DNA from: a candidate division TA06 bacterium
GTDB lineage: Bacteria; Edwardsbacteria; AC1; EtOH8
DNA length: 64,000 nucleotides
Direction: 5' to 3'
Assembly: GCA_016235665.1 (NCBI GenBank)
Contig: JACRJI010000013.1
Location: forward strand, 143,095-207,094
The position numbers were made by a program, and so were the translations under genes. Below the pieces are notes generated by a model. It did not search any database and had not been told where the DNA came from. It saw only the letters and a program-made list of their open reading frames with translations. Positions 1 to 64,000 of the stretch are shown here, in pieces (position 1 is the stretch's first letter; every line of letters starts with the position of its first letter).

Positions 1-265
1 ACCAGAAACGCCGCAAGTACATGTTGTGGACCATTGGTGTCTGGCTGGGTTCGCTGGCTGACGCCTATGTCAGCGCCCACCTGTACAAATTCAACCAGAA
101 CTCCGAACCGCGGATAACTTTTGTGATCGACCGGAATAAGCTGGCTCTGGCGGGACGGTTTTGACCCAACCCTTTCACCCCTTCCCGCATCGGGAAGGGG
201 CCGGGGGTTAGGTCGGAAAAACCATACTTACAAATGCATCCCATCTTGAATACAAGGAGAACCTA

Positions 266-1774
266 ATGCCGATAACAACCAACTTAATTCTTCTGGGCTT
301 CGGGCTGTTCCTGGCCTTCGCAGTCTTATGGCTGTTCCTGAGGGGCTTAAGCCGCTGGAAGTTCTTCCAAAGCCTGGGCCTGGTGCTGAACATCAGCGGG
401 CTGTACGTGGCTTTCCGGCTCTTTTTGCATTGGGGTCATATTCCCTTGAAAACGCAGACCCATACCCTGGTTCTTTCCATCGGGGTGTTTTTGGGATTCT
501 ATCTGGCCATCAAGATCTTCGAATACCTGGGATTTGACCTGTTGCTTTCCCACAGCAGAAAGGCCCAGGTACCGCTGCTGTTGCGGGACATCATGCGCTG
601 GATGCTGGCTATACTGGTGTTCTTCATCATCCTCAAGGTGAACCTGGGGGTCAACCTGGGGCCGCTGTTTGCCACCTCGGCCGCTTTGACCTTCATCCTG
701 GGCATCGCCATGCAGGACGTGCTGGGCAATCTGTTCGCCGGGATCGCCCTGAACCTGGAACGGCCCTTTGCCATCGGCGACTGGGTGATGATCAACAACC
801 AGGAGGGGCAGGTGGAGAACATGACCTGGCGGGCCACCCGGCTTAAGACCTTCACCGACGACTACGTGATCATTCCCAACGCCTCCATCGCCAAGAACGA
901 GATCATCAACTACAGCCATCCCACCCCCATCCACGCCCGGGAACTGGTGATCGGCGTTCCCTACACCGCCGCGCCCAGCCTGATCAAGCAGGTGATCTCC
1001 GGGGCCATGACCGAAGCCCACGGGGTGATCAAGGATCCCCAGCCCCGGGTCTGGCTGAAGGAGTACGACGACTATACCATCAACTACCGGGTCAAATTCT
1101 GGATCGACGATTTCGGAGACCTGTATGAGATCGAGGACGACGTGATGAGCCGGATCTGGTACCATTTCAAGCGCCACGGCATTGAATTCCCCTATCCCAT
1201 CAGCGACGTCCGGGTGACCCCGGCCAAGGTCCGGGAACCGGAGGAACTGCGCCGGGCGGAAGAACAGCAGGCCGGCCTGTATCTCAAACAGGTGCCGCTC
1301 TTCGCCGCCATTCCCGAAAAGGACCTGAAAAGGCTGGCCGCCAGCCTGCAGGCCAAGACCTTTGCGGCCGGCGAGCATCTGGTGCGGCAGGGCGATGAGG
1401 GCGGGTCGTTTTACATCATCAAGCAGGGAAAGGTGGAGGTGCTGGTGGCCGATCCCGAAGGCCGCCAGACCAGGGTGGCCGAACTGGAAACGGGCAAGTT
1501 CTTCGGCGAGATGTCCCTGCTGACCGGGGAGAAGCGCAGCGCCTCGATCCGGGCCGTCGGGGACGTGGAGGTGCTGGCGGTGGAGAAGAAGGACATCAGC
1601 CCGATACTGACGGCCAACCCCAAGATAGCCGAATCGCTTTCCAAGATGATCGAGCAAAGGCAGAAGGAGAACCTGGAGCGGATCGCCAAGTCCCGGGCCA
1701 TCTCCGAGGAGGAGCGGCGGGCCGCCAGCTCGGCCAGCATTCTGAAGAAGATCCGAAATTTCTTCGCGATGTAA
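266..1774 (+). CDS. MscS-family mechanosensitive channel fused to a C-terminal cyclic-nucleotide-binding (cNMP) domain
   Basis: Several N-terminal TM helices, then the MscS beta-domain region (GIAMQDVLGNLFAGIALNLERPF...GDWV...VENMTWRATRLKT), then a CAP/cNMP-binding fold (FAAGEHLVRQGDEGGSFYIIKQGKVEV...FGEMSLLTGEKRSASIRA). RBS AAGGAGA lies 6 nt upstream of the ATG. Confidence 0.85.
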   Translation: MPITTNLILLGFGLFLAFAVLWLFLRGLSRWKFFQSLGLVLNISGLYVAFRLFLHWGHIPLKTQTHTLVLSIGVFLGFYLAIKIFEYLGFDLLLSHSRKAQVPLLLRDIMRWMLAILVFFIILKVNLGVNLGPLFATSAALTFILGIAMQDVLGNLFAGIALNLERPFAIGDWVMINNQEGQVENMTWRATRLKTFTDDYVIIPNASIAKNEIINYSHPTPIHARELVIGVPYTAAPSLIKQVISGAMTEAHGVIKDPQPRVWLKEYDDYTINYRVKFWIDDFGDLYEIEDDVMSRIWYHFKRHGIEFPYPISDVRVTPAKVREPEELRRAEEQQAGLYLKQVPLFAAIPEKDLKRLAASLQAKTFAAGEHLVRQGDEGGSFYIIKQGKVEVLVADPEGRQTRVAELETGKFFGEMSLLTGEKRSASIRAVGDVEVLAVEKKDISPILTANPKIAESLSKMIEQRQKENLERIAKSRAISEEERRAASSASILKKIRNFFAM

Positions 1775-1882
1775 AACGAGAGGATTGCTTTTACCACGAT
1801 TGCGCCCCGCCACACTTCGACTGCGGCTTAAGCATGCTCTGTCCGGCGGCTCAGTGTCCGGCGGGGCTATAGCGCGCAGTAA

Positions 1883-3073
<1,191 letters not shown>

Positions 3074-3096
3074 AAAATCAATAGGGAGGAAAAATC

Positions 3097-3777
3097 ATGA
3101 ACCGGATAACATTTACCGGCATCATTTTCTGCCTGCTGGCTTTGACTTCCAACCTGTTTCCCAAGAGTCTGGTCCATGCCTCGCCCGGAAGCGGCAACAT
3201 AACCATCGAGACCAGGAACATAGATAACGCCCAGAAGGAACTGCAAAAAGCGGCCACTGAGCTGAAGGTCGTTTTCAAAAGCTACAGCGACTACAAGAAC
3301 AGCTCCAATAACAAGCGGGCCATCAGCGCCAACTGCCTGGTGGATAAAACCCAGGCGGTGGCGTTCATCAATCTGGTGGCTGGCTGGGGCTCGGTTCAGT
3401 CCCAGTCGTATTACGAGAACCAGGACGAGCTGGATCTGCCGGCCAAGGAGAAAAAACTTAAGGCCTTTCAAAGATACCTGGCCAAAATACTCACTTCGGC
3501 CAGCCCCGACCCCGACGTGGTGGCGTTGATCAGCCAGCAGGTGCAGAGCCTGGAATACGAGGTTAACCGGATCAAGGGGGAGGGCCAGGGCAAGTCGGCC
3601 AATATCTCCATCCAGATCCAGGAAAAAGGCTACAACCAGCAGCCTTTTGAATTCCTGGGGCCAAAGTCCTTCATCAAGACCGTGGCCATGGCCCTGGCGC
3701 TTCTTTGTCTGATGATGGGGGTGGTGCTGGGCTGGCTGATGGCCAAGTACAAATTCAAAAACAAAAAGACGGCCTGA
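3097..3777 (+). CDS. hypothetical secreted protein with N-terminal signal peptide and C-terminal TM anchor
   Basis: Hydrophobic N-terminus, coiled-coil-like middle, C-terminal TM helix followed by a basic tail (KYKFKNKKTA). RBS GGGAGG upstream. Confidence 0.6.
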   Translation: MNRITFTGIIFCLLALTSNLFPKSLVHASPGSGNITIETRNIDNAQKELQKAATELKVVFKSYSDYKNSSNNKRAISANCLVDKTQAVAFINLVAGWGSVQSQSYYENQDELDLPAKEKKLKAFQRYLAKILTSASPDPDVVALISQQVQSLEYEVNRIKGEGQGKSANISIQIQEKGYNQQPFEFLGPKSFIKTVAMALALLCLMMGVVLGWLMAKYKFKNKKTA

Positions 3778-3788
3778 TCCAACGTGGG

Positions 3789-3808
3789 TTGACAGGATTT
3801 ACATGATT
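3789..3808 (+). repeat. copy of the intergenic 20-mer TTGACAGGATTTACATGATT (34 nt upstream of ppx)
   Basis: Exact 20-mer shared with the reverse-strand copy at 6340..6359 and nearly identical to the copies at 6188 and 40051. Confidence 0.6.
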
Positions 3809-3842
3809 AACTGACCATTTAAAACAACTCGCCGATAGTGAC

Positions 3843-4775
3843 ATGCCCAAGATCGCGGCCATAGACATAGGCTCCAACGCCATCAGGATGGCGGTGGCGG
3901 AGGTCTCCGCCGCCGGACTTCCGCAAAACCTTAAGCACTACCGGGAACCAGTGCGGCTGGGAACGGATGTCTTCACTGCGGGCCGGGTCGGCCGGGAAAC
4001 CATCGAAGCAGCGCTGGCGGCCCTTAAAAAATACCAAGTGATCATAAACTCCATGGCAGCCCAGCCCGTCAGGGCCGTGGCCACCGAAGCCCTGCGCCGG
4101 GCCGGCAATTGCTCCGAGGTCCTTCAAACCATCGAACTTGAGACCGGCCTGAAAGTGGAGATAATATCTCCGCAGACCGAGGCTGAATTGGTGCTGAACG
4201 CTCTCTCCCAAAAAATAGATCTGACGGGAAGGAACGTTCTTCACCTGGAGTTGGGCGGGGGCAGCCTGGAACTGAGCACGGTACTAAACGGCACCCTGGC
4301 CGCTTCCCAAAGCTTTGAACTCGGAGCTATAAGGCTTTTGCAAAACATCAGAGCAACGAACAAGGACCAGGCGCTGTCCGACATCAAAAAACTGGCCGGA
4401 CCTGCACTTGTTTGGCTGGATGAAGCCCAGAAACAGCATCAAATGGATGTTCTGGTCGGCACCGGGGGAAGCCTGGAGCTTTTGGCTGATCTGGCGGTCC
4501 AGGTGACGGGCTCTGGCAAAAAGAACCACCTGCATCGTGGCAGCCTGGAAAGGATCGTGGACTCTCTGATTCCATTGGACCTGAAACAGAGAATGGACCG
4601 GTTCAACCTGAAACCAGACCGGGCGGACGTGGCCCTGCCGGCGGCGCTGCTGATCTTGGTCCTGCTGGGAAACACCAGACTGGACGAGATCCAAGTCCCC
4701 CGGGTGGGATTGAAAGACGGTTTGCTCATGGCAATAGCACAATCTCTAAATACAGGAAACAGCAATGACGGCTAA
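3843..4775 (+). CDS. ppx: Ppx/GppA-family phosphatase (exopolyphosphatase / guanosine pentaphosphate phosphohydrolase)
   Basis: N-terminal AAIDIGSNAIRMAVAEV actin-like ATPase fold motif, plus GTGGSLE, typical of the Ppx/GppA family. Confidence 0.8.
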   Translation: MPKIAAIDIGSNAIRMAVAEVSAAGLPQNLKHYREPVRLGTDVFTAGRVGRETIEAALAALKKYQVIINSMAAQPVRAVATEALRRAGNCSEVLQTIELETGLKVEIISPQTEAELVLNALSQKIDLTGRNVLHLELGGGSLELSTVLNGTLAASQSFELGAIRLLQNIRATNKDQALSDIKKLAGPALVWLDEAQKQHQMDVLVGTGGSLELLADLAVQVTGSGKKNHLHRGSLERIVDSLIPLDLKQRMDRFNLKPDRADVALPAALLILVLLGNTRLDEIQVPRVGLKDGLLMAIAQSLNTGNSNDG

Positions 4776-5457
4776 ATTCGTCGAAGGGCAGGAACTGCCG
4801 GGCAAGCTGATAGCGGTGGAAGGGCTGGACGGCTCGGGCAAGTCCACCCAGATCCACCTGGTCAAGCGCTGGCTGGAACTGGAGGGCTACAAGGTCTTCT
4901 TCACCGAGTGGAACTCCTCGCCCCTGGTCCGGCAGTCGGTGAAGAACGGGAAGCGGGAGCAGCTCTTGACCCCCACCACCTTTGCCCTGATCCACTGCAC
5001 CGATTTCGCGGACCGCTACGAGCGCCAGATCCTGCCGCTGCTCCACGCCGGGTACATCGTGCTGGCCGACCGCTACATCTACACCGCCTTCGCCCGGGAC
5101 GCGGTGCGGGGCTGCGACCGGGACTGGGTGAAAAGCCTGTACAGCTATGCGGTCCACCCCCACGTCACCTTCTTCTTCGACGTGCCGCTGGAGATGGCGC
5201 TGTCCCGGATCATGTCGGGGCGGGCCAAGCTGAAGCACTACGAGGCCGGCATGGACATGGGTTATTCTCCCGACATCCTCCAGAGCTTCAAGACCTTTCA
5301 GGGGAAGATGCGGGAGGAATACCTGCGGATGACCGAGGAGTTCGGGTTCATCAAGATAGACGTGGGCCGCCCGCCCGACCAGCTGCAGAAAGAGGTGCGG
5401 GGCCACATTCAGGAACGGATAGAGCTGGAGAGGTACAAATGGAAAACATCGCGCTGA
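4765..5457 (+). CDS. tmk: thymidylate kinase-like protein (copy 1)
   Basis: P-loop LIAVEGLDGSGKSTQ, DRY motif (LADRYIYT) and lid arginines. Overlaps the ppx stop by 11 nt. Confidence 0.75.
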   Translation: MTAKFVEGQELPGKLIAVEGLDGSGKSTQIHLVKRWLELEGYKVFFTEWNSSPLVRQSVKNGKREQLLTPTTFALIHCTDFADRYERQILPLLHAGYIVLADRYIYTAFARDAVRGCDRDWVKSLYSYAVHPHVTFFFDVPLEMALSRIMSGRAKLKHYEAGMDMGYSPDILQSFKTFQGKMREEYLRMTEEFGFIKIDVGRPPDQLQKEVRGHIQERIELERYKWKTSR

Positions 5458-6167
5458 CCCCCAAGAAATTCTACGGCCAGGGGCTTCCCAACGTCGACCC
5501 GGGAACACTCAACGGCAAGCTGATCGTGATAGAAGGGGCCGACGGCTCCGGGCGCACCACCCAGATCAACCTCCTCAGCGACTGGCTGGAGCGGCTGGGC
5601 TACGCCACCACCCGGGTGGGCCTTAAAAGATCGAAGCTGGTGGGGGCCGAGCTGGAGGAGGCCATGCAGGGCAACACTCTCAGCCCCATCACCCTGTCGC
5701 TGTTCTACGCCACCGACTTTGCCGACCAGCTGGAGAAGACCATCATCCCGGCCCTGAAGTCGGATTTCATCGTGCTGGCCGACCGCTACATCTACACCCT
5801 GATGGCCCGGGACATCGCCCGGGGGGTGGACCCGGCCTGGGTGCGCGAGGTCTACGGCATAGCCCTGGTCCCGGACGCGGTCTTTTACCTGAAGGCCGGC
5901 CCGGAGCTTCTGGCCGAGCGGAATTTCAAGAACAAGGGCGGACTGGACTACTGGGAATCCGGCATGGACATTCAGCGCAGCGGCGACCGCTACGAGTGCT
6001 TTATAAAATACCACCGCAAGATCCAAAACATCTTCGGGGAAATGCAGGAGCATTACGGGTTCGAGTCCGTCAATGCCGGAAGGGCGCCCAACACCATTTC
6101 CCAGGACCTGATCTCCAAGGTCAGGTTCATATTAAGCCCGCTGGAGTTGAACAGCCGGGAAGAATAG
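5439..6167 (+). CDS. thymidylate kinase-like protein (copy 2, divergent paralog)
   Basis: P-loop LIVIEGADGSGRTTQ and DRYIYT motif. The track ORF 4908..6167 is a spurious N-terminal extension overlapping copy 1. The ATG at 5439 gives a 242-aa protein overlapping copy 1 by 19 nt. Confidence 0.7.
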   Translation: MENIALTPKKFYGQGLPNVDPGTLNGKLIVIEGADGSGRTTQINLLSDWLERLGYATTRVGLKRSKLVGAELEEAMQGNTLSPITLSLFYATDFADQLEKTIIPALKSDFIVLADRYIYTLMARDIARGVDPAWVREVYGIALVPDAVFYLKAGPELLAERNFKNKGGLDYWESGMDIQRSGDRYECFIKYHRKIQNIFGEMQEHYGFESVNAGRAPNTISQDLISKVRFILSPLELNSREE

Positions 6168-6187
6168 GGATTTTTACTTTACCGGGG

Positions 6188-6359
6188 CAGACAGGATTAA
6201 CATGATTCCACGGATTTGATTTTATTCAAATAAATATCCATGGAGAACCTTGTATAGTCAATAATATTCGTGCCGTTTTGCCGCTGCAGCGGCACCCCGC
6301 CCACAGGCGGTGGCGTTTGTTTCGTGGGTTGGAATAAAAAATCATGTAAATCCTGTCAA
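6188..6359. repeat. MITE-like segment bounded by an 18-20 bp inverted repeat (GACAGGATTaACATGATT ... AATCATGTAAATCCTGTC)
   Basis: The inverted copies differ at one position and flank about 130 bp of non-coding DNA. That DNA contains a perfect 16-bp palindrome, TGCCGCTGCAGCGGCA. The same 20-mer recurs at 3789 and 40051. Confidence 0.4.
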
Positions 6360-6367
6360 AAATATTC

Positions 6368-6877
6368 ATGGAACTATACATACTAAGACACGGGCTGGCC
6401 GGGGAGTTCGGGGATCCCCGCTACTCCGACGACAGCCAGAGACCGCTGACCGCCGAGGGCAAGCGCAAGATGCTCCAGGCGGCGCTGGGCATGAAGGCCA
6501 TGGGTCTGTCCTTTGACTTGGCCTTTGCCAGCCCGTACCTGCGGGCCCGGCAGACCGCCGAGATCGTATGCCGGCTGCTGGACTGCCTTGATATCCTGCA
6601 GATCACCGAAAACCTGGAGCCCGGCCGGGATCCCAGAAAACTGATAGCCGAGATAAACGAGAATGCTCCGAAGAACAAAAGCGTGCTGATAGCAGGGCAC
6701 GAGCCATTTTTAAGCGGGCTGATAGCATATTTGATCTCCGGCAGCCACAGTCCCCAGGTAGAATTCAAGAAAGGGGCCTTGTGCAAGCTGGAGGCAGGAG
6801 AGTTGAAATACGGGCGCTGCGCCGCGCTTCACTGGCTGTTGACCAGCAAACAAATGGGGATGATGGTTGGCAAATAA
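6368..6877 (+). CDS. sixA: phosphohistidine phosphatase SixA (histidine-phosphatase superfamily)
   Basis: RHG catalytic motif at the N-terminus (LYILRHGLAGEF), about 170 aa, branch-1 histidine phosphatase topology. Confidence 0.75.
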   Translation: MELYILRHGLAGEFGDPRYSDDSQRPLTAEGKRKMLQAALGMKAMGLSFDLAFASPYLRARQTAEIVCRLLDCLDILQITENLEPGRDPRKLIAEINENAPKNKSVLIAGHEPFLSGLIAYLISGSHSPQVEFKKGALCKLEAGELKYGRCAALHWLLTSKQMGMMVGK

Positions 6878-6895
6878 AGATATATCGTTCGGCTC

Positions 6896-6924
6896 TTGAC
6901 AAAGCCCCTAAATTGAGTTACACT
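6896..6924 (+). promoter_or_regulatory. sigma-70-like promoter (TTGACA-17-TACACT) upstream of the peptidase array
   Basis: Consensus -35 with 17-nt spacer in an AT-rich 250-bp leader. Would give a ~200-nt 5' UTR. Confidence 0.35.
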
Positions 6925-7132
6925 AATTAATTAGAGATAAATAATTGCATATTGTGTAAAATATGCATCATTTCCCGGAAACCGAAATAGTTATAGAGTT
7001 ATCTAACTTATAATCCCCTTTACAGTCCATTGAATTTAAAGACCTTGCAGCTTTTGGTAAAACAGTCAAAGCGAAGAGATCCGGCACTATTCTTGCAGTA
7101 ATATTCTTCAATATATAAAACATGGAGAAAAC

Positions 7133-10100
7133 ATGAAACACCATGGCATAAAAATGGCTGTCATCGGCCTGATGATATTAGCCGTATCAGGGTCAGCCCA
7201 GGCCCAGTGGCTGTCCCTTACCCAGGCCGGACCGGCCCAAAAGCCGGTCAGCCTGTTGCAAAGCGGCAACAGCCAGATCGTTTTTGAGATCAATGTTCCC
7301 GGTTTCGAAAAAAGCACAGCCAGCACCAAGGGCGGGGACTTTGGCCTGCTGACCATTCCCGGGCAGGGCTACAATACCGCCGTCGGCCAGCCTAAGCTTC
7401 CGGTGATATCCGAATGGCTGGAGATACCCCAGGGCGCAACGGCCACGGCTGAATTTCAGATACTGGAAAGCCGGGAAGTAAGCCTGAAGGAACTGGGAAT
7501 AGAGCAAAAGATCGTCCCGGTGCAGTACCCGGTGCCCAAGATCGAAGGCGCCGCCGAAAAGATACCGTTTGCCATGGACGATAACATTTATTCCAAGGAC
7601 AAATTCTTCGGGCAGGCCAAAGTAACCCTTTCCCGTCCGGTAAGCATGCGTGCCAAGCGGGCGGTGCTGGCCAGTTTTAATCCCATATCCTATAACCCGG
7701 TAAGCGGAAGGCTGAAAATAGCCACCAGGGTCAAAGTGACTGTAAATCTTTCCGGATCGGACCAGGCCCGCACCAACAGCATTTACCAGAAATATTCCTC
7801 CAAACTATACGACAAACATGTGACGGGCATCACCATCAATGAGTTGGCCGTAAGCAAGGCAGGGAAAGCCGTTCTTCCGGCCCCGGTCAATCAGTTGATC
7901 ATAGTGGTGGATTCATTCTACACCGGCATCCAACCGCTGGTGGACTGGGACACCCGCAAGGGATATCATGTGACCGTGACCAGAACTTCGGAGATCCCCG
8001 GCGGGGCAGATACCACTCACATCCGGCAGTACATTCAGTCGGTCTATGACGGAGCCAACCCGCCGGATCTGGTCCTACTGGTGGGCGATGTTAACGGCAT
8101 ACCGGCCCATCGCAGCACCGAGGAGGATCTGCCCTATACCGACCTGTACTATTCCACCATGGCCGGAAGCGACATCGTCCCCGATCTTTATCTCAGCCGG
8201 ATCTCGGTGGCCAACACCCCCCAGCTGGGGTATTATCTTACCAAGTATCTAAACTACCAGCAGGGCAGTTGGGGGGCAAGCCAGGACTGGATGTCCAAGG
8301 CCTATTTTACCTCCACCAATGATCCTATGCATGTGCTGACCGACCTGACCGATAACTATTGCATGGCCCTGTCCCGGAGCCACGGCATCACCTGTGATTC
8401 GCTTTACGCTTATTACGGCACCGGCACCCCTATAGCCACGGCCTTCAACGACGGCAGGACGGTGATGGCCTATACCGGACATGGTTCCACAACCAGCTGG
8501 TCCGGCCCCAGTTTCACCCAGGCTGACATCAACGCCTTGACCAATGCCTATATGTCAACCTTCGTCACCAGCTTTGCCTGCCAGACAGGCGATTTCAGCT
8601 TGGGCGAGTGCTTTGGGGAGACCTGGATCAGGACTGCCAACAAAGGCGCCATCGCATTTTGGGGCTCCTCGGTCTATTCCTACTGGGACGAGGACGATAT
8701 TCTTCAGCGCCGGATGTTCGACGCCTTTCTGGACAGCGGTTATACTCTGATCGGCGGGATGACGGTCAAGGCCAAGCTGGACCTGGGCCGCTTTTACGGC
8801 TGGGATCAGGCGGTCAGCGTTACCGTGAACCGTTATTTTGAGCAATATAACATTTTTGGCAACGCCGGGGTGGACCTGTACACCCAACAGCCGGCCGCCC
8901 TGACGGTAACCCACCCCGACAGCATTTCAGCCTGGCCCAGCCAGCTAACTGTCAATGTCGATGCCGGAGGTCCGGTACAGGACGCATTGGTGGCCGTTTA
9001 CCGTCCCAGTACCAAAACCCTGCTGATCTCGGGTTATACTGATGCTGCCGGCAACATAACTTTCAACATAAACCCCGGGGGAGCGGTTGACAGTCTGGCG
9101 GTGACGGTCACCGCCCACAATTGCGCCCCGTATCAGGGCAAGATACAGACCTATTCCGGCGGGGCCTATGTGGCTCACCTGAAAAACACCGTTGACGATG
9201 CCACAGGGAACGGCGACGGTGTTTTGAACCCCAATGAGACTGCTGGGATACTTCTCTGGCTTAAGAATTTCGGGACCGACACCGCCAAGGCGGTCGGTGC
9301 CAAAATCAGAACCGGAGATGCCTACGTTTCCTTCATCGATTCTGTTGAAATTTACGGGGATATAGCTCCGGGAGATTCCATCGGCATTTTAGGATTTTCG
9401 CTGAATGTAGCAACTTCCGCCCCCGACAGCCACACCACCCTGTTCACTGTGGAATGCCGTGACAGCCGGGACACGGTCTGGCAGTCTGGCTTCATCCTGG
9501 TGATTAGGGCTCCTGAACTGGCTTATAAGTCCCACCTGGTGCTCGATCCGGCTGCCGGCGGTAACAACAACAGCATTCTGGAACCGGGAGAGAGCGACAG
9601 CATCCAGGTGACTATCAGCAACAGCGGAGGACAGACCGCCACCGGGACCACAGCACTGCTCAGCACTTCGGACCCGTACCTGACCATAACCGGGAACAGC
9701 GCTTCCTACGGGGACATTTCGTCCACCGGAGGCGCGGTCTCCGCCCCGGCCTATGCTGTGACGGTGGGCGCACCTCCGGCCTCTCCTTATTTCGCCTGGG
9801 TAAGGCTCAACATCAGCGCCTTAAGCGGAGGCTATGCCAGGACCGACAGTTTCCGGTTGGTGATAGGCGGAGCCGGGTTCTTTGATAATGTTGAGGATGC
9901 CGGCCTCACCGCAAAATATTCTGTACAATCGCAGTGGCACATAACCGGGCAAAGTTCTTACAGCCCGGGGCAAAGCTGGTGGTGCGGCGACAGCGCTTCC
10001 GGCCAATACAGCAGCCTGCTCGACGCCTCGCTGACAACGCCCGAGATCATACTGGGTCCCAAAAGCGAACTCAGTTTCTGGCATAAGTATGATACTGAGG

Positions 10101-10639
10101 CCACCTATGATTTCTGCAATGTGGAATACAGCACCAACAGCGGCAGCAGTTGGAACAATCTGGGTGCTTTTGACGGTTACCAGCCGGCTTGGGTTAAGCA
10201 AACATACGATCTATCGTCGATAACATCGGGGACGGTCATCAAAGTGAGATTCCATTTCACCTCCGACGGGTCGGTCACCGGCACCGGCTGGTATGTGGAT
10301 GACATAAGGATACAGGAGACCACCGGCGTTGCCGGCACCCAGACCGACCCCGGCCTGCCATCAGTAATAGTGCTGGGACTGGCCTATCCCAATCCCAGCT
10401 CAGGTGGGGCGCTGATCAAGTATCAGCTCCCGCAAAAAATAAACACCGAACTAAGGGTCTACAATATTGCCGGCCAGATGGTCAGGACCATCCAAATGGG
10501 GATCCAGAACCCAGGCAATCAAAGCGTTTTTTGGAACGGCAGGGATCAAAATGATAAAAAAGTGGCAGCCGGAATTTATTTTTACCAGCTTAATGCCGGC
10601 GGTTTTTCGGCCACCAAAAAATTAGTGGTGATAAAATAA
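7133..10639 (+). CDS. C25-family (gingipain-like) cysteine peptidase with a MAM/choice-of-anchor-J-like beta-sandwich domain and T9SS C-terminal sorting domain
   Basis: Signal peptide. C25 core region (LVLLVGDVNGIPAHRS, YTDLYYSTMAGSDIVPDLYLSRISV, catalytic His/Cys context GHGSTTSW...SFACQTGDF). Ig-like repeats. MAM-like domain (WWCGD...FWHKYDTEATYDFCNVEYSTNSGSSW...WYVDDIRI). Terminal T9SS type-A CTD (LRVYNIAGQMV...GIYFYQLNAGGFSATKKLVVIK). Confidence 0.85.
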   Translation: MKHHGIKMAVIGLMILAVSGSAQAQWLSLTQAGPAQKPVSLLQSGNSQIVFEINVPGFEKSTASTKGGDFGLLTIPGQGYNTAVGQPKLPVISEWLEIPQGATATAEFQILESREVSLKELGIEQKIVPVQYPVPKIEGAAEKIPFAMDDNIYSKDKFFGQAKVTLSRPVSMRAKRAVLASFNPISYNPVSGRLKIATRVKVTVNLSGSDQARTNSIYQKYSSKLYDKHVTGITINELAVSKAGKAVLPAPVNQLIIVVDSFYTGIQPLVDWDTRKGYHVTVTRTSEIPGGADTTHIRQYIQSVYDGANPPDLVLLVGDVNGIPAHRSTEEDLPYTDLYYSTMAGSDIVPDLYLSRISVANTPQLGYYLTKYLNYQQGSWGASQDWMSKAYFTSTNDPMHVLTDLTDNYCMALSRSHGITCDSLYAYYGTGTPIATAFNDGRTVMAYTGHGSTTSWSGPSFTQADINALTNAYMSTFVTSFACQTGDFSLGECFGETWIRTANKGAIAFWGSSVYSYWDEDDILQRRMFDAFLDSGYTLIGGMTVKAKLDLGRFYGWDQAVSVTVNRYFEQYNIFGNAGVDLYTQQPAALTVTHPDSISAWPSQLTVNVDAGGPVQDALVAVYRPSTKTLLISGYTDAAGNITFNINPGGAVDSLAVTVTAHNCAPYQGKIQTYSGGAYVAHLKNTVDDATGNGDGVLNPNETAGILLWLKNFGTDTAKAVGAKIRTGDAYVSFIDSVEIYGDIAPGDSIGILGFSLNVATSAPDSHTTLFTVECRDSRDTVWQSGFILVIRAPELAYKSHLVLDPAAGGNNNSILEPGESDSIQVTISNSGGQTATGTTALLSTSDPYLTITGNSASYGDISSTGGAVSAPAYAVTVGAPPASPYFAWVRLNISALSGGYARTDSFRLVIGGAGFFDNVEDAGLTAKYSVQSQWHITGQSSYSPGQSWWCGDSASGQYSSLLDASLTTPEIILGPKSELSFWHKYDTEATYDFCNVEYSTNSGSSWNNLGAFDGYQPAWVKQTYDLSSITSGTVIKVRFHFTSDGSVTGTGWYVDDIRIQETTGVAGTQTDPGLPSVIVLGLAYPNPSSGGALIKYQLPQKINTELRVYNIAGQMVRTIQMGIQNPGNQSVFWNGRDQNDKKVAAGIYFYQLNAGGFSATKKLVVIK

Positions 10640-10656
10640 ATCAACCTGCATGGAAT

Positions 10657-10689
10657 ACGGGCGTTTTCTGATCAAGAGAAAACGCCCGT
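10657..10689 (+). terminator. stem-loop (12-bp stem ACGGGCGTTTTC / GAAAACGCCCGT) downstream of the C25 peptidase gene
   Basis: Perfect inverted repeat with a 9-nt loop. T-tract is weak, so possibly only partial termination. Confidence 0.4.
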
Positions 10690-10711
10690 TGACTTTAAGC
10701 GAAAGGCAGAT

Positions 10712-13342
10712 ATGAATAAAATTGTATTTTGGGGATTGCTGGCGCTGGTAATCACCGGTCCGGCCGGTGCGGTCAAACAGCTGGCGGTGGTAAGGTACTC
10801 CAAGAAAGAAGAACTGAAAGACATCTTATCCTATGGCCGGCTGGACGTGTTGAAAATAAAACCCGGCTACGGTGTGGAATGCCTGGCGGATGATTCCGAA
10901 CTGGCCGTCTTAAAGGACAGGGGATGTGCCGTTGATGTGATCATTGACGACGTCATTGCCTACTACCGGAAGATCAAGTCCGGTTACAAGTCCGACTCCT
11001 TCGGCCCCTATTACAGCTACGCCGAGGCGGTGGCCGAGATGAACAGCCTGCATGCCCAGTACCCGTCACTGGTGTCCGCGCCGGAATCGCTGGGGGCCGG
11101 GTGGGAAGGCAGGCCGGTGTGGGCTTTTAAAGTATCCAACAGCCCCGCCTCGGACAACGGAAAACCGGGAGTGCTTTATACCGGCGTGCACCATGCCCGG
11201 GAGCCGATCACGGTGACCATAACCCTGGGATTTGCCAGATACCTCTGCCAGAATTACAGCACCGATCCCGGCATAAAAACGCTGGTGGATAACCGGCAGA
11301 TATGGTTCATACCGGTGGTCAATCCCGACGGCTATGTGTTCAACCAGACATATTCAGATTCCCTATGGCGCAAGAACCGCCGCAACAACGGGGACGGCAG
11401 CTACGGGGTGGACGTGAACCGGAATTATCCCTATATGTGGGGATATGACAATAGCGGCTCCAGCCCCACGCCGTCTTACGAGACTTACCGTGGCCCCTCG
11501 GCCGGTTCCGAGCCGGAAGTTCAGGCGGTGATGGGACTGATGATCAGGGAGGGATATTTTAAAACAGCGCTTAATTACCACAGTTACAGCAACCTGTGGA
11601 TATATCCCTGGGGCTATGCCAGCATCCAAGCCCCTGATTCATCGATCTTCCGCGATATCTCTATGGAGATTGCTGCCTACAACGGTTATGCCTACGGTAC
11701 TTCTTGGGAACTTTTATATAACACCAACGGGGATTCAGATGACTGGATGTATGGGGAGGAACTGGATAAACCAAGGTGCTTCGCCTTTACCCCGGAGGTG
11801 GGGGAGGATTTCTGGCAGGCTGATACCGCCGGCATCGTCGAGCAGTTCAACGAAAACCTGATACCCAACATAATGACGGCCCAGGCCGCCGGTGCCTATC
11901 CTGTCCCCACCGGAAAGACATCAATAGCCGGCGGAGACGGCGACACCCTGGCCGAGTCCGGGGAACTTTTGGACCTTTCGCTGGAGGTAAAGAACCGGGC
12001 CCTGGATGCAGAAGCCAACGGCATCACCGGAACCCTGGGAAGCAACGACCCCTACATGGAGATCAAGCAGGCTGCCGGGGCTTTTGGGGATATTTCGGCG
12101 CTTGCCACAAAGTATAACACAGTTCCTTTCACCATCAGCATAGATACTGTTTGCCCGGCCGGACACGCGGCTGATTTCGAGGTCAAACTTAAGGACACCG
12201 AAGGCTCCATTTATCCAGGGCAGGTCCGCCTTTCCATGACCGGCGGCATTGATACCATATTTCATAACGAGGTAGAGGCAGGGATCGGGGATTGGACCCA
12301 CAGCGGATCAGGTGATCTGTGGCATATCACCACCCATTCCAGCCACACCCCAAGCCACAGCTGGTACTGCGGCAATGAAGGCAGCTGGGTCTACAGTGAC
12401 GACATGAACTGCCGGCTGGTGTCCGGGCCCATCACCGCCAAGAGGTATTACACTTTGAGTTTCTGGCACCGCTACGGGTTGGAACTGGACTGGGATTATG
12501 GTTACGTGGAAGTATCCACAGACAACGGCGCCACCTGGATCCTGGCCGGACCTAGGTTCAACGGGACCTCCGGCTGGACCAAGCACACCATCGATCTCAG
12601 CGCTTACTCGGAAACGATCAGGCTGGGCTTCAGGCTTAATTCCGACAGCTACGTGACCGACGAAGGCTGGTACCTCGACGACATCGTGGTCACCGGAGAC
12701 ACCTCCAGCAACCGGCCTCCGGGAAAACCCCTGGCTGTTTCTCCCTCCGGAGGCGCCATAGTGCCCGACTCCCTGCCGTATTTGACCGTAAGCAATGCCA
12801 GCGATACCAATGGAGATCTTTTGTCCTATGGTTTCAACATTTACTCCGATTCTCTGCTGACCAGCATCTACGCCCAGGGAAAAAATGTGGCCTCAGGTTC
12901 CGGCAGCACGTCCTGGCAGTTGACCAAAGCTCTGGTCCCGGGTCATTACTGGTGGCGGGCTTATGCCGAAGACGGCAAGGAGAGAGGCTTGTTCTGCGAC
13001 AAGGCCCATTTCTCCTATGATCCCGACGGAATTCAGGGGGATCCGGATTCCCGGTTGATCCCGAAAACATTTTTCCTGGAACAAGGTTATCCCAATCCCA
13101 GCCGCGGCAGAGTGGAAATAACATACCAGTTGCCCCGGTCAGGAGCGGTTCAAACTAAAATCTACAATGTTTCCGGCCAGTTGGTAAGGGTTTTGGAAGC
13201 AGGCCCCAAGCCGGCCGGCTATCATGCGGTCCGCTGGGACGGGCGGGATGATCAGGGGCAGAACCTCGGTTCGGGGATATATTTCTGCAAACTGCAGACC
13301 GAAGGATTAAGCGCCACCCAAAGACTAACAGTCATCAGGTAA
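10712..13342 (+). CDS. M14-family zinc carboxypeptidase with MAM/CAJ-like domain and T9SS C-terminal sorting domain
   Basis: M14 motifs (HAREPIT, NPDGY, NRNYPYMWG). MAM-like domain (SWYCGNEGSW...FWHRYGLELDWDYGYVEVSTDNGATW...WYLDDIVV). T9SS CTD ending GIYFCKLQTEGLSATQRLTVIR. Confidence 0.85.
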   Translation: MNKIVFWGLLALVITGPAGAVKQLAVVRYSKKEELKDILSYGRLDVLKIKPGYGVECLADDSELAVLKDRGCAVDVIIDDVIAYYRKIKSGYKSDSFGPYYSYAEAVAEMNSLHAQYPSLVSAPESLGAGWEGRPVWAFKVSNSPASDNGKPGVLYTGVHHAREPITVTITLGFARYLCQNYSTDPGIKTLVDNRQIWFIPVVNPDGYVFNQTYSDSLWRKNRRNNGDGSYGVDVNRNYPYMWGYDNSGSSPTPSYETYRGPSAGSEPEVQAVMGLMIREGYFKTALNYHSYSNLWIYPWGYASIQAPDSSIFRDISMEIAAYNGYAYGTSWELLYNTNGDSDDWMYGEELDKPRCFAFTPEVGEDFWQADTAGIVEQFNENLIPNIMTAQAAGAYPVPTGKTSIAGGDGDTLAESGELLDLSLEVKNRALDAEANGITGTLGSNDPYMEIKQAAGAFGDISALATKYNTVPFTISIDTVCPAGHAADFEVKLKDTEGSIYPGQVRLSMTGGIDTIFHNEVEAGIGDWTHSGSGDLWHITTHSSHTPSHSWYCGNEGSWVYSDDMNCRLVSGPITAKRYYTLSFWHRYGLELDWDYGYVEVSTDNGATWILAGPRFNGTSGWTKHTIDLSAYSETIRLGFRLNSDSYVTDEGWYLDDIVVTGDTSSNRPPGKPLAVSPSGGAIVPDSLPYLTVSNASDTNGDLLSYGFNIYSDSLLTSIYAQGKNVASGSGSTSWQLTKALVPGHYWWRAYAEDGKERGLFCDKAHFSYDPDGIQGDPDSRLIPKTFFLEQGYPNPSRGRVEITYQLPRSGAVQTKIYNVSGQLVRVLEAGPKPAGYHAVRWDGRDDQGQNLGSGIYFCKLQTEGLSATQRLTVIR

Positions 13343-13370
13343 AATAAATATACTTCAAAGTAAGGGAGCC

Positions 13371-15014
13371 ATGAAAATAAAATTATTATTGATCCCGGTT
13401 ATGCTGTTGCTGCTGGTCCCGGCTGGTCTACAGGCCCAGTCCGGCAGTTTGATCCCGGTGAAGATCTACATCTCCTCCCACGATGATGTCTACAAGTTTC
13501 AGAAGCTGGGGGTGGGAATAGAGGAACTTAGGGACGGTTATATAGAAGCCCGTATTGCTAAATCCAAGTATGATGAGTTGATCTCTTTGGGCTGGAAAGT
13601 GGAGGGAAGATTGGTGAAAAAAATTGATCCCAAAATCGCTCTCCAATATCACAATTATATCCAAATGACCAATTTCCTCGATTCGATCCACGCCCTTTAT
13701 CCGGCTATCACGAAGAAGGTGTCAATCGGACAATCGGTCCAGGGCCGGGAACTGTGGGCGTTTCTGGTCACCGACAACCCGGACAGCGCGGAAAACGAAG
13801 CCGAGGTGCGGCTGGCCGCCAATATCCATGGCGATGAAACCGTTGGGCGGGAACTGTGCCTGGCGATGATAGATTCTCTAACGAAAGTGTATGGAGGCGT
13901 TTCCCCAATTACAGATATGGTGAACACCCGGGAAATTTGGTTCATGCCATCGTTAAATCCCGATGGTTATGAATTAGACCAGCGATATAACGCCAACGGC
14001 GTTGATCTTAACCGTAATTACCCTGTGCCAGATGGTTCGATCGGTGAGGATGGCACATATGTCAATGAAGTTGAAACACAATTGTTCATGGATTTTTGGT
14101 CAAGCAAACGGGCGGTGTTGTCCTTAAATTATCACGGTGGGGCTTTGGTCGCCAACTATCCCTGGGATTATACCGTCATCCGTTGCCCGGATGACCTGCT
14201 GGCGAAAGAAGTCTCTTTGGGTTATTCACGGCTGAATCCGCCGATGTACGCCAGTGCCGTTTTTGACAGCGGCGTGACCAACGGTTGGGATTGGTACTAT
14301 GTTTATGGGTCACTGCAGGACTGGTCGTATCATGGTACGTCTTGTTTGGATGTCACGATGGAAATAGGGACCAAATGGCCGGAGGCAAGTACTCTCCCGG
14401 CTTATTGGAGTGACAACCGCGGCGGCATGCTTTTCTTCATCCGCCAGGCTGGATTGGGACTTCAGGGCCTGGTCACAGATTCCGCCACCGGCCTGCCCCT
14501 GGACTTTGCCCAGGTTGAGGTGGCGGGGATTGACAAGCCGGTCTACTGCGATTCCATAGGGGACTATCACCGGATGCTGCTTTCGGGCGCTTACGATCTC
14601 ACTTTTTCCAAGGACGGATATTTCCCAAAGACCATCAGCGGTGTCCGGGTGAATTATGACAGCCTGACCAGCCTGGACGTGGCCCTGGTCAAGGATCCGG
14701 GGGGAGTAGAGGGCAATCCCTGCGAGATCGTGGCCCAGCGGATAAAACTGCTTAAGACCTATCCCAACCCCCTGCATAATTCAGTTACCGTTGCCTTCCA
14801 GTTATTTCAACGGTCAAGCTGCGATCTTAGAATATACAATGTTGCCGGCCAGCAGGTACGGAAAATACTTGACCGCACCATGGATCCCGGTATTTATGAT
14901 ATTAACTGGAATGGAATTGATGACGCCGGGCGGAAAACTGCCGACGGTGTTTATTGTTTTTGCTTGGATGCCGGGGGACAAAAAATTATGGGGAAAATGG
15001 TTAAGATCGATTGA
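13371..15014 (+). CDS. M14-family zinc carboxypeptidase with carboxypeptidase-regulatory-like domain and T9SS C-terminal sorting domain
   Basis: HGDETVGRE, NPDGYE and NRNYP motifs. CarbopepD_reg-like beta-sandwich (GLVTDSATGLPLDFAQVEVAGID...YDLTFSKDGYFPKT). CTD (LRIYNVAGQQV...GVYCFCL). Confidence 0.85.
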   Translation: MKIKLLLIPVMLLLLVPAGLQAQSGSLIPVKIYISSHDDVYKFQKLGVGIEELRDGYIEARIAKSKYDELISLGWKVEGRLVKKIDPKIALQYHNYIQMTNFLDSIHALYPAITKKVSIGQSVQGRELWAFLVTDNPDSAENEAEVRLAANIHGDETVGRELCLAMIDSLTKVYGGVSPITDMVNTREIWFMPSLNPDGYELDQRYNANGVDLNRNYPVPDGSIGEDGTYVNEVETQLFMDFWSSKRAVLSLNYHGGALVANYPWDYTVIRCPDDLLAKEVSLGYSRLNPPMYASAVFDSGVTNGWDWYYVYGSLQDWSYHGTSCLDVTMEIGTKWPEASTLPAYWSDNRGGMLFFIRQAGLGLQGLVTDSATGLPLDFAQVEVAGIDKPVYCDSIGDYHRMLLSGAYDLTFSKDGYFPKTISGVRVNYDSLTSLDVALVKDPGGVEGNPCEIVAQRIKLLKTYPNPLHNSVTVAFQLFQRSSCDLRIYNVAGQQVRKILDRTMDPGIYDINWNGIDDAGRKTADGVYCFCLDAGGQKIMGKMVKID

Positions 15015-15070
15015 GTAAATTCGCCGTTTTTTAAAGAGCGTTTTTCATTCTTGATTGGAAGGACCGAACC

Positions 15071-17995
15071 ATGAAATTAAAAGCACTATCGTTTTTACTG
15101 ATGGCGTTAGTTTCGGCAGTTGCCGGGACTGCCAACGAGCAGTTGATATCCGTTTCCCTTAAGGATCGGAATGATATTATCCGGTGGAGAGAAGAGAGAA
15201 TACCCACGCGGCTGTTTTTGTCGGGACAAGCCCTGTCGGTTGCCGATATCCAAACAGTAATCTATTTGAAAACCAGGGGCTATCAGGTTGAGGTTATCGG
15301 CCCATGGAACAATCAAGGCGCATACTGGGTCGCCAGGAACGGTATTCCGATAGGGAAAGGGGAGCCCGAAAAGGTGCTTTGGCAAAAGGGGAAATCAGTG
15401 ATAGGATACAACTCTTCCGGTAAGGAACTATCGTTGCCAGATCCTCACAGGTATCAGCCCTTTCCGGTAAAAGCGTTGCCAGCCAGATACTGGGATCAGA
15501 TATTATTAGTCCGGTCGGCCCCGGCCAGGCTGAAGTCCGATCCGGAAATACAGGTCCTGGTGGACCAGGTAAATTCCGATACTCTGACCGCGACCATCCA
15601 GAGACTTCAGGATTTTAAGACCAGACTGGCCCTTTCCGACAGCTGTTATGCCGCGGAGGAATGGTTGCTTCAAAAATTCAATTCCTACGGATACAGCGCC
15701 GAATATGACAGTTTCTACCACGCCCGAAGCCTTTATTTTGCCGAGCCCTGGCCCGGGGCAGGATACGACCGTAATGTATTGGCCAAGGCCCCCGGTTCTT
15801 CCAGGCCATTACAGGAGTTTGTTATCTGCGGCCACCTGGATGCCACCACCCTGGGCGGTTATTCCCACCCCATCGATACCAGTCTCTGCCGCACCGACGC
15901 TCCCGGGGCCGATGACAATGCCACGGGCAGCGCCGCCACTTTGGAAATTGCCCGGATCTGCCGGGGAACGTCATTCAACCCATCCCTAACTTATGCGTTA
16001 TGGGCGGCGGAGGAAAGCTATCTGCTGGGAAGTGACCACTATGCCGCCAGTACCCAAAACCTGGGCACCGATCTCCGGGGAGTGGTGAACATGGATATGG
16101 TGGGGTGGATGAATAGTACAGCTATTGATATAGATGTTGGAAGCAGCGACCCATTTTCTCAGTGGCTCAATGATTTGTATTCGGAGGCGGCGCTGATCTA
16201 CGCCCCGGAGCTGACCGTTTATCAAGGCATGGGGAACGGTTCCGATGATATGTCATTCGCCGACCGGGGTTACCCCGCGCTGATGCTGATCGCCGATTAT
16301 TATGCCGGCTTCAATCCCTATTATCATACCACAGAAGAGACGATAGACAAGATCAACCCCTTGCTATACACCGCAGTGACCAAAGCCTCGCTAGCGGTGA
16401 CCGCCATATTGGGGCTTTATCCCGGTCCGGTGGATTCTGTCAAATGCCGCGACCTGGGGGATGGCAGCAGACTGGTGGTCAGCTGGCAGCCCAGCCCGGA
16501 AGGTGATGTTACCGGATATAGGATATACCGGGGAAGAAGCAGCGGGAATTATGGCGATACAACTTGGGTGCCGGGACAGACGTCAAATATTGACACTATT
16601 GACGGATTGTATTCGGATTCAGCTTATTATTTCGCGGTGACGGCCATGGGATATAATAGCCGCGAAAGTTATGATGCCATGGAAGTCAGCGGAACCCCCA
16701 AGCTTCAACCCCAGGCTCCAGCCGGCCTGGCCGTAGTTCCGGTAGACTCCGGAAGCGCTTTGTTATGGGAGAACAATTTTGAACTCGATCTGGAGGGATA
16801 CAATGTCTACCGCAGGATAGATAATGGAACTTTTGACAGCCTGGCTTATACCACAGATACTTTTTTACTTGACAAGCCACTGTCCGGGGCCAGCCGTTAT
16901 TACTACAAGATAAAAGCCAGGGACACGGACGGCAACTGCAGCCAGTTTTCCGACTCGGTCTACTGCCGCCCAATTACGCTGGACCAGGGGATTCTTCTGG
17001 TTGACGAGACCAATAACTGGTCGACTGGGAGCTTTCCGAGGGACGTCCAGCAGGACAGCTTTTATAATTACATTATGTCAGGATATAAATACGAACAGTA
17101 CGAGTATGGAACCTCCCTGCAGAAGCCAATATTAGCGGACTTCGGAACGTACTCCACAGTGGCTTGGCTGGCCGATGATTACGCCGGGATGCTAGCTACT
17201 GGGGCGGTCAATGATCTGAGGAGCTACCTTGATAACGGTGGCAAACTGTGGTTGGCTGGTTGGAAACCTTCGGGGAATCTGCATAACAGCATAACCTATC
17301 CGGCGAACTATGTTGCCGGTGACTTGTCCTACGACTGTTTCAAGATTACGCATGCAGAGTTGTCGGGAACGGCGGACTCCTTTAAAACGGCCTTAGGCTT
17401 ATATGGTTACCCTGATATAACAATAGATACCCTGAAATATCCCTCCACCATCTGGGGAAAGACCTTGCGGAGCATAGAGGCCCTGACCCCGCTGGCCGGA
17501 GCGGACACCATATATGTGATGGACATGAAGAACAATGGCAGTACTTTTGAGGGCCGGGCCTGCGCGGTGCGGGACTCGGGCAAGACGGTGTTCTTTGGCT
17601 TCCCGCTGTACTTCATGGACCGGGAACAGGTAAAAGCAGCGGCCCAGAAGGTGATGGCGGAGTTCGGGGAGGAGCCGCTTGGGGCGGCGGGCAAGCCGGA
17701 GAACTTGGAGCGGATAACTGATTTCAGATTGTTCCAGAACTCACCCAACCCGTTCAAGAACCAGACGGCAATAAGTTATCAGCTTCCCCAAACGGGCCGG
17801 GTCAAACTGAACATCTATAACATCGCGGGCCAATTGGTGAAAACCCTGGTGAATGCAGAGCAAACAGCAGGCTGTTATTCAATTGCCTGGAATGGCAGCA
17901 ATGACAACGGAATGAATGTATCCAATGGTGTATATATATACCGGTTTCAGGCAGGAGATATGAGCCAAACCAGAAAAATGATAGTTTTAAAATAA
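15071..17995 (+). CDS. M28-family aminopeptidase with fibronectin-III-like repeats and T9SS C-terminal sorting domain
   Basis: M28 zinc ligand contexts (ICGHLDATT, GADDNATGSAATLEIARI, AAEESYLLGSDHY, GNGSDDMSFADRGYPAL). FN3-like repeats (VSWQPSPEGDVTGYRIYRG). CTD ending VYIYRFQAGDMSQTRKMIVLK. Confidence 0.85.
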   Translation: MKLKALSFLLMALVSAVAGTANEQLISVSLKDRNDIIRWREERIPTRLFLSGQALSVADIQTVIYLKTRGYQVEVIGPWNNQGAYWVARNGIPIGKGEPEKVLWQKGKSVIGYNSSGKELSLPDPHRYQPFPVKALPARYWDQILLVRSAPARLKSDPEIQVLVDQVNSDTLTATIQRLQDFKTRLALSDSCYAAEEWLLQKFNSYGYSAEYDSFYHARSLYFAEPWPGAGYDRNVLAKAPGSSRPLQEFVICGHLDATTLGGYSHPIDTSLCRTDAPGADDNATGSAATLEIARICRGTSFNPSLTYALWAAEESYLLGSDHYAASTQNLGTDLRGVVNMDMVGWMNSTAIDIDVGSSDPFSQWLNDLYSEAALIYAPELTVYQGMGNGSDDMSFADRGYPALMLIADYYAGFNPYYHTTEETIDKINPLLYTAVTKASLAVTAILGLYPGPVDSVKCRDLGDGSRLVVSWQPSPEGDVTGYRIYRGRSSGNYGDTTWVPGQTSNIDTIDGLYSDSAYYFAVTAMGYNSRESYDAMEVSGTPKLQPQAPAGLAVVPVDSGSALLWENNFELDLEGYNVYRRIDNGTFDSLAYTTDTFLLDKPLSGASRYYYKIKARDTDGNCSQFSDSVYCRPITLDQGILLVDETNNWSTGSFPRDVQQDSFYNYIMSGYKYEQYEYGTSLQKPILADFGTYSTVAWLADDYAGMLATGAVNDLRSYLDNGGKLWLAGWKPSGNLHNSITYPANYVAGDLSYDCFKITHAELSGTADSFKTALGLYGYPDITIDTLKYPSTIWGKTLRSIEALTPLAGADTIYVMDMKNNGSTFEGRACAVRDSGKTVFFGFPLYFMDREQVKAAAQKVMAEFGEEPLGAAGKPENLERITDFRLFQNSPNPFKNQTAISYQLPQTGRVKLNIYNIAGQLVKTLVNAEQTAGCYSIAWNGSNDNGMNVSNGVYIYRFQAGDMSQTRKMIVLK

Positions 17996-18114
17996 TAAAC
18001 AAATAACTTTACACTTAAAAAAGGTAGTTATTTAACCTTTCAATATTGTTATTGACAAAGTAACACTTTAGTGCTAACATTAAATAAAATTCTACATAAA
18101 AAGGAGGAATTAGC

Positions 18115-19194
18115 ATGAAACGTATTATTTCAATATTGATTTTTTTAACAGCCGTATCGTTTACAGGGTGTACCATAAATAATTATACCATTTTACCGAC
18201 TCAACCTGATAACAATACTACTGGCACTGAATCATTTTCGATGGCCATGTCTTTAAAGCCTGCAATCGACAGTGGGTACACTATAACCAGGATAGGGGTT
18301 AAGATTGCCAATGGTACTTTTACCGACTCTATGGATTTAACGATCTCGGGAGATTCGGCAAAGGGGACATTTACCGAGCTTGTTCCTGGCACATATACCA
18401 TTACGGTCAAGGCTTACCAAAACACAATGCTTGTGGCTCAGGGAACCGGTTCCGGCGTAGTAGTGGCGGGTGAGATGAATCAGGCCTATATTCATCTTCA
18501 GTTCGTAACCACTACTGGTGATCTTGAGATCCTAGTGGATTGGGGTACCGTGGACGAACCATTATCGGGGTTGGTAGCCTCTTATCCGTTTACCGGGAAT
18601 GCCAATGATGTCAGTGGCAACGGCCATAACGGGGTGGTGGTCGGAGCTACACTAACCTCGGACCGCTTTGGCAACACAAATTCCGCTTATTTGTTCAACG
18701 GCACCAGCAATATCATTACTCTTTGCCCAGCAAACCAGTTGAGCCTTTATGACCAGGATTTTACAGTATCTGCTTGGTTCAACGGAAGTTCATTCGTAAA
18801 CCGTGATGCGACAATATTGGGCAACGATTATGGGACAACGAGTTCTCAATTGGCATTGATGGTCCGTTATAATAAACCGTTGATGGCATTCATTTGGAAT
18901 GATACTTACGGCAAAAGCGCTATTCAGATTAATACTTGGTACCACATTGTCTTCCGCTATAAGAAAAGCATCGGGGAACAGGGAATATTTGTAAATGGAA
19001 TTCAAGATACCCTGAGTTTAGGGCACAGCGCATTCATTGGCACCGATACAGTCAGGGTCGGACGCTGGAACAGAGGAAGTTCTGCTGTCGGCTCAACTTA
19101 TTTTATGGGCATCCTTGATGATATCCAAATTTACAACCGGGCAATAAGTGATATTGAGATACAAACCCTATACCATGTGAACGGTTGGCAATAA
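18115..19194 (+). CDS. lipoprotein with LamG/concanavalin-A-like lectin domain (AT-rich gene)
   Basis: Lipobox LTAVSFTGC. LamG-like jelly-roll signature (GNGHNGVVVGATLTSDRFGNTNSAYLFNG...FTVSAWF...WYHIVF). GC content is far below the flanks. Strong RBS AAAGGAGG. Confidence 0.7.
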   Translation: MKRIISILIFLTAVSFTGCTINNYTILPTQPDNNTTGTESFSMAMSLKPAIDSGYTITRIGVKIANGTFTDSMDLTISGDSAKGTFTELVPGTYTITVKAYQNTMLVAQGTGSGVVVAGEMNQAYIHLQFVTTTGDLEILVDWGTVDEPLSGLVASYPFTGNANDVSGNGHNGVVVGATLTSDRFGNTNSAYLFNGTSNIITLCPANQLSLYDQDFTVSAWFNGSSFVNRDATILGNDYGTTSSQLALMVRYNKPLMAFIWNDTYGKSAIQINTWYHIVFRYKKSIGEQGIFVNGIQDTLSLGHSAFIGTDTVRVGRWNRGSSAVGSTYFMGILDDIQIYNRAISDIEIQTLYHVNGWQ

Positions 19195-19207
19195 AGATGC
19201 AAATCAA

Positions 19208-19247
19208 AAGAGACCCCGTCAATATTTGACGGGGTCTCTTTTTTTTA
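19208..19247 (+). terminator. rho-independent terminator (AAGAGACCCCGTCAA-tat-TTGACGGGGTCTCTT + T8)
   Basis: Perfect 15-bp stem followed by TTTTTTTT, immediately after the stop of the LamG lipoprotein gene. Confidence 0.85.
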
Positions 19248-19272
19248 TGTGATAATATTTTTAACAAACATA

Positions 19273-19306
19273 TTGCAAGGACAGGTTAAATTTGGTATCA
19301 TATAAT
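19273..19306 (+). promoter_or_regulatory. sigma-70-like promoter TTGCAA-17-TATCAT(ATAAT) for the flavoprotein/GGDEF genes
   Basis: Near-consensus hexamers with a 17-nt spacer, about 70 nt upstream of the coding start. Confidence 0.45.
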
Positions 19307-19377
19307 GTTTAAAACTATTTGCCGCAATTGCAGTTAGGTAAACCAAAATTCCTAAAGCACTGACTAAAAATATTGTT

Positions 19378-20580
19378 GTGATCGGAGGAGGTCCGGCCGG
19401 AATGATGGCCGCAGCCTCTGCCGCTAAAAATGGCGCAAATGTTGTGTTGCTGGAAAAAATGCCGGCTTTGGGCCGCAAATTGCTGCTTACCGGGCAGGGG
19501 CGCTGTAATGTCACAAATAACCTTGAACCCAAACAGTTCATTTACGACTGCGGTTCCGGCGCCCGCTTTTTGCATGGAGCCTTGAACCGTTTTTCCGGCC
19601 AGGATGCGTTGGATTTCTTTGAACAGCTGGGAGTGAAACTGGTGCTGGAGCGGGGAGGAAGGTATTTCCCGGAATCACAAAGGTCCATGGAAATACTGCT
19701 GGCCCTGCAAAAAGCCCTGAAGCAGGCCAGGGTGGATGTTGTTTGCTGTGCCAGGGTTTTGAATATTTCCAAACAGCCTGGCGGTTTTAAAATATCCACA
19801 CCCGATAAGAAATATACTGCGGATTCTTTGATAATAGCCACCGGTGGGAAGTCATATCCGGCCACCGGCTCCACCGGTGACGGTTATGGTTTTGCCCAAG
19901 AACTAGGGCACACTATCGTTCCCACCCGGCCCAGCGATGTGCCTCTGACGGTGAAGGAGGATTTTATCAAACAGCTTCAGGGGTTAAGCCTGAAGAATGT
20001 TGAACTGAAATTATGGCAGGGCCAGAAAAGGATTTCGTTATTCGGGGAGATGCTGTTCACCCATTACGGCATTTCCGGTCCGATGGCGCTGGATGCCAGC
20101 CGGGTGGCCGGCGGGTGGCTTAAAGACGGGCCGGTGCAATGTTCGCTGGACCTTAAGCCCGCCCTGTCAAACGAAGTGTTGGACCAGCGGCTGCTGCGCG
20201 ACATGGATTCCCAGGGCAGGAAGACCTACAAAAATCTTTTAAAAGGGCTGCTGCCGTCAAGCCTGATCCCGGTATTCTGCTTACTTTCCCGGATAAACCA
20301 GAACATCCTGGTCAACCAATTGAACAAAGAACAGCGGGGCGTGGTCAGAAAACTGATGAAGGGGATTCATTTCACCATCACCGGTTTAAGGGGCTATGAC
20401 GAAGCAGTGGTCACCGCTGGCGGAGTGGATCTCTCGGAGGTCAATCCCAAAACAATGGAATCCAAGAAAACGCCCGGCCTGTATTTTTGCGGGGAAGTAT
20501 TGGACCTGGACGGTCCTTGCGGGGGATACAACCTGCAGATAGCCTGGTCCACCGGGTTTGCGGCCGGGAACAGTGTCTAA
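19378..20580 (+). CDS. HI0933/BaiN-family NAD(P)/FAD-dependent flavoprotein
   Basis: N-terminal Rossmann GGGPAG dinucleotide fold (IVVIGGGPAGMMAA), HI0933-like middle and C-terminal regions. The true start is probably a non-ATG codon (GTG at 19378 or ATT at 19372). Confidence 0.75.
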   Translation: MIGGGPAGMMAAASAAKNGANVVLLEKMPALGRKLLLTGQGRCNVTNNLEPKQFIYDCGSGARFLHGALNRFSGQDALDFFEQLGVKLVLERGGRYFPESQRSMEILLALQKALKQARVDVVCCARVLNISKQPGGFKISTPDKKYTADSLIIATGGKSYPATGSTGDGYGFAQELGHTIVPTRPSDVPLTVKEDFIKQLQGLSLKNVELKLWQGQKRISLFGEMLFTHYGISGPMALDASRVAGGWLKDGPVQCSLDLKPALSNEVLDQRLLRDMDSQGRKTYKNLLKGLLPSSLIPVFCLLSRINQNILVNQLNKEQRGVVRKLMKGIHFTITGLRGYDEAVVTAGGVDLSEVNPKTMESKKTPGLYFCGEVLDLDGPCGGYNLQIAWSTGFAAGNSV

Positions 20581-20597
20581 AACCCAACTTGTTTTTG

Positions 20598-22229
20598 ATG
20601 TCCCAACAAAGGCATGACATAAACAAGGATCAGCGGCACCTGGAGGTGATGTCGGCTTGGGTGCGCTGGGCGGTGCTGTTCCTGGCGGCGCTGCTGACGG
20701 CGGTGCATCCCGAACAATTGGATTACAGAGGGCTGGGACTGATAATCGTTCTTGCTCTGGCGGCGGTTTACAACCTGCTGATAATCCTGGCCGGGGCCAA
20801 GGTCTTTGATATCTTAAGGCGCCAGCCCATCACCCTGATATTTGATCTGGTATTTGCCACACTGCTGATAGCATTTACCGGGGGCAGTCTAAGCCGGTTC
20901 TTCTATCTTTATTACCTGGCAGTGATCTGGGCGGCCCTGCTGGGGAACCGCCAGGGGGCCCTAAAAACTGCCGGCGCTTCTATCATATTATATATTTCAG
21001 TGGTGGCCTGGCGCCGGGAATTGTCTTGGGACCAATTGTTTTTGTACGACCTGTTCTTTAAGATAGGGTTGCTGTCCCTGACCGCCTTTTGGGCTGGGTT
21101 TCTTTCCGATCAGCAAAAACTCTGGCGCCGCCGTCATCAGGAGCTAAGTCAGGCGGCAGATGAGCTGACCCGCACCGCCTCCAACATCCAGTCGGTGGCC
21201 ATGTTCGGCATTGGGGCGCTGATCTCTTCATCCAAGAACATTGAGGAAACCCTGGGTCTGACCCTGGATGCCATAGAGGACATTGTAAAATCTGACCGCT
21301 GTTCCATCCTGTTGCTGGAATTCGGCACCAGGGAACTGGTACTGCGGGCAGCCCGGGGGATGAGGGCCGGGATGGTGGGCAAACTAAGACTGAAAGCCGA
21401 TCAAGGTATAGCCGGAGAAGTTTTGAAGACGGGAATTCCCAAGAACGTTCCCGACACCGATCTGGAGCCGATGTTCGTGCCATCGCCCAAGGGATACGAC
21501 AAGATCCGCTCCATGCTGGTGGTCCCTCTGATGGTCCGGGAAAAAAGGCTGGGAGTGATCAATATATCCGAGGTCAAGGGCAAAAGGGAGTTCACCTCCG
21601 GCGAGCTGGAGGCCATAAAGCTGATAGCCGATTACGCGGCCCTGGCCCTGGAGAACGCGGGCATCATGGAAGAGAAGGAGCGTGAGGCCACCACCGACGG
21701 TTTGACGGGGCTTTATAACTACCGCTATTTTTGGGAAGAACTTTTGGATTTAATGAAAGATGAACAGCAGCATCCCCTGTCCCTGATCTGGATGGACCTG
21801 GATCATTTCAAGGAATACAACGACGTCTTTGGCCACCTTAAAGGCAGCGAGATACTGAAGAGGATGGGCGATATGATCGGGACGGCCCTGGCCGGACAGT
21901 CTTCAGTGGTCTGCCGCTATGGCGGCGATGAATTTGCGGTTATTCTTAAAAACTCAGACCGGGGCCAGGCCTGCAGGGCAGCTGAGGCCATAAGGCTTTC
22001 CATCTACAGGACAGAATTCTCCCAAACCCGGCCAGGCGGGAAAAAACTTTCAGCCAGCTTGGGGGTGGCCGTTTTCCCGGGCGACGCCAAGGAAGGAAGA
22101 GAACTGATAGAAAAGGCCGATCAGGCCATGTATTTTGCCAAAGAACAGGGCAAGAACAGAGTGGCTTACTGGGATCGGGAAAAAATAAGTCTGACAAATG
22201 GATCAAAACATAAAAAGCAAATAAAATAA
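20598..22229 (+). CDS. membrane-anchored GAF-GGDEF diguanylate cyclase
   Basis: About 5 N-terminal TM helices, a GAF domain, and a GGDEF domain with an intact RYGGDEF active site. The upstream part of track ORF 20487 overlaps the preceding gene. ATG at 20598 chosen. Confidence 0.8.
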   Translation: MSQQRHDINKDQRHLEVMSAWVRWAVLFLAALLTAVHPEQLDYRGLGLIIVLALAAVYNLLIILAGAKVFDILRRQPITLIFDLVFATLLIAFTGGSLSRFFYLYYLAVIWAALLGNRQGALKTAGASIILYISVVAWRRELSWDQLFLYDLFFKIGLLSLTAFWAGFLSDQQKLWRRRHQELSQAADELTRTASNIQSVAMFGIGALISSSKNIEETLGLTLDAIEDIVKSDRCSILLLEFGTRELVLRAARGMRAGMVGKLRLKADQGIAGEVLKTGIPKNVPDTDLEPMFVPSPKGYDKIRSMLVVPLMVREKRLGVINISEVKGKREFTSGELEAIKLIADYAALALENAGIMEEKEREATTDGLTGLYNYRYFWEELLDLMKDEQQHPLSLIWMDLDHFKEYNDVFGHLKGSEILKRMGDMIGTALAGQSSVVCRYGGDEFAVILKNSDRGQACRAAEAIRLSIYRTEFSQTRPGGKKLSASLGVAVFPGDAKEGRELIEKADQAMYFAKEQGKNRVAYWDREKISLTNGSKHKKQIK

Positions 22230-22257
22230 TCATTCAATATAAAATTCGGAGAAGATC

Positions 22258-23541
22258 ATGAAATTAGCAGTAGTGGGGACCGGATATGTGGGCCTGGTCT
22301 CCGGAGTTTGTTTCGCGGAATGGGGGCATCAGGTGATCTGCGTAGACAACGACGCGTCAAAGATCGAAATGCTTAAAAATGGACAGATACCGATATACGA
22401 ACCGGGGCTGAAGGAACTGATGGATAAGAACCTGGCCCGCCTGTCCTTTACCACTTCCATTGAAGAAGCCACCGACCAATCCGATATCATCTTCATTGCC
22501 GTGGGTACGCCGCCCCGGCCCAACGGGGAGGCCGATCTTTCCGCAGTGGAGTCAGTGGCCGCAACCGTGGCCCGCCGGATGAAAAGCTACAAGCTGGTGG
22601 TGGAAAAATCAACCGTGCCGGTGCAGACCGGCGACCAGGTCAAAAGAACCATGGCCCAGAACAATGTGAACAAAGTGGAATTTGACGTGGCCTCCAACCC
22701 GGAATTCCTGAGGGAGGGCACGGCCATAGAGGATTCCTTAAAGCCAGACCGGGTGGTGTTCGGCACCGACTCCGAGAGGGCCCAAAAAATGCTGATGGAA
22801 CTGTACAGCCCCTTGGGCTGCCCCATTGTGGCCACCGACATCCAGAGCTCGGAGCTGATCAAACACGCCTCCAATTCATTCCTGGCCATGAAGATCTCGT
22901 TCATTAATGCGGTCTCGGTGGTTTGCGAAAAATCGGGAGCCAACGTAGAGGAGGTAGCCTATGGCATGGGCTTGGACAAAAGGATCGGCAGAAGCTTTCT
23001 GAACGCCGGCATCGGCTTCGGAGGTTTCTGCTTCCCCAAGGACCTTCAGGCTTTCATCCGGATCTCGGAAAAGCTGGGCTACGATTTCAAACTGCTGAAG
23101 GAGGTCGAGGGGATCAACGACCAGCAGAAGATGAATTTCGTCAAAAAAATTGAAGAGACGGTATGGAATATTTCGGGCAAGACCATCGGCATCCTGGGGC
23201 TGGCCTTTAAGCCCAATACCGACGACATGCGGTTCGCCCCGTCCATCGAGATTATCGAAGCCCTGCAAAGGGACGGAGCCAAGATCAAGGCCTACGATCC
23301 GGTGTCCATGGACCGGGCCAAGCAGGTGTTGAAGGACGTTCAATACTGCGACAATCCCTACGATGTCGCCAGTGATGCCGACTGCCTGGCCATAGTCACC
23401 GAATGGGATGAATTTAAAAAACTTGATTTGGCCAAGATCAGAACAATGCTGAAGGTTCCGGCCATAGTGGACGGGCGTAATATCTTCGATCCTTTCAAAA
23501 TGAAGGAAATGGGCTTCACTTACAAGGGGATCGGCAGATGA
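22258..23541 (+). CDS. ugd: UDP-glucose 6-dehydrogenase
   Basis: [29 protein letters not shown]-binding N-terminus. Catalytic Cys context ([10 protein letters not shown]). UDPG/MGDP dehydrogenase family architecture. Confidence 0.85.
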
Positions 23542-24494
23542 GGATCATTGTGGCCGGAGGGGCCGGCTTTTTGGGCTCCCACCTTTGCGACCGGCTGCTG
23601 GCTGATGGGCACCAAGTGATAGCGCTGGACAACCTGGTCACCGGGAGTCTGGAGAACATCAGCCACCTGCAGGGCCGGAGCGATTTCAGTTTCATCAAAC
23701 AGGATGTGACCAAGCTATTCCGGATCGAAGAGCCGGTGGATTTCGTCTTTGATCTGGCTTCGCCCGCCAGCCCCATTGATTTTGTGAAAATTCCAATTGA
23801 GATTCTGCTGGTGGGATCATACGGCGTGCATAATCTGCTGGAGCTGGCCCGGGAGAAGAGGGCCGGGTTCCTTTTAACATCTACCTCCGAGGTTTATGGC
23901 GATCCCATGGTGCATCCCCAGGGTGAGGATTACTGGGGCAACGTCAATCCTATCGGTCCGCGCAGCGTCTATGACGAGTCCAAACGCTATGCCGAGGCCA
24001 TGACTATGGCTTATCAACGGTTCCATCAGGTCGACACCAGGATCGTCAGAATATTCAACACCTACGGGCCGCGGATGCGGTTGGACGACGGGAGAGTGGT
24101 GCCTGCGCTGATAGACCAGGCCCGGCATAACCGCCCGCTGACGGTATTCGGCGATGGCAGCCAAACCCGCAGTTTTTGTTATGTCTCGGACCTGATCGAG
24201 GGTATCTATTTGACAATGAAATCGGCGGAGCACCAGCCGATAAACCTGGGCAACCCCCACGAGATGTCCATACTGGAATTCGCCCGGGACATTCAAAAAT
24301 ACACCGGCACCAAAGCCCCGATCGAGCATAAGCCCCTGCCGGCCGATGATCCCAAGGTTCGAAGACCGGATATCGGCAGGGCCAGGAAGATCCTGAACTG
24401 GGAGCCGGCGGTCGGCTTTGAAGAAGGGATAAAAAAGACAATAGAGTGGTTCGCCAATAAAAACAACAATAACAAAACAGATGTTTCCGGTTAA
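23538..24494 (+). CDS. UDP-glucuronate decarboxylase (UDP-xylose synthase-like) SDR
   Basis: [20 protein letters not shown] Rossmann fold, YxxxK (YDESKRY), very similar in layout to UXS/ArnA-C-terminal decarboxylases. 4-nt overlap with ugd. Confidence 0.75.
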
Positions 24495-26061
24495 AAAAGC
24501 CACCGGGTATCTGATCTTGGGTCTGATACTGTTGATCGGTCTGGTGTTGAGGATGGATGGCTTAAAATGGGGGATCCCGAAGGCGCCGTACTGGAGGTCT
24601 TACCATCCTGATGAAAGGGTAGCCTTTTATACTCTGCTGGAGATGACTACTTCCAACGGATCCCTCAATCCCCATTATTTTATCAACCCCACCTTTCATT
24701 ATTACCTGATAGGATCGGTCTGGTGGGCGGCAAAAATCATTAAATTAGTGCCTTCAGCTAAGGATATTGTAAACGAATCTCCTTCGGTAACCCTGGATGA
24801 TGTAACCAATATCTGGCTGTTGGCCCGTTCCATCAGCGTAGTGCTGGGAGTTCTGACGATTTGGCTGACCTTTCTTTTGGGCCGGGAGTTCTTTGAAAAT
24901 GATACTTATGCTCTGGCCGGAGCCTGGATGACAGCTGTTATGCCTACCATGGTGGTGCAGTCACATTATTTGACGGTCGACGGGCCAGTGGGATTCTGGT
25001 TTGTGGCGGCATTGTTGTTGATGATCAGGGCTTTCAGAAACGGGAGAATGTGGGGGTGGGCTGCCGCCGGTCTGGTAGCAGGAATCTCGATGGCCACCAA
25101 GTACAACGCCCTGGCTGGCATCATACCGGTATTTACAGCTCTTTTGATCCGGCAGATAATGAACCGTGATGAGAAGGTCGAGAAGATGCCTATCAGGGCT
25201 CTGATTTTTGCATCCTGCCTGATAACAGGTTTTTTACTAGGGTGTCCATATGCGGTGCTTTCCTTCAGCGAGTGGAAAGAGGGGATCAATGGTTTGATGT
25301 ATTACAACGTTTTGCCCACCCAATGGCTTTATCCCTGGTTTGTCACCAGCCGCCTTTCCCTGGGCTGGCCGTGTTGGGTAATGTTACTGGTCTCCCTGAC
25401 AGCAATTTTCATAAAACCTGATAAAACGGGGATTGTTCTTGCAGCCGGTGTATTTCCATTATTTCTGATCTACGGCTACAAGGCTTCGCCTTTTATGCGG
25501 CACATGGTACTGTTAGTACCCCTGATGATATTACTGATAATATATGCTTTCAAGAAAGGCGGCGAATATTTCAGAAATCGTAGTTTTAAAATAATGGCTG
25601 GAGGGTTAATCTTTTTGACATCACTTTATGCCTTGGCTAACAGCCTGGCCTGGGTAAAGGTGATGTCCGGACAGGATACCAGGGAGGAAGCGGCAGAATA
25701 CCTCATTCAAAGCGTACCTATAGGTTCGAATATTGGTTTGGCCGGGAGGTCCTGGTTCTATACTCCGCCCTTGGAGGAGGACCAATATAATCTTGTCCGT
25801 TTGGAATACAATCCGGACAAGCTTGGCTATTTATCTCCACAGCTGGTTGTGATAAGTGAATACGAATCAAAACAATACGCCTTTTGCCGGGTGGCTCCCG
25901 AGGTACGGGAGAGCTTTTTCAAAATGTTCAATGAACGTTACCATGTAAAAAAGACATTTAGAAGAATTCCTCAGTACTGTGGAATAAAATTCGATGACTA
26001 TCCTCTGGCCGACTGGAATTATTTTTATCCCGAGATAACAATTTACGAAAGGACCTATTAA
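24481..26061 (+). CDS. GT-C fold polytopic membrane glycosyltransferase (ArnT/PMT-like, GT39/GT83 family)
   Basis: About 12 TM helices with an N-terminal periplasmic-loop acidic motif (YHPDERVAF), soluble C-terminal domain. Confidence 0.6.
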
Positions 26062-26741
26062 TGAGGCTTTCAGTGATCATGCCGGTTTATAATGAAAAGG
26101 CCACCATCGAAAAAATAATATCCCGGGTCCAGGACGTTCCAGTTGAGAAGGAACTGGTGATTGTGGACGACTATTCCAACGACGGCACACGGGAGATTCT
26201 TAAAAATTATGAAGGGAAGCCGGGCATCAAGATATGCTGGCATCCCCACAACCTGGGCAAAGGGGCCGGCGTTCGCACCGGTATTCGGGAATGCACCGGA
26301 GATTACATCATCATTCAGGATGCCGATCTGGAATATGACCCAAATGATGTTTTACACATGGTTCAGATTGCCCAGTTAAAAAATGCCGATGTTGTTTTTG
26401 GCAACAGATTTATGGGCCTTCACACAGGACTTTATTTTTGGAATGCCCTGGCCAACAAGTTTTTAACTTTCATGACCAATCTGGTCTATAATGCCTGGAT
26501 TGAGGATATGGAAACCTGTTATAAGCTGGTGCGCCGGGAAAAATTGCAACGATTGACGTTGAAAAGCAAAGGGTTTGACATAGAACCCGAGATAACCGGC
26601 AAACTGCTCAAACAGAAATTGAAGATATATGAAGTCCCCATCTCATACGATGGGCGGACCTATGAGGAAGGAAAGAAGATACGTGCCCGTGACGGAATCA
26701 TCGCCCTGTATACTTTACTAAAATATCGTTTCATAGATTAA
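26061..26741 (+). CDS. GT2 glycosyltransferase, DPM1/ArnC-like polyprenyl-phosphate sugar transferase (soluble form)
   Basis: SVIMPVYNE, VIVDDYSNDGT and QDADLEYDP motifs of GT-A polyprenol-phosphate glycosyltransferases. Confidence 0.75.
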   Translation: MRLSVIMPVYNEKATIEKIISRVQDVPVEKELVIVDDYSNDGTREILKNYEGKPGIKICWHPHNLGKGAGVRTGIRECTGDYIIIQDADLEYDPNDVLHMVQIAQLKNADVVFGNRFMGLHTGLYFWNALANKFLTFMTNLVYNAWIEDMETCYKLVRREKLQRLTLKSKGFDIEPEITGKLLKQKLKIYEVPISYDGRTYEEGKKIRARDGIIALYTLLKYRFID

Positions 26742-26758
26742 CATTATAAAAAGGTCGT

Positions 26759-27679
26759 ATGCTTAATAAAGTCACTACCATCAGGCAGGAAAAGGAAAAA
26801 GAATTTGTTGTCTGCAACAACTGTGGATCAAATCAACCGGTAAAATGCTTCGTCATTCAGGGGTTTCAAATAGTGGACTGCACCAAATGCGGTTTGCGTT
26901 ATGTGAACCCCCGATTGACCTCTGAAGCCATTAAGGTTCTCTACACTATTGATTATTTTAAAAGTGACGACTCAGTAGTGTATGGGTATGATGATTACAT
27001 CGCTGAACATGATACCATAATAAAAACATTCCAAAAACGCTGGAATAAATTGTCCGGTTATCTCCCCAAAACCGGTTCAATGCTTGATATTGGTGCCGCC
27101 TGTGGTTTTCTGATGGAAGTGGCCAAATATAACGGCTGGCAGTCCCGGGGGCTTGAAGTATCAGCCGATATGGCGAAGTTGGGCCATGATCAATACGGGC
27201 ATGATATTATGGTAGGGGCTCTCACGCACCCCGAACTTCAGCCCTCCAGTTATGATCTGATCACTATGTGGGATACCATAGAACACTCCCCGGATCCGGT
27301 TGGCGACTTGAAAAGAATTGGGAGATTGCTGAAACCCGGCGGTGTTTTGTCACTGATCACTCCAGATAGCGGAAGCCTGCATGCTAGAATATTCGGATCA
27401 AAATGGGTTGAATATCAGCGGCCACAGGAACATATCTATTTTTTCTCTCATCAATTGCTTGAAAAAATATTAAAACAGAATGGATTTGAAATCGCATGGT
27501 CCGGTACTGCCGGTAAATATGTAAGTTGGAAGTTTGCCCTGAACAGATTGCGCTGTTATTGGCCGGGTCTTATAAAAGTAGCAGAGTGGATCATGAAAAA
27601 AACAGGTATATATGAAACATTTACGTATATTGATCCCAAAGATAAGATGTCCATAGTGGCCAGAAAGAAAAAGGGGTAG
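26759..27679 (+). CDS. class I SAM-dependent methyltransferase with N-terminal CxxC...CxxC zinc ribbon
   Basis: CNNCGS...CTKCG zinc ribbon followed by a Methyltransf_11/23-like fold (LDIGAACGFLME, motif I). Confidence 0.7.
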   Translation: MLNKVTTIRQEKEKEFVVCNNCGSNQPVKCFVIQGFQIVDCTKCGLRYVNPRLTSEAIKVLYTIDYFKSDDSVVYGYDDYIAEHDTIIKTFQKRWNKLSGYLPKTGSMLDIGAACGFLMEVAKYNGWQSRGLEVSADMAKLGHDQYGHDIMVGALTHPELQPSSYDLITMWDTIEHSPDPVGDLKRIGRLLKPGGVLSLITPDSGSLHARIFGSKWVEYQRPQEHIYFFSHQLLEKILKQNGFEIAWSGTAGKYVSWKFALNRLRCYWPGLIKVAEWIMKKTGIYETFTYIDPKDKMSIVARKKKG

Positions 27680-27682
27680 CAG

Positions 27683-29338
27683 ATGGGCCGGAAATCAAAA
27701 CAGAATAAAACAGCTGCACCCCTTGCAGCACCCAAAGGCAAATTGCACCGATTAACGGGCTTTATTGAAAACCATCGTCTATTAGTGTTGTTCGCATGTT
27801 TAGTCATCGTGCTGTTGGCGGCTCTGATATCTTTTGATCCTAAACAATCCACTGGTGGTGATAACGGCACCTATATTTCCCTGACCCGGTCTTTGCTGGA
27901 TGGAAAGGGTTATCGTGATCTGTATATGCCGGGCGAACCGTACCATCACCAATACCCTTTTGGATATCCCTTATTGTTGGCAGCGATCGGCGCTTTTTTT
28001 AACCAATCATTTTTGATGTATAATATATTTTCGGTAATCTGCCTGATCGCAGGTTGTTGGGTAGTGTATGGATTAATGCACCGTTTATCCGGGAGCGAGG
28101 GTGATTGGCGGTCAGTATTACCGGTGACGATTGTGTTGCTGACAGGGCTAAATCCTTCTCTGCTTGAATTCTCACACTTGGCCCTGACAGAGATCCCGTA
28201 TTGTTTTTTTAGTTTGACTGGTTTGTTGCTGATCCTGCGGTCTGAACGCGAGCAGGGACTGTCCTATGTGTTATTGATCTTGGGACTAATTGTTTCGGCC
28301 TACAGCTATTATATTCGCCCCAACGGCATAACCTTACTTGGAGCGATAGTGATATATTTTATGTTTCGACGCAATTGGAAGGCGGTGATAATTACCGCAA
28401 TCGGAGCGTTGATTTTGTTGCTGCCTTGGACCGTTTACAACCACCAAACCGGTAGCGGTATGGGACAATCGGTAAGCATATTTTTCACCAAGGATGTTTA
28501 TAATCTTGACGCTGGAAGATTGGGATTTTTTGATATGTTGGGGCGGATGGTGGAAAATTGGCAAATATATTTCGGGTCTGTTTTACCGGCCATGTTTTTG
28601 CCGGTGGCTGGGACAGCGATCTCCGGTTTAGCCGGAGGCGGTAGAATTGCCGTTGCTGTGATCTGCTTCGGAATACTTATGACCGGCATAGTGACACAAT
28701 GGCGCCGGCAAGGGGTGCTTATTGGTTTGTATCTGACTGGGTATATACTTTTGACTTTAGTTTGGCATCCCACGGTCAGCAGCGACCGCTATCTTGTCCC
28801 GGTATATCCGTTGTTGTTATATTTTAGTTTATTTGGAGTAATTTGGCTGACGAACCAAATTGATGTTGTTTTAACCAAAGCAGTCATACCAGTACTGACG
28901 ATGATACTGCTGATAGCCGCAGCGGCCATTATTCTTCCCGAGGTAGCCAGCAATATGGAGATGCAGTCCGCCTACCGTAAGGGAGACCATCTGGCCGGAT
29001 ACGATCCGGCCTGGCGCAGTTTCTTCACCGCCGCGGAGTGGGTCAAAGCCAGCACCACGGAAAACAGCATCGTGGTTTCCCGCAAACCATCATTGTTCTT
29101 CCTTTCAGCTCAGAGGAAAACATTCTGCTATCCTTTCACCGCCAACCGGGATTCGGTTTTGAAAGTGATAGACCGGGCCGATTACGTGATGGTGGAACCG
29201 GTCAGCGGCACCGGGCAAAAATACCTGATCCCGGCCATCCAGCCGCTGCTGGACAAGAAATATAAAATCATATATGCCCAGGGCGAACCGCCCACCTATG
29301 TACTGCAGATAATAAAGGAGAATCCCAATGCCAGATAA
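27683..29338 (+). CDS. GT-C fold polytopic membrane glycosyltransferase (ArnT/PMT_2-like)
   Basis: Multiple TM helices, first periplasmic loop with D-x-Y motifs (GDNGTYISLTRSLLDGKGYRD), C-terminal soluble domain. Confidence 0.6.
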   Translation: MGRKSKQNKTAAPLAAPKGKLHRLTGFIENHRLLVLFACLVIVLLAALISFDPKQSTGGDNGTYISLTRSLLDGKGYRDLYMPGEPYHHQYPFGYPLLLAAIGAFFNQSFLMYNIFSVICLIAGCWVVYGLMHRLSGSEGDWRSVLPVTIVLLTGLNPSLLEFSHLALTEIPYCFFSLTGLLLILRSEREQGLSYVLLILGLIVSAYSYYIRPNGITLLGAIVIYFMFRRNWKAVIITAIGALILLLPWTVYNHQTGSGMGQSVSIFFTKDVYNLDAGRLGFFDMLGRMVENWQIYFGSVLPAMFLPVAGTAISGLAGGGRIAVAVICFGILMTGIVTQWRRQGVLIGLYLTGYILLTLVWHPTVSSDRYLVPVYPLLLYFSLFGVIWLTNQIDVVLTKAVIPVLTMILLIAAAAIILPEVASNMEMQSAYRKGDHLAGYDPAWRSFFTAAEWVKASTTENSIVVSRKPSLFFLSAQRKTFCYPFTANRDSVLKVIDRADYVMVEPVSGTGQKYLIPAIQPLLDKKYKIIYAQGEPPTYVLQIIKENPNAR

Positions 29339-30287
29339 GATCAATCTCTCGGTGGTGATTCCGGTCTACAACGAGGAAGAGAACATAGCCGAACTTTCAT
29401 CGCGGCTAACCAAGGTTTGTCAGTCCCTGGGAAAAAGCTACGAAATACTGTATGTGGACGATGGAAGCAGGGACGGGACGCTTGAAGCCATTAAAAAAGC
29501 AAAGTTGAAGGATAATAATATTTATGCAATCAGCCTGGCTAAAAACTTTGGCAAGTCGGGTGCCTATGCCGCCGGCTTCCATGAAGCCAAAGGGGACGTG
29601 ATAATCACCATGGACGGTGACCTTCAGGACCGGCCAGAACAGATCCCGGATTTTCTTAAAAAGATCGAAGAGGGATACGACCTGGTCACCGGCTGGAAGT
29701 ATACCGGGAAGGGGAAAAGGGCTTTGTCTTCAATCCTTTTCAACGGTCTGGTGCAAAGGCTCACTAAACTCAGAAGTATTCATGATACAAATTGTCCCTT
29801 TAAGGCCTACAAAGCCGAGATCGTAAGCAGCCGGGAAGAGAACAAGAACGCGGGATTGTGGATCTATGGCAATCTATACCGCTTCATTCCAGCCATGGCC
29901 TTTTGGAAGGGTTACCGGGTGACCGAGATCAAAGTTGAGAATGATCCCCGCCGATACGGGCATACAAAATACGGGCCAACTAGATTTGTCGGAGGATTTT
30001 TAGATCTCTTAACTATTGTATTTATCACCCAATACATAAAAAGACCTTTATATTTTTTTGCAATGATTGGTTTGTCCCTTCTATGCACCGGATTTTTATT
30101 TGACTTAGGCATAGTCCTATATGGCATTGTTTATGAAGGCAGGGTTGGCCATTTTGCAATGTTGATTTTGGGTCTTATTTGCATAGTGATTGGCATCCAG
30201 TTCATTTTTACGGGACTGCTGGCGGAAATGATAGTCCGCCTGCATCAGGAACAGCGAAGAGATATTCCTGTTTACAGGAAACAATAA
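29328..30287 (+). CDS. GT2 glycosyltransferase, ArnC/GtrB-like undecaprenyl-phosphate sugar transferase with C-terminal TM helices
   Basis: LSVVIPVYNEEENI, YVDDGSRDGT, MDGDLQDRPEQIP plus two C-terminal TM helices, as in ArnC/GtrB. Confidence 0.8.
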   Translation: MPDKINLSVVIPVYNEEENIAELSSRLTKVCQSLGKSYEILYVDDGSRDGTLEAIKKAKLKDNNIYAISLAKNFGKSGAYAAGFHEAKGDVIITMDGDLQDRPEQIPDFLKKIEEGYDLVTGWKYTGKGKRALSSILFNGLVQRLTKLRSIHDTNCPFKAYKAEIVSSREENKNAGLWIYGNLYRFIPAMAFWKGYRVTEIKVENDPRRYGHTKYGPTRFVGGFLDLLTIVFITQYIKRPLYFFAMIGLSLLCTGFLFDLGIVLYGIVYEGRVGHFAMLILGLICIVIGIQFIFTGLLAEMIVRLHQEQRRDIPVYRKQ

Positions 30288-30302
30288 TCTTTCGCAATAT
30301 AT

Positions 30303-31646
30303 TTGTTATTGGTGAAGAAAATATTTAAAAATCATTTTTTGCTGTTAGTTTTAACTGCGGCAAGCTTTTTTGCTTACAATGGACAGGACCTTCCTGATTA
30401 CGACGATGCGGCCATAACTTACCGCTATGCCGAAAACCTCGCGTCAGGCAATGGGTTTGTATATAACGTTGGGGAAAGGGTGCTGGGAACGACCACGCCG
30501 CTGTTCACTTTGTTGTTGGCGCTGGGAATAAAGCTGGGGACAAAGGTTCACTTGGTGTCTGCAATATTTTCTTTTCTATCCCTGGCTGCATCGGTATTGC
30601 TGTTATACCGCAAAAGCAATCTTCCCGGGAAGTTCTTTGTATTGTTTCTGCTTAATGTCCAGATAATGATAGGCGCGACCTGCGGAATGGAATGCGGGTT
30701 GTATTTTTTAATAGCATTGGCTGTTTTTTTGCTTTGGCAGGGCAAACACTATCTTTGGTCCGGTTTGGCAGGGGGGCTGGCTATGCTGACAAGGCCTGAC
30801 GGTATATTGGTGATTATTGCGCTCTTGGCTGCCTCTTTTTGGTCAGTTAAAAAGGGGATATCAGGGAAGCCTCTTTTACTGCTGTTGCTGGGTTTTTCGA
30901 TTGTGGCCGCTCCATGGCTGGTGTTCAGCTGGAGGTATTTTGGCGATATCCTGCCGATGAGTTTTTATGCCAAGGTCCACGGAGGGGTGAATGTTGATAT
31001 CCTATGGAGTCTTATTTACAAAAGCTTTTATCTGGTGCCATTTTTCATCATGGGGTTTTATTCCATGATGAAAAAGGCAAAGCAGGGGTGCTATGAGATC
31101 AGATTTTACCTGGCTGTCTGGTTCGTTCTTTATGCCCTGGCCTTCATCTTGATGAATCTGACCGAGAGAATGGTGTGGTATGTTTACCCGTTGGAAATGA
31201 TATATGTGTTGTTCTCATTGGACGGCTTGCAAATGGCTGGGCGTGCGATTGGTCACAGAAAAATACGCCCGGTCTGGCTGTTCGTTCCCTTTATCGCTGT
31301 TGCATTGTCATTTTACGGGTACGGACTCTACACCTATCACCGCTGGTTGAACGGGAAGGAAACAGCCAAGATTGAAGCCGGAGTCTGGTTATCTCAGAAT
31401 ACCCCCCAAAACGCCGTGGTGGCATGCCATACATCTCTGGGACAGGTGGGGTATTATTCCCGGAGAAAGATGGTGGACAATGCCGGATTGATAAATCCAA
31501 AATACGATTTTGAAACATTGATAAAAACATACCAGCCGGATTATATAAAAAGCCAGAAAGTGCTCAGCTTTTCCGGTTACATATTGGTTTATTGCCAGCC
31601 CATCAAAGGATTTGATGATTATATGATGATATATCAACGTATTTGA
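30303..31646 (+). CDS. polytopic membrane protein, putative GT-C-type glycosyltransferase
   Basis: TTG start per track. 10-12 TM helices. N-terminal DDAxITYRYAENLASGNGFVYN motif typical of some GT-C families. Final gene of the glycosylation cluster. Confidence 0.45.
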   Translation: MLLVKKIFKNHFLLLVLTAASFFAYNGQDLPDYDDAAITYRYAENLASGNGFVYNVGERVLGTTTPLFTLLLALGIKLGTKVHLVSAIFSFLSLAASVLLLYRKSNLPGKFFVLFLLNVQIMIGATCGMECGLYFLIALAVFLLWQGKHYLWSGLAGGLAMLTRPDGILVIIALLAASFWSVKKGISGKPLLLLLLGFSIVAAPWLVFSWRYFGDILPMSFYAKVHGGVNVDILWSLIYKSFYLVPFFIMGFYSMMKKAKQGCYEIRFYLAVWFVLYALAFILMNLTERMVWYVYPLEMIYVLFSLDGLQMAGRAIGHRKIRPVWLFVPFIAVALSFYGYGLYTYHRWLNGKETAKIEAGVWLSQNTPQNAVVACHTSLGQVGYYSRRKMVDNAGLINPKYDFETLIKTYQPDYIKSQKVLSFSGYILVYCQPIKGFDDYMMIYQRI

Positions 31647-31653
31647 AGGATTC

Positions 31654-32826
31654 ATGAGAAAAAAGAATATAATAATCCTGGGCTCCACAGGGTCAATCGG
31701 AACTCAGACCATGGAGGTCATCACTAAATATCCGCAGCTTTTCAAAGTGGTGGGCCTGGCGGCCAATTCACGTTTTGATCTTTTGGCCCTGCAGATAAAA
31801 CAATTCAAACCCCGGATGGTCTGCATCGGCGATACGGCTACCGGCCTGGCGGAGATAGACGGCCCGGGCTCAAAGTTCAAATTGGTCAAAGGTCCGCAGG
31901 GCTTAAAACAACTGGCTGCTCTCTCCGGAGCCGATATGGTAGTGAACGCCCTGGTGGGCTCGGCCGGACTGGAGCCGACTCTGGCCGCAATCCGGGCCGG
32001 GCACGACGTGGCCCTGGCCAATAAGGAAACCCTGGTGGCCGGGGGGTCATTGGTGATGCGGGCGGTTAAAAAGCACCAGATCCGGCTGTTGCCCATAGAC
32101 AGTGAGCACGTGGCCCTGCACCAGTGCCTGGACGGCCGGGATGCCAAGATGGTCAAGAACCTGATACTGACGGCCTCGGGCGGGCCCTTCCGCAGCCACA
32201 GCCCCAGGCAGTTGAGCCGGGTTAAATCCCGGCATGCCCTGAACCACCCCACCTGGTCCATGGGACGGAAAGTGACCGTTGACTCCGCCACCCTGATGAA
32301 CAAGGGGTTGGAGATGATAGAGGCCCATTACCTTTTCGGCATCCCGCCGGAACGGATCAAAATAGTCATCCACCCCGAATCCATAATCCACTCCATGGTG
32401 GAGTTCAAAGACGGCTCCATCATGGCCCAGTTGTCCACTCCCGACATGCGGCTGCCGATCCAATATGCCCTGACCCATCCCCAAAGGCTGCCCTCGCTGG
32501 TGAAGGACTGCCGGCTGGATGAACTTGGCAAGCTCACTTTTCATAAACCGGACCGGATGACCTTCAAATGCCTGGACCTGGCCTATCTGGCTTTGAAACG
32601 GGGGGGAGTGATCCCGGCGGTGATGAATGCCGCCAACGAAATAGCAGTACAGGCCTTTTTGGAAGGCAGGATAAGTTTTCTGCAGATCCCGGAATTGATC
32701 TCCGGAGTGATGGAAAAACACCAGGCCGCCGTGGTCAGGTCAGTTTCGGATGTCGTTTCCGCCGACCATTCAGCCCGGCTGATGGCGCAGGAGGATCTAA
32801 CCAGTTTCAGACCAAATAAACATTGA
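31654..32826 (+). CDS. dxr: 1-deoxy-D-xylulose 5-phosphate reductoisomerase
   Basis: IIILGSTGSIGTQT N-terminus, conserved LANKE...SEH...NKG motifs. Confidence 0.9.
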   Translation: MRKKNIIILGSTGSIGTQTMEVITKYPQLFKVVGLAANSRFDLLALQIKQFKPRMVCIGDTATGLAEIDGPGSKFKLVKGPQGLKQLAALSGADMVVNALVGSAGLEPTLAAIRAGHDVALANKETLVAGGSLVMRAVKKHQIRLLPIDSEHVALHQCLDGRDAKMVKNLILTASGGPFRSHSPRQLSRVKSRHALNHPTWSMGRKVTVDSATLMNKGLEMIEAHYLFGIPPERIKIVIHPESIIHSMVEFKDGSIMAQLSTPDMRLPIQYALTHPQRLPSLVKDCRLDELGKLTFHKPDRMTFKCLDLAYLALKRGGVIPAVMNAANEIAVQAFLEGRISFLQIPELISGVMEKHQAAVVRSVSDVVSADHSARLMAQEDLTSFRPNKH

Positions 32827-32931
32827 CAATCCGGCACCGGGTCTGTTATTCTTAAATGTTACAGGTGGCCTGAACCCTGCCTGGCAGAAGAGACCGATGC
32901 TCAACTAATCAACCAATAACTACCGACCGAC

Positions 32932-33615
32932 ATGGATTCAAAAATATTAGAATATATCCTGATAATCCCCCCGGTGCTGTTCGCCATCACCATTCACGAA
33001 GTGGCCCATGGGTTCATCGCTTTTAAAAGAGGCGATTCCACCGCTTTCCTGATGGGCAGGCTGAACCTGAATCCCCTGAAGCACCTGGACCTTTTCGGCA
33101 GTTTCATTTTCCCGGCCATGCTGATATTTTTCAAGGCTCCTTTTGTGTTCGGCTGGGCCAAGCCGGTGCCGGTGAACTTTTTCGCCCTGAAAAACCCCAA
33201 GCGGGACATGATCTGGGTCTCGGCGGCCGGGCCGGGCAGCAACCTGCTGGTGGCAGCAGCGGCCGGGCTTTTCTTCCGCCTGCTTTATCCCTTTTACGGG
33301 GGGCCGGAGACGATGCTGCACCCGGTGCTGGTGATCCTGTTCTATTTTGTACTAATAGACACCGCCCTGGCTGTGTTCAACCTGATCCCCATCCCGCCGC
33401 TGGACGGTTCCAAGATCCTGGCCGGGCTGCTGCCCGGGCCGCTTTCGGTCAAGTATTTGAGCTTGGAAAAATACGGGATGTTCATCTTTATGGCGCTGAT
33501 AATCATCATCCAGTTGACGAAGATCAATTTCCTTTCCTACGTGCTGGCCCTGCCGGTGGTCCTGATCTCGCAGTTCTTCGGGGGGCCGGAACTGTTTCAG
33601 TTCATGCCCCGGTAG
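32932..33615 (+). CDS. stand-alone M50-family (site-2-protease-like) membrane metalloprotease
   Basis: HEVAHG zinc motif in the first TM helix, NLIPIPPLDGSKIL second motif. No PDZ domain. Confidence 0.8.
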   Translation: MDSKILEYILIIPPVLFAITIHEVAHGFIAFKRGDSTAFLMGRLNLNPLKHLDLFGSFIFPAMLIFFKAPFVFGWAKPVPVNFFALKNPKRDMIWVSAAGPGSNLLVAAAAGLFFRLLYPFYGGPETMLHPVLVILFYFVLIDTALAVFNLIPIPPLDGSKILAGLLPGPLSVKYLSLEKYGMFIFMALIIIIQLTKINFLSYVLALPVVLISQFFGGPELFQFMPR

Positions 33616-33644
33616 AAAAACAGAAACCATATATCAACGGTAAT

Positions 33645-35360
33645 ATGCACAATTACAGCAACAAGCATTATCCGGTCCGTGAGGGCCTGGGACTGATCAC
33701 TATCAAAGGGATGCTGGCCCGCTCGGCAGGATTGTATCCCTACAAAACAGCCCTCCAGATCAAACGGGGGAACGATTTTTACAAGGTTACCTACCGGGAT
33801 CTTAAGGAGAGAGCGGAACAACTGGCCGCCGGTCTGGCCAGCAAGGGGATAAAATTCGGCGATCGGGTGGCTTTGATCGGCGAGAATTGTCCGGAATGGG
33901 TGGAGGGCTACATGGCCCTGGCCAGCCTGGGGGCGGTGATAGTCCCATTAGACACCCAGCTCAAGGCCCAGGAGATCAGGCACATTCTGACCGATTCCGA
34001 GGCGGCGGCCATAATCGCCACCAATAGTTTCAAGGAAGCGGTGGACGAGGCAACCAGCAAACTTTCCAGCCTGAAGCATCTGTTCTCATTGAACAATCTT
34101 CCGGCGCTGTACGAAACGCCGGAACCAAAGGGGCTCAAGCGCCAGGTCCAGCTGGACGACCTGGCGGCCATCATCTACACCTCCGGCACCACCGGGCAGT
34201 CCAAAGGGGTGATGCTCAGCCACAAGAACATCATGTCCGACGTGGACGGAAGCTACCAGATCTTCCACTACGACCATCATGACAACTTCATCTCGGTGCT
34301 GCCGCTGCACCATACCTTTGAGGCCACGGCCGGGATGCTGGTGCCCCTTTACGTGGGGGCCACCATTACCTACGCCCAATCGCTGAAATCGCGGGACATC
34401 ATCAACGACATCCGGGACAGCCAGGCCACCATGATGGTGGGGGTTCCGCTGCTGTTCGAGAAGATGTACCAGGGCATCACCCGGGCGGTCAAGGAAAAGC
34501 CGCTGTTGACCAGGATGGCCTTCTCCACCTCCAACGGACTGGTCCGGTCCATCAAGTCTGTCACCGGCAAAAGGGCCGGGGGAAAGGTCTTCCAGTCTTT
34601 GCGGGAAAAGGCCGGGCTGTCCAGCCTAAGACTTTTCGTTTCGGGCGGAGCGGCACTGAATGTGGAGGTGGGAAAAGGATTTGAGACCCTGGGTTTTGAG
34701 ATCGTCCAGGGTTACGGCCTGACCGAATCCTCACCGGTGCTGACCATCAACACCGTCAAGAATCCGGATCACGCCTCGGTGGGGGCTCCCATCTCCTGCG
34801 TGGAACTGAAGATCATAGATCCCGACGGCAACGGGATCGGCGAGATCGCGGCAAAGGGGCCCAACGTGATGCTGGGCTATTATAAGAACCCCAAGGCCAC
34901 CGAGGCGGTGATGAAGGACGGATGGCTGCTGACCGGGGACCTGGGGTACATCGACAAGCGGGGCTGTTTGTACATCACCGGCCGGGCCAAGAACCTGATC
35001 GTCTCCGCCGCAGGCAAGAACATCTACCCCGAAGAGGTGGAGGCCCAGCTGCTGAACAGCCCGTTCGTGGCCGAAGTTCTGGTGATCGGCGAAAAGAACC
35101 CCCAGACCGAGCGGGAAGAGGTCCACGCCATCATCTATCCCAATTACGAGGCCCTGGACGAATATGCGGCCAAGCACAAAGTTACCCTGGATACGGCCCA
35201 GATAGAAAAGATATTAAAGGAAGAGGTCAGGCACCAGTGCAGCCACCTGGCCGATTACAAGCGGGTCAAGCATTTCTCCCTTAGAGAGGAGGAGTTCCCC
35301 AAGACCACCACCAGAAAGATCAAGAGGTATCTGTTCGTCGGGAAAAAAGTACAGGTGTAG
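33645..35360 (+). CDS. long-chain fatty-acid--CoA ligase (AMP-binding superfamily)
   Basis: AMP-binding motif IYTSGTTGQSKGV, GYGLTE and GDLGYIDKRGCLYITGRAKN motifs. Confidence 0.85.
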   Translation: MHNYSNKHYPVREGLGLITIKGMLARSAGLYPYKTALQIKRGNDFYKVTYRDLKERAEQLAAGLASKGIKFGDRVALIGENCPEWVEGYMALASLGAVIVPLDTQLKAQEIRHILTDSEAAAIIATNSFKEAVDEATSKLSSLKHLFSLNNLPALYETPEPKGLKRQVQLDDLAAIIYTSGTTGQSKGVMLSHKNIMSDVDGSYQIFHYDHHDNFISVLPLHHTFEATAGMLVPLYVGATITYAQSLKSRDIINDIRDSQATMMVGVPLLFEKMYQGITRAVKEKPLLTRMAFSTSNGLVRSIKSVTGKRAGGKVFQSLREKAGLSSLRLFVSGGAALNVEVGKGFETLGFEIVQGYGLTESSPVLTINTVKNPDHASVGAPISCVELKIIDPDGNGIGEIAAKGPNVMLGYYKNPKATEAVMKDGWLLTGDLGYIDKRGCLYITGRAKNLIVSAAGKNIYPEEVEAQLLNSPFVAEVLVIGEKNPQTEREEVHAIIYPNYEALDEYAAKHKVTLDTAQIEKILKEEVRHQCSHLADYKRVKHFSLREEEFPKTTTRKIKRYLFVGKKVQV

Positions 35361-35469
35361 GACTACGAAACTGTCCGCAACCATTCTCCGGCACTGTGTA
35401 AACGTTTTATAGACCGGGAATCCATAAAGCAGGCAATCTCCCAATCAAAAACAACGGAGACCTTCAGCC

Positions 35470-38289
35470 ATGTTGTTTTCCAAGAAAAAAGAAGAAAAGG
35501 CGCCCCTCAGTCCCATGGAAAATCTCAAGAAGGAGGAGGAAGCCCTGATCACCCAGGTGGAGCAGGGCCGCCGCAGCTACACCTCGCTGGACCAGCTTTT
35601 GGCCGACCGCAAGGCCATGCTGGAAGATGTCAATCACCGGCTGGCAGAGTCTTTGGGCGAAGAGATGTCCATGACCCAGAGGATGGAGGAAGCGCAGGGC
35701 AAGCTGGACGACATCAACCGCAAGCTGGACGACCGCACCAAGGAGGATTCCAACCTGGCCACCAAGATATGGGAGAAACGGGCCGAGCTTCTGAAGATAA
35801 ACCAGCAGATGGGGGAGGACAATAAAAAACTGGCGGCCATAGAGGAAAAGAGCCAGGGCCTGCAGGCCGATCTGATGCTGCTGGAGCAGTCCCATTCCGA
35901 ACAGCAGAGCCAGGCCGACAGCTGGAAGGCCGAACTGGCCAAGCTGCAGCAGGCCATTAAAGAGCGCCAGGCCGAGCAGGTTGAGGTCGATTCCAAGTTC
36001 AAGGAGCATGAAGCCAGGCTGGCCGAAGTGGACGGGACCCTGAAGTCCTGGCAGGACCAGGCGGCCGAGGCCGAAGGCCGGGTCGGCAAATTCAAGGCGG
36101 AGGAGGAAGCCTTAAAACAAAAGATCGAGGAGATCAGCAACCAGCAGGCGGCCATCCTGTCCGACCTGACCATGGCCGAGCAGGAAAAGAACGACATGCT
36201 GGCCGAAGCCCAAAAGAGCCGGGAGGAAGCCGAAGCCGTGAGGGCGGAGATCAAAATTTTGGTTTTGCAGAAGGACGAACTGGTCAAAGGCATCGAAGAG
36301 GTCAAGCACTCTGAATCACAGGTACTGGAGCGGCATCAGACCCTTAAGCAGGAAGAGGACCAGATCCGGCAGAGGATCGCCGGACTTCAGGCCCAGGAAT
36401 CGTCGGTCACTACCAAGGTGGAAGCCTTGAACGGGGCCCTGGCCGACTCGGAATCCAAGCTTCAGGCCCTGGCACAGGACCATCACAATCACCGCCAGCA
36501 AATAGAGAGCATGACGGCAGGGCTGTCTTCCAAGGAAAAGGAATTGTCCGAAAAACAGCAGCAGCATGAAGGCCTGATTAAGGCGATGGAACAGATGGAA
36601 ACGGAGAAGACCCAGGCCGCCGCCATGCTGGAGGAGATACAGACCAATGTCTTTAAGGCGGAAACCAGGCAGGCCGAGCTGGAACAGCGCAATGCCGAAC
36701 TGGTTCAGATAGTAGAGGCCGATACGGCCAAGGCCGCCGGACTGGAAAAGGAGATCGCCCAGCGCCAGCACGAGGTGGCGGCGGTGCGGGAACTGGAAAG
36801 CTACCTGGCCGACATTCGCGGCCAGATAGAAGAAGCAAAACAGCACCTGCAGAAGATCGGAGAGGACCGGGTCCAGGGCGAGCAGCAGATGGAACAACTG
36901 TCTTTGCAAAAACAGGAATTGGAGTCACAGGTAAAACAGCAGATGGAAGAACTGGACTCCAAAAAACAGGAAGCTGAGTCCCAAGCCGGCCAGTGGGAAT
37001 CCAGACTGAACGAGCACAATCAAAAAATGGCGGAGCTTGAACCGCAGCGAATCCAGATGGAAGAGGCGGTCACAGCCTTGTTCCGGCAAAAAGAGGAACT
37101 GGAGCAGGGCATAGCCGGGCTGAAGAACGAGACCCAGTTGCTGGAAGAGGCCAATCAGGAGCTCAACCAACTGAAAGCCGAGCGCAAGGAGCTTCAGGCC
37201 GAGGTCAAGAAGATAAAACAGCAGAAACAGGAATTTGCCCAGTCGGCCGAGGAAAGCCAGGCCAAACTGGATAAGTCGGAAGCCCGGCTGGAAAAGGTGA
37301 AAACCGAGGAAGCCCAGTTGAAGGAAAGTCTGGCCGCCGCCAAAAAGGAAGTGGCTGATATCGGTAAGGAACGGGCCGAGCTGGAGAAATACCTGCACCA
37401 GAAGCAGGACCTGCTGGCCGAACAAAAAGGATTGAAATCCAGCGTGGACGCCCTGAAGGCCGAGCTGGCTGCTTCCCAGGAGCAGCTGGATGTGCTTAAG
37501 GAAGAGGAGAAGGGCTGGAGCCTGAGGCTGGAGGATAACAAGAAACAGGCCCAACAGATGGAAAATCTGCTGGAAACATTAAGGACTGACGAGGAAAAGG
37601 TTAAGCACCGTCTGGAAGAGGCCGGACAGGCTGCCGAAAAGATCGCGGTCATTGAGCAGGAGATTTCAGGCAAAAAGAACGAGATAGATGAATTGAATGC
37701 CCAGGCCGATGAGGCCCGCAGCCGGATGGAGGCCTTGAAGAAGGAACAGGCCGAAATGGAGCAGGAGAAGGCCCGCCGCCGCGAAGAGGAGATGTCGGCT
37801 TTGACCAAGCTGAAATCCAAGGTAAGGCCCCAGGGGCTTGGGGCCGGGACGACCCCATCCCCGGCACCCGCCACCCCAGCCATTGCTCCGATCCCGGAAC
37901 AGCCATTGGCGGCGGAGCGCCCGGCCCTGGCCGCCCGGCCATTGTCGCCGTTTGCCGGAAAGCCGCCGGAACCGGCCAAGCCGCTGGGCCTGCCCAAGGC
38001 TGCCCCGGCCCTGTTGAAACCGGCCTCGCCGCTGTCCGCTCCCCATCAGGCGGTACTGCCGATCAAAGAGCACACGTCCCCGCTAAAGCCAGTTTCCCCC
38101 TTCTCCAACCCGCAGGCCCGGCCGGGACTTGCGCCCAAAGTGGCGGTCAATCCCCTGGGCAGGATGCCATTGCCGGTAAAACCCCAGACCGGTCTACGGC
38201 CGCCCGTGCCCCCGGTGGCCCACCGGCCCGCGCCGCTGAGCCCGCCCAGACCTTTGGAAAAACCCAAGGGGGATGTCTCCTTCAGCTGA
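35470..38289 (+). CDS. 939-aa coiled-coil protein with proline-rich C-terminal tail
   Basis: About 780 residues of uninterrupted heptad-like E/K/Q/L-rich sequence followed by a ~150-aa P/A/L-rich low-complexity tail. Many spurious overlapping ORFs on both strands stem from this low-complexity composition. Confidence 0.7.
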   Translation: MLFSKKKEEKAPLSPMENLKKEEEALITQVEQGRRSYTSLDQLLADRKAMLEDVNHRLAESLGEEMSMTQRMEEAQGKLDDINRKLDDRTKEDSNLATKIWEKRAELLKINQQMGEDNKKLAAIEEKSQGLQADLMLLEQSHSEQQSQADSWKAELAKLQQAIKERQAEQVEVDSKFKEHEARLAEVDGTLKSWQDQAAEAEGRVGKFKAEEEALKQKIEEISNQQAAILSDLTMAEQEKNDMLAEAQKSREEAEAVRAEIKILVLQKDELVKGIEEVKHSESQVLERHQTLKQEEDQIRQRIAGLQAQESSVTTKVEALNGALADSESKLQALAQDHHNHRQQIESMTAGLSSKEKELSEKQQQHEGLIKAMEQMETEKTQAAAMLEEIQTNVFKAETRQAELEQRNAELVQIVEADTAKAAGLEKEIAQRQHEVAAVRELESYLADIRGQIEEAKQHLQKIGEDRVQGEQQMEQLSLQKQELESQVKQQMEELDSKKQEAESQAGQWESRLNEHNQKMAELEPQRIQMEEAVTALFRQKEELEQGIAGLKNETQLLEEANQELNQLKAERKELQAEVKKIKQQKQEFAQSAEESQAKLDKSEARLEKVKTEEAQLKESLAAAKKEVADIGKERAELEKYLHQKQDLLAEQKGLKSSVDALKAELAASQEQLDVLKEEEKGWSLRLEDNKKQAQQMENLLETLRTDEEKVKHRLEEAGQAAEKIAVIEQEISGKKNEIDELNAQADEARSRMEALKKEQAEMEQEKARRREEEMSALTKLKSKVRPQGLGAGTTPSPAPATPAIAPIPEQPLAAERPALAARPLSPFAGKPPEPAKPLGLPKAAPALLKPASPLSAPHQAVLPIKEHTSPLKPVSPFSNPQARPGLAPKVAVNPLGRMPLPVKPQTGLRPPVPPVAHRPAPLSPPRPLEKPKGDVSFS

Positions 38290-38298
38290 TAGGATCAT

Positions 38299-39186
<888 letters not shown>

Positions 39187-39208
39187 AACAAATATATTTA
39201 CCGGGACG

Positions 39209-39296
39209 CTGGCTTCGGCACAAGCTCAGCCGAGCGATTTTTGCAGACATTGTAGTAAACCCTTCGGCACTGGCTTCGGCAATTGCTCAGCCCGGC
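39209..39296 (+). repeat. two tandem copies of a REP-like element GGCTTCGGCAnnnGCTCAGCC (39211..39231 and 39272..39292)
   Basis: Direct imperfect repeats 61 bp apart in the xerD-DOMON intergenic region. A third copy lies at 60923..60942. Confidence 0.55.
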
Positions 39297-39373
39297 GGCT
39301 CATGGCAGGTTCTGCCGAACTATATTATGGATCTTTTTGTCTCAAAACCAACAATATATACAAGGAGTCAACC

Positions 39374-39994
39374 ATGAAGAAAATATTACTGGCATCAGTG
39401 CTGGTTCTTCTTGCCGTTTCCGCTTTTGCCCAGAAGCCCCACGGCATCGTCAACCTTAAAACCGTTGACGTGATAATTGACGGCAAGGTAACCGAGGGCG
39501 AGTATCCCACCCACTATACGGATTCCTACACCGGCATCGGTGTCAGCTGGGTTTCGGACGGAAAATTGCTTTATGTGGCATTGGAAAGCCCGCATAAGGG
39601 CTGGGCGGCCATCTCATTTGGCGAGCATAAGATCCGGGGAAGCGCCATGATCATCGCCTATCATGACCCTTCGGGCCGCCGGGTGGACGAGCACATGGGC
39701 AGCTGGGTCTCCACCCACAAGGCCATAGAAAAGCCGAAATTAGTGGACTTCAAGACCGCCAAGACCAATTCCGGGATGATAGTTGAATTCTCCATGCCCC
39801 TGGCCCTTTCCAACGGGCAGGCCATAGTTCCGGGACAGCCGATGCCATTCGTTCTGGCCTATCACAAGAGCAAGACCTCGTTCAAAGGCCGGCCCAGCCG
39901 CAAGTCTTCCGGGATGCTGGTCCTGGGCAGGGCTGAGCAGGAAGGACAGGGAGAACCTGAGACGGCGGCCCCGGCTGATACCACGAAAAAGTAA
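39374..39994 (+). CDS. secreted DOMON-like domain protein (paralog 1)
   Basis: Signal peptide, then an all-beta ~170-aa domain with a DOMON-like pattern (GEYPTHYTDSYTGIGVSWVSDGKLLYVALESPHKGWAAISFG...AMIIAYHD). About 35% identity to the downstream paralog. Confidence 0.55.
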   Translation: MKKILLASVLVLLAVSAFAQKPHGIVNLKTVDVIIDGKVTEGEYPTHYTDSYTGIGVSWVSDGKLLYVALESPHKGWAAISFGEHKIRGSAMIIAYHDPSGRRVDEHMGSWVSTHKAIEKPKLVDFKTAKTNSGMIVEFSMPLALSNGQAIVPGQPMPFVLAYHKSKTSFKGRPSRKSSGMLVLGRAEQEGQGEPETAAPADTTKK

Positions 39995-40004
39995 ATGATA
40001 TATA

Positions 40005-40042
40005 CGGGCTTTCGGACAAATGTCTGAAGGCCCGATTTTCTT
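40005..40042 (+). terminator. rho-independent terminator (CGGGCTTTCGGACA-aa-TGTCTGAAGGCCCG + ATTTTCTT)
   Basis: 13-bp stem with 2 G-U/mismatch positions followed by a T-rich tract after the DOMON paralog 1 stop. Confidence 0.7.
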
Positions 40043-40050
40043 GCCAGGGA

Positions 40051-40070
40051 TAGACAGGATTTACAAGATT
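40051..40070 (+). repeat. copy of the intergenic motif (tAGACAGGATTTACAaGATT), about 50 nt upstream of the second DOMON gene
   Basis: 17/20 identity to the 3789 copy. Lies between a terminator and the next start codon. Confidence 0.5.
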
Positions 40071-40121
40071 TCAACGGAGCATTAAATAAAAACAGCTACT
40101 CCAAAATACTTTTAGGAGAAG

Positions 40122-40697
40122 ATGATGAAGAACATCAAAGCATTATTGCTGTTGCTGCTGTTGCCGGGACTGCTGTTTGCCGTCAAAAAGGACATCCAGA
40201 AGATCCCGGTGATAGTCCGCTCAGAGGCGAAGGTTGACGGAGTGATCGCCAAGGGAGAATATCAGTCCTCTTTCACCGATACCAAGACCGGCATCACCGT
40301 GCACTGGCAGGCCGACAGCGCCAACCTGTACTGCGCCATGCAAAGCCCGGGACAGGGCTGGCTGTCGATCGGCTTCGGCTCTGGCGGGATGAAAGGCGCT
40401 GTTATGATCATAGCCTATCAGACAGCAGAAGGGAAATGGGCGGCTGAAGAACATCTGGGCAAAGCCTTTTTCCGGCATGCCCGGGCCGAAAACACGAGAC
40501 TTATCGCGGCCAGGGCCGGGATCATTGACGGACATACCGTAATGGAATTCTGCCTGCCGCTGTCCCTTTCCAACGGAAAGACCATCAACAGCGCCGGGGA
40601 GCTGCCGTACATCCTGGCCTATCACCAGGACAAGCCACAGCTTTCCAAACACAGCAAAAAATCATCGGGCCTGCTGGTCTTGACTTCGGGTAAATAG
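40122..40697 (+). CDS. secreted DOMON-like domain protein (paralog 2)
   Basis: Signal peptide. Conserved blocks shared with paralog 1 (GEYQSSFTDTKTGITVHWQADSANLYCAMQSPGQGWLSIGFG...AVMIIAYQ...LAYHQDK...SSGLLVL). Confidence 0.55.
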   Translation: MMKNIKALLLLLLLPGLLFAVKKDIQKIPVIVRSEAKVDGVIAKGEYQSSFTDTKTGITVHWQADSANLYCAMQSPGQGWLSIGFGSGGMKGAVMIIAYQTAEGKWAAEEHLGKAFFRHARAENTRLIAARAGIIDGHTVMEFCLPLSLSNGKTINSAGELPYILAYHQDKPQLSKHSKKSSGLLVLTSGK

Positions 40698-40752
40698 CGG
40701 CTATAATTGGAAAGAGACCGAATTCCCAACCGCAATCCAAAGAAGAGGCGTT

Positions 40753-41037
40753 ATGGCTAAAATGACCGAGGTTCCGGGGAACAACAGGAAGCACCAGGTG
40801 GTGCTTTATGCCCTGTCCACCTGCATCTGGTGCAAGAAGACCAAGAAGCTGCTGGACGACCTGGACATTCATTACCGCTATGTATTTGTGGACCTGCTGA
40901 CCGGCAGGGAAGAACAGGAGATCATGGACCAGGTCAGGGAATTCAATCCAGGCTGCACTTTTCCCACCATGGTGATAGACAACGAAAAAGTGATAGTGGG
41001 CCTGAAAGAGCCGGAGATAAAGAAGGTTTTGGAATGA
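40753..41037 (+). CDS. glutaredoxin-like thioredoxin-fold protein (CxxC)
   Basis: VVLYALSTCIWCKKTKKLL CxxC active site in a ~90-aa glutaredoxin/NrdH-like fold. ATGA overlap with the downstream gene. Confidence 0.75.
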   Translation: MAKMTEVPGNNRKHQVVLYALSTCIWCKKTKKLLDDLDIHYRYVFVDLLTGREEQEIMDQVREFNPGCTFPTMVIDNEKVIVGLKEPEIKKVLE

Positions 41038-41534
41038 GGACGGCAGGGGAGATCGAGGCGGAGATCCTGGAGCTGGCCCAAAAAGAGGGCTACACCCTGA
41101 ACCCGGACCGGGAGATCAGGGAAGGGATCATAGAGGGCATCGCAGTCAATGAAGAGCGGCTGGGATACTGGAACTGCCCCTGCCGCAGGGCTTCGGGCGA
41201 CCGCAACACCGATCTGGACATAGTGTGCCCCTGCCAGTACCGGGACGCCGATCTGAAAGAACACGGCCGGTGTTACTGCGCGCTGTATGTCAACCAAGAG
41301 TATCTTGGCCGGGGATCGCCGCCGGAGCCGATACCGGAGAGAAGGCCTATTTCCAAGGTTCAAAAGGTTGTAAAGGCGGAAAATGTTCAAGAGGTTCCGC
41401 CGGGGAAGGAAGAAGACATAAAGGTTTGGAGATGCACGGTCTGCGGGTATCTCTGCGCCAGAAGCGAGGCCCCGCCCATCTGTCCCATCTGCCGGGCCAA
41501 GAAGGAGAGGTTCGAGGAATTTAGCCTTGTATAA
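41034..41534 (+). CDS. ferredoxin-thioredoxin reductase catalytic-subunit-like protein fused to a C-terminal rubredoxin-type zinc ribbon
   Basis: FTR-C signature CPC(x16)CPC(x14)CYC, including WNCPCRR...DIVCPCQYRD...HGRCYCALYV. C-terminal CTVCGY...CPICRA rubredoxin knuckles. The track ORF 40830 is in-frame upstream read-through. ATG at 41034 overlaps the glutaredoxin stop. Confidence 0.7.
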   Translation: MRTAGEIEAEILELAQKEGYTLNPDREIREGIIEGIAVNEERLGYWNCPCRRASGDRNTDLDIVCPCQYRDADLKEHGRCYCALYVNQEYLGRGSPPEPIPERRPISKVQKVVKAENVQEVPPGKEEDIKVWRCTVCGYLCARSEAPPICPICRAKKERFEEFSLV

Positions 41535-41555
41535 ATGTTATTTTAAGTATTTTAT

Positions 41556-41595
41556 GAAAAATCCCCCAAAAAATATTTTTGGGGGATTTTTCATT
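41556..41595 (+). terminator. rho-independent terminator (GAAAAATCCCCCAAAAAA-ta-TTTTTGGGGGATTTTTC)
   Basis: Perfect long stem with flanking T-run after the FTR-rubredoxin gene. Confidence 0.85.
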
Positions 41596-41647
41596 AGTTG
41601 TTTTATCTTAAATATTTGACAAAAATGGTTAAAATTACAAGCAATCC

Positions 41648-41661
41648 TGACATAAATGTCA
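41648..41661 (+). promoter_or_regulatory. 14-bp perfect palindrome TGACATAAATGTCA (candidate enhancer-binding-protein site, UAS-1)
   Basis: About 200 bp upstream of a sigma-54-type promoter. A second near-identical palindrome lies 101 bp downstream. Confidence 0.4.
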
Positions 41662-41749
41662 AAAGGCATGACAAATAGGTCATGGTAACATAACAATATA
41701 AAATGCAATGTGTTGAAAAGTAAAAAAATCTTAATAACGCGTCGAACAG

Positions 41750-41763
41750 GACATTTATGTCAG
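41750..41763 (+). promoter_or_regulatory. palindrome GACATTTATGTCAG (candidate UAS-2)
   Basis: 13/14 identical to the reverse complement of UAS-1. Centre lies about 95 bp upstream of the -24 element. Confidence 0.4.
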
Positions 41764-41848
41764 GTTTTTAATAAAAAAGTATTAATTATTAAAAACAATC
41801 AAATTAATAACTATATGAACAACAAATGATTAGATTACGTATAAAATT

Positions 41849-41863
41849 ATGGCACAGTAATTG
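41849..41863 (+). promoter_or_regulatory. sigma-54 (-24/-12) promoter TGGCAC-N5-TTGC
   Basis: Exact match to the RpoN consensus TGGCACnnnnnTTGC, about 58 nt upstream of the first small secreted paralog. Confidence 0.6.
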
Positions 41864-41920
41864 CTATTATAATAGAATGAATAAACTTAGAAAATACTAA
41901 CTTTAAACAAAGGGTTTAAA

Positions 41921-42250
41921 ATGAAAAAAGCAATTTTCGGGGTTCTGTTTGTTGCGATAATTGCTTCACTTGCTTTTGCCGGGATATTTCTTTGTTATGG
42001 CTATGCAAGTGTTGGCGAAGGCTGGACAATTTCATGTCCAAGTATAAGCAACACGGGAACAGATATAACAGATTCAGATGGGTATTTTTCAATTACTAGA
42101 GGTGATGTACCAGCTGGCACCGAGTATTATTTGAAAGCCACTAAAACGGGGTATATAGCAATGTATAGTGCAATTTATACCTTCGGTGGTTCGACATATG
42201 GTGATAATTTAGGAAATGTTGCATTTCATAAGGGACTGCCAGTGGAATAA
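41921..42250 (+). CDS. small secreted protein, paralog family member 1 (109 aa)
   Basis: Sec signal peptide MKKAIFGVLFVAIIASLAFA. Family motifs GWTISCPS, YYLKA and GG..G.V.F. AT-rich coding sequence. Confidence 0.7.
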   Translation: MKKAIFGVLFVAIIASLAFAGIFLCYGYASVGEGWTISCPSISNTGTDITDSDGYFSITRGDVPAGTEYYLKATKTGYIAMYSAIYTFGGSTYGDNLGNVAFHKGLPVE

Positions 42251-42432
42251 GGAAATAACATTACCGAATGTATTCTAAATTTATTCACAAATCCTCCTGG
42301 CTTAGTTTACAAAGTCAAAAGGGACTCACAGCATTAGAGAGAAATGGTATCAATAAAGCAGTGCGGCACCTTTGGAATTACATTCTGCTTAAAGTGTAAT
42401 AACTTAGAGGGAACTTTAGAAAGGATTTATTA

Positions 42433-42780
42433 ATGAAGAAGATTTTACTTGGTGTAATTCTTGTAGCAAGCATTGCTTCAGTTGCTTTTGCTTTGCCTTG
42501 GATGGTAACAGCTACTTCAACCAATGTTAAAGGATGGACGATTTCTGTACCCGGCGCACCGACCTCAATTCCAAATGTTGCAAATCAAGGCGACTCAGGG
42601 TCAGGTTTTTATATACAATGGTCAGGCACTGCTCCAGCAACTGGCGGCTATTATTGCAAAGCAGATTCAACCGGAAAAGCCTCAAGATATTATGGTTGGT
42701 GGTGGTATGATGTTACTTATGGGGATACACAACTTGGAGCAATTACATTCGGGACCAGGCTGCCAGCTAATCCATATTAA
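42433..42780 (+). CDS. small secreted protein, paralog family member 2 (115 aa)
   Basis: Signal peptide MKKILLGVILVASIASVAFA. Family motifs GWTISVPG, YYCKADSTG and G..TF. Confidence 0.65.
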   Translation: MKKILLGVILVASIASVAFALPWMVTATSTNVKGWTISVPGAPTSIPNVANQGDSGSGFYIQWSGTAPATGGYYCKADSTGKASRYYGWWWYDVTYGDTQLGAITFGTRLPANPY

Positions 42781-42982
42781 TCAATAGTAATAAAGTTAAC
42801 AATCAATAAAAATCCCTCTAAGTTATTTCTCTTTTCACATAGGATAAACTGTCTGTTTTATTATAAGTAACATTTAAATACTATGGAAAATGAAACAATC
42901 TGGCATAACGGTAAAAGTTATAACAAATAACAATAACAAAAACTAAAAAAGTGAGTGGTAAAACTCAAGAAAGGACCGGTAA

Positions 42983-43321
42983 ATGAAAAAAGCGATCATC
43001 ATCCTATCACTTCTCGTACTATGTGCCAGTTCAATAGCACTAGCAGTACCTGCCTGGTGCAATGGGAAGGCAAAATTGGGGATAAAATATTTAAATGGCT
43101 GGACAATACAAGTAAGTAACGGGACTTATGGTTGGGCGATAGCGCAGCCAGACTCAGGGTATTTTGGCATGTCATACTCTACGCATCCGCCTGCCGGTTA
43201 TTTTTCTTTTACAGCAGATTCCTCTGGCCAATCACGGCTATTTTCAAATGAATACTATTATGACGGATCTTCCTATGGGGTGCAGTACGGTACGGTACCA
43301 TTTTATACTTCGCCCAGATAA
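42983..43321 (+). CDS. small secreted protein, paralog family member 3 (112 aa)
   Basis: Signal peptide MKKAIIILSLLVLCASSIALA. Motifs NGWTIQVS, FTADSSG and YG..P. Confidence 0.65.
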   Translation: MKKAIIILSLLVLCASSIALAVPAWCNGKAKLGIKYLNGWTIQVSNGTYGWAIAQPDSGYFGMSYSTHPPAGYFSFTADSSGQSRLFSNEYYYDGSSYGVQYGTVPFYTSPR

Positions 43322-43406
43322 ACGATAAACGTACATTCACGTTTAGTTTTTCAATGAACTGAAACTTACTGCCAGTTCAATAATAAATATACATCATGCG
43401 AAAATT

Positions 43407-43421
43407 ATGGTATGGTAATTG
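43407..43421 (+). promoter_or_regulatory. sigma-54-like promoter TGGTAT-N5-TTGC upstream of paralog 4
   Basis: GG and GC dinucleotides at canonical -24/-12 spacing within an ~85-bp leader that is ~80% identical to the leader of paralog 1. Confidence 0.45.
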
Positions 43422-43480
43422 CGTTAATAATGTATTGAATAAACTTAAAAAACACTAACTTAAAAAACAAAGGACTTCAA

Positions 43481-43813
43481 ATGAAAAAAGCAATTTTCGG
43501 GATTCTGTTTATCTCAATATTTGTAGCAGGGGCATTTGCTGCATTGTTTCTATGCGATGGAAAAGCAAGTTTAGGAACTGGTTGGACAATATCATGTCCT
43601 TCAATTGCTGGCACTGGAACATGGACAACCACCTCAGATAGTTTATTTGCAATAGTTAGAACTACGACACCACAGACAGGAACCTACTACTATTTAAAAG
43701 CAGAAAGCGGATCAACAACGCGTTATTCTGATTGGTACCAATATGGAGGTGGCATGGATCACCTAGGCTTAGTGAACTTTAATTTAACTAGACCTCCTCT
43801 AATGGAACAATAA
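43481..43813 (+). CDS. small secreted protein, paralog family member 4 (110 aa)
   Basis: Signal peptide MKKAIFGILFISIFVAGAFA, nearly identical to member 1. Motifs GWTISCPSI, YYYLKAESG and GG....G.V.F. Confidence 0.7.
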   Translation: MKKAIFGILFISIFVAGAFAALFLCDGKASLGTGWTISCPSIAGTGTWTTTSDSLFAIVRTTTPQTGTYYYLKAESGSTTRYSDWYQYGGGMDHLGLVNFNLTRPPLMEQ

Positions 43814-43842
43814 ATTAAAATATTTTAAGTTTATTCATAAAA

Positions 43843-43878
43843 CCCCGGACTTTGTTCCCAAAGTCCGGGGTTTTATCT
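43843..43878. terminator. bidirectional rho-independent terminator (CCCCGGACTTTG-ttcc-CAAAGTCCGGGG + TTTTAT)
   Basis: Perfect 12-bp stem with T-run on + and A-run on - sides, between convergent genes. Confidence 0.8.
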
Positions 43879-43900
43879 TGGCGCAGAGCGGCCGGCTGGT

Positions 43901-44404
43901 TTAAAACGGCGCGAAGCGGTTGGCCTCCCAGTAGGAGGCTTGTAAAAACTGCTGCTGCTTGATCAGTGCCTCCAAATGCAGCTCTTCCCAGCGGATCAGG
44001 GCGTTGAACAGCCGCTTGATCTTGAGCTCCTTGGCCTGGCGGCGGTAATTCTTGTAGCCCTCGATGGAATTCTGCTCCAGCAGTATCCCGATGGACAGGG
44101 CCGACATCTCGTAGTGCTTGTCGCCCACCCGTTGCTTGAACTCGGGGCTGAAGATGGGGCTTTCCTGGGCCGGGTCCACCTTGGACTTGATCCGGGGAGG
44201 CTTTAACTTCATACTTCCCTGCTTTTGATGATCGGAGAACATCAGCTCCAGGGTCTTGTGATGCGACAGCTCGTCCTCGGCCAGCTGGCCGAACATCTGT
44301 TTGGCCTTGGGATCCTCGGTGCGCTGGGCCGCAGTAGTGTAGTGATGATAGCCGTCGTTCTCAAACTGCATGGCCTCCACCAGGGAGCGGGAAAAATCAT
44401 CCAT
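43901..44404 (-). CDS. rubrerythrin/ferritin-like di-iron protein
   Basis: Two E..H-type four-helix-bundle motifs (EDELSHH, EELHLE). Start moved to the ATG at 44404, which has the RBS AAAGGAG 7 nt upstream. The track ORF starts 26 codons earlier. Confidence 0.65.
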   Translation of the reverse strand: MDDFSRSLVEAMQFENDGYHHYTTAAQRTEDPKAKQMFGQLAEDELSHHKTLELMFSDHQKQGSMKLKPPRIKSKVDPAQESPIFSPEFKQRVGDKHYEMSALSIGILLEQNSIEGYKNYRRQAKELKIKRLFNALIRWEELHLEALIKQQQFLQASYWEANRFAPF

Positions 44405-44439
44405 GACAATTTCTCCTTTTGTATCTTGGGTTTTGTTTG

Positions 44440-44994
44440 TTATTCGTTGGTTTCCAAAGTGAATTCCTGGATCCCAAACCAAAAGCCCACGTCCTTGATG
44501 TGGTCCAGCTCGGCCTGGATCAGGTTGTAGTGGGCCTCTTCCATTTCGGCCAGCCGGGCGTACATGGCCTGGGCGTTCTTGTCCTCGGCCTTCTGGCCTT
44601 CGCGCTTGTAGAAGCTGGCGGCCTTTTTCTCCATCTCCAAAGCCAGGTTCAAGGCGGAAAGATCATCGGAGCTTCCCTGTCCTGCCGGAGCCAGTTCTTT
44701 GGGCGAAGACAGATGGGGGAGGATCTCCTCGATGTCCGAAGGCTGGAATTTGGCCTTGACCCATTTCTGCCCGGCCATCAAGGTGTCCAGCTCTTTTTCC
44801 AGAATGTTCAGATGCCCCAACTCGTCCTGGCAGAGACGCAGGAACATGTCCTTGCCGGAAACGTTCTTGGTCTGGCGGGCGAATTTGAGGTATGTCTCCA
44901 GGGCGCTCTTTTCCGACTGGATGGCCTTTTGCAGGGCGTCCCGGCCGGCCCCGGTGGTTTTGACGGGCTTGGACGGCTTGGTTTGCTTTTTCAT
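44440..44994 (-). CDS. rubrerythrin/ferritin-like di-iron protein (second copy)
   Basis: DELGHL and EEAHYN ferritin-like helices. Start taken at MKKQTK. Confidence 0.65.
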   Translation of the reverse strand: MKKQTKPSKPVKTTGAGRDALQKAIQSEKSALETYLKFARQTKNVSGKDMFLRLCQDELGHLNILEKELDTLMAGQKWVKAKFQPSDIEEILPHLSSPKELAPAGQGSSDDLSALNLALEMEKKAASFYKREGQKAEDKNAQAMYARLAEMEEAHYNLIQAELDHIKDVGFWFGIQEFTLETNE

Positions 44995-45084
44995 GGAATG
45001 TCCTTTGCTATTTTGGAACGATTGACTCAATGAGCCATTCTAATACAAATACGGACGATTTGCAAGGCAGGTTGCTATCTTTTC

Positions 45085-45112
45085 ATTGCCACGACCTTAA
45101 GGTCGTGGCAAT
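45085..45112. promoter_or_regulatory. 28-bp perfect palindrome ATTGCCACGACC-TTAA-GGTCGTGGCAAT
   Basis: Perfect 12-bp arms. Lies just downstream of glnS (- strand) and ~95 bp upstream of the rubrerythrin operon start. Terminator without U-tract, or operator. Confidence 0.4.
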
Positions 45113-45122
45113 ATTATCCGGT

Positions 45123-46805
45123 TTACTTCTTCTGTTCCTTTGACCAGCTGTCCTTCAAGCCCACCGTGCGGTTGAAGACAGGCTTGTCCTTGGTGGAATT
45201 CTTTGAATCCACGCAGAAATATCCCTGGCGCAGGAACTGGAACTTTTCGCCCGGTTTGGCGTTCCGTAATCCCGGCTCCAGCTTGCAGTCCTTCAGCACG
45301 GTCAAAGAATTCGGGTTGACCGGACTTTCGGTGGAGGGAGTGGGATCGGTGAAGAGCTGCTCGTACAAACGCACCTCGCCGGAAACCGCGTCCGCGGCGC
45401 TGACCCAGTGCAGGGTGCTTTTCACCTTGCGGCCGTCGGGGGAGTCGCCGCCTTTGGTGGCCGGGTCATATTCGCATCTTAGTTCTGTGATATTGCCTTT
45501 ATCATCCTTTACCGCCTCTATGCATTTTATGTAATAGGCGTGCTTAAACCGCACCTCCTTGCCGGGGGAGAGACGGAAAAAGCCCTTGGGCGGGGTTTCC
45601 ATGAAATCCTCCTGCTCGATATACAGCTCGCGGCCGAATGGCACCCGGCGCTTGCCGGCCGAGGCGTCCTCGGGGTTGTTGTCGCATTCGATCATCTCGC
45701 TTTGGCCCGCCGGATAGTTTTCGATCACAACCTTCAACGGCCGCAGCACGGCCATCACCCGGGGGGCGGTCTTGTTCAGTTCCTCGCGGATGTAGTGCTC
45801 CAGCAGGGCGATGTCCACCAGGCTGTCGCGTTTGGCCACCCCTATCCGGTCGCAGAAATTTTTGATCGAAGCTGAAGTGTAGCCCCGGCGCCTTAATCCC
45901 GCCAAAGTGGGCAGACGGGGGTCGTCAAAGCCCTCCACCACGCCGTCCCTGACCAGTTCGATGAACTTGCGCTTGCTCATCACGGTGTAGTTCATGTTAA
46001 GCCGGGCAAATTCTATCTGCCGGGGATGATAGATGCCCAGCTGGTCCAAAAACCAGTCGTAGAGCGGCCGGTGGTCCTCGTACTCCAGCGAGCAGAGGGA
46101 ATGGGTGATGCCCTCAATTGAATCCTCCAGGCCGTGGGCCCAGTCGTACATGGGGTAGATCTTCCATTTGGCGCCCTGGCGGTGGTGTTCCTGATGCAGG
46201 ATGCGGTACATCACCGGGTCACGCATGTTCAGATTGGGGTGGGCCATGTCAATCTTGGCCCGTAGGGTCTTGGCCCCGTCGGGGAATTCCCCGGCCTTCA
46301 TGCGGCTGAACAGGTCCAGATTCTCCTCGACCGTGCGGTCGCGGTTGGGGCTGTTCTGGCCCGGCTCGGAAAGGTTTCCCCGGGTCTTGCTAACTTCTTC
46401 GGCGCTCAGGTCGCAGACGTAGGCCTTGTTCTTCTTGATCAGCTCCACCGCCCAGTCATACATCTTTTCAAAGTAATCCGAGCCGAAGAACAGCCGGTCG
46501 CCGAACTCGGCCCCGATCCATTTGACGTCCTCGATGATGGCGTCAACGAACTCCTGCTCCTCCTTGGCCGGGTTGGTGTCGTCGAAGCGGAGGTTGAACA
46601 GCCCGCCGAACTCCTTGGCGATGCCGTAGTCTATCCAGATGGCCTTGGCGTGGCCGATGTGGAGGTAGGCGTTGGGCTCCGGGGGGAAGCGGGTGTGAAC
46701 CTTGGCAAAGCGGCCGCTCTTAAGGTCCTCGGCCACGGCCTCGCGGATGAAGTTGGTAGCGGCCGCGCCTTCGATGGGGGTCTTGATGTTTTCGGTGTTG
46801 CTCAT
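45123..46805 (-). CDS. glnS: glutaminyl-tRNA synthetase
   Basis: Class I HIGH motif (LHIGHAKA), VMSKR-type KMSKS motif, GlnRS anticodon-binding C-terminus. Start at MSNTEN. Confidence 0.9.
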
Positions 46806-46917
46806 TTTTTTAATTTTATGCTTGACTTTTAGTATATTTTGCAGTATATTACTAGAGTCATCTACCAATGGAGGTAGAAGGACATCGGGAGCCGCTCGCA
46901 AGGGCGGCTGCTGTCAT

Positions 46918-47421
46918 TTATACCCTTTTTTCGTAATGTTTTGTTAATGTCTTATTGTATTCTTCATCTACATGGAATGCAGTAACCCAGTAATACTTTG
47001 TTTTTTTATGTTGTAAAATCAAACAATAATTGTATTCTCTTAGCCAAATATTTCTACGTACCCCTTTATTTTGGGGACCTTCCTTATAATCAAAAATTGT
47101 AATTTCGGGTCTTGTTCCGCTAGTCATAATAACTTTAGCCCATGGTAATCTTTCGGCACGCCGGTAATCTGGAAGCCTTTCTTTAATTCCGCCTTCAGAC
47201 AATTGATCTTTACTAACAACATGCCAAAATCCCTCTTCTTTGCCCTGTCCATCTTCATTTATCGTTCTATTATAATCGACACGTAGGTTATTGTGAAAGG
47301 TTGAATTCCATTTAAAATCGGTGACAAAAATTTTATAAAGTTCATCTACGATAGTACTCCATTCACCAGCCATTGGTAATAAGGGTGGCAAAAAACTGCC
47401 ATTGTCGTTACTTTGTGGCAT
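46918..47421 (-). CDS. hypothetical 167-aa protein (no recognisable family), AT-rich, translationally coupled to the DUF3800 gene
   Basis: 14-nt overlap with the stop of the upstream DUF3800 gene. GC content is far below the genome average. No signal peptide or TM segment. Confidence 0.55.
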   Translation of the reverse strand: MPQSNDNGSFLPPLLPMAGEWSTIVDELYKIFVTDFKWNSTFHNNLRVDYNRTINEDGQGKEEGFWHVVSKDQLSEGGIKERLPDYRRAERLPWAKVIMTSGTRPEITIFDYKEGPQNKGVRRNIWLREYNYCLILQHKKTKYYWVTAFHVDEEYNKTLTKHYEKRV

Positions 47422-48124
47422 TATTTTTCTCTCTCGGCAAAAAAGTAAAAATATTAAACTTATCTTCCCATGGTGCTGTTGTTTCTGTTAAAGTAAGTTT
47501 AACTTTTGCTTTTATCAACTCTATTAGTGAAAGTTTAGCTGTACTTTCTATTAAACCTCTATTTACATAAGAGAGTGCACCAATAAAGAAATCTGCAATT
47601 TGTAATATTTCACTTTCTTTTGATCTAATTTGTTGCATTATATTAATTATCTCATGCGAATTGGTTGGATAACTATTCTTTAAAATATCTTTTAATGTGT
47701 TTATTTTTATTTGACTTTGGGTGTCCTTAATATCCATAAAAATATTATATACGGACTCGCATGTAATCATATTGCGCAGTAAGTAATAATACATTTTATA
47801 ATAAAATGAGTCATGGCTACCTTGATTATAATATTGATGATCAAGGTTTTTTTTATTTTTTACGACAACACATCTAAAACCTAAATCGTTTTGGGAGAAA
47901 AAATATTCAATTATATCTCTATAATAATCTAATCGTGAGTTTGATACTTTTTGCCATTTTAATTCCCCACGACAGCTATGCTTTTCTTTTAATTGACGTA
48001 ACTCTTCTGTTATATGTCGAACTTTTTCTATAGGACATTTTACAGCCCCTAATAGCATGACTTCTTGCTTGTCATGCTCCAGATGACAGCTTTCATCACA
48101 ATAAATATTAATAATAGAAGCCAT
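47408..48124 (-). CDS. DUF3800-family protein
   Basis: N-terminal IINIYCDES (DES motif) and C-terminal LQIADFFIGAL (QxxD motif), which from memory are the two signature motifs of Pfam DUF3800. AT-rich. Start placed at MASIIN. Confidence 0.65.
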   Translation of the reverse strand: MASIINIYCDESCHLEHDKQEVMLLGAVKCPIEKVRHITEELRQLKEKHSCRGELKWQKVSNSRLDYYRDIIEYFFSQNDLGFRCVVVKNKKNLDHQYYNQGSHDSFYYKMYYYLLRNMITCESVYNIFMDIKDTQSQIKINTLKDILKNSYPTNSHEIINIMQQIRSKESEILQIADFFIGALSYVNRGLIESTAKLSLIELIKAKVKLTLTETTAPWEDKFNIFTFLPREKNNATK

Positions 48125-48149
48125 GCTCGATTCTCTTAAGGTTGTTAAT

Positions 48150-49610
48150 TTATCCAACATTAACCGTTAGCATTTCTATACTCTTTTGAACTCTTTTCAA
48201 TGTCTCCTCTTTCCCTAGTATCTCCGCCAGTTCCGTGGCCCCGCCGGGGGTGACCTCGCGGCCGGAGAGGGCTATGCGCAGAGGCGTAAGGAAGGTGTTG
48301 GCCTTTACCCCCAGCGTCTCTACCACCACATACAGCGCCTGCTTGATGGTCTCATGGTCCCAGCTTCCCAGTTTCTCCAGTTCCGCCCGGCAGGTCTTAA
48401 GGTATTCCAGGGAATTCATCAGGTCGGTCTTGGCCTTTTTGTTGACGAACATTTCCTTTGCATATTCCGGCAGGGCATCGATGAAATCCACCCGGGCCGG
48501 GATGTCCGACAGCACCACGGTGCGCTGTTGCATCAGACCGGACAGCTTGCGCAGGTCAATTCCCGGGCTTTTGACGGCCTGCTGCAGCCAAGGCAGGGCT
48601 GCTTCGTAAAAGATCTCGGGCGTCATTTTGCGGATATACTCGCCGTTCATCCATTTCAACTTCTCCACGTCGAAGATGGCCGGGGAATTGTTCAGCCCGG
48701 CCACGGAGAAGACCTTCTTCAACTCATCCAATGAAAATATCTCCCGTTCATCCTTGGGGTTCCATCCCAGCAGGGCGATGTAATTGACGATAGCCTCCTT
48801 GAGATACCCCTGATTATAGAAATCTTCGAAGGAGGCGTCGCCCTCGCGCTTGGAAAGCTTCTTTCCTGCTGCCTTCATGATCAAGGGCAGGTGGATGTAG
48901 GCCGGGATCTCCCATTCCAGGGCCTGATAGATCAGGTTGTACTTGGGGGCCGAGGACAGGTATTCGCTGCCGCGGATGACGTGCGATATCTGCATCAGGT
49001 GGTCGTCCACCACGTTGGCGAAGTTGTAGGTGGGCAGGCCGTCTGACTTCAACAGGATCCCGTCCTCCAAGGTGGAGTTCTCCACCGTCACTGTGCCGTA
49101 GACCAGGTCGTCAAAGCTGGTGGAGCCCCCGCGGGGGATCTTCTGGCGAATCACTGAAGGCTCGCCCGAGGCCGCCCGTTTCTTGGCCTCTTCCGGACCG
49201 ATGTCCCGGCAGGGGTCCTGGAATTTGACGGCAGTATTGTTCCCGCCGGCTTCCTGGCGCAGGGACTCCAGCTTCTCCTTGCTGCAGAAACAGTAATAGC
49301 CGCCGTCCCTGGCGATAAGCTTTTCGGCCCATTCCTTATAGATGCTTTTCCGCTGGCTCTGGACATAGGGGCCGAAGGGGCCGCCGATATCCGGGCCCTC
49401 GTCATGTTCCAGACCCACCAGTTTCATTGTATTATAGATCACCTCGACCGAGCCCTCCACCAGCCGTTCCTGGTCGGTGTCCTCGATCCGCAGGATGAAC
49501 TTACCGTTCATGGTGCGGGCGATCAGGTAGGCATAGAGGGCGGTGCGAAGATTGCCGATGTGCATGTAGCCGGTGGGGCTGGGGGCGAAGCGGGTGCGGA
49601 CAGTAGGCAT
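48150..49610 (-). CDS. gltX: glutamyl-tRNA synthetase
   Basis: RTRFAPSPTGYMHIGNLRTALYAYL (HIGH), KLSKR KMSKS-like motif, GluRS architecture. Start at MPTVRTRF. Confidence 0.9.
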   Translation of the reverse strand: MPTVRTRFAPSPTGYMHIGNLRTALYAYLIARTMNGKFILRIEDTDQERLVEGSVEVIYNTMKLVGLEHDEGPDIGGPFGPYVQSQRKSIYKEWAEKLIARDGGYYCFCSKEKLESLRQEAGGNNTAVKFQDPCRDIGPEEAKKRAASGEPSVIRQKIPRGGSTSFDDLVYGTVTVENSTLEDGILLKSDGLPTYNFANVVDDHLMQISHVIRGSEYLSSAPKYNLIYQALEWEIPAYIHLPLIMKAAGKKLSKREGDASFEDFYNQGYLKEAIVNYIALLGWNPKDEREIFSLDELKKVFSVAGLNNSPAIFDVEKLKWMNGEYIRKMTPEIFYEAALPWLQQAVKSPGIDLRKLSGLMQQRTVVLSDIPARVDFIDALPEYAKEMFVNKKAKTDLMNSLEYLKTCRAELEKLGSWDHETIKQALYVVVETLGVKANTFLTPLRIALSGREVTPGGATELAEILGKEETLKRVQKSIEMLTVNVG

Positions 49611-49943
49611 TGTTGTGATATGGGATTTGATGTTTGGAATTTTGGGGGCGCTTTTCATCCTGAGACTTGTCCTTAGCCGGGCTGCTTGCATTGCTGACGC
49701 GTGCTTGACCAACCGAAGGATGCTCTTTCATCCCTCATCCAGCCAAGCGGGAAGGTGTCTCGGGATGACAGCGGATAAGTTAAATAATGATACCAAATAT
49801 GCCGGGCAAAGTCAAAGGTAAATGGCACTAATTCAAAGGGTTTATTGATATTTTATTAACTTGATTTTAGTAAATAAATATGATATAATAAACATTTGCA
49901 TTAAAGTCATATTTGTAACCCATTAAACTGCATTAGGTTATAT

Positions 49944-51035
49944 ATGAAGCCTCAAGCCAGGCCCAACATCCAGGGTATCAGCCCATACATCCCGGGCAAG
50001 CCCATCGAAGAAGTGCGCCGGGAGCTGGGCATAAGGGGTCAGATCATCAAGCTGGCCTCCAACGAAAACCCGCTGGGGCCTTCGCCCAAGGCGGTCAAAG
50101 CCCTGCGCAAATCGCTTAAGGAGATCAACCTTTATCCCGATGACGGGTGCTTTGCCTTGAGCAAGAGGCTGGCCTCCCATCTGGGAGTCAACGAGGACCA
50201 GCTGATCTTCGGCAACGGCTCGGTGGATGTGATAGAGTTCATCACCAAGACCTTCGTGGCTCCCGGCGACCATGTGGTCATCGCCGAGGGGGCTTTCATC
50301 ATGTACAAGATAGCGGCCAAGATGGCCGACGCCAGGCCCTCGCTGATACCCCTGAAAAATTACCTCCACGACCTGGACGCCATGGCGGCGGCCGTCACCC
50401 CCCAGACCAAGGTGGTCTACATCGCCAACCCCAACAATCCCACCGGCACCATGCTGACCGAAGCCCAGGTCAAGGCCTTCATGAAGAAGATCCCGGAGAG
50501 CTGCGTGGTGGTGTTCGACGAAGCCTATTCCGAATACATCGACCGGCCAGATTTTCCCGATACCATCAAACTGCTCAAGGACTGGCCCAACGCCATAGTG
50601 CTCCACACCTTTTCCAAGATCTACGGCCTGGCCGGATTGAGGGTGGGCTACGGGGTGGGAAGCCCCGAGCTGATCGCCCAGATCCGCAAGGTGCGCCTGC
50701 CTTTCAACATCAGCCTAAGCGGGCAGGTGGCCTGCCTGGCGGCTTTGGACGATGCCAAACATCTGGCCAAAAGCAAGAAGCTCAACACCGAGGGCAAAGA
50801 ATATCTGTACAAACAATTACAGGTCTTAGGGGTTTCCTATGTTCCGTCAGAAGGGAACTTCATCCTGATAGACCCCAAGACGGACTCCATGCCGGTCTTT
50901 ACCGCCCTGCAGAAACTGGGGGTCATCGTCCGGCCGGTCAAGAACTACGGATACCAGACCGAACTGCGGGTGACCATCGGCACCGCCCGGCAGAACCGGA
51001 AGCTGATAGGGGCGTTGAAGAAGGTGCTGAAATAG
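49944..51035 (+). CDS. hisC: histidinol-phosphate aminotransferase
   Basis: KLASNENPLGPSP motif. PLP lysine context (TFSKIYGLAGLRVGY). Confidence 0.85.
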   Translation: MKPQARPNIQGISPYIPGKPIEEVRRELGIRGQIIKLASNENPLGPSPKAVKALRKSLKEINLYPDDGCFALSKRLASHLGVNEDQLIFGNGSVDVIEFITKTFVAPGDHVVIAEGAFIMYKIAAKMADARPSLIPLKNYLHDLDAMAAAVTPQTKVVYIANPNNPTGTMLTEAQVKAFMKKIPESCVVVFDEAYSEYIDRPDFPDTIKLLKDWPNAIVLHTFSKIYGLAGLRVGYGVGSPELIAQIRKVRLPFNISLSGQVACLAALDDAKHLAKSKKLNTEGKEYLYKQLQVLGVSYVPSEGNFILIDPKTDSMPVFTALQKLGVIVRPVKNYGYQTELRVTIGTARQNRKLIGALKKVLK

Positions 51036-51187
51036 GGTCTTTTCAATCAACCGGCGACAATCAGAAGTGTTCCATTGGCGGTACCCAGTATCCACTAGTC
51101 AGTAATCTATAACCGGTGAATACTGGATAGTGAATAGTGGATAGTGTATAGTCAAAACGACTTTATAATCTGTAACAAGCAATTCAG

Positions 51188-51874
51188 TTGATGTCTCGCA
51201 AACCGGTGATAGCCATAGACGGCCCGGAGGCCACCGGCAAAAGTAAAACCGACAGGATGGTTGCCCAGAAGCTGGGGTACCTGTACATCGACACCGGGGC
51301 CATGTACAGGGCAGCCGGTTTAAAGGCCCTGCGTCTGGGGATCTCATTCAGCGACCGGGAAGCCATAGCCAAAATGATGGAACAGACGGACATCAGCCAG
51401 GAGGTCACTTCCAACGGCCCGGCCACTTTTCTGGACGGGGTTGATGTCAGCGGGCTGATCCGCAGCCCGGAGGTCTCCCAGGCCGCCTCGGACATATCGG
51501 CCATCACTTCGGTCCGCCAAAGGCTGGTGGCGCTGCAGCAGCGGATGGGCCGGGCGGGCGGGGTGGTGATGGAGGGCCGGGACATAACCACGGTGGTCTT
51601 TCCCACGGCCGAGGTCAAGGTCTTCATGAAGGCCTCCATCCAACAGCGGGCCTGCAGGCGCAAAGCCGAACTGGAGGCCAACGGCATGACCATGGACCTG
51701 AAAGAACTGGAGAAGCAGATAGAGAACCGCGACCGGCAGGACAGCCAGAGGGACGACAGCCCCCTGACCTGCACCCGGGATTCATTGGTAATAGATACTT
51801 CAACCCTGACCATAGACCAGCAGGTGGAGATGGTGATGGCCCGGGCGGAAAAGATACAAAAGGAGCAGGCATGA
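51188..51874 (+). CDS. cmk: cytidylate kinase
   Basis: IAIDGPEATGKS P-loop, GAMYRA motif. Confidence 0.85.
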   Translation: MMSRKPVIAIDGPEATGKSKTDRMVAQKLGYLYIDTGAMYRAAGLKALRLGISFSDREAIAKMMEQTDISQEVTSNGPATFLDGVDVSGLIRSPEVSQAASDISAITSVRQRLVALQQRMGRAGGVVMEGRDITTVVFPTAEVKVFMKASIQQRACRRKAELEANGMTMDLKELEKQIENRDRQDSQRDDSPLTCTRDSLVIDTSTLTIDQQVEMVMARAEKIQKEQA

Positions 51875-52509
51875 TCTGGGAAAGCCGGGCCTTCAATTCC
51901 CGGGCATACCGGCTGACCTGGCACTGCCTGAACATCATTTTCAGCGCGCTTTTCCGGTGGAAGGTGGAGGGCCGGGAGAACATCCCCCGGCAGGGACCCC
52001 TGATCATCGCTTCCAACCACATCGCCCTGATCGACCCGCCGTACGTGGGGGCCTGTGTGCCCAGGGAGATCGCCTTCATGGCCAAGAAGGAGCTGTTCGT
52101 CTTTCCCCCATTAAGGGCGTTGATCACCAGCCATAACGCCTTTCCCATCAGGCGGGGCGGCTGGGATTCCCAGGTATTCAGGCTGCTGAAGGAAAAACTT
52201 GATCAGGGCCTGGCGGTGCTGGTCTTTCCCGAAGGCACCCGCAGTCGGACCGATGAATTTTTGGAACCAAAACCGGGCATAGGGCTTCTGGTCAGGCAGC
52301 AGCTGGTCCCGGTGGTTCCCTGTTTCATCCGGGGTACCAACCTGGGATGGAGGGACCTGCTTTCCGGAAAACATCAGCTGACGACCAAATTCGGCCGTCC
52401 GATAACCCCGGCCGAGATAGAAGCGTTCCCCTCCGACAAGGAAGGGTACATCGGCCTGAGCTGCCTGATCATGCAGAGGATAGCCGAGCTGAAGGAAAGT
52501 TCCCGATGA
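51871..52509 (+). CDS. plsC: 1-acyl-sn-glycerol-3-phosphate acyltransferase
   Basis: NHxxxxD (SNHIALID) and FPEGTRS acyltransferase motifs. 4-nt overlap with cmk. Confidence 0.8.
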   Translation: MIWESRAFNSRAYRLTWHCLNIIFSALFRWKVEGRENIPRQGPLIIASNHIALIDPPYVGACVPREIAFMAKKELFVFPPLRALITSHNAFPIRRGGWDSQVFRLLKEKLDQGLAVLVFPEGTRSRTDEFLEPKPGIGLLVRQQLVPVVPCFIRGTNLGWRDLLSGKHQLTTKFGRPITPAEIEAFPSDKEGYIGLSCLIMQRIAELKESSR

Positions 52510-53336
52510 AGATAAAAGTGGCCCAAAGCGCCGGGTTCTGCTTCGGGGTGAAACGGGCGGTGAACCTGGCTTTTGAGATAGCCAAGAAATCTAAAACGCC
52601 GGTATATACCCTGGGACCCATCATTCACAATCCCCAGGTGGTGGCCCAGCTGGAGGCCTGCGGGGTCAAGGCGGTCAGCAGCCCATCCAGAATCAAAAAG
52701 GGCACGGTCATCATCCGCTCCCACGGGGTGCACCCCAAGGTCATGGCCGGCCTCAGGAAAAAAGGGATCAGGATCGTGGACGCCACCTGCCCCTTTGTGA
52801 CCAAGGCCCAGAAAGCCGCGGCCCTGCTTAAATCCGAAGGACGCCAGGTGGTGATAGTGGGAGAGGCCGAGCATCCCGAGGTGGTGGCCTTAAAGGGGTA
52901 TGCCGGCCCCAACTCGGTGGTCTACAACCACAACGATTTCAAGGTCCAGAAGAAACTGGGGGTGCTGGCCCAGACCACGCTTTCGGCCGGGGATTTTATA
53001 GAGGCCCTGATATCTTTCGGGAGGAAGGCCGAAGACATCCACATCGTCAACACCATCTGTCAGGCTACCAAAGTGCGGCAGCAGGATACCATGAGGCTGG
53101 CCAAGGATTCCGACGTGATGATCGTGGTGGGCGGACGCAACTCGGCCAACACTTCGCGCCTGCTGGAACTCTGCCGTAAAGTGGGCCGTCCGGCTTATCA
53201 TGTGGAAACAGAACGGGAGCTGAAGGCCAAATGGTTCCAAAACTGCTCCAAGGCCGGGGTCACGGCCGGGGCGTCCACTCCGGACAGCATGGTCAAAAAA
53301 GTTGTGGACCGGATCAAGGAACTTAAATCTAAATAA
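52506..53336 (+). CDS. ispH: 4-hydroxy-3-methylbut-2-enyl diphosphate reductase
   Basis: MKIKVAQSAGFCFGVKRAV N-terminus and three conserved Cys. ATGA overlap with plsC. Confidence 0.85.
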   Translation: MKIKVAQSAGFCFGVKRAVNLAFEIAKKSKTPVYTLGPIIHNPQVVAQLEACGVKAVSSPSRIKKGTVIIRSHGVHPKVMAGLRKKGIRIVDATCPFVTKAQKAAALLKSEGRQVVIVGEAEHPEVVALKGYAGPNSVVYNHNDFKVQKKLGVLAQTTLSAGDFIEALISFGRKAEDIHIVNTICQATKVRQQDTMRLAKDSDVMIVVGGRNSANTSRLLELCRKVGRPAYHVETERELKAKWFQNCSKAGVTAGASTPDSMVKKVVDRIKELKSK

Positions 53337-53438
53337 GGTACAGCGTAAAGCTCACAGCTTAGAGCGGTTTTACAGAAAAAATGGCAAGGCTGGCATTAGT
53401 CGGCCTATTTTATACCGAAAGGAGTTTTAATAAAACTC

Positions 53439-55151
53439 ATGGCAAAAACCAAACAACCAAGCGAGGAGCTTCTGTCACAGGACCACCTGCTGGAGCAGGA
53501 TGATCAGGAGGGTTCGGGCGAGTTCCGGAAACTGCTGGAGGAATTCACCAGCAACAGGAAATTCGAGGAGGGCGAGATCGTCACCGGCACCGTCCTGCGG
53601 ATCTCCGGGGAATCGGTGATCGTGGACGTCGGGTTCAAATCCGAGGGGATCGTCCCGGTGGTGGAATTTTTGGACCGGACCGCCATCGAGATCGGAAAAA
53701 AGGTAGACCTGCTGTTGGAGCAGGTGGAGGACCAGGACGGGCAGATCGTGCTGTCCAAGATCAAGGCCGACTTCATCAAGGTCTGGGACAAGGTCCAGAA
53801 ATCCCTGGACAGCGAGGTGGTGGTGGACGGCAAAGTGCTGCGCAAGGTCAAGGGCGGATTGATCATCGACCTGATGGGCGTGGACGCCTTCCTGCCGGGC
53901 TCCCAGATCGGCCTCCGGCCGCTGGAGACCATCGACAGCCTGCTGGGGCAGACCATTCCCTTGAAGATCATCAAGATCAACAAAAAGAAGCGCAACATAG
54001 TGGTCTCGCGCCGGGTGGTGCTGGACGCCGACCGCGACAAGCAGCGGGCGGTGATCCTGGCCGAGATAGACAAGGGACAGGTGCGCGAGGGCATCGCCAA
54101 GAACATCACCGATTTCGGGGTGTTCGTGGACCTGGGCGGCCTGGACGGCCTGCTCCATATCACCGACATGTCGTGGGGCCGGATCAGCCATCCTTCGGAA
54201 CTGGTCCAGATCGGCCAAAAGGTCAAGGTCAAGATCCTGGAATACGACCGCGAAAGGTCCCGGGTCTCTCTGGGCTTGAAGCAGCTGACCACCCATCCCT
54301 GGGAGAGCATCGAGTCCAAGTTCCCGGTGGGCACCAAGATCTTCGGCAAGATCGTATCCATCACCGATTACGGCGCCTTCATAGAGCTGGAGAAGGGGGT
54401 GGAGGGACTGATCCACATCTCCGAGATGTCCTGGACCCGCCAGGTGAAGCATCCTTCCAAGATAGTCTCCATCGGGGACTCGGTGGAAGCGATGGTGCTG
54501 AAGATAGACAAGGCCGAGCAGAAGATATCGCTGGGCCTGCGCCAGCTGGGGCCGGATCCCTGGACCAGCATCGAGGCCAAGTATCCAATAGGGGCCAAGG
54601 CGGTGGGCAAGGTCCGCAACATCACCAACTTCGGCATCTTTGTGGAGCTGGAGGACGGGATCGACGGCCTGATCCACATCTCCGACATCTCCTGGACCAA
54701 GCGCATCAAGCACCCCGGCGATGTGGTCAAGAAGGGCGATGACGTCAACGTGGTGGTCACCAACATCGACAAGGAGAACCACCGGATATCGCTGGGCATC
54801 AAGCAGATGGAGGAGGACCCCTGGAACACGGTCGGCCAGAGCTTTACCCTGGGCCAGACGGTGCACTGCAAGGTGAACCGGCCGCTGGAGCGGGGCTTGC
54901 TGGTGGACATGGACAAGGGTTTTGAGGGCTTCGTGCCGGTCTCGGAACTGGACAAGGTAGACGAGACCAAGCTGGAAGAGACCTTCAAGGGCGGCGAGGA
55001 GATGGACCTCAAGATCATCGAGATCGACGTCAACAACCGCCGGATAGCCCTTTCCCAGAAGGCTTTGATATCGGGCCAGGAGGCCGAGGACATCAAGCCG
55101 TATCTGAAGGAAGCGCCCAAGGAAGCCCCGGGGGCCGCACAGGTTCAGTAG
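53439..55151 (+). CDS. rpsA: 30S ribosomal protein S1
   Basis: Six consecutive S1 RNA-binding repeats (G.V..I.D.G.FV). Classic cmk-plsC-ispH-rpsA context. Confidence 0.9.
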   Translation: MAKTKQPSEELLSQDHLLEQDDQEGSGEFRKLLEEFTSNRKFEEGEIVTGTVLRISGESVIVDVGFKSEGIVPVVEFLDRTAIEIGKKVDLLLEQVEDQDGQIVLSKIKADFIKVWDKVQKSLDSEVVVDGKVLRKVKGGLIIDLMGVDAFLPGSQIGLRPLETIDSLLGQTIPLKIIKINKKKRNIVVSRRVVLDADRDKQRAVILAEIDKGQVREGIAKNITDFGVFVDLGGLDGLLHITDMSWGRISHPSELVQIGQKVKVKILEYDRERSRVSLGLKQLTTHPWESIESKFPVGTKIFGKIVSITDYGAFIELEKGVEGLIHISEMSWTRQVKHPSKIVSIGDSVEAMVLKIDKAEQKISLGLRQLGPDPWTSIEAKYPIGAKAVGKVRNITNFGIFVELEDGIDGLIHISDISWTKRIKHPGDVVKKGDDVNVVVTNIDKENHRISLGIKQMEEDPWNTVGQSFTLGQTVHCKVNRPLERGLLVDMDKGFEGFVPVSELDKVDETKLEETFKGGEEMDLKIIEIDVNNRRIALSQKALISGQEAEDIKPYLKEAPKEAPGAAQVQ

Positions 55152-55193
55152 TTTTTAAGGACTTGGATCAAGGCACGGGTCTTTGATCATAAA

Positions 55194-55229
55194 GCGGGCC
55201 GGATGAAAATCCGGCCCGCTGTTGTTTAT
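55194..55229 (+). terminator. rho-independent terminator (GCGGGCCGGA-tgaaaa-TCCGGCCCGC + TGTTGTTTAT)
   Basis: Perfect 10-bp GC-rich stem followed by T-rich tract after rpsA. Confidence 0.8.
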
Positions 55230-55404
55230 AAAGCGGTGTAGTGATCTCTACCTTGTCTCTTCCCATTGAGGAAAGAGGTATTTGTTTTTGGTTGAATTGG
55301 CAAGTGACTACTTTATTGTTGACTTATGTTTCCATTTAGTTGTATCATTTATGATCAATCACCAAACTTAATAATTGTCAGAATCCCAATAAAGGAATAA
55401 CCTG

Positions 55405-56034
55405 ATGACCAGATCTGTTATAATGTTTACATTGTTACTTGGTATCTATAGTATATCGAATGGAGATACGCTGGACGTTAAAACGCCCGGAAAATTTAAT
55501 GGAAGGTATCATATATCGTTTGGTCTTGTTAATTATTACACTGCCAATGTATTTACATTTCCAAACAACCTGGATAGTACAAGAAACGATAGTTTTAACA
55601 GCTTTGATTGTAAAGGATTGTCAGTTTGCCTTAGATATACACTCAACAAAAATGTTGATTTTACTGCCGAATACTGGAGGTGGACTGGAATGTCCGGGAA
55701 ACCTTATGCAAGAGATTTAATATATCCTAAAGTGGATGGGTTTGGTTTGGGGATACAACATAATATTAATGAATTCTGTGACCTATTTGATCCCATTATC
55801 AAAGCCAATATCAATTATTATCGCGAAACAATTGATCAATATACAGATAGTACGGGTTCTATGAATCTGTTTTCAGAGTATACTTTTGGTTTTTGTGCAG
55901 TCATTGGTAGTGATTGGAAAATATCAAAACACTTCTCAATACCAGGTACTATAGGATATCACTTTATAAAAGGGAATAAAGATTTTTCTGGATTGGATTT
56001 TAATTTTGGAGTAAGCTATAACTTTGGGAAATAA
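55405..56034 (+). CDS. AT-rich hypothetical secreted protein, probable small outer-membrane beta-barrel
   Basis: Signal peptide, alternating hydrophobic/hydrophilic beta-strand pattern, aromatic-rich C-terminus (GVSYNFGK). GC much lower than neighbours. Confidence 0.5.
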   Translation: MTRSVIMFTLLLGIYSISNGDTLDVKTPGKFNGRYHISFGLVNYYTANVFTFPNNLDSTRNDSFNSFDCKGLSVCLRYTLNKNVDFTAEYWRWTGMSGKPYARDLIYPKVDGFGLGIQHNINEFCDLFDPIIKANINYYRETIDQYTDSTGSMNLFSEYTFGFCAVIGSDWKISKHFSIPGTIGYHFIKGNKDFSGLDFNFGVSYNFGK

Positions 56035-56133
56035 CCAATAAATTCAAAGTAGTTTTTGTGAAAAAAGCTAAAGAAGAAACAACGGAGATAGTTTTTGTGA
56101 TGGCGAGGGAATTGGTTTCATAAAAAGCAAACA

Positions 56134-56166
56134 GGCCCCGATGACTATTTATCGGGGCTTTTCATT
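56134..56166 (+). terminator. rho-independent terminator (CCCCGAT-gactattt-ATCGGGG + CTTTTCATT)
   Basis: 7-bp GC stem plus T-tract after the AT-rich OMP-like gene. Confidence 0.65.
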
Positions 56167-56173
56167 AATTTGC

Positions 56174-56202
56174 TTGACAAGCAGGCTCAGACATAATATC
56201 AT
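56174..56202 (+). promoter_or_regulatory. sigma-70-like promoter TTGACA-17-TATCAT upstream of cdsA
   Basis: Consensus -35, 17-nt spacer, near-consensus -10. Confidence 0.45.
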
Positions 56203-56311
56203 TTAACAGTACTAACCATTCAACAACAAAAGGCACAAAGCATGCCCTGAGCCAGCCGAAGGGAACACAAAATATTTAGTGCCGATCAACGACAAATATT
56301 CAGGCATTGCA

Positions 56312-57175
56312 ATGGAACAAACAAATAAACAAGAGTTCAGACCCAAGGATCGAAGCGCAAAAAATATATTCTCCGGTCTGGGATTAAGGTCACTGGTGGC
56401 GGTGCTGGGCATTCCGGCCCTGCTGGCCACGGTCTACTACGGAGGCTGGTGGCTGGGAGCGGCGGTGCTGGCCCTGTCCCTGCTGGGGCTTTGGGAGTTT
56501 TACGGACTGGCCCGGGCTAAGGGAATTATACCTCTCACTGCCTGGGGCCTGGCAGGAGGGGCCCTCTTATGGCACTGTTTTATCAATCCAACTTTCATTG
56601 CCGCCGGAGCATTGACGCTTTGGCTGCTTCTTTTATTCAGCTGGATGGTGGTCAAGGGCGGGGTGGACGGATCGCTGGTCCGGGCCGGAGCGACTGTCTT
56701 TGGGGTGGTCTACGTTGCCGGACTTTTGGGACACCTGCTGTTGCTTCGCAATCTGGATGACGTCCTGGGCTTTAAGCTGGCGGTGCTGACCATGGCCCTG
56801 ATCTGGATCGGGGACACCGGGGCCTATTTCACCGGGATGGCCTTTGGCAAAAGGCCGCTGGCTTCAAAGATCAGCCCCAAGAAATCAATGGAAGGACTGG
56901 CTGGCGGAGCGTTGTTTACTTTGGCCGCGGCTTTTCTGATCGCAAGGTTTTGGATATGGGAACTGTCCGCCTGGCAGGCCCTGGTGATCGGGCTGGGGGT
57001 GGTCATCTTCGGCACTTTGGGGGATCTGTTCGAATCACTGCTCAAACGCGATGCCGGGGTCAAGGATTCCGGTAACCTGCTGCCGGGCCACGGCGGGGTG
57101 CTGGACCGCTTTGACAGCATGATGTTCGCTCTGCCGTTTGTTTACTGGTTCTGCAGGATATTTGTCCTGGGATGA
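56312..57175 (+). CDS. cdsA: phosphatidate cytidylyltransferase
   Basis: Polytopic membrane protein with the CTP_transf_1 signature (KRDAGVKDSGNLLPGHGGVLDRFDS). ATG at 56312 preferred over GTG at 56279. Confidence 0.8.
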   Translation: MEQTNKQEFRPKDRSAKNIFSGLGLRSLVAVLGIPALLATVYYGGWWLGAAVLALSLLGLWEFYGLARAKGIIPLTAWGLAGGALLWHCFINPTFIAAGALTLWLLLLFSWMVVKGGVDGSLVRAGATVFGVVYVAGLLGHLLLLRNLDDVLGFKLAVLTMALIWIGDTGAYFTGMAFGKRPLASKISPKKSMEGLAGGALFTLAAAFLIARFWIWELSAWQALVIGLGVVIFGTLGDLFESLLKRDAGVKDSGNLLPGHGGVLDRFDSMMFALPFVYWFCRIFVLG

Positions 57176-57288
57176 AGCGGGGATACAATGCCACAGAGGT
57201 ACGGAGACACAGAGGCTTTATAAAACGGACATTTGAATATTTTGTATCGTTTAGAATTTTGAAATTAGTAATTAGATTTTGATAAAAA

Positions 57289-58869
57289 ATGCCCTCAACA
57301 GATTTCCTGATAATCGGTTCCGGCATAGCCGGGCTGACCTTCGCTCTAAAAGTCGCCGATCACGGCCGGGTGGTGATCGTCACCAAAAAGGACGACACCG
57401 AGTCCAACACCAACTATGCCCAGGGCGGCATAGCCGCTGTGTTCGGCCAGGATGACAGCTCCTCCAGCCATGTCAAGGATACCCTTGAGGCCGGGGCCGG
57501 GCTTTCCCACCCGGAAGCGGTTCAGGCCATGGTCTCCGAGGGTCCGGCCCTGGTGGAAAAGCTTTCCCGGCTGGGGGTGGCCTTCACTAAAGGACAGGCC
57601 GGAGATCTGGACCTGGGGCGCGAGGGGGGACACTCCAAACGCCGGATCGTCCACGCCAAGGACTATACCGGACAGGAGGTGGAACGGGCCCTGGTGCACC
57701 AGATCCGCAGCCATCCCCACATCACCATCCTGGAGCACCATCTGGCCATAGATCTGATCATGTCCCAAAGCGGCGGGGAAGAGGCCTGCCGCGGTGCCTA
57801 CGTGCTTGAGCCAAAGACCGGAAAGATCCTGGAGTATGCAGCGGGCGTCACCCTGCTGGCGGCCGGAGGCTGCGGGCAGGCCTTTCTGCACACCACCAAC
57901 CCGGCCATCGCCACCGGGGACGGCATAGCCATGGCTTACCGGGCCGGGGCCGCCGTGGCCAACATGGAGTTCATGCAGTTTCATCCCACCACCCTGTATC
58001 AGGATTCGCTGGACGAGAACGAGAGATCGTTCTTGATCTCCGAAGCGGTGCGGGGCGAGGGCGCGGTATTGCGCGACCTGAAGGGCCGGGCCTTCATGCC
58101 GGAATATCACAAGCTGGCCGACCTGGCTCCCCGCGATGTGGTGGCCCGGGCCATAGACAGCGAGCTGAAGGCCTCCGGAGATTTCCACGTCAACCTGGAC
58201 ATTGCCCCGATAGGGCTGGAGAAGTTCCATGACCGGTTCCCCAATATCAGCCAGGGCTGCGCCCAGCGGGGCATTGATCTTTTAAAAAACCTGATCCCGG
58301 TGGTGCCGGCGGCCCACTACATGTGCGGCGGAGTGAAGACCGGCCTGGACGGACGGACCAGCATCAAAGGTTTGTATGCCGCCGGGGAGACTGCCTGCAC
58401 CGGCGTCCACGGGGCCAACCGGCTGGCCTCGAACTCCCTGCTGGAGGCGCTGGTTTTTGCCGACCGGGCGGCCACGGCCGCCGTCAGGGAAAAACCGGAA
58501 GCGTCTGCTGTTCCGGCCTGGGATTACGTCGGTTCTGTTCCCAGCCGGGAGAAGGTGGTGATCCGGCAGAACCGGCTTTCCATCCGCTGGCTGCTGTGGA
58601 ATTACGCCGGGATCGTGCGGAACGACAAAAGGCTGTGGTGGGCCAAAAACCGCCTGCAATCCATTATGGACGAGATCCACGATTATTACTGGAAGTACCA
58701 TGTCAGCCCCGACCTGGTGGAACTGCGCAACATTGCGGCCGTGGCTAAAATGATCATAGACTGCGCCATCCAGCGCAAGGAGTCGCGGGGCCTGCATTAC
58801 AACCAGGATCATACAGAACGGGATGATGTGAATTACGGGAAGGACACAGTGATAAGGATGGCGGAATGA
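57289..58869 (+). CDS. nadB: L-aspartate oxidase
   Basis: DFLIIGSGIAGL FAD fold, succinate-dehydrogenase/fumarate-reductase flavoprotein family motifs (HYMCGGV, RLASNSLLE). Confidence 0.85.
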   Translation: MPSTDFLIIGSGIAGLTFALKVADHGRVVIVTKKDDTESNTNYAQGGIAAVFGQDDSSSSHVKDTLEAGAGLSHPEAVQAMVSEGPALVEKLSRLGVAFTKGQAGDLDLGREGGHSKRRIVHAKDYTGQEVERALVHQIRSHPHITILEHHLAIDLIMSQSGGEEACRGAYVLEPKTGKILEYAAGVTLLAAGGCGQAFLHTTNPAIATGDGIAMAYRAGAAVANMEFMQFHPTTLYQDSLDENERSFLISEAVRGEGAVLRDLKGRAFMPEYHKLADLAPRDVVARAIDSELKASGDFHVNLDIAPIGLEKFHDRFPNISQGCAQRGIDLLKNLIPVVPAAHYMCGGVKTGLDGRTSIKGLYAAGETACTGVHGANRLASNSLLEALVFADRAATAAVREKPEASAVPAWDYVGSVPSREKVVIRQNRLSIRWLLWNYAGIVRNDKRLWWAKNRLQSIMDEIHDYYWKYHVSPDLVELRNIAAVAKMIIDCAIQRKESRGLHYNQDHTERDDVNYGKDTVIRMAE

Positions 58870-58969
58870 ACGCTTATGACCACAATATAACTATCTGGGC
58901 AATTCATCCAACTACGTATGCCTTAGGCTACTTCGTCGGACGCGTGAATTGCCCCAATGAGTACCACCA

Positions 58970-59848
58970 ATGACACAAAAACCCTCATATTTCTGGCCGG
59001 TGATGGCCCTGGGTGTGATAGGGATATCCTTCGGCTCCATCCTGATCAAGCTGTCCACCGCCCAGCCGCTGGCCATAGCCTTTTACAGGCTGTTGTTCTC
59101 CGGACTGCTGATGCTGCCGTTCTATTTCCACCAACCGGGGCCGAAAAGAATATCCCCGGGCGATCTGGGCTGGATCGCCCTGTCCGCCTTGTTCCTGAGC
59201 CTGCACTTCGTGACCTGGGTCTATTCCCTCAGCTTTACCTCGGTCACCAGTTCGGTGGTGCTGGTGACCATAAATCCCCTGTTCGTCAGCATCCTGGGCT
59301 GGGTCTTAATGAGGGAGAAGACCGGACCCCGGATACTGGCCGCCATCGCGGTGGTGGTGGCCGGCGGGGCCATCATCGGGGGAAGGGCGCTGGCGGCGGG
59401 CGGGATGGGAAACCTGGGCAACCTGCTGGCCCTGGCCGGGGCGCTGATGGCCTCGGGCTATCTGCTGACCGGGCGGCACCTGCGGAAGAGGCTGAGCCTG
59501 GTGACCTATACCACCATTTGTTATTCCATGACGGCAGTAATACTATTGATGGCTTCCCTGGTTGCCAAGACGCCGCTGGGCGGTTTCTCCAGGATAAATT
59601 ATCTTTACTTTGCGCTGATGGCCATCGGCCCGCAGCTGTTGGGACACAGCATTTTCAACTGGGGGCTTAAGTATCTGCCCACCCCGCGGATCGCCATGCT
59701 GATCATAGCCGAACCGGTGGGCGCGACCATTCTGGCTTTTCTGGTGCTTAAGCAGATGCCGTCAATCTTTGAGATGATAGGTGCGGTGTTCATCATGGCG
59801 GGGGTGTATATCTCGGCGCAGGAAGGTAAAGGGTCCGCAGTCGCATAA
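58970..59848 (+). CDS. EamA/DMT-family transporter
   Basis: Ten TM helices in two EamA repeats. Confidence 0.75.
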   Translation: MTQKPSYFWPVMALGVIGISFGSILIKLSTAQPLAIAFYRLLFSGLLMLPFYFHQPGPKRISPGDLGWIALSALFLSLHFVTWVYSLSFTSVTSSVVLVTINPLFVSILGWVLMREKTGPRILAAIAVVVAGGAIIGGRALAAGGMGNLGNLLALAGALMASGYLLTGRHLRKRLSLVTYTTICYSMTAVILLMASLVAKTPLGGFSRINYLYFALMAIGPQLLGHSIFNWGLKYLPTPRIAMLIIAEPVGATILAFLVLKQMPSIFEMIGAVFIMAGVYISAQEGKGSAVA

Positions 59849-59862
59849 AGTATAAGGAGTAA

Positions 59863-59899
59863 CAAAAAAGCCCTGACGATCTCTCGTCAGGGCTTTTAA
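59863..59899. terminator. bidirectional rho-independent terminator (AGCCCTGACGA-tctc-TCGTCAGGGCT flanked by A6 / T4)
   Basis: Perfect 11-bp stem between convergent eamA (+) and OMP (-) genes. Confidence 0.8.
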
Positions 59900-59917
59900 C
59901 TTGGGTCTTGGATCTAT

Positions 59918-60673
59918 CTAAAACGAATCGTAATACGCCAGTTTCACCGTTCTGCCGATCCTGCCGGCATCGGTGTCTTGCTCTCCGTTTCTCAGGACAT
60001 TCTTCAGGTCGGCCTCCAGCATCAGGCGGTTGCTGAACAGCCAGCGCAATCCCACGTTCAGGTAGCCATAGCCTTCACCGTACTGGTCGTCGTTGAGATT
60101 GTCGTTAAATGCGCCGTCATATTCGGCCACCATCCAAAGCTCTGGGTTCAGGGATTTTTCCAAGCCAACGTAAAAATCAACTTCGTTGTCTTCGCTGTGG
60201 CGCTCTTCCAGGCTGTAGCTGGCCCCGCCGTGAAAGGCCAGGGTGCCCAGGAATTTGTAGTTCTTGCTGGCTGCGGCATAGAATCCGCGGGATTTGATGA
60301 AATAGCGGCTTCCGGCCCAGTAGCCGAATCCCTGGTTGTCAAACCCTACCGCAATGGCCGGCATGGCGTAGCTCTCGTCAAAGATGCGGTACTTGACCTG
60401 GAATCCCGGTTGGGGGTTCCAATTGATGTTGCCGTAGCCGATGATATTGTCCCCGCCGTAGGAGAAACCAAGATTAAGGCGGTCAAAAAGCCCAAAGCTC
60501 AGGCCGAACAGCAGACCGCCCACCGGCTGCATTCGCAGATTGACCGAGTATTGGGCCCGGTTCAAAGTGCCGGCGGTGGGCATGTCCACCAACTGCTCAA
60601 ACTGCAGGGCCAGACAGGGCAAAGCCGCCAGCAACAGCAGGGAAGATACAAGCAATATCCGCAATGTTTTCAT
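59918..60673 (-). CDS. outer-membrane beta-barrel protein (hypothetical)
   Basis: Signal peptide MKTLRILLVSSLLLLAALPCLA, amphipathic beta-strands, C-terminal ...LAYYDSF ending in Phe. The track ORF carries a spurious 91-codon N-terminal extension. Confidence 0.65.
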   Translation of the reverse strand: MKTLRILLVSSLLLLAALPCLALQFEQLVDMPTAGTLNRAQYSVNLRMQPVGGLLFGLSFGLFDRLNLGFSYGGDNIIGYGNINWNPQPGFQVKYRIFDESYAMPAIAVGFDNQGFGYWAGSRYFIKSRGFYAAASKNYKFLGTLAFHGGASYSLEERHSEDNEVDFYVGLEKSLNPELWMVAEYDGAFNDNLNDDQYGEGYGYLNVGLRWLFSNRLMLEADLKNVLRNGEQDTDAGRIGRTVKLAYYDSF

Positions 60674-60830
60674 ATTCCCTCTTATAAATTGTGTGTATGC
60701 TTTAGGACTATACAATATATAGTGATTATATAACAAAAATAGCCGAAAAATCAAGCAAAATCGGAAGAAAACTGGGAAACCTTTTCCCACGCTTGCACGC
60801 CAAAGCGCTTCAGCGCGCAGGCACGAGATA

Positions 60831-60878
60831 AACGAAAAAACACGAAAAAATACCATATACTTTTTATAGTGTATGGTA
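60831..60878 (-). terminator. candidate terminator of dnaE (hairpin TACCATATAC/GTGTATGGTA followed by a U-rich tract on the - strand)
   Basis: 10-bp AT-rich stem with one mismatch plus TTTTTTCGTGTTTTTT on the - strand. Confidence 0.35.
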
Positions 60879-60922
60879 AAAGAAAATGAATCCGCGTTTA
60901 TCTGCGTAAATAGTTCGACTAA

Positions 60923-60942
60923 GGCTTCGGCAGGGCTCAGCC
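60923..60942 (+). repeat. third copy of the REP-like element GGCTTCGGCAgggGCTCAGCC
   Basis: Matches the two copies downstream of xerD at 18/21 positions. Lies in the dnaE 3' intergenic region. Confidence 0.5.
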
Positions 60943-60987
60943 GCACCGCTCACTACGGCGTCCGCGTCCTATTAAAGGTGCCCTGGT

Positions 60988-63900
60988 TCAGTCGTTCTGG
61001 CCGTTGCGCTGGTAGTTGTTTCTCTTGCGGGGCGGGGCCGGGTTCCATTTGCCGCCCAGTTTAAAGTGCGGGCCCTGGAGCAGTTCGGTCAACCCGGTGA
61101 ACAACTGGTGTTCTACTTTCACTTTTATGTTCTTGGGCTTGATCTTCACCGGCAGGCCGTTCTCCCCCTTAACCGAGAATACCACCGGGCAGTTCCCGGG
61201 GTGCCCGTCCAACAGTTTGGTCAGGGCCTGGTTGAATTTCTGGTCCAATTGGTCTTCTTCCAGGGAGATCTCCAAGAACTCCACCAGTTTTCCGCTGACC
61301 TGCTCCAGCGGGAACAGGTCGGCCACCACTAATTTGGGGTATTCATTTTCCTTGGTGGAAACGCTGCCGGCCACCAGCACCAGGGTGTCCTCTTTTATGA
61401 ACTCCCGCTTGCTTTCGAACAGGTCGGCAAAGACCACTATTTCGCAGAAGCCGGTCAGATCCTCCAGGCTGACGAAGCCCATGGGCTTTGAACCTTTGGG
61501 AGTGTAGATCTTGAAGCTGGAGATCAGCCCGCCCACTATCACCTGGTCGTTGTCGTCAAGCTCGGCCAGCTGGCTGATGGTGTGGGTGGCCAGGCTTTTC
61601 AGCTCGGCGGTGTGCTTCTCCAAAGGATGCCCTGAAAGATAGAATCCCAGCGCTTCCTTCTCGTAGACCAGAAAAGCCTTGCGGTCGATGGGATGGGGGG
61701 CTTTGGCCGGAGCCGCCTGGGCCTTGGCGGCGGCCGGAGGGACTGACACGCCGGCGTCGAACATCAGGGTCTGGCCCTTCATCTGATCCTCCCGGGCCTG
61801 GGCCGCCCGGATCATCAGGTCGTCCAGCCTTTCCAGCAGGGCGGTGCGGTCGGGATCCAGGCTGTCGAAACAGCCGGCCTTGATCAGGCTCTCCAAGGCC
61901 TTGCGGTTGACCAGACGGGCGTCGGCCCGCTCCAATACCTGTTCTATGGAAACGAAATCGCCGCCGGCCTGGCGGGCCTTGATGACCGACTCCACCGCCG
62001 AGGAACCAACGTTCTTGACCACTCCCATGCCCAGCCGGATCGATCCTTCTTCCGGGGAATAGGCGTAGAGGCTTTTGTTGATGTCCGGGGGCAGGAGGGT
62101 CAGCTTGGACTCGCGGCAGTTGGCCATGAAGGCCATGGTCTTGGCGGTGTCGCCCATCACGCTGGTCAGCAGAGCGGCCATGTATTCCAAGGGATGGTGG
62201 GCTTTGAGATAGGCGGTCTGGTAGGCCAGCACCGCGTATCCGGCGGCGTGTGACTTGTTGAAGCCGTAGCCGGCAAACTTGGCCAGGGTGTCGAATATCT
62301 TTTCGGCCTTTTCCTTGGGTATCTTGTTCACAGTATGGCAGCCCTTGATAAAGGCCGGGCGGTGCTTCTCCAGGTCCTCCTGCTTCTTCTTGCTGATGGC
62401 CTTGAGCATCAGGTAGCCGGCCCCCAGGCTGTAGCCGGCCAGGGCCTGCACCGCCTGCATCACCTGTTCCTGGTAGATCATCACTCCGTAGGTGTCCCTG
62501 CAGATGGGCTCCAGCAGGGGATGCTCGAACTCGATCCTCTCCTGGCCGTTCTTGCGCTTAAGGAAATCCTCGATCAGGTCCATGGGGCCGGGACGGAACA
62601 GGGAGATGATGGCGATCAGGTCCTCGATGGAGGCGGTTTTGAATCTGACTGTCAGGTCCCGCATCCCCGCCGATTCCAGCTGGAACAGGCCGATGGTGTC
62701 GCCCCGCCGCAGCAGTTCAAAGGTAAGGGCGTCGTCGTAGGGGATTTTTTCAATATCGATCTTAACGTCCTTGGCGGCCAGCATCTCCAGGGTCTGCTCG
62801 ATCACGGTCAGGTTGCGGAGGCCCAGAAAATCCATCTTCAGCAGGCCACACTTCTCCAGCCAGCCCATGTCGAACTGGGTGGAGATGTCTCCGGTCTTGG
62901 GGCTTTTGAACAGAGGCAGGTAGTCGGTCAGCCGGCCGGGGGTGATCACCACCCCGGCGGCGTGGGTGGAGGCGTTGCGGATCCGGCCCTCCACCGCCTG
63001 GGCCACCTCTATCACTTCCACGAACCGGGGATCGGATTTTATCAATTTCACCAGGTCGGGGGTGGTCTTCAGCGACTCGGAGATGGTCTTGCCGAAGGGG
63101 ATCAGCTTGGCCAGCCGGTCGGCCTCGCTGTAGGCCAGCTTGTAGGCCCGGGCCACGTCCCGGATGGCCGCCTTGGCCTGCATGGTGCCGAAGGTGATGA
63201 TCTGGCAGACGCTGTCCTTGCCGTATTTCTCGATCACGTAGTCTATCATCCGGTCCCGCTTGTTGTCGCCGAAGTCGATGTCGATGTCGGGCATGCTGAT
63301 CCGCTCTGGGTTCAAAAAACGCTCGAATAGAAGGTGGTATTGCAGGGGATCGACGTCCGTTATCCCCAGGCTGTAAAGCACCAGGCTGCCCACCGCCGAG
63401 CCGCGGCCCGGGCCCACCGGGATCTGGCTCTTTTTGGCGTAATCCACGAAATCCTTGACCACCAGAAAGTATCCGGCAAAGTTCATCTTTTCGATGATCT
63501 CCAGCTCCCGCAACAACCGCTCCCGCTGGCCGGGGGTGGGCTGGCCGAACCTTTTGCTGAGTCCGGTCTCGGCCAGGTGCTTAAGATAAGCGTTCTGGCT
63601 GGGAAATTCCGCCGGGACATTGAAGTGGGGCAGATGCAGCTTGCCGCAGGTCAGCTGGTCCAGGGTCAGGTTGCAGCGCTCGGCTATGGCCACGGTGTTT
63701 TCCAGGGCTCCGGGAATATGTCCGAAAAGTTTGACCATCTCCTCGGGCGAGCGGAAATAAAAACTCTGGTTGGAGAACTTCAGCCGCTTCTCGTCGTCCA
63801 GGGTGGTGCCGGTCTGGATGCAGAGCAGCACATCGTGGACCTTGGCGTCCTTGGCTTCAAGATAATGGACGTCGTTGGTGGCCACCAGGCCGATCCCCAG

Positions 63901-64000
63901 CTCCTGGCTCAGGGCGATCAACCCGGGGTTGATCACCTTTTCATCCTCCATCCCGTGGTCCTGGATCTCCAGGTAAAAATCCGGCCCGAATAGGTCCTTG
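60988..64000 (-). CDS. dnaE: DNA polymerase III alpha subunit (5'-partial, continues beyond window end)
   Basis: Pol III alpha palm/fingers/OB-fold regions (HAAGVVI, GLLKMDFLGLRNLT, NKSHAAGYA). Reading frame is open through position 64000, so the PHP N-terminus lies outside the window. Confidence 0.9.
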   Translation of the reverse strand, partial: KDLFGPDFYLEIQDHGMEDEKVINPGLIALSQELGIGLVATNDVHYLEAKDAKVHDVLLCIQTGTTLDDEKRLKFSNQSFYFRSPEEMVKLFGHIPGALENTVAIAERCNLTLDQLTCGKLHLPHFNVPAEFPSQNAYLKHLAETGLSKRFGQPTPGQRERLLRELEIIEKMNFAGYFLVVKDFVDYAKKSQIPVGPGRGSAVGSLVLYSLGITDVDPLQYHLLFERFLNPERISMPDIDIDFGDNKRDRMIDYVIEKYGKDSVCQIITFGTMQAKAAIRDVARAYKLAYSEADRLAKLIPFGKTISESLKTTPDLVKLIKSDPRFVEVIEVAQAVEGRIRNASTHAAGVVITPGRLTDYLPLFKSPKTGDISTQFDMGWLEKCGLLKMDFLGLRNLTVIEQTLEMLAAKDVKIDIEKIPYDDALTFELLRRGDTIGLFQLESAGMRDLTVRFKTASIEDLIAIISLFRPGPMDLIEDFLKRKNGQERIEFEHPLLEPICRDTYGVMIYQEQVMQAVQALAGYSLGAGYLMLKAISKKKQEDLEKHRPAFIKGCHTVNKIPKEKAEKIFDTLAKFAGYGFNKSHAAGYAVLAYQTAYLKAHHPLEYMAALLTSVMGDTAKTMAFMANCRESKLTLLPPDINKSLYAYSPEEGSIRLGMGVVKNVGSSAVESVIKARQAGGDFVSIEQVLERADARLVNRKALESLIKAGCFDSLDPDRTALLERLDDLMIRAAQAREDQMKGQTLMFDAGVSVPPAAAKAQAAPAKAPHPIDRKAFLVYEKEALGFYLSGHPLEKHTAELKSLATHTISQLAELDDNDQVIVGGLISSFKIYTPKGSKPMGFVSLEDLTGFCEIVVFADLFESKREFIKEDTLVLVAGSVSTKENEYPKLVVADLFPLEQVSGKLVEFLEISLEEDQLDQKFNQALTKLLDGHPGNCPVVFSVKGENGLPVKIKPKNIKVKVEHQLFTGLTELLQGPHFKLGGKWNPAPPRKRNNYQRNGQND

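What the first reader, a model, noticed from the sequence alone, without database searches (positions are those of the whole stretch)
46806..48160. AT-rich two-gene insertion (DUF3800 + unknown 167-aa partner) wedged between gltX and glnS: candidate undescribed defence/toxin-type module
Two aminoacyl-tRNA synthetase genes on the same strand are separated by ~1.3 kb. The GC content and codon usage of this stretch are obviously foreign to the rest of the window (roughly 35% versus ~60%). It encodes a DUF3800-family protein carrying the family's DES and QxxD motifs (IYCDES, LQIADFFIGAL). DUF3800 is an uncharacterised family that I recall as predicted nuclease/RNase-H-like and common in variable islands. 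Its stop overlaps by 14 nt the start of a 167-aa protein with no recognisable motifs, which suggests translational coupling. The operon-like placement gltX-[DUF3800-ORF167]-glnS suggests the pair was dropped into a housekeeping locus. Two-gene cassettes of this type are typical of phage-defence or toxin-antitoxin systems, and this pairing is not one I recognise.
Basis: partly seen in the sequence, partly recalled or inferred. Interest (0 to 1): 0.8.

Follow-up and report, generated by a model that had tools for sequence, protein, structure and literature searches.

The report
P1-type rlfA-rlfB module with sRNA
The AT-rich insert between gltX and glnS is a horizontally acquired copy of the phage-P1 rlfA-rlfB gene pair, already listed as an untested phage-defence candidate, and it also carries a conserved small RNA gene that the databases searched do not describe.

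Summary
About 1.38 kb of 26-38% GC DNA sits between gltX and glnS, and a relative about 91% identical in DNA has the two genes adjacent with a 90-nt spacer.

The pair is not undescribed. ORF1 (238 aa) is DUF3800 with an RNase HII-like fold. ORF1 and the 167-aa partner match PADLOC candidate PDC-M04 A/B. They are homologs of phage P1 RlfA (45% identity) and RlfB (hhalign probability 99.2%).

Directly after the partner's stop codon, on the opposite strand (window 46855-46919, +), lies a ~65-nt small RNA gene. It has a sigma-70-like promoter, a 5' hairpin with a conserved internal loop, and an intrinsic terminator.
- It is present in 46 of 47 cassette loci from more than 15 phylum-level lineages, and in P1 itself, where it is unannotated.
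- It shows strong covariation and matches no Rfam 15 family.
- Solo copies occur in phage contigs, some abutting tRNA genes, and beside truncated rlfB remnants.

Neighbours are enriched for RM/BREX/DISARM methyltransferases, and three loci fuse the DUF3800 domain to one.

Best reading (inferred, not shown): an RNA-controlled nuclease defence or addiction module. Its function remains untested.

The parts
47408..48124 (-). rlfA-like gene: DUF3800 protein of 238 aa with a predicted RNase HII-like fold.
46918..47421 (-). rlfB-like gene: 167-aa partner whose start overlaps the rlfA-like stop by 14 nt.
46855..46919 (+). Small RNA gene (~65 nt), convergent with rlfB. It has a 5' hairpin with a conserved internal loop, a short linker, and a GC-rich terminator hairpin with a U tail that ends on the rlfB stop codon.
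   Evidence: Covariance model R1 gives 68.2 bits, E 4e-14, and this is the only hit in the 64-kb window. MFE is -32.1 kcal/mol, z -5.1, with the same fold as the consensus. On a MAFFT alignment of 37 loci, 94.5% of cells are paired, 13 of 17 pairs have compensatory changes, and 0 of 500 shuffles reach the observed values. G-U cells far outnumber A-C cells (about 78 to 9), which fixes the transcribed strand. A terminator-like site lies at 46890-46909 (+). No Rfam 15 family matches.
46822..46850 (+). Sigma-70-type promoter of the small RNA (TTGACT, 17 nt, TATATT). It also marks the right-hand edge of the inserted DNA.
   Evidence: The promoter scan matches 10 of 12 positions. Equivalent TTGACA-type promoters lie at the same distance in most loci. 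Mean best score is 9.4 of 12 against 7.8 in shuffles. TTGAC occurs in 33 of 43 loci on this strand and 3 of 43 on the other. Homology to the empty site resumes at 46821.
46822..48201 (.). Extent of the DNA with no counterpart in the empty site of the close relative. About 1,380 nt replace 121 nt.
   Evidence: blastn of L068 against the window: L068 7409 aligns to window 48202 and L068 7531 to window 46821. The last ~50 nt of gltX (48150-48201) are still homologous at protein level but diverged. That tail is AT-rich and fast-evolving in all relatives, so the true left edge is probably near 48141-48149.
48150..49607 (-). gltX (flanking host gene).
   Evidence: TIGR00464 E 7e-156. 93% identical to the gltX of the empty-site relative.
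45123..46805 (-). glnS (flanking host gene).
   Evidence: TIGR00440 E 3e-210. Syntenic in L068.

Best explanation
Shown:
- The stretch is a horizontally acquired three-part module of the phage-P1 rlfA-rlfB family, which equals PADLOC candidate PDC-M04.
- It comprises an RNase HII-fold DUF3800 protein, its overlapping (probably translationally coupled) 167-aa partner, and a convergently transcribed, highly structured ~65-nt small RNA with its own promoter and terminator.
- It was inserted into the gltX-glnS spacer. All three parts look intact.

Inferred:
- It works as an RNA-controlled nuclease module of the toxin-antitoxin / abortive-infection kind.
- The constitutively made small RNA binds the RlfA/RlfB protein(s) through its conserved stem and internal loop, and keeps a nuclease activity latent.
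- That activity could come from the DUF3800 RNase H-like active site, from a RelE-like RNase activity of RlfB, or from both.
- Loss or titration of the RNA, or interference with an associated restriction-modification system during infection, would release it.
- Phages, and genomes that have lost the proteins, keep solo copies of the RNA as an antidote.
- In this genome the module stands alone. It has no room for a promoter of its own (25-nt spacer), so it is probably transcribed by read-through from gltX.
For: Identity.

Foreign origin and empty site.

Folds.

Co-conservation of A and B: 49 of 49 loci, and matching contig lengths.

Small RNA:
- It is conserved in 46 of 47 cassette loci and absent from 3 cassette-free control loci.
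- It shows covariation and has a promoter and a terminator.
- It is present right after P1 rlfB at 35.8 bits, E 5e-8.

Link to defence:
- The module is embedded between pglZ and brxL, in type I and type IIG RM loci, and next to Qat.
- Eco57I-type methyltransferase is the commonest neighbour family, 8 of 122 neighbours.
- In L031, L032 and L034 the DUF3800 domain is fused to the C-terminus of such a methyltransferase. A PLD-SNF2 helicase precedes it and rlfB follows.

Antidote idea:
- 12 of 14 judgeable phage contigs that carry the RNA core lack rlfA and rlfB.
- Two copies abut phage tRNA genes.
- Several bacterial or metagenomic copies keep an intact promoter and RNA beside only the last 15-45 codons of rlfB.

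Accessory character in P1:
- rlfA and rlfB are non-essential in P1 (PMC10695390).
- They lie in a low-GC variable cargo region of P1-like plasmids (PMC9603915, PMC6906374).
Against: - No experiment shows defence, toxicity or RNA binding for any family member. PDC-M04 is explicitly an untested candidate.
- I could not superpose the DUF3800 acidic residues on an RNase H active site.
- Many loci, including this one, sit among housekeeping genes with no defence gene nearby.
- P1 annotators linked the genes to lytic replication.
- Solo RNA copies in phages could mean the RNA has a role independent of RlfAB.
- One locus (L167) has the RNA in the same orientation as the genes.
- The orphan classification depends on HMM detection, on an exact-core pattern search, and on contig binning.
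Confidence: 0.5

Rival explanations
1. Replication-linked function, as annotated in P1. The RNase H-like RlfA would process an RNA-DNA hybrid formed by the small RNA, giving ColE1-like primer maturation or R-loop handling, with RlfB as a helper. The chromosomal copies would be remnants of such replicons.
For: - In P1, rlfA and rlfB lie directly downstream of repL/oriL and are annotated 'possibly associated with lytic replication'.
- The type 2 RNase H fold is clear.
- A dedicated small RNA is present.
- From my own knowledge: ColE1 uses RNase H and an antisense RNA.
Against: - CRISPRi knock-down of rlfA and rlfB does not impair P1 (PMC10695390).
- P1-like plasmids replace them with unrelated cargo.
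- Chromosomal copies sit inside RM and BREX operons or between housekeeping genes, with no replication initiator or origin nearby.
- Fusion to a DNA methyltransferase is hard to fit with replication.
Confidence: 0.1
2. Selfish mobile cassette. The RNase H-like DUF3800 protein would be a transposase-like or homing-type nuclease that inserts the cassette between conserved genes. The association with defence operons would then simply reflect where promoterless insertions are tolerated.
For: - The insertion into a 90-nt spacer is clean.
- The closest cassette (L075: A 69%, B 66% identical) lies in the same gltX-glnS spacer of a host whose GltX is only 61% identical.
- The cassette is always co-oriented with, and tightly packed behind, the upstream gene.
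- Cassette GC is often well below host GC.
- Truncated remnants exist.
Against: - No terminal inverted repeats or target-site duplication appear at the junctions.
- Two exact protein sequences, each found in 24 contigs, were always in one and the same context.
- There is one copy per locus and per window.
- Structural neighbours are RNase HII/HIII rather than DDE transposases.
Confidence: 0.1
3. An ordinary addiction module with no role against phages. The antisense small RNA would only regulate the rlfAB mRNA through its complementary 3' UTR, as in type I systems with convergent 3' overlap, and the module would merely stabilise the DNA it sits in.
For: - The RNA is convergent and exactly complementary to whatever rlfAB transcript reads past the stop codon. 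No sense-strand terminator is evident there.
- The genes overlap, as in toxin-antitoxin pairs.
- The family occurs on P1-type plasmid prophages.
Against: - The internal loop and flanking pairs of the RNA are conserved in sequence across more than 15 phylum-level lineages while the stems covary. This suggests protein recognition rather than simple antisense pairing.
- Solo copies far from any rlfAB mRNA exist in phages.
- One locus has the RNA in the sense orientation (L167).
- Enrichment next to, and fusion with, RM methyltransferases points to a defence context.
Confidence: 0.15

Closest known systems
Phage P1 rlfA-rlfB (the RlfB homolog in phage P7 is annotated rapB)
   Same: - The two-gene architecture is the same.
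- RlfA is 45% identical to ORF1.
- RlfB matches the partner family at hhalign probability 99.2%.
- The same small RNA lies antisense right after rlfB.
- The region is a low-GC accessory region.
   Different: - P1 carries it on a phage-plasmid next to the lytic replicon, with predicted promoters of its own and a C1 operator upstream.
- Here it is chromosomal, has no room for a promoter, and lies between two aminoacyl-tRNA synthetase genes.
- The function in P1 is also unknown.
- The small RNA is not annotated in the P1 record.
PADLOC PDC-M04 (phage defence candidate, guilt-by-embedding; bioRxiv 10.1101/2024.01.29.577857)
   Same: Both proteins hit the PDC-M04A and PDC-M04B models strongly. Relatives are embedded in BREX, RM and DISARM-like loci, as in that screen.
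   Different: - The catalogue entry is a two-protein cassette.
- It is untested.
- This copy is not embedded in a defence system.
DUF3800-associated RNA motifs (DUF3800-I to -XI; PMC5737381; Rfam RF02969, RF02968)
   Same: A structured RNA, often ending in an intrinsic terminator, is encoded next to a DUF3800 gene in either orientation.
   Different: - This RNA matches none of the Rfam 15 models, even at E up to 10 on three exemplars.
- It is tied to the RlfB-containing subfamily.
- I could not read the 2017 supplement to compare consensus drawings.
Type III toxin-antitoxin systems (ToxIN) and phage pseudo-ToxI antidotes (own knowledge)
   Same: In the proposed logic, a structured RNA holds a nuclease inactive, and phages carry copies of the RNA to escape.
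   Different: - ToxI is a tandem repeat array upstream of, and co-oriented with, the toxin gene, and the toxin processes it.
- Here there is a single-copy, convergent RNA with its own promoter, and there are two proteins.
- No activity is shown.
PrrC anticodon nuclease embedded in the EcoprrI type Ic RM locus (own knowledge)
   Same: An accessory nuclease cassette is embedded inside restriction-modification operons, suggesting a back-up triggered when restriction is inhibited.
   Different: - The proteins are unrelated: PrrC is an ABC-ATPase-type anticodon nuclease.
- No RNA component is known for PrrC.
- tRNA targeting by RlfB is only a weak structural hint.
Retron type VII (reverse transcriptase plus DUF3800; PMC7736814)
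   Same: A DUF3800 RNase H2-like protein is paired with a dedicated non-coding RNA in a defence-type module.
   Different: - There is no reverse transcriptase and no msr/msd RNA here.
- Retron DUF3800 proteins lack the Q of the QxxD motif, whereas this one keeps it.

Membership tests
Pfam DUF3800 (PF12686) | HMM score above the gathering threshold | tested here: met
   56.1 bits against a cut-off of 21, covering profile positions 1-148 of 149.
Pfam DUF3800 (PF12686) | N-terminal DE motif and C-terminal QxxD motif | tested here: met
   D10-E11 (CDES) and Q175-x-x-D178 (QIAD) are present and invariant in 38 homologs.
PADLOC PDC-M04 | Adjacent, co-oriented genes matching the PDC-M04A and PDC-M04B models | tested here: met
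   A: E 1.3e-90. B: E 1.6e-37. The genes overlap by 14 nt on the same strand.
Phage P1 RlfA/RlfB pair | Sequence homology of both proteins to RlfA and RlfB, in the same gene order | tested here: met
   A against RlfA: 45% identity, E 4e-72. B family against RlfB: hhalign probability 99.2%. Same order and overlap.
Type 2 RNase H (RNase HII/H2/HIII) | RNase H fold | tested here: met
Type 2 RNase H (RNase HII/H2/HIII) | DEDD catalytic carboxylates at equivalent structural positions, and RNA/DNA hybrid cleavage | tested here: inconclusive
   Invariant D10, E11, D131 and D178 lie on strand 1, after strand 4 and in a C-terminal helix, as expected topologically. No superposition or assay was possible. 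There is no sequence-level match to any PDB chain.
RelE/ParE-BECR RNase toxins | Significant fold match and a conserved basic/His/Tyr catalytic constellation | tested here: inconclusive
- Foldseek is not significant; best E is 0.26.
- There is no sequence match to any PDB chain.
- Invariant K61, H67, R82, R88, R91, R122 and Y132 exist, but I did not map them to an active site.
Rfam DUF3800 RNA motifs and all other Rfam 15 families | Covariance-model match | tested here: not met
   No DUF3800-* hit at E up to 10 on the window, L001 or P1 exemplars. There were only weak hits, below each family's gathering score, to unrelated families.
Type III toxin-antitoxin (ToxIN-like) | Tandem-repeat RNA antitoxin upstream of and co-transcribed with an endoRNase toxin | tested here: not met
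   There is a single RNA copy, convergent, with its own promoter.
Type I toxin-antitoxin | Antisense RNA pairing with the mRNA of a small membrane-active toxin peptide | tested here: not met
   The proteins are 238 and 167 aa, and their AF2 models are compact globular folds. Only the convergent antisense geometry is similar.
Transposon or insertion sequence | Terminal inverted repeats, target-site duplication, and multiple copies or contexts | tested here: not met
   None appear at the junctions against the empty site. Identical proteins are always in one context.
Validated anti-phage defence system | Experimentally shown protection against phage | not testable with these tools
   PDC-M04 is listed as untested. 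The 22 papers that mention DUF3800 and the P1 papers that mention rlfA or rlfB report no functional study.

The most novel reading that the evidence does not exclude
RlfA-RlfB-sRNA would be a new class of RNA-antitoxin defence or addiction system. A single, constitutively expressed, tightly folded ~65-nt RNA would restrain an RNase H-like nuclease complex that backs up methylation-based immunity. Phages would counter it by carrying the RNA themselves, sometimes inside their tRNA arrays. This would give the first functional explanation for the DUF3800-associated RNAs that have been unexplained since 2017, in a system (P1 in E. coli) that can be tested directly.
Probability: 0.3. Interest if true: 0.85.

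Novelty: new variant of a known kind. Interest (0 to 1): 0.62.

Why it matters
- DUF3800 proteins recur in retrons, in Cas12a2/a3 and Cas13 loci, and in defence islands. At least eleven unrelated structured RNAs are known to accompany them, yet neither the proteins nor the RNAs have a function.
- This locus shows that one widespread DUF3800 subfamily, the P1 rlfA-rlfB type, comes with a specific, strongly conserved small RNA. I found that RNA in no searched annotation or RNA-family database.
- The same RNA sits unannotated in phage P1, one of the best-studied and most tractable phages.
- The RNA also occurs alone in phage genomes, some copies next to tRNA genes, and beside decayed copies of the protein genes.
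- Together these points turn a purely computational puzzle into simple E. coli experiments on toxicity, rescue by the RNA, and phage challenge.
- For this genome itself the finding is modest: a recently acquired accessory module in a variable spacer between two synthetase genes.

Tried and rejected
1. Target-site duplication or terminal repeats. Aligning both junctions to the empty site showed none. A shared ATTAAC-type 8-mer is a post hoc match in AT-rich DNA.
2. Co-transfer of the gltX 3' end with the cassette by homologous recombination. The last 20 residues of GltX are equally diverged among all three genomes, and the tail is AT-rich in the empty-site relative too. I dropped this idea.
3. 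Recent mobility. Two exact DUF3800 sequences seen on dozens of contigs were always in the same context.
4. Known RNA families. Searches at gathering threshold and at E up to 10 gave only hits below each family's gathering score, to unrelated families.
5. Generic promoter and terminator scan of the region. Promoter-like sites are not above shuffled background overall. Only the comparative test across loci is convincing.
6. Sequence-profile searches of both families against PDB found nothing useful.
7. Foldseek of the partner against PDB was not significant. The afdb50 library was unavailable.
8. A recurrent protein partner for the orphan RNAs. All-against-all BLAST of their neighbours found no shared family beyond duplicate contigs.
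10. The small RNA as a leader or ribosome-binding site of a tiny ORF. By inspection, no start codon follows the AAGGAG-like sequence; a terminator follows instead.
11. Enrichment of aminoacyl-tRNA synthetase neighbours. I saw gltX/glnS here and in L075, and alaS about 0.8 kb upstream in L014. This is too few to test and is left as an observation.
Full report
**1. The observation**

ORF listing and composition confirm the description.
- On the minus strand, gltX (48150-49607) and glnS (45123-46805) are separated by 1,344 nt. GC in this stretch is 0.26-0.38, against 0.55-0.63 on both sides.
- The stretch holds a DUF3800 ORF and a 167-aa ORF (46918-47421) whose start overlaps the first ORF's stop by 14 nt.
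- The DUF3800 ORF was listed as 47408-48160. Its start is most likely the ATG at 48124, giving 238 aa, as in the NCBI model and all homologs.
- An exact protein match names the source as a candidate division TA06 bacterium.

**2. It is an insertion**

The closest relative in the databases, L068, has a GltX 93% identical and DNA about 91% identical. It has the same gene order (hisC, gltX, glnS, two rubrerythrin genes), but gltX and glnS are separated by only 90 nt.
- Homology to the window stops at 48202 and resumes at 46821. About 1,380 nt here replace 121 nt there.
- More distant relatives (GltX 77-80% identical) have other genes in this spacer, so it is a variable spot.
- I found no target-site duplication or terminal repeats.
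- I considered that the diverged gltX tail was imported together with the cassette. This was rejected: that tail is AT-rich and fast-evolving in every genome compared.
- The closest cassette elsewhere is L075 (A 69% and B 66% identical, DNA 73%). It also lies between gltX and the start of a glnS-like gene, in a host whose GltX is only 61% identical. I cannot tell whether this reflects exchange through flanking homology, site preference, or ancient presence with losses.
- The 33% GC of the cassette in a 58% GC genome argues for recent arrival. Cassettes in high-GC hosts are themselves GC-rich.

**3. The pair is a known family**
- ORF1 passes the Pfam DUF3800 threshold.
- Both proteins hit the PADLOC models PDC-M04A (E 1.3e-90) and PDC-M04B (E 1.6e-37).
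- PDC-M04 is one of 145 untested "phage defence candidates". They were derived from genes embedded in BREX, DISARM and type I RM systems (bioRxiv 10.1101/2024.01.29.577857).
- The partner is homologous to RlfB of phage P1 and RapB of P7 (hhalign probability 99.2%).
- ORF1 is 45% identical to P1 RlfA, which RefSeq annotates as a DUF3800 protein.
- In P1 the pair lies just after repL and is annotated "possibly associated with lytic replication".
- CRISPRi shows both P1 genes are non-essential (PMC10695390).
- In P1-like plasmids the region is a low-GC variable cargo site, sometimes replaced by other genes (PMC9603915, PMC6906374).
- About 100 plasmid records, mostly E. coli P1-like elements, carry an RlfB homolog.

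**4. Proteins**

RlfA-like protein:
- This agrees with published statements on DUF3800 (PMC7736814, PMC10910872).
- Invariant D10, E11, D131 and D178, plus a C13-H14 / H96 / N100 / H104 cluster, suggest an active enzyme. I could not superpose the active sites.

RlfB-like protein:
- The model is confident (pLDDT 90.9), but the fold has no strong neighbour.
- Foldseek finds nothing significant, and profile searches against PDB sequences find nothing.
- I treat "RelE-like RNase" as a lead only.

**5. Co-conservation and context**
- All 49 loci fetched through the partner have a DUF3800 homolog directly upstream on the same strand. Two of these are degenerate.
- The 42 genome loci come from more than 15 phylum-level lineages.
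- The cassette is typically packed tightly behind a co-oriented upstream gene.
- Defence contexts: pglZ-[AB]-brxL; a type I RM locus with a Schlafen/AlbA_2 gene; a Qat system next to an MmeI-type enzyme; a type IIG-like methyltransferase with a specificity subunit; an HsdR gene; PLD-SNF2 helicases.
- Housekeeping contexts: smc-[AB]-trpA; sdhB-[AB]-sucA; a treY-like alpha-amylase-family gene upstream (identified by eye); alaS about 0.8 kb upstream.
- Among 122 neighbours within two genes in 39 non-redundant loci, the commonest Pfam family is the Eco57I-type methyltransferase (8), followed by N6_Mtase (6).
- The commonest PADLOC hits are type II, type I and type IIG methyltransferases, DrmMI, PglX, HKD+Snf2 and AbiLi.
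- In L031, L032 and L034 the DUF3800 domain is the C-terminus of a ~1,500-aa Eco57I/MmeI-type methyltransferase, and rlfB follows it. In L031 and L032 a PLD-SNF2-type helicase gene lies just upstream; Pfam confirmed this for L031, and the L032 protein has a similar N-terminus by eye. This fusion is the strongest hint that the module works together with modification-based immunity.

**6. The missed third component**

In essentially every locus, the ~60 nt after the rlfB stop codon are more conserved than the proteins. Read on the opposite strand, they form a small RNA gene with these parts in order:
- a TTGACA-type -35 box, 16-18 nt, and a -10 box;
- then, 4-7 nt later in most loci, 5'-CUCAUCUACC-loop-GGUAGAAGGAG, a hairpin with an internal loop;
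- a short linker;
- a GC-rich hairpin followed by a U-run that ends at the rlfB stop codon.

Evidence for the RNA:
- On a MAFFT alignment of 37 loci, RNAalifold predicts these two helices. Of 17 pairs, 13 show compensatory changes, 94.5% of cells are paired, none of 500 shuffles reaches any measure, and slid registers give 38-61% pairing.
- The window's own copy carries a compensatory C-G to G-C swap at the base of the 5' hairpin.
- G-U cells outnumber A-C cells by about 78 to 9. Together with the promoter and the U-tail, this fixes the transcribed strand.
- The promoter signal is significant across loci. Mean best score is 9.4 of 12 against 7.8 in shuffles (maximum 8.1 of 200). TTGAC occurs in 33 of 43 loci on this strand and 3 of 43 on the other, with a modal distance of 33-37 nt.
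- A covariance model finds exactly one strong hit (31-80 bits) right after rlfB in 46 of 47 cassette loci, including 8 not used to build it. It finds none in three cassette-free control loci and one in the 64-kb window: 46855-46919 (+), 68.2 bits.
- The window RNA folds into the consensus structure at -32.1 kcal/mol, z -5.1.
- The model also finds the RNA in phage P1 immediately after rlfB, on the complementary strand. This is L076 4025-3955, equal to NC_005856 about 52977-52907 (35.8 bits, E 5e-8). It is preceded by TTGAAA-17-TAGATT, and nothing is annotated there.
- No Rfam 15 family matches three exemplars even at E up to 10, and this includes the published DUF3800-associated motifs. That DUF3800 genes are accompanied by diverse structured RNAs of unknown function is already known (PMC5737381).

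**7. Solo copies of the RNA**
- An exact-core pattern search found 15 phage contigs, all confirmed by the model at 33-55 bits. Only 2 of the 14 judgeable contigs have rlfA nearby.
- In a 241-kb phage contig the RNA ends one base before tRNA-Asn, inside a six-tRNA array.
- In another phage contig the RNA starts at the 3' end of tRNA-Tyr.
- In 80 metagenome loci read, 45 of 71 judgeable have convergent rlfB and/or rlfA, and 26 are orphans.
- Several orphans, and a second copy in L022, keep an intact promoter and RNA beside only the last 15-45 codons of rlfB. So the RNA is retained when the proteins are lost.
- One locus (L167) has the RNA in the sense orientation.
- No other protein family recurs next to the orphans.

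**8. Interpretation**

Shown: the family identity, the foreign origin, the three-part architecture, the structure of the RNA and its strand, and the association with RM, BREX and DISARM-type methyltransferases.

Inferred: the module is an RNA-controlled nuclease system of the toxin-antitoxin / abortive-infection kind.
- The conserved stem and internal loop of the RNA would be a protein-binding site that keeps the nuclease latent.
- That nuclease would be RlfA/RlfB: the RNase H-like site, perhaps with an RNase activity of RlfB.
- The solo copies in phages and beside decayed cassettes would be antidotes, by analogy with phage pseudo-ToxI and orphan antitoxins (own knowledge).
- Embedding in RM operons recalls PrrC in the EcoprrI locus (own knowledge).
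- I put about 0.5 on this overall reading. Rivals are an ordinary antisense-regulated addiction module (0.15), a replication-linked role as in the P1 annotation (0.1) and a selfish mobile cassette (0.1).
- Which protein is the effector cannot be decided from the sequence.

**9. Novelty and score**

The finding as written, a DUF3800 gene plus a partner as an undescribed pairing, is not new. It is P1 rlfAB and PADLOC PDC-M04, and this copy is an ordinary new member.

What appears new is the dedicated small RNA, its presence in P1, and its solo copies in phages. I found it in no searched annotation, in no Rfam family, and in none of the papers I could read that mention DUF3800 or rlfA/rlfB. I could not check the 2017 supplement or the 2004 P1 paper.

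I therefore rate it a new variant of a known kind, with interest 0.62. It makes the long-standing DUF3800-RNA puzzle directly testable in E. coli and P1.

Noticed in passing
window 41524-43838: A second AT-rich insertion of about 2.3 kb (GC 0.32-0.44) is absent from the close relative L068. It carries four tandem paralogous ORFs of 109-115 aa (41921-42250, 42433-42780, 42983-43321, 43481-43813). All start MKK with a signal-peptide-like N-terminus and are 34-55% identical to one another.
   Followed up: partly
window about 51031-51190: The relative L068 has a 256-aa SBP_bac_3 (solute-binding protein) gene between hisC and cmk. The window lacks it, and only about 160 nt remain there.
   Followed up: no
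L076 3955-4025 (-) = phage P1 NC_005856 about 52907-52977, complement: An unannotated small RNA gene lies right after rlfB in phage P1. It has the promoter TTGAAA-17-TAGATT, the 5' hairpin CUCAUCUACC...GUAGAAAGAG, and a terminator overlapping the rlfB stop codon.
   Followed up: partly
L078 7617-7748; L090 3283-3426; L155 about 2047-2168: Orphan copies of the small RNA in phage or metagenome contigs directly abut tRNA genes. One ends one base before tRNA-Asn in a six-tRNA array of a 241-kb phage contig. One starts at the 3' end of tRNA-Tyr. One lies about 30 nt after tRNA-Cys.
   Followed up: partly
L031 3448-7983; L032 3265-7947; L034 1393-6096: Eco57I/MmeI-type DNA methyltransferases of about 1,500 aa carry a C-terminal DUF3800 domain, and an rlfB homolog follows. 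The small RNA is found in L032 and L034. In L031 and L032 a PLD-SNF2-type helicase gene lies just upstream (Pfam-confirmed in L031 only).
   Followed up: partly
L022 11150-11214 (-); L128, L129, L135, L141, L165: Solo small-RNA genes keep intact promoters next to only the last 15-45 codons of rlfB. In L022 the copy follows a Schlafen/AlbA_2-HATPase_c_4 gene and precedes an Mrr-type endonuclease gene.
   Followed up: partly
window 45123-49607; L075 2-667; L014 3869-6502: Aminoacyl-tRNA synthetase genes lie next to or close to the cassette in three loci. These are gltX and glnS here, gltX in L075, and alaS about 0.8 kb upstream in L014. This may be chance; there are too few cases to test.
   Followed up: no
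L167 2-1098: This is the one locus where the small-RNA core lies in the same orientation as rlfA-rlfB rather than convergent.
   Followed up: no
L089 1093-1722 (-); L082 874-1569 (-): In two phage contigs, rlfA homologs (41-43% identical) are paired with a longer or much more divergent partner. In L089 it is a 209-aa ORF that the RlfB profile does not detect. The same small RNA is still convergent.
   Followed up: no
L026 6037-6768: A second, separate DUF3800 gene lies about 500 nt upstream of the rlfA-rlfB pair in an Elusimicrobiota contig.
   Followed up: no
window 38299-39186: A 295-aa ORF corresponds to the Phage_integrase-family gene of L068. It lies a few kb from the AT-rich insert at 41524-43838.
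   Followed up: no
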